A stretch of DNA of 27,078 nt from the IMG/VR virus record IMGVR_UViG_3300043444_000180, positions 1 through 27,078 of that record; one strand, given 5' to 3'. A program made the position numbers and the translations under genes. Shown in pieces: positions 1-27,078 of this stretch. The DNA is from a virus. Lineage: Duplodnaviria; Caudoviricetes. Each line of letters starts with the position of its first letter. Position 1 is the first letter of the stretch. The notes beneath the pieces were generated by a model. It was not told the DNA's origin and ran no database searches. It was given only the letters and a program-made list of their open reading frames with translations.

Positions 1-671
1 TTGTATATACCAGATGGTAACTGAACTTTATATTGATTTCTATTTAATTTATTTACAGCAGAGTCAACTAAATTTCCAGAATCATCTTTAATTGTGAATG
101 TAAATTCTGGCATTATATTATCAATAATCCAAGAACGATAAACGTCTTGTTGCATATCTTCAGCATCATTATTTGTTATAACAGTATCTGTCGCATCTAA
201 AGAAGTATCAGCATAGTATATAACTAAAACTGAATGCTCAAAATCAGTAGACTGTTTATCAAAACATTTATGAATAAAAATTGGAAGATAATTTTCGCTA
301 TATCTTGATACAATAGAATTATTCATACTCTGATGGAAATTATTATTTCCAGTGTAAACAGTTTTTGTGAATTCTAAAACTTCTAATGGATTTGTTATCT
401 TTTCAGTAGAAACATCAAAATCAACCATCCAAGCACAATTATCTGTTAATAGCGGAAAATCTGCTACAGTGAATGTTCTCTCATCAACATTTGTGAAACT
501 ACATTCAACAGTTTCTTCTCTAGTTAAATCTGGTCTAACTACTTTATCAACAGAAACTGTTATAGATTTATTTGCAGCATTGTAACCGACAGTTGTTCTG
601 TAATTGTTATTAATTCCTAGTTTATCTGAACCTTCTAAACCAGAAATTTTAGTTTTAATTATTTTAAACAT
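1..671 (-). CDS. Hypothetical protein, partial (at least 223 aa, runs off the left edge)
   Basis: Not in the ORF track. Hand translation from ATG 671 gives MFKIIKTKISGLEGSDKLGINNNYRTTVGYN...VQLPSGIY with no stop before the window edge. A GGAG Shine-Dalgarno (GGAGAAATAATG) precedes it, and it starts 11 nt after the stop of the Cys-rich gene. No family recognised. Confidence 0.8.
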   Translation of the reverse strand, partial: MFKIIKTKISGLEGSDKLGINNNYRTTVGYNAANKSITVSVDKVVRPDLTREETVECSFTNVDERTFTVADFPLLTDNCAWMVDFDVSTEKITNPLEVLEFTKTVYTGNNNFHQSMNNSIVSRYSENYLPIFIHKCFDKQSTDFEHSVLVIYYADTSLDATDTVITNNDAEDMQQDVYRSWIIDNIMPEFTFTIKDDSGNLVDSAVNKLNRNQYKVQLPSGIY

Positions 672-682
672 TATTTCTCCAA

Positions 683-1051
683 TTAGCAGTTACAGTTACA
701 TGCGCAGTTACAGTTACATGCGCAGTTACAGTTACAGTTTGTTCGATAGTATTTAAAGTGTCCCATTGTTTGGTCTTGAGAATCGTGACGTAAACCATCA
801 TTGTATGCAGTATTACGGAAGACGTTTAGACGCCAATCAGTTACATGCACGTTAATTGATATATCGCCAGCATCACAGTTACCACAGTTACAGTTACAGT
901 TACCATTACATGCGTTACATGCGCATGCCCAACCGCAGTTACCGTTACCTTCTGTAATGTTTCTATTACCACCATCTCCAGACCATCCCCAGAACACACC
1001 ATTAAGGTCTGTTCCGCTTGAGATCTTAAAACCAGTTGCGCTGATTGCCAT
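683..1051 (-). CDS. Cys/Asn-rich repeat protein (122 aa, 17 Cys), function unknown
   Basis: GGAG SD lies within the end of the fibre gene, and the start is 1 nt after the fibre stop (TAA T ATG). Two Cys clusters: aa39-59 CGWACACNACNGNCNCNCGNC (8 Cys) and aa105-122 NCNCNCACNCNCACNCNC (9 Cys). Confidence 0.85.
   Translation of the reverse strand: MAISATGFKISSGTDLNGVFWGWSGDGGNRNITEGNGNCGWACACNACNGNCNCNCGNCDAGDISINVHVTDWRLNVFRNTAYNDGLRHDSQDQTMGHFKYYRTNCNCNCACNCNCACNCNC
686..739. repeat. Coding tandem repeat, 18-bp unit GCAGTTACAGTTACATGC
   Basis: Two perfect copies (686-703, 704-721) and a third matching 15/18 (722-739). Encodes (A/N)CNCNC three times on the minus strand. Confidence 0.95.
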
Positions 1052-1052
1052 A

Positions 1053-2225
1053 TTAGTTCTCCAATTTCTCTACACGAGTAGTTAATTCTTTAATAGTTTT
1101 TTGTTGTTCTTTAATAGCTTCGATTAACAAACCAACGATATTAGCATAAGAAACTGTCTTATATCCATCAGCCTCACCAACGACTTCTGGAATAACAGAT
1201 TCAACTTCTTGTGCAATAAGACCAATTTCTGGCTTATTGTTTCTAGTATAAGAAACACCACGAAGTCTATTTACAACTTCTACAGCATTATTTAGCGTTT
1301 GGACATTCTCTTTTAATCTTGCGTCAGAAGTAGTTTGGTATGTTGTAGCCACAACATCAACGAATGTATTTGTAGTTCCAGCGAACACATTGTTCGCTGC
1401 TAGACGTGGAATATTCGCACCAACAGATAAAGCAGGAGCTCCTGCAACACCATCGCCATTCACAACGTCAATGTCGCCAATAACACCAGTAATTTCTCTA
1501 GAAACGATATTACCGTTAGAAACTCTAACAATTATACCATTAGTAGATAAACCAGAGAATCCAGATAAATCAGCATCGAATGGTTGAACATCTGTACCGA
1601 TAACTAAACCAAGAGTCGATCTAGCTGTTGACGCATCAGCATCATCTAATAAAGTTCTGGCAAAGGCAGTTAGTGATGTAGCTGCAGCTGTAGTAGAACT
1701 TGTAAAATATGGAATAGAGTCAGCTGTTAGTGTTACGCCAGAGATAGCCTGCAGTTGTTCATCGTAAGCCTGAACATCATAACCAATTGATAGTCCAAGA
1801 TTTGCTCTAGCGTTTGATGCGTTTGTAGCACCAGTACCACCTACAGAAACTGGAATAGAACCACCATTAATACTGATACTTCCAACTGTCAAGTTTCCAG
1901 AAAACGTACCAGAAGTTCCAGATAATGCTCCAGTTAGAATCAGTGAGTTTAGCGTCGAATTACCAGAAGAATCACGGGCAACGATAGAACTTTTGTCTGT
2001 CGAACCAGGAAGTGTTGATAAAGCTGATAGACCATCCAATAAATCTGAATCTAAACCAGAGCCAGTCCCATCAACAGTTTTAAGTTTTGTGAGAATGTCA
2101 GCTGCGTTGTAATCTGTAGCTGTTAGCTTTGTTGCTAATTCATTGTTTAAATTGGTGAAGTTAGCATCAACCTCAGCGTTTGTAAGAGGTGATCCCTTAA
2201 CTTGTCGGAGAACGAGTGTCGCCAT
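1053..2225 (-). CDS. Tail fibre protein with C-terminal intramolecular chaperone (peptidase S74 type)
   Basis: C-terminal TSDARLKEN...RLRGVSY...IGLIAQEVE...V.Y..IVGLLIEAIKE followed by a coiled coil is the S74 chaperone signature. The N-terminal KGSPLTNAEVDANF and GSGLDSDLLDG motifs are typical of fibres. Internal repeat ARxxLGLxIGxDVQxxD occurs twice. Confidence 0.9.
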   Translation of the reverse strand: MATLVLRQVKGSPLTNAEVDANFTNLNNELATKLTATDYNAADILTKLKTVDGTGSGLDSDLLDGLSALSTLPGSTDKSSIVARDSSGNSTLNSLILTGALSGTSGTFSGNLTVGSISINGGSIPVSVGGTGATNASNARANLGLSIGYDVQAYDEQLQAISGVTLTADSIPYFTSSTTAAATSLTAFARTLLDDADASTARSTLGLVIGTDVQPFDADLSGFSGLSTNGIIVRVSNGNIVSREITGVIGDIDVVNGDGVAGAPALSVGANIPRLAANNVFAGTTNTFVDVVATTYQTTSDARLKENVQTLNNAVEVVNRLRGVSYTRNNKPEIGLIAQEVESVIPEVVGEADGYKTVSYANIVGLLIEAIKEQQKTIKELTTRVEKLEN

Positions 2226-2240
2226 TATTTTCCCTTATTC

Positions 2241-2468
2241 TTAGCGATCTTTTAGTAACACAGTAAGCATCTGCTTAATGTCAGAAAGCTCTGATTTAAT
2301 ATTATTTATTTCTTCTGCCTGAGTCTTTATAATATTTTCTTTTTCTTCTGCAGCTTTACGGTGATTTATGTATTGGACATATTCAACCATACTAGTATTT
2401 ATGATGGCATTGGAAGAGGTATCTCTAACCAAACCATCATGACCCTGAACTTTAAGAAAATTTTCCAT
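2241..2468 (-). CDS. Small coiled-coil protein (75 aa), hypothetical
   Basis: Probable start is MENFLKV at 2468, overlapping the upstream stop (TAATG). KVQGHDGLVRD..SNAIIN followed by a heptad C-terminus. Resembles small ORFs I recall downstream of VrlC-like genes in T4-like phages. Confidence 0.75.
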   Translation of the reverse strand: MENFLKVQGHDGLVRDTSSNAIINTSMVEYVQYINHRKAAEEKENIIKTQAEEINNIKSELSDIKQMLTVLLKDR

Positions 2469-5400
2469 TATGCACAAGCAATAATTCGTAAATCTTTGAT
2501 TCTAGGAATTGCAGAACTATTTGTAGACTTCATAACAATTTTAACCTGAATCGCATCAAATGGGTTCAGATTATTCAATGAATAGTCAACATCATAGAAT
2601 GTTTCATTTCCATTCTCTACCTTAATGGCAGGGACAACTGGAGTTGCTAAAGTATATTTAGTCTTATCCAGTGTTCCAGCAGAACCTAAAGAAGTTTTAT
2701 AATAAACATCAACATCTGATCCAGAAGGAACATTAGCTGCAAAACGGATCTTCACGAATGTTGATGGAAGAGCCAACTTAACAGCGTTTGTTACATACTT
2801 AGATGCAGTAGAAGAACCGATTGGAGCAATCTCGTCTGTAAATAGGTTCACAGTTGATACTGTTGTAGCAATTACAGCAGCTTCGGTAGTGAATGTTACA
2901 CCAGATACAGTTATAGTTCCAGTTGTTCCGTTGTCAGTAACGTCAGTTACCAAGAATTGACCATTATTACCAACAGTTGTAGCAGACTCAATCTTAACAT
3001 ATTGACCGATACCAATTGTAGAAATTAGGTTTCTTACAGTTGAATCAGTAGATGTAATTGTAGAGCCAGAGAAGTTGAACGCTCCAGTTGCACCGCTGAA
3101 TAGTGTTGTGTAATCTACAGGAGTTACATCCACGTTAGCATGTGTAGGAGAGTTAATTCTGTTAGAAATAGCAACCAAAGACATACGCTGAGTATCTAGA
3201 ACTGGAGACAACGAGTCATTAGTTGAAGATAGGTTAACTGCAAATGTTACAGACTTGTTACCACCAAGAGAATTGTTTTCGTTAACTTCTGATGCAATCA
3301 AACGAGGGCTGTAGAAGTAGTTATTCTCATTAGCTAAACAGTCACCGAAACTTACGTCTTGGATGTAGGCAGTTTGAGTTCCGTCAACTGATGTACCAGA
3401 AGTAGTTTTAACAGAGTAGTTTACAGATGTTTCAGAGAAACTCTGAACCTGAGCGATTGGGTAAACAGCATCATATTGAACCTGACCAGTTGCACGAATA
3501 GTTGAACCACCAGCGTAGCCAGTAGCTGTCGCAGCTGTAGTAACTGTTATTGTGTAAGAATCTAGATCTACGTTAGCAACAGTATGAGTAGCATTAAACT
3601 GAGTAGAAGGAATACCGTTTAGAGTTCCAGTTGCACCAGAGATAATAACTTTAGACCCAGCTACTAAGCCATGGTTATCATGCCATACACGAACGATTGT
3701 AGAACCAGCAGTAGTCTGGAATGGATCAGCCACTAAAGACTTATATGGTAGAACATCGTTAACGAACTGAACTGTTCCAACAGCTGAAGTATCAAACTTA
3801 GCACGATGGATAGTAAACTTCAAATCTTGAGTTTGATCAGTTGTCCAAGTAGAAGCATTCTGAGACTTGAATAGAGAACCAGCATAAGGTTGTTCAGAGA
3901 TAGTTCTAGAAGTCCCTGGAACAACATCACCTACCTGAGAAATCCAGCACTTATATTTGTTAGAGTCAGATTGCAACACGATACAATATTCACCAGCGTC
4001 CTGAACATAAACTGGAGAAGTAAATCTGAATTGTGTAGGTGTGTCATACTTAGGAGTAGAAACACCATCTAGGTCTACAGTAGTTGTAGACAAGTTAATC
4101 TGTTCTGGATTAAGAGTTACACGTGAGAATGGTAGAACACGCTTACCTGGATATCCGTTAACAACTTCGCGAATTTCTAAAGTTACAGGAATTTGTGAGT
4201 CTTTAGAAGCAAAGAAAATATCAACTGCTGTCAAGAATGCGCCACCCTTGTTCTCAACCAAGAATGTTTGAGCAAGAGGGTCATACCAACCAGTATCAGA
4301 AATAACACGCTGAGAAGTTTCAACGATTGTTTGAGAATCTTGAACAACTTCTTGAGCAATCTCTGCATTACGAACAGCATTAACCAACGATTGACGAGTC
4401 TCGATAACACCTTCGGCTCTGTAGTTTGTTCTACCACGAGAAGTGTAATCACCAGTTGCAACTGAGTTGTCGATTAACTTAAATTCACGAGAACCAGTGC
4501 GGAAACGAACTGCATCAGTATTAGGGATATTGAATAGTAAATTGATATTACCATTCTTGTTTGATGTTAAAGTTCCACCAACTGTTGACAATGAAACAGA
4601 GTTAATTGTTGCAGTAGAGTTAGTGATAGAACCAGTAATCTGTTCGTTAGTTTGGAATGTTCCAACAATATTAACTACGTATAGTGCTTTAGCTCCAGTA
4701 TCTGAGTCTAACTCTGTACCAACAACTACAGCTGTAGCTCCAGATGTAACACCAGTGATAACATCACCTTTGTTTAAACATACCTGAGAGTCGCCAGCGA
4801 TTCTACGAGCAGTCTCTGAAGAAGTACCACCAACATTACTTTCAAAGTCAAACGCTTGAGTTCCTGTGTAAGTAATTTTAGATGCTGGAGTACAGTAAGA
4901 AGAAACATCGATGTTATCGAAGTATGGATAGAAACGAGTTTGCGGTTTTAGACCACGAACCTGAACCAATACATTTCTTGAGCGAATATATGGAATAACC
5001 GCAGTAGATAATACACGATCAGCAACTACTTGCTTATCAACCTTAGCTACAACAGAACTTCTAACACCAGTTCTTGATTGTCCGATTTCAGTAGCAAAGA
5101 ACTCAGCTGTAACCTGACGAGCTGGACCATTACCGAAACGTGAAACGATTTCGCTACGAGAAAGACCTCTAACTCCTTGTGACACAGGAACTCCAGACCA
5201 CTGAGTCTGCCATGAGTTCCAAACAGTTCCAAGCACACCAGCTTTTTCAGCAAGTGTAGCGATTGTTGAGAAGTTACCTTCAATGTTATTCACAATATCT
5301 GGACGACGATCAACCTCAAACCACTCATCGGCAGCTGGGTTCATCTTAACATCACCAATAAAGGTGAAGATAGCGAATGGATTAATATTTTCTAAACGAG

Positions 5401-8400
5401 AAGCGAATTCTTGTTTAACTAAAACAACATCTTCAAGAATTGGTAATGTAACAACATCGCCATATTGAGCGTAGTTGCTAGCTTCTCTTTGTGTGTCGTT
5501 TGAGTTTTTCTCGATTAAGTTTACGTTAGTCATTGTGAAGAATGGACGTAATTCGCCTTTCTCCATATCAACTGAACACTTATAGTCTGGAGAAGAAACA
5601 TTACCAACACCATGACCAGAGAAGTTATCAACAATGAAACCATTCTTCAAACGATCTAAACCAGTTGAATCAGAAATCTTCAATGATTGAGTTTCTTGTT
5701 CCAACAATGATAGAGAAGTGTAGTATTCTAAGTTATCAATACGCTTTTCTAGCTTACCGATGTCACGCATTGTGTAGCGTTTGTTATCTACTTTAGAAAT
5801 CGTTACGTTCTCTGAAGAAGTACCGAATGTGTATGGCTCAAGTGTTAACTTGTAAAGAACCATACCAGTAGCTGGATCTTCTGGCTCGCCAGGAGTTAAA
5901 GAAGATGTTCCAGAAATACTAAAGAAGTTACCGTTGATGTCAACAGCAACTTTCTCTTTTCTTGATAGGTAGTAAGTGAAGTCTGTTCTAACATCGGCAC
6001 CACGTTTAGGTACTAATACCGCAGAACCAGAACCAGTGAATGTTGTTCCTGCGTCATCAATTCGTGGACGGAAGTCTAAGGCATCACGCAATTCAGCTGG
6101 GATGTCGTTGTAAGAAACCTCAGATGGATATGAATTTACAGAGCAATAATCACCAGTAGAATGTGTGAAGTATTCAAACACAACTTCGATTGGTGCTGAA
6201 GGGGGAACGTAAGTATCTTTTAGGTTAATTCTACCTAGATCGTAATAAGTAGAACGTTGACCATTATCAAAACTATAACGATCTGAAATATCAATATCGT
6301 AAGTAGAACCTGGACTTGCGAATGTTCCAGACTTCATCTTAATAGAAACGATTCTCCATGCATCAGACTTACCTAAAGAAAGGGTAGTCGAAGTAGCAGT
6401 AGCCTGAGTTGTGAATGTTACTGTCGCAGTATTAAGAGTTTTTGTTTTTTCTGTATTTGTAGAACCAGTTTTATTAACGGCACCGATAACTACGAATGGT
6501 CTTGATGCATAAGCTCCTGGGATCGTAAATGTAACAGAAGCACCAGATGGAACAATCGCACTTGGTAATACAACGTCACCAGTGGTATTGTCAATCAAAA
6601 TGTAGTTACCAGAAACGGCACCTGATGCCATAGATCCAGATGATGTTGATACTGTCAGAGTACAGTTACCACCAGAAACAGAAGAAGTTGTTCCTGTAAA
6701 TCTTTCATAAACAGTATAAGAAGTATCATTAGTTCCTAGAGAACTTCTTAAAGAACGAATAGCATAGTATGGCAATGAGAATACCAAACTGTCTTTATCT
6801 GATTCAAATAATTTTGTTTCAACTAAGCTATATGTAGCACCAGTTGTAGTTAAAGACGCATCAATCGTTAATGAGTTCTGAGAAGCAATCGCAGTAACAC
6901 GATACAATCCACTAGCAACAGAAATGTAGTCGCCGACGATTAAATCTGTCTGGAAAGAAGTTCCAGTTCCAGTTACAGTTGTGCCAGCAGCAGTTACAGA
7001 ACCAATTAATTGTGTTGTCAATGGGTTTACATCAGCAGTAAAACTTGTTGCTGCAGAACCACCATTGAAGAAAATAGATTTAACATGACGATCGAATGTG
7101 TATCCGTTTGTCATCTTAACATCAAATAGGGAAACTTTCCAAACAGCTGAAGCTGAACCGATAGTTCCGTTGTCCCACTCGATGAAACGAACACGAGCAG
7201 TACCAATCTTAGTGCCAACTGCAGTTCCACGACCAGCTGAACCAGTAACTCTATTGTATAGATCTACTGTATCGAATGTGTTAATCGGAGGTAGGTTGTT
7301 AAGGTTAGTTGCGTAGATAAAGTTACCAACAGTTGCAGTAACAAACGCATTATCAGCCTGAACATAATCACGTGCTTTATTAACAGCTACGTATTCTGTA
7401 GAAATCTTTTCAATTTCGTAACCACGAACATATGCTTTTCCTGGCTCTAAACCAATCGCCAACTTATTAACATCACCAGTTCTAAAGATACCACGATTAT
7501 AAACTGGATTTTCATTATATTCCCAGTTGATACCAGTAGAACCTGGACCATCGTAAGCAGTGCCAGAAGTATGTGTCGGAGCAATAGAAACTGAAGTTCC
7601 GCTATTTTTAGATACGTATGTTTTACCAGCATTGGTAACTACGTCACCCAACAAGAAAGATGTAGTTCCAGTCCAAGCACCACGATCGTTGTTACGGTGT
7701 TCGCGAACATCAATAGCAAACTCACGAACAGTGTAATCACCAGATTCGTCGTAAGTTCTACGTGCCAATGTTTTTTCTAATTCAGCATATTCTGTTTTAG
7801 AAACTTGTTTCTGATTGATACCTTCGTTAACACGAAGAAGTTCAATGAAGTCTTTATCTTCAACTGAATTCAAAGGCAACTTAGCCAATGTTAAGTCAAT
7901 GAAGTAACGATGTGCACCTGGAGCAGCAAAGTTATAACTGTTTTGAGCATTATCTAATAAGCTATCTTCATCTTCTGGAGTTACAACTGTTTCTTGAACA
8001 GCCAAACCAACACGATATGATGGTGTGTCGGAATATTTCTCTAAAATTAAAGAATGAGTGTCAACTAAAACGAAGTGTCCGTTAACATAGTAAACGCCAC
8101 GTTGGATTGTTACGATTGAACCAACACCAGTCGGAGTTGTTTCTAATGGAGAAACTTGAACAGAATATAATGAATCTTCTGTTGTGATAACTTCATCAGG
8201 AGCAAATGTTTTTGTTGTTGTATTTGTACCAGAGTTCTTATAACGAACGTAAATTGTAGTCGGTTCTGTAGTTTCTTGGCTTTGAGTTTTAATTACTTCT
8301 GCCTTTAGACCACTACTACCAACAAGAATTTTACCTTCTAGGTTTGATAAGAATGTTTCTACTGCAACACCAGCGTACAATGGATTTAATTTTACATATT

Positions 8401-8614
8401 GTGCTTTGTTGTCTAGAGAAATCTGTCCTGGAATAACCATCGCACCTTGTTTGAATACGTGGTCACCATGTCTGGAAATTTGTTTCTGTAAAATAGTTTG
8501 CATCTGAGTAAGCTCTCTGGCTTGCACAGCGAAACTTGGACGGAATAGAATACGGTAAAATTTCTGATTCTCGTCGTAATCGTCATTATACGGTTCTGTA
8601 TTGAAATCGATCAT
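2468..8614 (-). CDS. Large virion structural protein, VrlC-like / DUF4815 family (2048 aa)
   Basis: Motifs FNTEPYNDDYD..KFYRILFRP.FAVQARELTQMQTILQ.QI, APGAHR, LARRTYDESGDY, GKAYVRGYEI, KRYTMRDIGKLEKRI.NLEYYT.LSLLE, KNGFIVDNF, DPLAQTF and GSLFKSQNASTWT. Located after gp8. Confidence 0.85.
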   Translation of the reverse strand: MIDFNTEPYNDDYDENQKFYRILFRPSFAVQARELTQMQTILQKQISRHGDHVFKQGAMVIPGQISLDNKAQYVKLNPLYAGVAVETFLSNLEGKILVGSSGLKAEVIKTQSQETTEPTTIYVRYKNSGTNTTTKTFAPDEVITTEDSLYSVQVSPLETTPTGVGSIVTIQRGVYYVNGHFVLVDTHSLILEKYSDTPSYRVGLAVQETVVTPEDEDSLLDNAQNSYNFAAPGAHRYFIDLTLAKLPLNSVEDKDFIELLRVNEGINQKQVSKTEYAELEKTLARRTYDESGDYTVREFAIDVREHRNNDRGAWTGTTSFLLGDVVTNAGKTYVSKNSGTSVSIAPTHTSGTAYDGPGSTGINWEYNENPVYNRGIFRTGDVNKLAIGLEPGKAYVRGYEIEKISTEYVAVNKARDYVQADNAFVTATVGNFIYATNLNNLPPINTFDTVDLYNRVTGSAGRGTAVGTKIGTARVRFIEWDNGTIGSASAVWKVSLFDVKMTNGYTFDRHVKSIFFNGGSAATSFTADVNPLTTQLIGSVTAAGTTVTGTGTSFQTDLIVGDYISVASGLYRVTAIASQNSLTIDASLTTTGATYSLVETKLFESDKDSLVFSLPYYAIRSLRSSLGTNDTSYTVYERFTGTTSSVSGGNCTLTVSTSSGSMASGAVSGNYILIDNTTGDVVLPSAIVPSGASVTFTIPGAYASRPFVVIGAVNKTGSTNTEKTKTLNTATVTFTTQATATSTTLSLGKSDAWRIVSIKMKSGTFASPGSTYDIDISDRYSFDNGQRSTYYDLGRINLKDTYVPPSAPIEVVFEYFTHSTGDYCSVNSYPSEVSYNDIPAELRDALDFRPRIDDAGTTFTGSGSAVLVPKRGADVRTDFTYYLSRKEKVAVDINGNFFSISGTSSLTPGEPEDPATGMVLYKLTLEPYTFGTSSENVTISKVDNKRYTMRDIGKLEKRIDNLEYYTSLSLLEQETQSLKISDSTGLDRLKNGFIVDNFSGHGVGNVSSPDYKCSVDMEKGELRPFFTMTNVNLIEKNSNDTQREASNYAQYGDVVTLPILEDVVLVKQEFASRLENINPFAIFTFIGDVKMNPAADEWFEVDRRPDIVNNIEGNFSTIATLAEKAGVLGTVWNSWQTQWSGVPVSQGVRGLSRSEIVSRFGNGPARQVTAEFFATEIGQSRTGVRSSVVAKVDKQVVADRVLSTAVIPYIRSRNVLVQVRGLKPQTRFYPYFDNIDVSSYCTPASKITYTGTQAFDFESNVGGTSSETARRIAGDSQVCLNKGDVITGVTSGATAVVVGTELDSDTGAKALYVVNIVGTFQTNEQITGSITNSTATINSVSLSTVGGTLTSNKNGNINLLFNIPNTDAVRFRTGSREFKLIDNSVATGDYTSRGRTNYRAEGVIETRQSLVNAVRNAEIAQEVVQDSQTIVETSQRVISDTGWYDPLAQTFLVENKGGAFLTAVDIFFASKDSQIPVTLEIREVVNGYPGKRVLPFSRVTLNPEQINLSTTTVDLDGVSTPKYDTPTQFRFTSPVYVQDAGEYCIVLQSDSNKYKCWISQVGDVVPGTSRTISEQPYAGSLFKSQNASTWTTDQTQDLKFTIHRAKFDTSAVGTVQFVNDVLPYKSLVADPFQTTAGSTIVRVWHDNHGLVAGSKVIISGATGTLNGIPSTQFNATHTVANVDLDSYTITVTTAATATGYAGGSTIRATGQVQYDAVYPIAQVQSFSETSVNYSVKTTSGTSVDGTQTAYIQDVSFGDCLANENNYFYSPRLIASEVNENNSLGGNKSVTFAVNLSSTNDSLSPVLDTQRMSLVAISNRINSPTHANVDVTPVDYTTLFSGATGAFNFSGSTITSTDSTVRNLISTIGIGQYVKIESATTVGNNGQFLVTDVTDNGTTGTITVSGVTFTTEAAVIATTVSTVNLFTDEIAPIGSSTASKYVTNAVKLALPSTFVKIRFAANVPSGSDVDVYYKTSLGSAGTLDKTKYTLATPVVPAIKVENGNETFYDVDYSLNNLNPFDAIQVKIVMKSTNSSAIPRIKDLRIIACA

Positions 8615-8647
8615 TCTTTGCTCTTATCTATAAGTTGATTACTACTA

Positions 8648-8655
8648 TATTTATT
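8648..8655 (-). promoter_or_regulatory. Putative T4-type late promoter (AATAAATA)
   Basis: One mismatch to the T4 late consensus TATAAATA. Overlaps the gp8 stop and lies 33 nt upstream of the VrlC-like ATG. Confidence 0.6.
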
Positions 8656-11224
8656 AGAACTTAATAACAGTTCGTAGTGTAACTGTTTGGTCTTGTGTTG
8701 GTGTAAACGCTTGCTTATTATCAATAAACAATAAATCTCCAGAATATTTATCAGCTGTTGGAGCAGTTACACCAGCGATACCAAATGTTTGCGCACTTTC
8801 ATTTACCATAACCCCACCAATCGTAGGGGCTGCGTTATCCAATGATTGCAGTAACGCAGAGTTAGCTGTCAAATTAACAATTCTGAATCTCGCATTATTT
8901 GAAGCTAAACGAATAATCATGTCTTGTTCAAAATTACTTGTATTAATACTTCCTGTAACAACCCAACACGCAGATCCGATAGCTGAATCTAATTTATATG
9001 TTGTTCCATACTTTCTTGGATTTTTAATAATACCAACCTGACGGAAGTCGTTGTTTACATCAAATCCTTGGTTTTTATCTTTAGATACGTTAGTATAAAA
9101 CATTAATGTTCTGCAATATAAACCATTGATAGAGTCTTTACCATGACCACCATAAACAGTAATAATGGCACGAGCTTTAGCTCCATATCCGTTACCAGTT
9201 ATAGTAACTTTAGCCCAACGATATCCAGTTCCATAATTAGTTACTCTAATTTTAACAATCTTACCACCTTCAATAACAGCTTCAGCTGCTGCGCCAGTAC
9301 CATCACCCTCGATAGTCACTGTGGCTGCTGCGTAGCCGAAACCACCAGAAGTAACTTTATATGACATAATTCTGCCATCTGGTGTTAATAATTCTGTGTT
9401 AGCTTGAAGTGTATTAATATCGCCAGGAGATAAGTCTGCCTGTAACTCTGCGCCAGTACCATCACCAGTAACTGAGATGTTAGCGTAAGTATAACCAACA
9501 CCTGGATCGTCAATCTGTACACCAACGATTTGACCATCATAAATTCTTGGAATTAGTTTAGCTTCAGATTTAACACCAGAGAAATAACATGCTGCACCAG
9601 AACCACCAGAAACTGGTTGAATTAATACGTCTGGTAAAGCAGAGTATCCATAACCATAACGTAATACTGCAACACCAGAAGCAGTTTCTCCAGCATAAGT
9701 CAATTCTGCAGTACCATTAAGAACGGCACCAGAAGTATGCGTCGGTGGAGTTGAACCAGTAGTTCCTGCTACAGTAACAGTATATAATCTATTTGATTGG
9801 AAAATCTGTTCGCCAACTGTATAAGCAGTTGTAGCTGTCCATTGTTCGCCGAATATCACTGTTGGAACAGAAGTGAAATTATCACCAAAATTTGAAATTA
9901 CGATATGAGAAACTGAAGTTCCGATCATAACTGCAGTAGCAACTACACCAGAACCAGCACCACCAGAGAATGTTACAGTAGGTGCTGATGTATAACCAGA
10001 ACCACCATTCGTCATATTAACTTCTCTAACACCACCAATTAAGTTTACTGCAGTAACGATACCAGCAGTAACAATTGCCTGAGCTCTTGCAGTTGCACCA
10101 ATGAATTTTAAGGCAGCAGTTCCGTTAGCAACAATACCCATTCTATGAGTAGGAGCAGGTGTTGCTAAAATTCCTGGTAATGTAACTTCATAAATGTTAC
10201 CATTATAATTCACCTTTTGACCCAATAGAACAGTAGTTCCATCAATCCAGGCATTTGAAGAAATCGGCGGATCTATTTCTACAGTTGCTCCACCAGTATA
10301 AGAACTACCACCAGAAGTGATTGTTGTTCCTGTGATGAATAGAGGGTCACTTTCTCTATTACCATCACCCTGTAGAGTAATAGCAGCAGATGTATAATTT
10401 TGACCACCACTTAAAATTTGAACAGTCTCGATACCACCATTTGAGTAGAACTGACCACGAAGAGCAGTAACTACTGGCATATAAACGTCTGTTAAGAACT
10501 TATTACGTAATGCGATAGGAATACTATACAAGTATTTCCACATATATCCATCTGGCATAATGACTGGATCTACAGTAGTACCAACTGGTTTATATGTAGA
10601 TTCACCACCCAAGTTATTATCAAGACACTTATACACGTTATATTCATCTGTCATAACGTAGAAGTTAGCGTCTTCCATTCTTTGAACTCCAGATGGAGTT
10701 TTAGAAATTACAGCTGTAGCTAAAGCACCTTCACCACCGCCACCTGTCAAAGTAATAGTTGGAGCTGATGTGTATCCACGTCCAGGGTTTGTTATCGTAA
10801 TATCAATAACAACACCTTCAACAATTGAAGCTACCGCTGTGGCACCAACACCACCACCACCAGTAATATTTACAGTAGGAGGATCAGCATAACCGAAACC
10901 ACCAGAAATTAAATTGATACCATCAAGTTCATCATCATAGTTATCATCAAACATGTCATATACAGTTCCTGAAACCCAGTCGACACGATTAACGATAAAC
11001 GCTACGTCAGTTGACTTAATTTCTTTCATAGTAATAATTTCATTACGAGTTTGTAACTCATAATCAAAACTATCAATAGGAAATGGTGGGTTGACTTCGT
11101 TAGCCCACTCTAGAGTTTTACCTAGAAAGTAGTAGTAACGAGAAGAACGTGTCTGAATCTCATTGAACAACCCCTCAGCAATGGAGTTGTGCAATGATGA
11201 TTTTAATAGCGATGAATTTGCCAT
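8654..11224 (-). CDS. gp8: Baseplate wedge subunit gp8-like with large repeat insertions (856 aa)
   Basis: [64 protein letters not shown] and [11 protein letters not shown] are gp8 motifs. They are interrupted by many GG.GYT.APTV...GG.G.GA.A.A modules. Confidence 0.88.
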
Positions 11225-11243
11225 TGTATCTCTTTAAGAAAAA

Positions 11244-11687
11244 TTAGCTTACTGTAACAACCCAAGTAATTGCGATAGAGTCACCAGCTGCTTTGTTAAC
11301 AACTGGGAATGTAGTACGGCAAAGCATAGTTCCTAAAGAACCAGCATTAAATACGCCAGCTTCAGTAATAGCACCAGTACCAGTACCAGCTGGGAATGTA
11401 GCAGTATAAGTTACAGTGTTGTTTGAAGATGTTCCAGAAGCCAATGTAACACGACCAGCTTCAGTACCTAAAGTTGTATCACCAGCAGCTGGAGTTGCAG
11501 TACCAGTACCAATAGCCATGTGAGACATAATGTTGGAAGCAGTTCCAACGATACGTGAAGCGATGTAGTTTTTACCAACTGTAACAACTAAGTTTGGAAC
11601 ATGGAGAGTCTTCTTAACTTGTCCATTTTCACCACGAACGACGATAGATAATTCGCCTTTCATCTTTAGATTTTCATTTAAATCCAT
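11244..11687 (-). CDS. Small virion protein resembling a stand-alone tail-collar / fibre N-terminal domain
   Basis: NLVVTVGK...HMAIGTG....AGDTTLGTE...TYTATF....GTGAITEAGVFN....MLCRTTF..VNK...DSIAITW. Strong AGGAG SD. Sits between gp7 and gp8. Confidence 0.6.
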   Translation of the reverse strand: MDLNENLKMKGELSIVVRGENGQVKKTLHVPNLVVTVGKNYIASRIVGTASNIMSHMAIGTGTATPAAGDTTLGTEAGRVTLASGTSSNNTVTYTATFPAGTGTGAITEAGVFNAGSLGTMLCRTTFPVVNKAAGDSIAITWVVTVS

Positions 11688-11699
11688 GAGTATCTCCTA

Positions 11700-13523
11700 T
11701 TAAAAATTGATTGGTTCGCCGACGTATTGTTCTAAGAACCAACCAGCGTCAGCATAAGGGTTTATAATCATAAAACCACCAGCATCGACAGGTACAAACT
11801 CGTCAACACCAGAAATTGTAGGGTCAATATATTTAGTCACAGTTAGGTAAGGTATCTCTGTAACAACAGGAATATCTTCTAGTAGCTTACCAAAATCACG
11901 CTTAAACGACCCATTACCATTATCAGACATTAACTGAATATCTGTTAATAACTTACCGAAATCTTTCTGTTGGATACCATCGTCACCCAAAAGAACTGAT
12001 TCGCCATTACCATTTAATAACTTACCGAAATCTCGTTTAGATATCTCATCTGAATATGACGTAGTATCTGCAAGTGGTTTATGTAAACCCTTAGTTGAAA
12101 CGAAATCGTTTGCTAGTGATACACTATGCTCAAATCCTTTAGTTAAGAAGATTTCAGCGATAGCATCTTCAATGAACTGTTCTTCTTGCTCAGTTACTGC
12201 AAGAATCTTAATCATTGACTCTAATTCTAATCCAATATCGAACTCATTACGAACGTCATATTCACCAAAAACAGCCATACCAGCTGGGTGGACCAACGCT
12301 TTAACCAAAGATTTATATGCGTCTAGACGCTCGTCAATCTTAAGAACATATGAGAATGCCTGATAGTAACGACTGTCTTGAATGAAAATAGCATCGTTCA
12401 AGAAACCATCGTTATTAATGTAATAACCTGGATATTTACCAAGAGGTCCCAAAGAAACTTTAATTACCGCTGGTTCAAATGGACTCTCAATAGCAGCTTC
12501 TTGGTTACCAAATTCTCTAAGAACTTCACCAGCATAAGTTCCATCAATAGCAGTTAACGCATAATCTGCTCTATTTAATGTTCCAGATTCAGAGAAACCA
12601 TCAGTAGTTTCACTAATAGAAATATTACCACCAATAACCTGTAGGGTAGTTCCACCAGTTCCCGTAGTAGATTGACCTAAGTCGGCATAAATCGTTGATG
12701 TGAAATCTGTAGAATATCCAGTACCAAATTTAATAAACTCAGCTGCTAATATACCACCCTCAGAACTGGCTTTGGTAACTTTCATAATAGAACCATATCC
12801 CTTACCATTTCTGATTGGATATAATTGTCCTACTCTAAAACCAGTACCACGCTGTAAAATTTCTAACTTTGATGTAGTAGCTAATATTTCAGCTGTGAAA
12901 TATATTGTTTCTGTTTGGTAACGAAGTCTGTCTCCGATAGAAATATCACCGAAGAATCTACGATCAATGTAAAATTCGTAAATGTCTGGAGCGATCTCAA
13001 CTACACGCTCAACTTCAACCTCAACATATTGTCTTCTATCAATAAGAACACGAATAATTTTATTTGGTGTAATTACATCGATTAGTTTACCAACAACCTC
13101 ATCTGGGTGGCCAGTTAAAATTTTACAAATAATAGAAACGTCTTGGTTCCACTTACCATCAGAAGCACGAAGCATCTGCTTGGATGGATACTCAACAGTA
13201 ACATCTTTATTGAAAAGTAATCTGAACAACAACTTAAAAGATTCTTCTGAACCCTTTGCTAAGTAGTGTTCTTTAATATGTTGTAATAAAAATCTTTCAG
13301 AAACAACAGTTGTTGGTAGATTTACTGCCAACTCATTTTTGAAATGTTTAATGAAAGATTCTAGAGTCGTGTCTAAATCTCTTAGCGTTTTTATATCTGG
13401 AGTTTCTCCGTCCAGATAATCATAATACGCTTTTAAAAATTGAACGAACGTCTGATGGTCTTCTCTAACGAACTCAGGTAACTGACTCGCTACAAGTGAA
13501 GAAATTCTTGGTCTAGTTATCAT
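11700..13523 (-). CDS. gp7: Baseplate wedge subunit gp7-like (607 aa)
   Basis: SQLPEFVREDH.TFVQFLKAYY, IKEHYLAKGSEESFKLLFRLLF, LRASDGKW and IQDSRYYQAFSYVLK...LVHPAG. ATGA overlap with gp6. Confidence 0.8.
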   Translation of the reverse strand: MITRPRISSLVASQLPEFVREDHQTFVQFLKAYYDYLDGETPDIKTLRDLDTTLESFIKHFKNELAVNLPTTVVSERFLLQHIKEHYLAKGSEESFKLLFRLLFNKDVTVEYPSKQMLRASDGKWNQDVSIICKILTGHPDEVVGKLIDVITPNKIIRVLIDRRQYVEVEVERVVEIAPDIYEFYIDRRFFGDISIGDRLRYQTETIYFTAEILATTSKLEILQRGTGFRVGQLYPIRNGKGYGSIMKVTKASSEGGILAAEFIKFGTGYSTDFTSTIYADLGQSTTGTGGTTLQVIGGNISISETTDGFSESGTLNRADYALTAIDGTYAGEVLREFGNQEAAIESPFEPAVIKVSLGPLGKYPGYYINNDGFLNDAIFIQDSRYYQAFSYVLKIDERLDAYKSLVKALVHPAGMAVFGEYDVRNEFDIGLELESMIKILAVTEQEEQFIEDAIAEIFLTKGFEHSVSLANDFVSTKGLHKPLADTTSYSDEISKRDFGKLLNGNGESVLLGDDGIQQKDFGKLLTDIQLMSDNGNGSFKRDFGKLLEDIPVVTEIPYLTVTKYIDPTISGVDEFVPVDAGGFMIINPYADAGWFLEQYVGEPINF

Positions 13524-15349
13524 GTTCTACTTGGAGAGAATGTGTAATTGTAACCACCACGTAAATCGCCATTAGCTGACTTATCTGCAATCGCTGTCAC
13601 TGTTAGGTGATCTCTTGCGATTTGTGCAATTTGAGTCAACGCTGACACAACATCATTAGAGCTTGGTTTGATAGAAACTTCAAAATCAATATCAGCTAAA
13701 GCTACGATATGTAAATTTCTAATATCTAAAACACCCTTATCATAATAAACAAATCCGATAGATTCGTCAACAATAATCTTTGTTGCATTAGCACCGAATT
13801 TGTATAAACGAAGATTACCAACGCCATCATCATCAATGTAATGAATATCATCAGATCCAGAGATGTAGAAACCAGTTGTAGTAACAGCACCCTCTGGTAA
13901 ACCCGCAGTATAAATTGGGTTAATGATGTTTAATAGGTATTGAGCTGACACATTATATCTTGGTTGTAACTTTCTTCTGATAGTCACTGTTGTAATATTA
14001 TTTAGGATACCCTGCTCACACTCATCAATTAAACGAGATAGTTTAGAGAATCTGAACACACCATCAAAGTTTTGTAAATCAGAATCATCATAATCAAAAA
14101 TTGTATTTGTTACGATTGTCTCAATTTCAGCAGCAGTTCTTGTAGTTTCTCTTTCGTTGAAGTATACTTTAACATCTAAAGAAATATTAATGAACTCTGG
14201 ATCTACGATTTCTGGTATAACAGAAACTACGTTTTTATTTGCTAATATTGTTGAGTTTAAATTAGCTTTCTGTAACTGTGTTAGTTTACTCGCATCACGT
14301 GGTTTGATACAAACAAAAATCTTACCATAAACAGGTGGGTTATTATCTTCACCACCCCAAACAGAAACTGCTTGGGCTTCTGGCATTGCTGAGTAAATGA
14401 TCGCCTTATAATCTTCTGGAGTTACTGCTCGGTTTTGAGCAGCATAAATTCTTGGTGCATTAAATCTGATACTTTCGATATCTTCTGCAGAAGAACCACT
14501 CTGAGCAATACTCAAGCATGTAATGTTAACAGTTGAGTTACTCAATAGAGTTGGACCAGTGTATGTGAAAACTCTGGCTCCATTTGGTGCATCTAAACTT
14601 GATGTGAAATAGTCGATGTGGATAACATTACCATTTGATAATTTTCTACCGATAATACCATCACCGAATGTTAATTCGTAAAGACCATCGTCGATTTCTT
14701 TAACGAAATATACTTTAGTATCTTTATCAGCTGTAGTTATAGAAGAAGAACTAATATATGTTTCATATAAAGATGAAGACGCAGATTCTTGAACTTTAAC
14801 ACGCAATGTTGTCAAATCAACATCAGCATTAGGAATTACATATCTTGCACCAGAAGAAACTGTATACTTAAATGACAGTGGTGTTCCCTCAACTACATTA
14901 ACATTATCAAATGTGTAGGAAGTGCCAGAACCAGAGATAGTATAAGATTCTGTAGTATGGAATGTATAAGAAGTTCCATCAACATTGGTATTGAATGTTG
15001 AATATGCTGGAAGTGTTAAACTGCTTGGTCCTAAAACACCATTATTTACAGTTATACGTAGAGACGCTTCTGCACACTTAGCTGATCTTGGTACATAACC
15101 AAGCATTTTAGCAAGAGAAACTACGCTGTTTCTTTTGCTGGCAGAGTCAAGGAACATCTCATTTATTGTTAGATTATTATAAAGAGCATTGTAGTGTGTA
15201 TTATATGCTAAAACATCTAACAAAATAGATAAACCAGATCCCTCAAAATCGTAATCTTGAAATTCTGTTTGTCCTTGTAAAAACGTCTTTAGATTATCTT
15301 TGATTTTATCAAAATCTAATTCGGTTACATTGATCTTTTTATTTGCCAT
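13520..15349 (-). CDS. gp6: Baseplate wedge subunit gp6
   Basis: ELDFDKIK.NLK.FL..Q.EFQDYDFEGSGLSILLDVLAYNTHY, NEMFLDSA..RNSVVSLAK.LGY.P, FGDGIIG, AQNRAVT.EDY and VWGGEDN.PP.YGK. Confidence 0.95.
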   Translation of the reverse strand: MANKKINVTELDFDKIKDNLKTFLQGQTEFQDYDFEGSGLSILLDVLAYNTHYNALYNNLTINEMFLDSASKRNSVVSLAKMLGYVPRSAKCAEASLRITVNNGVLGPSSLTLPAYSTFNTNVDGTSYTFHTTESYTISGSGTSYTFDNVNVVEGTPLSFKYTVSSGARYVIPNADVDLTTLRVKVQESASSSLYETYISSSSITTADKDTKVYFVKEIDDGLYELTFGDGIIGRKLSNGNVIHIDYFTSSLDAPNGARVFTYTGPTLLSNSTVNITCLSIAQSGSSAEDIESIRFNAPRIYAAQNRAVTPEDYKAIIYSAMPEAQAVSVWGGEDNNPPVYGKIFVCIKPRDASKLTQLQKANLNSTILANKNVVSVIPEIVDPEFINISLDVKVYFNERETTRTAAEIETIVTNTIFDYDDSDLQNFDGVFRFSKLSRLIDECEQGILNNITTVTIRRKLQPRYNVSAQYLLNIINPIYTAGLPEGAVTTTGFYISGSDDIHYIDDDGVGNLRLYKFGANATKIIVDESIGFVYYDKGVLDIRNLHIVALADIDFEVSIKPSSNDVVSALTQIAQIARDHLTVTAIADKSANGDLRGGYNYTFSPSRT

Positions 15350-15741
15350 TATCGGGTTCTCTCTAATACTAGGTCAAGAGTTAAAGGGCTCTCGGTATTA
15401 ACTATTTTAAATTCTATTGTCACATACAGTGAATTTGTATCTGGACTTAAATTAACAAATACATCTAACAATTGAACACGTGGTTCAAAGTTAGTAATAA
15501 CATCAACTATTGCTCTTTGAACCATGTTCTCTAACATAGGTGTTGCTGGTTCAAACAATAAACGCTTTATTGGGGAACCAATTTCACTATGAAATGGTCT
15601 CTCATAGTTTGATGTTAAAATTAGGTTTTTTAGACTAGTCTTAATTGCATTCTCGTCATATCTACGAGTAATGTCCTTAGTCACTGGATGAGCAGTGAAA
15701 TTGAGGTCTAAATCAGAGAATATTCTTGTATTACGTGCCAT
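15349..15741 (-). CDS. gp25: Baseplate wedge subunit gp25 (130 aa)
   Basis: FSDLDLNF..HP.TKDI, AIK.SLKNLILT...ERPF...IGS and I.NFEPRV. Likely start is MARNTR at 15741, because the 15792 start in the track overlaps the PAAR gene. Confidence 0.93.
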   Translation of the reverse strand: MARNTRIFSDLDLNFTAHPVTKDITRRYDENAIKTSLKNLILTSNYERPFHSEIGSPIKRLLFEPATPMLENMVQRAIVDVITNFEPRVQLLDVFVNLSPDTNSLYVTIEFKIVNTESPLTLDLVLERTR

Positions 15742-15745
15742 TTTA

Positions 15746-15754
15746 TTATTTAGC
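15746..15754 (-). promoter_or_regulatory. Putative late promoter GCTAAATAA
   Basis: Minus strand reads GCTAAATAA TAAA ATG in the gap between PAAR and gp25. Same CTAAATAA core as at 22277, 22315 and 22755. Confidence 0.65.
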
Positions 15755-15755
15755 T

Positions 15756-16058
15756 TTATTCTAGAAAGGAATTGTGAGAACCTTGGCCACATGCGTCGCC
15801 ACAGGAAATATTATCGCCAATCCTTGCTACTGGTTTACCTTCTATAAAGGACTTCGTAGAGCCACTACTAATGAATCTACCATTTTGTGGATGAGTAGAA
15901 TTACCACAAGTATGTGCAGAAAATTGGCTGGCTTCGTCTTGAAGACCTACTAAAATACCATTGATATAACTTTTGGTCGCTGCTGTAGTGACCAAATTTG
16001 TTGGTGGGAAACACCCATGTCCAGTTGACGTATCTCCAAGTCTAACTACTGCTGGCAT
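15756..16058 (-). CDS. PAAR-repeat spike tip protein (gp5.4-like)
   Basis: MPAVVRLGD.STGHGCFPP...AHTC...HP...GS.K.FIEGKPVARIGD.I.CG....QGS. His/Cys metal ligands. Located between gp5 and gp25. Confidence 0.92.
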   Translation of the reverse strand: MPAVVRLGDTSTGHGCFPPTNLVTTAATKSYINGILVGLQDEASQFSAHTCGNSTHPQNGRFISSGSTKSFIEGKPVARIGDNISCGDACGQGSHNSFLE

Positions 16059-16497
16059 CTGTTGACCTCACGTATGATTGTAGAGTATTTTTTCCAGTTG
16101 TCCAATCATTCTGAACTGTTATTGTGTAAACCTGAGAGTCTACTACAGTCTCTTCATCCATAGCTTTTGCTGTATAGTTAAAGATTTTAGTTCTTGATCT
16201 GTCGGCACCATATTTAACCATCTCATATAGATTAACAACCTTACCAAACTTGTCTGTTGTTACAAGTTGTTTACCCTGATTCAAATATTGAATGTTATTA
16301 TTAAAGCTGTCTGTGTAATAACCATAGATAGTATTACCAGAAACTAACACTGTACTAACAACCTCTTCAGCTGTAATTATAACTGGATATGAAACAGTTT
16401 CCATAGTCATTTCATCAGTAACTTCGTAGGTGACAGAAAACGAAAAATTTACTTCTTCGTTAACTGTCCCAAGATTTGTTTCTGTTGGTGTGAACAT
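16042..16497 (-). CDS. Hypothetical protein (151 aa, beta-rich)
   Basis: ORF coupled to the gp5 stop (TAATG) and overlapping the PAAR start. No family recognised. Confidence 0.75.
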   Translation of the reverse strand: MFTPTETNLGTVNEEVNFSFSVTYEVTDEMTMETVSYPVIITAEEVVSTVLVSGNTIYGYYTDSFNNNIQYLNQGKQLVTTDKFGKVVNLYEMVKYGADRSRTKIFNYTAKAMDEETVVDSQVYTITVQNDWTTGKNTLQSYVRSTDASSS

Positions 16498-19319
16498 TAA
16501 CTTGATCCGAACAAGAATAGACCACGACTTCCTGGCTTAATATTTCCAGAAGCATCAACTGACTTATCGTCAATCATAGTGAATGCTTGTTTCTTATTAC
16601 CTTCAGCTGAATATGATATGTGAATCCAATTTTGCCATCCAGGACCTGGATTATAATTAGCACCTGGTTTTCTGTATTCTAAAATTATTTGATTATATGG
16701 TAAAACCTTTTCTATCTGAACAGCCAACTTCCACATTTCTTCAAAAGAACGCTTAGGGTTATATCTAAAGTCGATCGCTCTACCTTTATTATGATCAGAA
16801 TTATTGGTACCATTTCTTAAGCCAGAGTTAATGCACCATAACCCCTTAGAAGACTGTGGTGCGAATTTTCCACTAGTTGGTCCAAGTAATTCATATAATG
16901 GTTCGCATATGTTCTCTGATAGAACAGCCAAGTTTGCAATTAAATCTTGTTTGGTATAAAGTTTACCCATAACAGTTGCGTCACGAAGAATTACTGATGG
17001 TTCTACTAATTGACCAACTGTAAAGTTTTTAGATAACTTGTATGATGGAGGGAAATCTGTTGTATTATAAAATGGTGCAGTTTCAATCTTCTTACCTTCA
17101 ACCTTATTGGGTGGAGGAACAATAGCTTCTTGAGCTTCTCCATTTTTGTTTTCTGGAGCTTTATATGCTGGAGTATCGTATTGTTTTTCTTTTTCCAATT
17201 TACCAGCTGGAGTTTCCCACTCATCTGGTGTTTCGAACTTAGCAATCTCATCAAAGGAACGTTCTGGTGGTTCTAGGTTAGAGAACGAAGGAACTACTGC
17301 ATTAATCAATTCTGGTGCAGTTAAACCAGTAGTGGGTGCGTCTTCAACCTCAGCTTGTCCATTTGCAAATTGCATTTCAGCGTAATCTGCATTGAAGTTT
17401 CCACCAGCATTAACAGCAATATTACCTGCAGATTTAACTGACCAGTCAGCAGCAGAGTCATGTATCTGATAACCAGTAGTCTTTGTTGTTAGATTTGTGG
17501 TTTCAATATTGTAGTCACCATCAACTTTAAGTTTGTAATCACCACCGACAGTCATGTCTAGATTACCAGCAACACCTAACTCAGCATCACCTTTTAGTGC
17601 GATGTTACTACGTCCTTCTACTTCAATCTTAGCGTCGCCTTGGCATAGAATGTTAATGTTACCACCAACAGTTAAGTTTGCAGTTCCAACAACATAAATG
17701 TTATTGTTTCTTAAAACGATTTGATAACCATCACCAACGATAAAGTTTAACTGAGAACCATTAGGATCTATCTCTAGGTATGTTCCCTTACGATGATATA
17801 AGTGTATACGTTCACCATCAGGAGAATCATCAAACTCCATAATGTGACCAGATTCAGATTCAAATACTTTGTTGTATGGATATATTGCGTTGTATGGTGA
17901 TAATGGTTGCGACCAGTTTTTACCACCAGCAACTGGAATATCTTGTTTTCTTGTCGCATCTTTAAATTTAAAACATGTTCCGTCAATAATACCACGAGCC
18001 AATCTATTAGTATCAGCTTCGTTCATATGATCACGTAATGGATACTTGCCAGTTGGATCTGTGAATCCAAATTGCGTGGCATTACCAGAACGATCTTCTT
18101 TATACGCTTCTTGTTTATCTAAAGGTTGTTTCGCAATTTCTTCTGGAGATAAGTTAGGTTCTGTCGCTGTTGCGTTTTTATTAGTAGATACTGGATCTGT
18201 TGACGAACCTAAGAAATACTCATAGTATTGTTGTTTTTTCAATGCAATGTCTGGCGTGTTTATACCAACAGCATTTTTAGCAGCCTGGAAAAATCCTGGC
18301 TCGTACATCAATCTTTCCCAACCTTTAACTCTATCTTTAATGTAAATAGCAGCAATTAAGGCAGATGTTTCTAAATCATCATCTAGTGAATCTGGATTAT
18401 TAACAATATCAATGTTTAACCCAGCAGCAGTACCAAGTTTTTGATAACGCTCGTAGTTCCCACGACCAGTCAACTGAATAAAACCACGACCATAGTACTT
18501 ACCACCATCAGCGTCAATTTTATTACCCAAGAAATTTTTACCACGATAAGTTGGTCCATAGAAGAATGAGAAGAAGTCTTCTCTTGACAAACCTTTCTTA
18601 ACTGCGTAAGAATACTCATCTAGAATTTGCTGAGTAGCATTGGGGAAGATTTGTTTTAATCTTGTTGGATTGTAATTATATGCTTCTTTTTGAGGAACCC
18701 ATTTTGATTCGCCACCAGCAATACCCAACAATGCACACTTTGCATACTTTGTTGTCAATCCAACTTTATCACACGCAGCAATTAATGCTTTAATACCAGC
18801 TGATGCATTAGATCCAGAACCAGACTTAGGTGGTGGATTAGTTGGAATTTCTGTAGGAACAACAGTTGGTGATAATGGTGTTGATGGTGTGTTTGGTGCA
18901 GAGTTATTAGCCTGATTAGTTCCAGTTGTAATTGGGTTACCAGAACCATCTAAAACTGGATTACCAGAAGAATCAGTTAAGATACCTTCTTGAGGAATAA
19001 TATCATCTGAAGAATCTTCAATTGCTCGCTCACCAGATTTAGTTTGAGGGATACCACCGATAGTTCCCAACATAACTGGTTGTTGAAGATCTTCGTCTCT
19101 GAAAATAATAACAACCCATGTTCCTGGAACTGGACCAGTTGGAGAATGACCTAAACCACTAACAGCTGCTGATGTAACTGGCTGCATAGGATAAGCCCAT
19201 GGTAAATCTTCAGTTGGCAGTAAAGTTTTATTGTCTGTATGAAGACCAACTACGCGAACCTGACATCTACCAAGTTTTAATGGATCGTTACGATTTTCGA
19301 CTACGCCAGTGTATAACAT
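16497..19319 (-). CDS. gp5: Baseplate central spike gp5 with GH19-type glycoside hydrolase and C-terminal M15-type peptidase domains (940 aa)
   Basis: OB fold GVVENRNDPLKLGRCQVRV.G.H...LPWA. GH19-like YYGRGFIQLTGRGNY. YPYNKVFESESGHIMEFDDSP..ERIHLYHRKGT. VxG octapeptide beta-helix repeats. C-terminal LSKNFT...INSGLR...SDHNKGRAID...WIHISY. Confidence 0.92.
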   Translation of the reverse strand: MLYTGVVENRNDPLKLGRCQVRVVGLHTDNKTLLPTEDLPWAYPMQPVTSAAVSGLGHSPTGPVPGTWVVIIFRDEDLQQPVMLGTIGGIPQTKSGERAIEDSSDDIIPQEGILTDSSGNPVLDGSGNPITTGTNQANNSAPNTPSTPLSPTVVPTEIPTNPPPKSGSGSNASAGIKALIAACDKVGLTTKYAKCALLGIAGGESKWVPQKEAYNYNPTRLKQIFPNATQQILDEYSYAVKKGLSREDFFSFFYGPTYRGKNFLGNKIDADGGKYYGRGFIQLTGRGNYERYQKLGTAAGLNIDIVNNPDSLDDDLETSALIAAIYIKDRVKGWERLMYEPGFFQAAKNAVGINTPDIALKKQQYYEYFLGSSTDPVSTNKNATATEPNLSPEEIAKQPLDKQEAYKEDRSGNATQFGFTDPTGKYPLRDHMNEADTNRLARGIIDGTCFKFKDATRKQDIPVAGGKNWSQPLSPYNAIYPYNKVFESESGHIMEFDDSPDGERIHLYHRKGTYLEIDPNGSQLNFIVGDGYQIVLRNNNIYVVGTANLTVGGNINILCQGDAKIEVEGRSNIALKGDAELGVAGNLDMTVGGDYKLKVDGDYNIETTNLTTKTTGYQIHDSAADWSVKSAGNIAVNAGGNFNADYAEMQFANGQAEVEDAPTTGLTAPELINAVVPSFSNLEPPERSFDEIAKFETPDEWETPAGKLEKEKQYDTPAYKAPENKNGEAQEAIVPPPNKVEGKKIETAPFYNTTDFPPSYKLSKNFTVGQLVEPSVILRDATVMGKLYTKQDLIANLAVLSENICEPLYELLGPTSGKFAPQSSKGLWCINSGLRNGTNNSDHNKGRAIDFRYNPKRSFEEMWKLAVQIEKVLPYNQIILEYRKPGANYNPGPGWQNWIHISYSAEGNKKQAFTMIDDKSVDASGNIKPGSRGLFLFGSS

Positions 19320-20596
19320 TATTTCTTCCCATCAAGATTAATTAATAACGAATCTTTAATCAACTCTAAAGTGCACTCATGCTTTTCTCTGGTAATAAAA
19401 TGATTGATCGCAGAGATTAAGTAATTACCAGAGAACACATTATCTAATGTATCTCTGTCGTTTTTAGCTATTGGTTGTATTTTATTCAGTTTGACTGAAA
19501 CAGTTCTTCCTACAGTATAATCCATTCTACCAGGAACAACGATTTCTATTTTAGTTGACTCAGCCTGTTTCATCAGAGATAGACGCTCTTGAATAAATTC
19601 CGTATTTGTTGCATTGCCAAAGTTACTAAAATTATTATAATACTTAGGTTCAGTAATAACCTTTGCACCATAACGATAAACAACCTTACTGGACGCAGCT
19701 GGGTATGTGTTTAAATGTGTTTTAGTTTTAAAGTTGGCAAGCATATCGAAATTTTTACTTGTAACTTTTTTAGAAGTTATATCATGTGTATATAATCTAG
19801 ACCCATACATACCACTGGTAATTCTATCGATGTAGTCAAACCCCTCTGGTATTGTTATAGATTGGATTCTTCTGTAATCTTCATTTAAGTTTTTAATACT
19901 ACCTCCACCAGCTCTATCATCTCTATTATAATTATCGAAGATAAAATTCTGAAGTGGAACTTGTTTATACAATGTCGATAAAGAAGTGAAGTTATACCCA
20001 TCTCTATTTTCAAAAAACACATAATCTGGAGCTTTAGATTTACTCAATGCATTTTCAGTTAGGTATAAAATATTTCTTAATGGTGACCAGAAATTAGAAG
20101 TATACTTAGTAGAGTTATCTGTTTCTTCAACATTATATTTTTTTGTAACCTGCATACCATTAACTTTATCAGTCAATAATGTTTTAGCTACGTCAGAAAC
20201 TTTACCAGAGAATGTTTTACTAATGGCTTTATTTAAATCCAATAAAGCATCTTGAGATGTAAAATGTAACTGGTAAACTACAGATCTGTCTCCGACCATA
20301 TCTCGGTCAGTCATTTTAAATATGTAAAATTTACCAGATATATTTCCAGTTTTAAGAGTAGGTGTGCTAATCTTTAAATCTAAGTATTCTTCACCAACGA
20401 ATGGCATCACATTAATTAAATCTAATGTGTCTTTAAGAATCAGTGTTCCTGTGATGAATGGCGATAACAAATCTTCAAAGATTTGAATACCAATAATCTG
20501 ATTTGTGATGTCTTGATAAAACCCAGTAGAAGTAACTACTCTAACCTGTTCAATCTCAACATCACCAGCGAATCTTAGCTTTTGTGATGTCTGCAT
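19319..20596 (-). CDS. Putative baseplate hub protein (gp27-like, 425 aa)
   Basis: Position between gp53 and gp5. Motifs IFEDLLSPFITG.L...D, YVFFENRDGYNF.SL..L, I.VPG......G..V and FSG.YLI.AI.H are typical of hub proteins. Confidence 0.65.
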   Translation of the reverse strand: MQTSQKLRFAGDVEIEQVRVVTSTGFYQDITNQIIGIQIFEDLLSPFITGTLILKDTLDLINVMPFVGEEYLDLKISTPTLKTGNISGKFYIFKMTDRDMVGDRSVVYQLHFTSQDALLDLNKAISKTFSGKVSDVAKTLLTDKVNGMQVTKKYNVEETDNSTKYTSNFWSPLRNILYLTENALSKSKAPDYVFFENRDGYNFTSLSTLYKQVPLQNFIFDNYNRDDRAGGGSIKNLNEDYRRIQSITIPEGFDYIDRITSGMYGSRLYTHDITSKKVTSKNFDMLANFKTKTHLNTYPAASSKVVYRYGAKVITEPKYYNNFSNFGNATNTEFIQERLSLMKQAESTKIEIVVPGRMDYTVGRTVSVKLNKIQPIAKNDRDTLDNVFSGNYLISAINHFITREKHECTLELIKDSLLINLDGKK

Positions 20597-21087
20597 TACA
20601 TAAATTCTTTATAATTATTTAATACTGTCGCAAGAAGGTCTCTAGATATAATTTTAATTCTGCGTTTAGATTCGTTAAGTCTTTCTTCATACTCTCTATT
20701 AGAAACTGGAGCTGCGCCAACTGATGTTTGGTGAACAATCTTACCATTAGCATTAACATAATAACGAACATCATCTAACGAATCACCATACTTATTTTCC
20801 ATATAAGCAAGAAGTCTCGGATAATCCAGTGGAAAATCGTTAATGTAATCAAATCTGTTATTTGCCAACATAACAACCCAATGGTATTGAGCATCGCCGT
20901 AAAACTTCTCAGCGATAATTTCTGGAGTTTCACCATCAATTATATCATACTCATCATAAACAGTTATATTGGATAATATGTCTCTGCGGAATCTGACATT
21001 TCGTGTAATGTCAGTCATCAATATAGCTTTACGCTTACCATTTACATCGAAGTCGTATAAGAAATTTGGGAATTCTTCGAAATACAT
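20596..21087 (-). CDS. gp53: Baseplate wedge subunit gp53
   Basis: MYF..FP...Y, Y.IIDGETPEIIAEKFYGD..YHWVV.L.N (LysM-like) and VSNREYE...NE.KR.IKI. Confidence 0.92.
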   Translation of the reverse strand: MYFEEFPNFLYDFDVNGKRKAILMTDITRNVRFRRDILSNITVYDEYDIIDGETPEIIAEKFYGDAQYHWVVMLANNRFDYINDFPLDYPRLLAYMENKYGDSLDDVRYYVNANGKIVHQTSVGAAPVSNREYEERLNESKRRIKIISRDLLATVLNNYKEFM

Positions 21088-22268
21088 TATAGTCCGTTCT
21101 TAATTTTATCTTTGTCCATTAAGCCCAACTCAACGAATGTCATCTGAATGTTGATTTGAGTTGGCATACCATTATCGAATGTAGTAAACATACCATTTGG
21201 TGTATAATTAATGTTCAATTCTTTTAATACGCATGAAGTATGACGATGGATGTTTAAGTTTTCTTCGCCGTTTTGATAGTAGAAAATATCAAACTCAGAA
21301 GGGTAGATATACAAAAAGTTATTAGTATCTTTAAACTCTGGATGCATATGATACTTAAACTCTTGAATAATATTCAATACATTTTGAGCTTCTTCTGGAC
21401 TTCTTGGGAAAAATTGATAATCAAATTGGAATGTTCTATAATCAACACCCTTAAAGATTTGTTCTTTCTTTGGATTAGCTGCTAATCCTAAAGAAGCTGA
21501 TGCAGCTGCACCCTGTTTATCACTCTTAAGGCCAATAGCTCCAACGATAGATGCTGCATCATTACCAAGGTTTTTAGCACCACCACCCTGAATTGCTTTA
21601 GTGATGGCTTCAGCTCCAGAAGCTGCTGCCTGATAACCAAACGTGTCTTCATCACCCCAGTTGGTTGAGTAACGAACTGCTAACTGATTTGGTATATGTA
21701 AAGCAATGGCGGTCTTTAATCTTTTCTGAGCACGAGTAACAGATGCTGCTTGAGTAGCTGCAGCACCAATCATCAACGCATCTGGAGCAGCATTAAGAGC
21801 AGCACCTGCAGCTGCACCTTTTTTACCACCAATCAATCCACCAATCAATCCACCCTGAACAGCAGCACCAGTGGCATTTAATCCTACCATACCAGCCTTA
21901 GCACCAGCACTTGTTGGGTCACTGTATAGATTTGTGTTAATAGCGATTAATTGACCACGATCTCTTGGAGAATAATCGTCAACAGTTTCAACTGTTTTAT
22001 CGTTAAATAATTTTGAGTCTATAGCTACATTTATGTAGAAAATGGCGTAGTTTTTACCATATACATCAGACATAATGTCTTCTGGATATGAATAGTTTTT
22101 TATGTTATATTTCTCTGCAGAAAACTTATCTACATTTCGGCTCTTATATAATGGAGCTCTTGGAGGGTTTGGTTTTGGTACAGAAGGGTTAGCCTTTGCA
22201 GCTGTTGGTCTAGTCGGAACTGTTCCGTCTGGTACCCCATCATAATTACCTTGAATGTCGTATCCCAT
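21087..22268 (-). CDS. gp48: Baseplate tail-tube cap gp48
   Basis: IALHIP..L...Y...W, NP.KEQIFKGVDYRTFQF.Y.F.PRS.EEA..V..II..FK.HM.P, YPSEFDI and CVL....INYTP.G....F.NG.P. Confidence 0.88.
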   Translation of the reverse strand: MGYDIQGNYDGVPDGTVPTRPTAAKANPSVPKPNPPRAPLYKSRNVDKFSAEKYNIKNYSYPEDIMSDVYGKNYAIFYINVAIDSKLFNDKTVETVDDYSPRDRGQLIAINTNLYSDPTSAGAKAGMVGLNATGAAVQGGLIGGLIGGKKGAAAGAALNAAPDALMIGAAATQAASVTRAQKRLKTAIALHIPNQLAVRYSTNWGDEDTFGYQAAASGAEAITKAIQGGGAKNLGNDAASIVGAIGLKSDKQGAAASASLGLAANPKKEQIFKGVDYRTFQFDYQFFPRSPEEAQNVLNIIQEFKYHMHPEFKDTNNFLYIYPSEFDIFYYQNGEENLNIHRHTSCVLKELNINYTPNGMFTTFDNGMPTQINIQMTFVELGLMDKDKIKNGL

Positions 22269-22276
22269 TGATTTTA

Positions 22277-22285
22277 CCTAAATAA
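22277..22285 (+). promoter_or_regulatory. Putative late promoter CCTAAATAA for the gp4 operon
   Basis: Lies in the 48-bp divergent intergenic gap, 31 nt upstream of the gp4 ATG. Variant of T4 TATAAATA. Confidence 0.7.
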
Positions 22286-22306
22286 GTAAGAGTGTTATTC
22301 TATTAT

Positions 22307-22315
22307 TTATTTAGG
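22307..22315 (-). promoter_or_regulatory. Putative late promoter CCTAAATAA for the gp48 operon
   Basis: Exact reverse complement (TTATTTAGG) of the motif at 22277, 38 nt upstream of the gp48 ATG. Confidence 0.7.
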
Positions 22316-22316
22316 C

Positions 22317-22763
22317 ATGTTTCACAAAAGATTATACAAACCTCTATTTCCAGAGAAGTATTCTGGCGATCCAACCAATATCATATTACGAAGTTCGTGG
22401 GAGACTAAGTTCGCCAACTGGTGTGATAGAAACCCTTCGGTTTTGAAGTGGAAATCTGAGGAAACAGTAGTCCCTTATAGATGTCCAACTGACGATAGAT
22501 TACATAGATACTTTATAGATTTTCAGATACAAATTAGACAAAAAGATGGGTTATTGAAAACTTATCTTATAGAAGTAAAACCACATAAACAAACAATTCC
22601 CCCAGTTTATCCTGGACGCCAGACTCAACGCTACCTGACAGAATCAATGACTTTTATCAAAAATCAGGCTAAGTGGAAAGCAGCTACTGAGTACGCCAAG
22701 GATAGGGGTTGGGAATTTAAAATCATAACTGAGTATGAACTCGGTCTTGCAACACCTAAATAA
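22317..22763 (+). CDS. gp4: Head completion protein gp4 (TnsA-like nuclease fold)
   Basis: P..PEKY.GDP.NI..RSSWE.KF..WCD.NP.V..W.SEE..VPY, HRYF.DF, LIEVKP.KQ and NQAKWKAA. Confidence 0.93.
   Translation: MFHKRLYKPLFPEKYSGDPTNIILRSSWETKFANWCDRNPSVLKWKSEETVVPYRCPTDDRLHRYFIDFQIQIRQKDGLLKTYLIEVKPHKQTIPPVYPGRQTQRYLTESMTFIKNQAKWKAATEYAKDRGWEFKIITEYELGLATPK
22755..22763 (+). promoter_or_regulatory. Putative late promoter CCTAAATAA upstream of gp2
   Basis: CCTAAATAA TTAA ATG. Overlaps the gp4 stop, and no SD is visible before gp2. Confidence 0.6.
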
Positions 22764-22767
22764 TTAA

Positions 22768-23367
22768 ATGGCTAAAAACCCATCCACTCTACAAGACGTT
22801 TTCGAACGCAATCAATATGACCTTCTAACAGCTGCTAGAAAGTCTAGAGCATGGTTCGATCAACAGGTTCTGCTTATGTCTAAGCAGCAGATCACACCAC
22901 AGAAAGTTTTAAAGGGAGATCCTTCCGCTTTAAAAACTAATGTTATGCCTGGAAACCTGTATATGTTCTTGTATGACCCAAAGCTAAAGGCAACTCTACC
23001 ATACTATGATAGATTCCCTTTGGTATTTCCATTTAGAAAAGTTGAAGGTGGCTTTCTAGGGTTAAACATGCATTATCTTCCATACCAAATGCGTGTTAAG
23101 TTATTAGATAAGTTAATGACATTTAAGTCCAACTCTAAGATGGATGAAACCACTAGACTAAGATATTCATGGGCATTGATCGATGGTGTTTCAAGATACG
23201 CAGCAGCTGCTCCATGTGTTAAACACTATTTGACTGCTCATCTTAGATCGCCAATGAGACAGGTTTTTGCTCAAGATTGGGCGACTGCTATGATGTTACC
23301 AGTCGAAAGATTTGTTGGTGCAACTAAGAATGAAGTATGGTTAGACTCAAGAAGAAAAATAAACTAA
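22768..23367 (+). CDS. gp2: DNA end protector protein gp2
   Basis: G.LYMF.YDPK.K.TLPYYDRFPLV, GFLGLN.HYLP, C.KHYL..H and W..A..LPVE.F. Confidence 0.92.
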   Translation: MAKNPSTLQDVFERNQYDLLTAARKSRAWFDQQVLLMSKQQITPQKVLKGDPSALKTNVMPGNLYMFLYDPKLKATLPYYDRFPLVFPFRKVEGGFLGLNMHYLPYQMRVKLLDKLMTFKSNSKMDETTRLRYSWALIDGVSRYAAAAPCVKHYLTAHLRSPMRQVFAQDWATAMMLPVERFVGATKNEVWLDSRRKIN

Positions 23368-23368
23368 A

Positions 23369-24082
23369 ATGGCTAAATCAACCAAACTAAAAGAATTCAT
23401 CGCCAATGTAAAAACTGGTGGATTGATGAAGACTTCTCGCTATAGTGTTTTACTACAAACACCAGCGTCAATTCAAGGTAAACAAAAATCAGACATCAGA
23501 AAGATTTTATTGTTCTGCTCTGATATACAATTACCTGGATTAAACATAACAACTGCTCAAAACAGAACATTCGGTGAAGTTAGAGAAGCACCGTATGATA
23601 GAATTTATGATAATGTGAACTTAACATTCTACGTTGATCAAAATATGGACGTTAAAGAATACTTTGATGCTTGGATAAATTCTATTCAGCGTCCAGATAC
23701 AAGAACCTTTGAATATTATAAAAATTATATAACTGAAATGTATATTCAAGTTGAAGATGCTAGAGACGACTCTAGATATCTAGTTATTCTTCATGAGGCA
23801 TATCCTAAAGGATTATCTCCAATTCAACTAGGATATGATAATAAAGAAGTTATGAAATTACAGGTTTCTATGAATTATAGAAACTGGACATATTATAAGA
23901 TTCCTGCTAGCACAAAAGCTGAACCAGGAGCATGGGATTCATTATTTAAATTACCAACAATTAATAATAGAGAGATTGGTGATTACTTCGGAAACAACTC
24001 TGGGTTTCAAAGTAACGCAAACCAACTACCAGAAGTTCAAAACTATTCAACTGGTATAACAGATAAACTATCATTCTTTTAA
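23369..24082 (+). CDS. Tail tube initiator gp54-like (gp19 tube-fold family)
   Basis: GGL...RY.V, C....LPG..I.T...R.FG..RE.PY...Y..V.LTFYVD.......YFD.W, Y...Y...I, L.EAYP.....I.L and V...YR.W. Confidence 0.75.
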   Translation: MAKSTKLKEFIANVKTGGLMKTSRYSVLLQTPASIQGKQKSDIRKILLFCSDIQLPGLNITTAQNRTFGEVREAPYDRIYDNVNLTFYVDQNMDVKEYFDAWINSIQRPDTRTFEYYKNYITEMYIQVEDARDDSRYLVILHEAYPKGLSPIQLGYDNKEVMKLQVSMNYRNWTYYKIPASTKAEPGAWDSLFKLPTINNREIGDYFGNNSGFQSNANQLPEVQNYSTGITDKLSFF

Positions 24083-24093
24083 GGAATAACGAG

Positions 24094-24522
24094 ATGGCAG
24101 CTCAAGAAGAAAAAAGCGAAAGTGCAAAGAAAAACGAAGATTGGATGAATAGCAAATGGCGTCCAATGATGGGTTGGATGTATATGGTTGTTTGTACTGC
24201 AGACTTCGTTCTGTTTCCAGTACTTTGGTCATTGGTTCAAGTTATTGGTGGAGGAGAAGTTAAAACTCAATGGTCACCGATAACTTTACAGGGTGCTGGC
24301 TTATTCCATATGGCTATGGGTGCAATCCTTGGTATCGCAGCTTATGGTAGAACACAGGAAAAACTAAACGATAAAGCTGGTGCAACTGCACCAACTCCAT
24401 CTGCACCAATAAATAGTCCTACGGTTCCTGCAACTCCAACAATCCCAAGACCAACACCTAAACCAGTTGTTCCTGAGTTGGATCCAGGAGATCCCCCAAC
24501 TAGAAACACCAGAAACGATTAA
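24094..24522 (+). CDS. Membrane protein, putative holin (GTA 3TM-holin-like)
   Basis: WRPMMGW motif followed by a hydrophobic helix. A second hydrophobic segment ends in GAILGIAAYGRTQEK. Pro-rich tail and AAGGA SD. Confidence 0.6.
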   Translation: MAAQEEKSESAKKNEDWMNSKWRPMMGWMYMVVCTADFVLFPVLWSLVQVIGGGEVKTQWSPITLQGAGLFHMAMGAILGIAAYGRTQEKLNDKAGATAPTPSAPINSPTVPATPTIPRPTPKPVVPELDPGDPPTRNTRND

Positions 24523-24528
24523 ACAAAT

Positions 24529-24948
24529 ATGAATGATAGATTATCAGAAGTTTTTGACGTGCCATCGATAACTAAAACTACAGAAGTAGAAGTTATTGAT
24601 TCTGAGACTGGAGAAATTATCCAGAAACCAGAACAAAAAATTGAAGACGATTACGATGTAGCTCGAGCAAACCTTCGTGAACTTTTAACTAAGGGTCAAG
24701 AAGCATTGATTCAGGCACTTGAAGTTGCTAAACAATCTGAACATCCAAGAGCCTTTGAGGTTGTTGGTAATTTAATGAAACAACTTGCAGATGTAAACCA
24801 ACAGCTTATGGATTTACATCAACAGAAGCAAAAACTTGACGCACCTAATAAAGCTGAACAAGCTAAGGTGACAAATAATAATGCTATCTTTGTTGGTAGC
24901 ACAGCTGAGTTGAATAAGCTAATAAAGAATATGACTAAAGGAGAATAA
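24529..24948 (+). CDS. gp16: Terminase small subunit gp16
   Basis: DDY..AR.NL..L...GQEAL...LEVA..SEHPRAFEV...L.K...D.N..L.DL and NNAIFVGSTAEL.K. Confidence 0.9.
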   Translation: MNDRLSEVFDVPSITKTTEVEVIDSETGEIIQKPEQKIEDDYDVARANLRELLTKGQEALIQALEVAKQSEHPRAFEVVGNLMKQLADVNQQLMDLHQQKQKLDAPNKAEQAKVTNNNAIFVGSTAELNKLIKNMTKGE

Positions 24949-24950
24949 TT

Positions 24951-25664
24951 ATGGCATTACCGATGAACGCAACTCCGACCTATTCACTAGAGATTCCTTC
25001 TAGTAAAAAGGTTGTTAAGTTTAGACCATTCCTTGTTAAGGAAGAAAAAGCATTATTGATTGCTCAACAATCTGATGATGCGCAGGTAATGGTAAATACC
25101 TTAAAAGAAATTTTAGATTCATGCATCAAAGATTCAATCGATGTTAATGAATTAGCAACATTTGATTTAGAATACATCTTCACTCAAATTAGAGCAAAGT
25201 CAGTTGGTGAAGATATCTCTTTAATATTTCCTTGTGCACATTGTAATGATGAGAAGGCTAAAGTTAAAATCGGTATCGATTTAACATCCTTAAAGGTGGA
25301 ATTTAAAGAAGGGCATAATAAAAAGATAGATTTGTTTGATGATGTAGGTGTTATGATGAAATATCCATCAGTAGATATGATTCAGCTAATTGAACAAACT
25401 AACGGAGATGATGTTGATGCAGTTTTCAAAATTATCACAAGTTCTATCGATTACATTTACGATGGCAGCGAAGTTTACTATGCCAAAGAACAATCAAAAG
25501 AAGAACTTGAAGAGTTCGTTAATAATTTGACGTCTGATCAATTTAAAAAAGTTCAGGCATTCTTCGAATCAATGCCGAAGATAAAACATGAGGTAGATTT
25601 TAATTGCCCAGTATGTGGTGCGCATAATCATACAGTATTAGAAGGTTTATCGAGTTTTTTCTAA
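24951..25664 (+). CDS. gp26: Baseplate hub assembly protein gp26
   Basis: MALP....PTY.L.IPS....VKFRPFLVKEEK.LL.A, FDLEYIF..IRAKSVGE, MKYPS and FF..MPK. Two CxxC motifs (CAHC, CPVC). AGGAG SD. Confidence 0.92.
   Translation: MALPMNATPTYSLEIPSSKKVVKFRPFLVKEEKALLIAQQSDDAQVMVNTLKEILDSCIKDSIDVNELATFDLEYIFTQIRAKSVGEDISLIFPCAHCNDEKAKVKIGIDLTSLKVEFKEGHNKKIDLFDDVGVMMKYPSVDMIQLIEQTNGDDVDAVFKIITSSIDYIYDGSEVYYAKEQSKEELEEFVNNLTSDQFKKVQAFFESMPKIKHEVDFNCPVCGAHNHTVLEGLSSFF
25655..25661 (+). promoter_or_regulatory. Candidate -1 ribosomal frameshift slippery heptamer T TTT TTC
   Basis: X XXY YYZ heptamer in the gp26 reading phase, directly before its TAA. The -1 frame is open to TGA at 25846 and is the gp51-like frame. 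Confidence 0.65.
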
Positions 25665-25702
25665 TTAATCTTTGTCATGAGAGTCTGAGTAACTATTATA
25701 AA

Positions 25703-25846
25703 ATGAATTTTGCTTTGATGCAATACCACAAATACTCGTTAACGGAAATTGAGAACCTAATACCGTTTGAAAAAGAAATATATGTAGCACTGTTGGTCAA
25801 ATACCTAGAAGAAGAAAAACAAAGACTAGAGAGTAGAAACAGATGA
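25703..25846 (+). CDS. gp51-like baseplate hub assembly ORF (47 aa from first ATG, possibly expressed as a gp26 frameshift extension)
   Basis: Not in the track. Hand translation gives MNFALMQYHKYSLTEIENLIPFEKEIYVALLVKYLEEEKQRLESRNR. Matches my recollection of the small ORF annotated gp51 after gp26 in T4-like cyanophages. No SD is visible at this ATG. Confidence 0.8.
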   Translation: MNFALMQYHKYSLTEIENLIPFEKEIYVALLVKYLEEEKQRLESRNR

Positions 25847-27078
25847 CAGTAATAACAGCTTCGCCAACTCAGTTTGGTAAACTATTAGAACTACAACGTG
25901 GATTGTTGGATCAGTCGATCACACAAACTATCCATGCTGATGTTAATGGGCAAGTCCTAAGAAACATTAGGGAAATAAATCATGCCCAGTTAACTGGTCA
26001 GAAAGATCTTATTGAATCTACTAAAGAACAGGCTGAATTAAAACGTCAGTCAGAACTTGAAGAGAAACAGTTAAAACAGACTGAAGAAACCAATTCTAAT
26101 ATAGTTAAGTTGGCTGCTGAAATTAAAAAGAAAACAGCTGAAGACGCTAAAATTATAGCAGCCATGGCTGGGAATGCTACAACTTTCAAATCTATATCTG
26201 AAAAGATAGGTGATGCTAAAAGTAGTTTTATGAATAAGTATGGTTCTCTTGGCGCATTAAAGAGAACTGCATTATCAGCTACCAATGTAGGTGGTATATT
26301 CAATAAGTCTTTGGCTAAAATGGATTATGTTAAAGAGCAGAAAATGCTCGGTGATAACAGATCAGATAAAGATATCTCTGCTGACTTCGCCAAACAACAA
26401 GCAGCTGCCAAAGCAATAAAGTCTAACGAAGCTAAGATTGATGCTTATAAGAAAATGGGTTTAAGTGAGAATCAAATCGCTAAAACTTCTGAAGGTAAGA
26501 AACTATTGAGTAACAGAGAAGCACTATCATCAGAATATAAAAAGTATGATATTAAGGCTAGACTGTCAGATAATGAAGATACCAATAATGTATCTGAAGA
26601 AGAGATGGAAGCTGCCAGAGCTGAAACTGAACAAACAGATTTACTTAGACAGTTGGTTAATAATACTGGTGGTGAGAAACCTAAAGTGCAAGCTCCAACA
26701 TCTGAGGGTAAGTCTGGTGGATTACTAGATGGAATAATGGGTATGTTCTCTAGCGGATTTATGTCTGCCATTGGAAACTTGTTTAGTCCAGCTATGATGC
26801 TAAAGGTAATAACTAAGGTATTTGCTCCATTGGCAATTATCGGTGGTGTGGTCAATGGTATTATGGATGGATTCAAAGAGTTCTCTGAATCTGGCGACAT
26901 TGGAGAAGCATTAATTGCTGGTCTTGGTGGTTTCTTAGACTTTTTAACATTTGGTCTTATTAATAAAGACACATTGAAAAAGGTATACCAGTCACTTAGA
27001 GAAAGTATTGACTCATTGTTTGGAAGTATTGGTATTCCTGAAATTAAATTTAAGATTCCAGTAATAAACAAAGAATTA
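25843..27078 (+). CDS. Putative tape measure / gp29-like protein, partial (at least 412 aa)
   Basis: Not in the track. ATGA overlap with the previous stop and open to the window end (MTVITASPTQFGKLLELQ...KIPVINKEL). Long Ala/Lys/Glu helical region, then Gly-rich hydrophobic segments (APLAIIGGVVNGIMDGF, LIAGLGGFLDFLTFGL). Follows gp26/gp51. Confidence 0.72.
   Translation, partial: MTVITASPTQFGKLLELQRGLLDQSITQTIHADVNGQVLRNIREINHAQLTGQKDLIESTKEQAELKRQSELEEKQLKQTEETNSNIVKLAAEIKKKTAEDAKIIAAMAGNATTFKSISEKIGDAKSSFMNKYGSLGALKRTALSATNVGGIFNKSLAKMDYVKEQKMLGDNRSDKDISADFAKQQAAAKAIKSNEAKIDAYKKMGLSENQIAKTSEGKKLLSNREALSSEYKKYDIKARLSDNEDTNNVSEEEMEAARAETEQTDLLRQLVNNTGGEKPKVQAPTSEGKSGGLLDGIMGMFSSGFMSAIGNLFSPAMMLKVITKVFAPLAIIGGVVNGIMDGFKEFSESGDIGEALIAGLGGFLDFLTFGLINKDTLKKVYQSLRESIDSLFGSIGIPEIKFKIPVINKEL

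Follow-up and report, generated by a model that had tools for sequence, protein, structure and literature searches.

What is a small protein with 17 cysteines, nine of them in an alternation that runs to the very last residue, doing directly behind a tail-fibre gene? This question is raised by one end of a viral record of 27,078 bases, referred to below as the window, which is complete and represents a whole 27-kb contig. The source is a marine T4-like myovirus: the gp6-type baseplate protein is ∼40% identical to those of the Methylophilales phage Melnitz and of pelagimyophages, and the window carries a baseplate and fibre block with gp5-like hub, PAAR, gp25, gp6, gp53, and gp51-like genes. 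The left end carries three minus-strand genes: a 390-residue fibre gene, then a 122-residue ORF, and last a 223-residue ORF cut by the contig end; i.e., the left end falls inside the gene that comes after the small one. In what follows, the alternating stretch is called the ladder, the 122-residue product the ladder protein, and the product of the truncated gene a0. The answer proposed here is that the ladder protein is probably a stand-alone form of a module that occurs at fibre ends, and the predicted crosslinking substrate of a radical SAM/SPASM enzyme encoded past the left end. The features on which the argument draws are the following.

1053..2225, minus strand: tail fibre of 390 residues, with a C-terminal S74 intramolecular self-cleaving chaperone domain at residues 300-349 (PF13884, Peptidase_S74, E 2.9e-15; tail-fibre PHROGs).
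1059..1062, minus strand: GGAG ribosome-binding site of the ladder gene, within the end of the fibre gene (read from the sequence).
683..1051, minus strand: Asn-Cys ladder protein, 122 residues with 17 Cys, a putative stand-alone fibre-tip module and predicted radical SAM/SPASM substrate (ORF and translation, homologues, dN/dS).
938..1051, minus strand: Cys-free N-terminal 38 residues with a conserved ATGF..S.GTDLNG.FW.W motif (M1, A5, G7, G13, D15, and W21 invariant in 26 sequences).
875..937, minus strand: first Cys cluster, residues 39-59, with 8 Cys (C39, C43, C45, C54, and C59 invariant in 26 sequences).
686..739, minus strand: C-terminal (N/A-C)9 ladder, residues 105-122, which ends the protein (N105 to C110, C112, C114, and C116 invariant).
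686..736, no strand assigned: perfect 18-nt tandem repeat of 2.8 copies, coding for the ladder (Tandem Repeats Finder, 100% matches).
3..671, minus strand: a0 accessory, the first 223 of 297 residues, cut by the contig end, with an Ig-like C-terminal domain in the model of a relative (BLAST cluster, HMM, AlphaFold2).

The initial annotation, made from the DNA alone, had described a 122-residue ORF with its own Shine-Dalgarno sequence, starting 1 nt after the fibre stop. This description holds on the minus strand, where the ATG of the ladder gene (1049-1051) lies 1 nt past the TAA of the 390-residue fibre ORF (1053-1055) and is served by the GGAG. The layout it gave for the cysteines also stands with regard to the 38-residue Cys-free N-terminus, the cluster of 8, the closing xC array of 9, and the total of 17; the spacer, from Cys59 to Cys106, has 46 residues instead of the 45 given. 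The first eight cysteines are at positions 39, 43, 45, 48, 52, 54, 56, and 59, and the other nine alternate strictly (106, 108 ... 122), with Cys as the final residue: the protein ends ...YYRT-NCNCNCACNCNCACNCNC-stop. Read purely as a sequence pattern, residues 105-122 contain the NxxC pairs N105-C108, N107-C110, N109-C112, N113-C116, N115-C118, and N119-C122. Such a wealth of cysteine is peculiar to this gene, since the other 22 ORFs of the window have 46 in 8791 residues (0.52%) vs 17 in 122 (binomial P = 2.5e-19).

Is such a repetitive ORF translated into something that selection can see? The ladder protein has 10 homologues in a set of 5.8 billion proteins; in viral contigs there are 27 loci, 25 of which contain the whole ORF. 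Among 26 sequences, 29 columns are invariant, many of them outside the repeats, and the 46-residue segment between the clusters is conserved on a par with a folded domain. Against nine relatives, the dN/dS of the ORF is 0.08-0.18, as expected for purifying selection, with synonymous sites near saturation. Judged from its sequence, the ladder ORF is a real gene, despite the perfect repeat that encodes part of it. The repeat itself appears to vary in length, as two of the relatives, P0002 and L010, differ solely by one ACNCNC unit.

Names and folds are harder to come by. No fitting family was found for the ladder protein in Pfam (E up to 1), PHROG (E up to 0.01), or NCBIfam; this includes the gp38-adhesin models GP38 and Gp38_N, neither of which matches within these limits. 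A signal peptide is not apparent from a reading of the N-terminus alone, and longer, fused relatives of the 122-residue family were sought and not found, which is weak evidence. With the low-complexity filter on, tblastn of the ladder protein and of the window a0 against cultured phages gave no match. AlphaFold2, supplied with the 26 sequences, returned a pLDDT of 41.5 and a pTM of 0.16, and because of these values no fold can be named.

More can be learned from the neighbours. In the relatives, the gene order is fixed: proteins of ∼800, ∼2050, and ∼78 residues, the S74 fibre, the ladder protein, and then a0, which varies from 275 to 390 residues. What comes next is a radical SAM/SPASM enzyme of ∼490 residues, found downstream of the ladder gene in 22 of the 25 loci, which account for 17 distinct ladder proteins. 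In 20 of these it is the gene after a0, and in two (L015 and L018) it lies ∼4.5 kb further on. The three remaining loci, like the window, stop before the position of the enzyme. Beyond it, the lineage of the window has a protein of ∼107 residues, a DctP-type solute-binding protein, and a protein of ∼360 residues with faint similarity to PP-loop ATPases; a 2OG-Fe(II) oxygenase on the opposite strand is next, followed by more fibre genes. As the enzyme is absent from the window, its presence in this very phage is inferred from the relatives: the window would hold two of three core components, i.e., the ladder protein and most of a0, with the third expected shortly beyond the left end. A search of metagenome contigs with an exact 40-mer taken from that end gave no match.

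What kind of enzyme is it? It matches PF04055, and the SPASM model TIGR04085, whose cut-off is 27 bits, gives 36.6 and 36.9 bits. In six enzymes, taken from relatives and from two cultured phages, the CxxxCxxC cysteines (C86, C90, and C93) and the seven SPASM cysteines (C336, C355, C389, C392, C398, C402, and C414) are all invariant. A full seven-Cys SPASM domain together with CxxxCxxC is, as far as the alignment tells, the set of the peptide- and protein-crosslinking maturases. The best NCBIfam matches, all sub-threshold, are PapB, DynA, the nif11 maturase, anSME, QhpD, and CcpM, with PapB at the top (E 5e-18 to 2e-22); none of the NCBIfam equivalog cut-offs is reached. The best solved relative is CteB (5WGG, E 2e-10), with anSME next, and ∼75 residues precede the radical SAM core.

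The active site is less easily assigned. Following the catalytic-proximity profile described in the accessible text of Precord et al. 2023 (PMC10288494), and with positions mapped through a phmmer alignment to 5WGG, the enzyme has N94, W133, V163, S187, Q356, and N357, where CteB has F112, F152, T186, S210, H363, and Q364. One of six is identical; three others are similar, with W for F, Q for H, and N for Q. The corresponding residues of anSME (F, Q, Q, S, D, and F) fit no better than those of CteB, and the comparison does not assign the enzyme to the known thioether synthases. Set against these two enzymes, the series N, W, V, S, Q, N suggests an active-site make-up of its own, so that another chemistry is possible, a point taken up below.

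The 22 related loci are not independent of each other because synteny within a lineage is inherited, and for the same reason only other lineages can give independent support. Does the association of ladder and enzyme hold there? The matter was addressed from both sides. In the forward test, an enzyme alignment led to ∼573 relatives in viral contigs, from which 79 loci were kept and 78 scanned in six frames for an alternating array of at least 4 Cys on the strand of the enzyme and upstream of it. Where the upstream DNA measured 2.5 kb or more, 58 of 60 loci had such an array; at 1.5 kb or more the figure was 63 of 68, and below 1.5 kb it was none of 10. The background was 11 arrays per 1.84 million six-frame residues, seven of which are antisense reads of the same ladder arrays. 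Both misses of the forward test (L068 and L103) have three-Cys arrays; a further enzyme-seeded locus, L072, has no convincing ladder in its full upstream DNA. The other-lineage enzyme loci span 31% to 68% G+C.

In the reverse test, the starting point was a DNA pattern for NCNCNCNC, which gave 119 new loci; 56 with at least 3 kb on both sides were used, and 63 were dropped. An enzyme lies within 6 kb of 33 of the 34 ladders that end no more than 11 residues from the stop in an ORF of at least 65 residues, the exception being L182, a C-terminal ladder with no enzyme within 6 kb. Of the 22 matches that are internal or belong to short ORFs, none has it within 6 kb. The ladder protein, the accessory a0, and the enzyme travel together, both in the lineage of the window and in unrelated phages.

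These counts speak to most of what the initial annotation had ventured. It had seen in the protein either a possible substrate of a modification cassette continuing to the left or a multi-metal-binding virion component, and the former gains support from the radical SAM/SPASM gene downstream in 22 of 25 related loci; an enzyme of a kind that it proposed to look for past the left end is thus present in the relatives with the same gene order, save for the three loci that end early. The survey of (NC)n C-termini and their neighbours that it had suggested gave the 33 of 34 vs 0 of 22 just described, and the consistent tie of ladders to fibres or to a modifying enzyme, on which it had made its reading depend, is seen in 58 of 60 enzyme-seeded loci and in the tail-fibre matches of 8 of 14 tested carriers. 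Its RiPP-like picture comes through in part: the link to a maturase stands, while a leader followed by a core is not general, since ladders on long fibres elsewhere have no leader.

Where, then, do the ladders sit in the other lineages? Their carriers range from 113 to 726 residues, with the ladder at the C-terminus, and the 8 of 14 carriers just mentioned match tail-fibre PHROGs. The ladder ends 0-7 residues from the stop or immediately before a Hint-like domain of ∼156-160 residues (L044, L050, and L071). Two cultured phages, JWF of Achromobacter and RSP15 of Ralstonia, have the enzyme in their fibre module at 37-38% identity. In the gp36-like fibre of JWF, ...NCNCDCNCNCSC leads into FPAGTMV..., with which a Hint domain begins; the side fibre of RSP15 terminates in ...NCQCGN. 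From these positions, the ladder can be seen as a feature of the free distal end of a fibre, exposed either by a stop codon or by self-cleavage.

The ladders share a common form as well. Of 53 distinct ladders, 47 open with NCNCNC, and the two residues most frequently seen before it are RT. The window protein fits the ladder-module pattern defined in this work, that is, [RY][TSV] followed by an NCNCNC start, N, A, or D as x, and an end no more than 11 residues from the C-terminus. When the window family was compared with other-lineage tip modules by hhalign, an NG..W.W motif was the only similarity, over 12 columns at a probability of 96%. The window protein thus looks like the same ladder module released from the fibre shaft.

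Another intriguing point is a0. The window copy belongs to a BLAST cluster of 24 that also takes in the gene immediately downstream of the ladder carrier in many lineages; of 56 enzyme-seeded loci with 4 kb or more of upstream DNA, 50 contain a member of the family according to an HMM built from a0. The same HMM finds ORF047 of RSP15 (E 7e-26) and nothing in JWF. A 297-residue protein in the protein collection is 100% identical to the window a0 over its 223 residues; hence, 74 residues are missing from the window. The family has no Pfam and no PHROG counterpart. An AlphaFold2 model of the a0 of L011, 47% identical to the window copy, has a pLDDT of 91.5 and a pTM of 0.86 (in the underlying alignment, the row for L014 was started 8 codons into the called ORF, at an in-frame ATG). 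Residues 180-296 of this model form an Ig-like beta-sandwich: VIA-align gives a best Z of 9.0 with many ties at 7-8, and the matches, namely Ig-like proteins, PapD-like pilus chaperones, and MSP domains, cover a generic range. Residues 1-175 were barely covered by VIA-align. Foldseek against the PDB returned nothing at E up to 0.001, and the ESM Atlas contained no match of 0.8 or more.

With regard to its role, a0 may possibly be a holder or a chaperone of the ladder. A complex prediction with the a0 and the ladder protein of L011, run without controls, gave an ipSAE of 0.00 in both runs and speaks neither for nor against binding. The idea that a0 is a variable receptor-binding tip was considered and rejected for now, as conservation is even along its length and does not fall from a high N-terminus to a low C-terminus. 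Other companions are less constant: a PF13759-type 2OG-Fe(II) oxygenase stands beside the enzyme in 29 of 56 loci, with a different 2OG oxygenase in the marine lineage, and a second, smaller radical SAM protein occurs in 7 loci.

Which reaction, then, would take place on the ladder? The enzyme likely modifies the ladder at the fibre tip and probably cross-links it. The most likely reaction, as we infer it, would be the formation of a thioether between the sulfur of a Cys and a side-chain carbon of a neighbouring residue. Three considerations favour it: the nearest curated and solved relatives of the enzyme are thioether synthases; the ladder is a dense NxxC array, every N-C-N-C being an NxxC motif; and the residues found as x match those that NxxcB uses or tolerates. 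In 53 distinct ladders, x is N in 252 cases, A in 85, D in 36, Q in 6, and another residue in 7, of 386. According to the accessible text of the NxxcB study, this enzyme natively uses Asn as the acceptor of its beta-thioether and tolerates Ala, Gln, and Asp (PMC9389541). As Ala is frequent as x, not every unit of a ladder would carry the same Asn-linked bond.

The sequence of events could be as follows. The enzyme would act on the ladder during late gene expression, joining Cys sulfur to the beta-carbon of a neighbouring Asn, Ala, or Asp in thioethers of the ranthionine type, while the Ig-like a0 may hold or present the ladder. The stapled ladder would be a rigid, covalent tip, resistant to reduction and to proteases, and the finished ladder protein would be placed on the S74 fibre, at its distal end or close to it, the point of contact with the host. 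A broader picture, attractive and tentative, and one that we hold a little short of probable, is that many unrelated phages staple their fibre tips in this manner: the enzyme would turn the Asn-Cys ladder into overlapping thioether rings, making it a RiPP-type part of the virion; slippage of the 18-nt repeat would set its length; cleavage by Hint or S74 domains would expose some ladders; and in the window the tip would be a separate protein of 122 residues.

Perhaps the enzyme modifies the ladder by a different chemistry: formylglycine formation as in anSME, attack at an alpha-carbon to give a sactionine, epimerisation, or a C-terminal reaction such as oxidative decarboxylation. We regard this as unlikely, and yet it is the alternative that survives best. 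Its appeal lies in anSME being among the best family and structure matches of the enzyme, in the catalytic-proximity profile unlike that of CteB at 5 of 6 positions, and in the place of the ladders, which without exception end 0-11 residues short of a free C-terminus or directly abut a self-cleaving Hint domain. The accompanying oxygenase, joined by the second radical SAM protein in 7 loci, points the same way, as with such company more than one reaction is possible. Nevertheless, the ladder has no CxPxR-type sulfatase motif, the x set of N, A, D, and Q coincides with the known acceptor set of a beta-thioether synthase, and the closest solved and curated relatives of the enzyme are thioether-forming maturases.

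Metals offer a second alternative. In the long-fibre tip of T4, iron is held by HxH motifs, and CxC arrays are typical of metallothioneins. The ladder might then be chiefly a metal-binding device, in which free thiolates from several chains hold Fe, Zn, or Cu in the fibre tip and the enzyme is secondary or unrelated. The resemblance of the ladder to the CxC arrays of metallothioneins would agree with this, as would the AlphaFold2 monomer, which is unfolded as if partners or ions were needed; the authors of the CrpA study, in the accessible text, propose possible metal binding even by a crosslinked Cys-rich protein (PMC13692751). What free cysteines leave unexplained is the coupling to the enzyme in both directions (58/60; 33/34 vs 0/22), and no metallothionein family matches the ladder protein in Pfam at E up to 1, nor is there a relevant one in NCBIfam. 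Metal binding as the chief role is therefore improbable, more so than a different enzymatic reaction, although binding of metal and modification could coexist on the same ladder.

A very improbable alternative is that of a classical secreted RiPP, a bacteriocin or a signal released from the infected cell, with the 38 N-terminal residues as the leader and the cysteines as the core, and not a part of the virion. An N-terminus free of Cys, Cys-rich segments after it, and a SPASM maturase nearby are indeed what one would see in such a system, and the accessible text of a cyanophage paper places a "radical SAM maturase" under "antibiotic synthesis genes" (PMC12801897). Against it, in 8 of 14 tested cases the same ladder is the C-terminal end of a tail-fibre-family protein elsewhere, the gene lies within the baseplate and fibre block, neither a protease nor an exporter is among the annotated neighbours, and the 46-residue segment between the clusters is conserved like a folded domain. 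That the ladder is a mere hexanucleotide or 18-nt DNA repeat reading as NCNC by chance can practically be dismissed: a perfect 18-nt tandem repeat does encode it, and microsatellites coding for NCNCNCNC in short ORFs exist in viral contigs (22 such matches), but the dN/dS of 0.08-0.18 holds across the whole ORF, the 29 invariant columns include non-repeat parts, the order of the genes is maintained, and the ATG is coupled to the stop codon of the fibre.

Returning to the proposed crosslinked fibre-tip module, how does it compare with systems already described? The small adhesin of the gp38 type in T2- and S16-like phages is encoded after the distal fibre gene and caps the fibre tip. The ladder protein is likewise small, and its gene comes right behind that of a fibre in a T4-like tail module; it differs in being rich in Cys and not in Gly, and in following a fibre that has its own S74 chaperone.

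As for the predicted chemistry, there is a likeness to NxxcB and NxxcA, a streptococcal radical SAM RiPP system in which Cys sulfur is joined to the beta-carbon of Asn. The ladder shares its N-x-x-C register, the x residues N, A, D, and Q are the acceptors named in the accessible text on NxxcB (PMC9389541), and both enzymes are radical SAM proteins with auxiliary clusters. NxxcA is a short peptide with separate NxxC motifs, whereas the phage substrate would be a 122-residue protein or a whole fibre with 4-11 overlapping units. The phage setting is also that of a virion module.

A precedent for the crosslinking of a whole Cys-rich protein by a SPASM enzyme comes from Methanococcus voltae, where CrpC installs ranthionine links in CrpA (Dieter et al. 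2026, PMC13692751; this and the following statements refer to the accessible text). The parallels are a SPASM enzyme, a Cys-rich protein in place of a small peptide, Cys motifs that are repetitive and C-terminal, and a second neighbouring protein, which in that system makes the modification more extensive. CrpA is built differently, with 17-residue repeats and CxxQ/D motifs instead of an xC ladder, and is archaeal and cellular. The enzymes are also distinct, as the phage enzyme scores 44.6-54.4 bits against the CrpC family TIGR04463, for which the cut-off is 525. Phages do not occur in the accessible text of that paper.

The ranthipeptide maturases CteB (of SCIFF) and PapB, and QhpD with its partner QhpC, have the same architecture, a radical SAM core and a seven-Cys SPASM domain, and QhpD crosslinks a protein subunit. 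The scores of the phage enzyme are far below their equivalog cut-offs, and 5 of 6 catalytic-proximity residues differ from those of CteB. Recognition of a leader by an RRE is not applicable to ladders on long fibres, which have no leader. Taken together, the system is predicted to be a SPASM maturase with a Cys-rich substrate, applied to the fibre tip of a virion.

In the literature searched, neither ladders of this type nor the modification of phage fibres by a radical SAM enzyme was described, and modification of tail fibres by radical chemistry is absent from the current descriptions of phage assembly and host recognition found there. The cyanophage paper, in its accessible text, lists its "radical SAM maturase" under antibiotic synthesis genes with no link to fibres (PMC12801897). 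If the ladder is crosslinked, such genes, listed as metabolic or antibiotic, would call for a different reading, and chemists would be offered a large and easily recognised family of SPASM substrates that are proteins and not peptides. The module is compact, consisting of a ladder, an Ig-like accessory, and an enzyme, and for the phages that carry it a crosslinked ladder would represent a new class of covalent reinforcement at the very point where virus and host meet.

In the marine lineage to which the window belongs, the radical SAM/SPASM enzyme predicted to modify the ladder protein (the 122-aa product of window 683-1051, minus strand, with a C-terminal array of xC units) is followed on its 3' side, still within the fibre region, by three genes (coordinates of relative L004):

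L004:13335-14282, plus strand, DctP-type TRAP solute-binding protein (PF03480, E 1e-43)
L004:14345-15424, plus strand, ~360-aa protein with faint PP-loop similarity (LarE / Asn synthase / QueC-like)
L004:15402-16016, minus strand, 2OG-Fe(II) oxygenase

These three may act in tailoring of the ladder, or they may have a metabolic role. This DctP block is replaced in two members of the lineage, L015 and L018, by a desaturase-family pair that, together with other genes, separates the enzyme from a0, the accessory gene following the ladder gene. Among the loci seeded with the enzyme, seven carry a second radical SAM protein immediately 5' of it.

L015:12308-13815 and matching genes of L018, plus strand (L015), two fatty-acid-desaturase-family genes (PF00487)
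L043:6980-7987, L054:6963-7979 and five more loci, second radical SAM protein of ~338 aa (PF04055)

Other genes of the window are also worth recording:

2468-8614, minus strand, 2048-aa structural protein (phrog_358, DUF4815)
16497-19319, minus strand, gp5-like baseplate hub (Gp5_OB)
22317-22763, plus strand, 148-aa product matching the N-terminal domain of TnsA-like endonucleases (PF08722, E 3.7e-22)

The first lies two genes ahead of the S74 fibre and is kept in all relatives at 52-89% identity. Residues ~255-340 of the hub bear weak chitinase class I / endolysin-like similarity, at the expected place of the cell-puncturing lysozyme domain, and the TnsA-like gene sits where two divergent structural blocks turn.

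Ladder-like DNA occurs elsewhere: short-ORF microsatellites, several of them on giant-virus (GVMAG) contigs, also code NCNCNCNC (L111, L112, L114, L116, L119 and others), and the radical SAM enzyme is absent from the neighbourhood of all of these.

In some phages, the ladder is joined to a Hint-like self-cleaving domain:

L029:3760-5211, gp028 of the cultured Achromobacter phage JWF; also L044, L050 and L071

In these proteins the last Cys of the ladder is residue 1 of the Hint-like domain; therefore, self-cleavage would make the ladder the new C-terminus of the fibre.

Ladder length is polymorphic, with 4-11 xC units among relatives. The relative P0002 differs from the L010 protein (L010:10001-10369) solely by lacking one ACNCNC unit, which corresponds to one copy of the 18-nt repeat (the tandem array at window 686-736), and the length of the tip may be tuned by repeat slippage.
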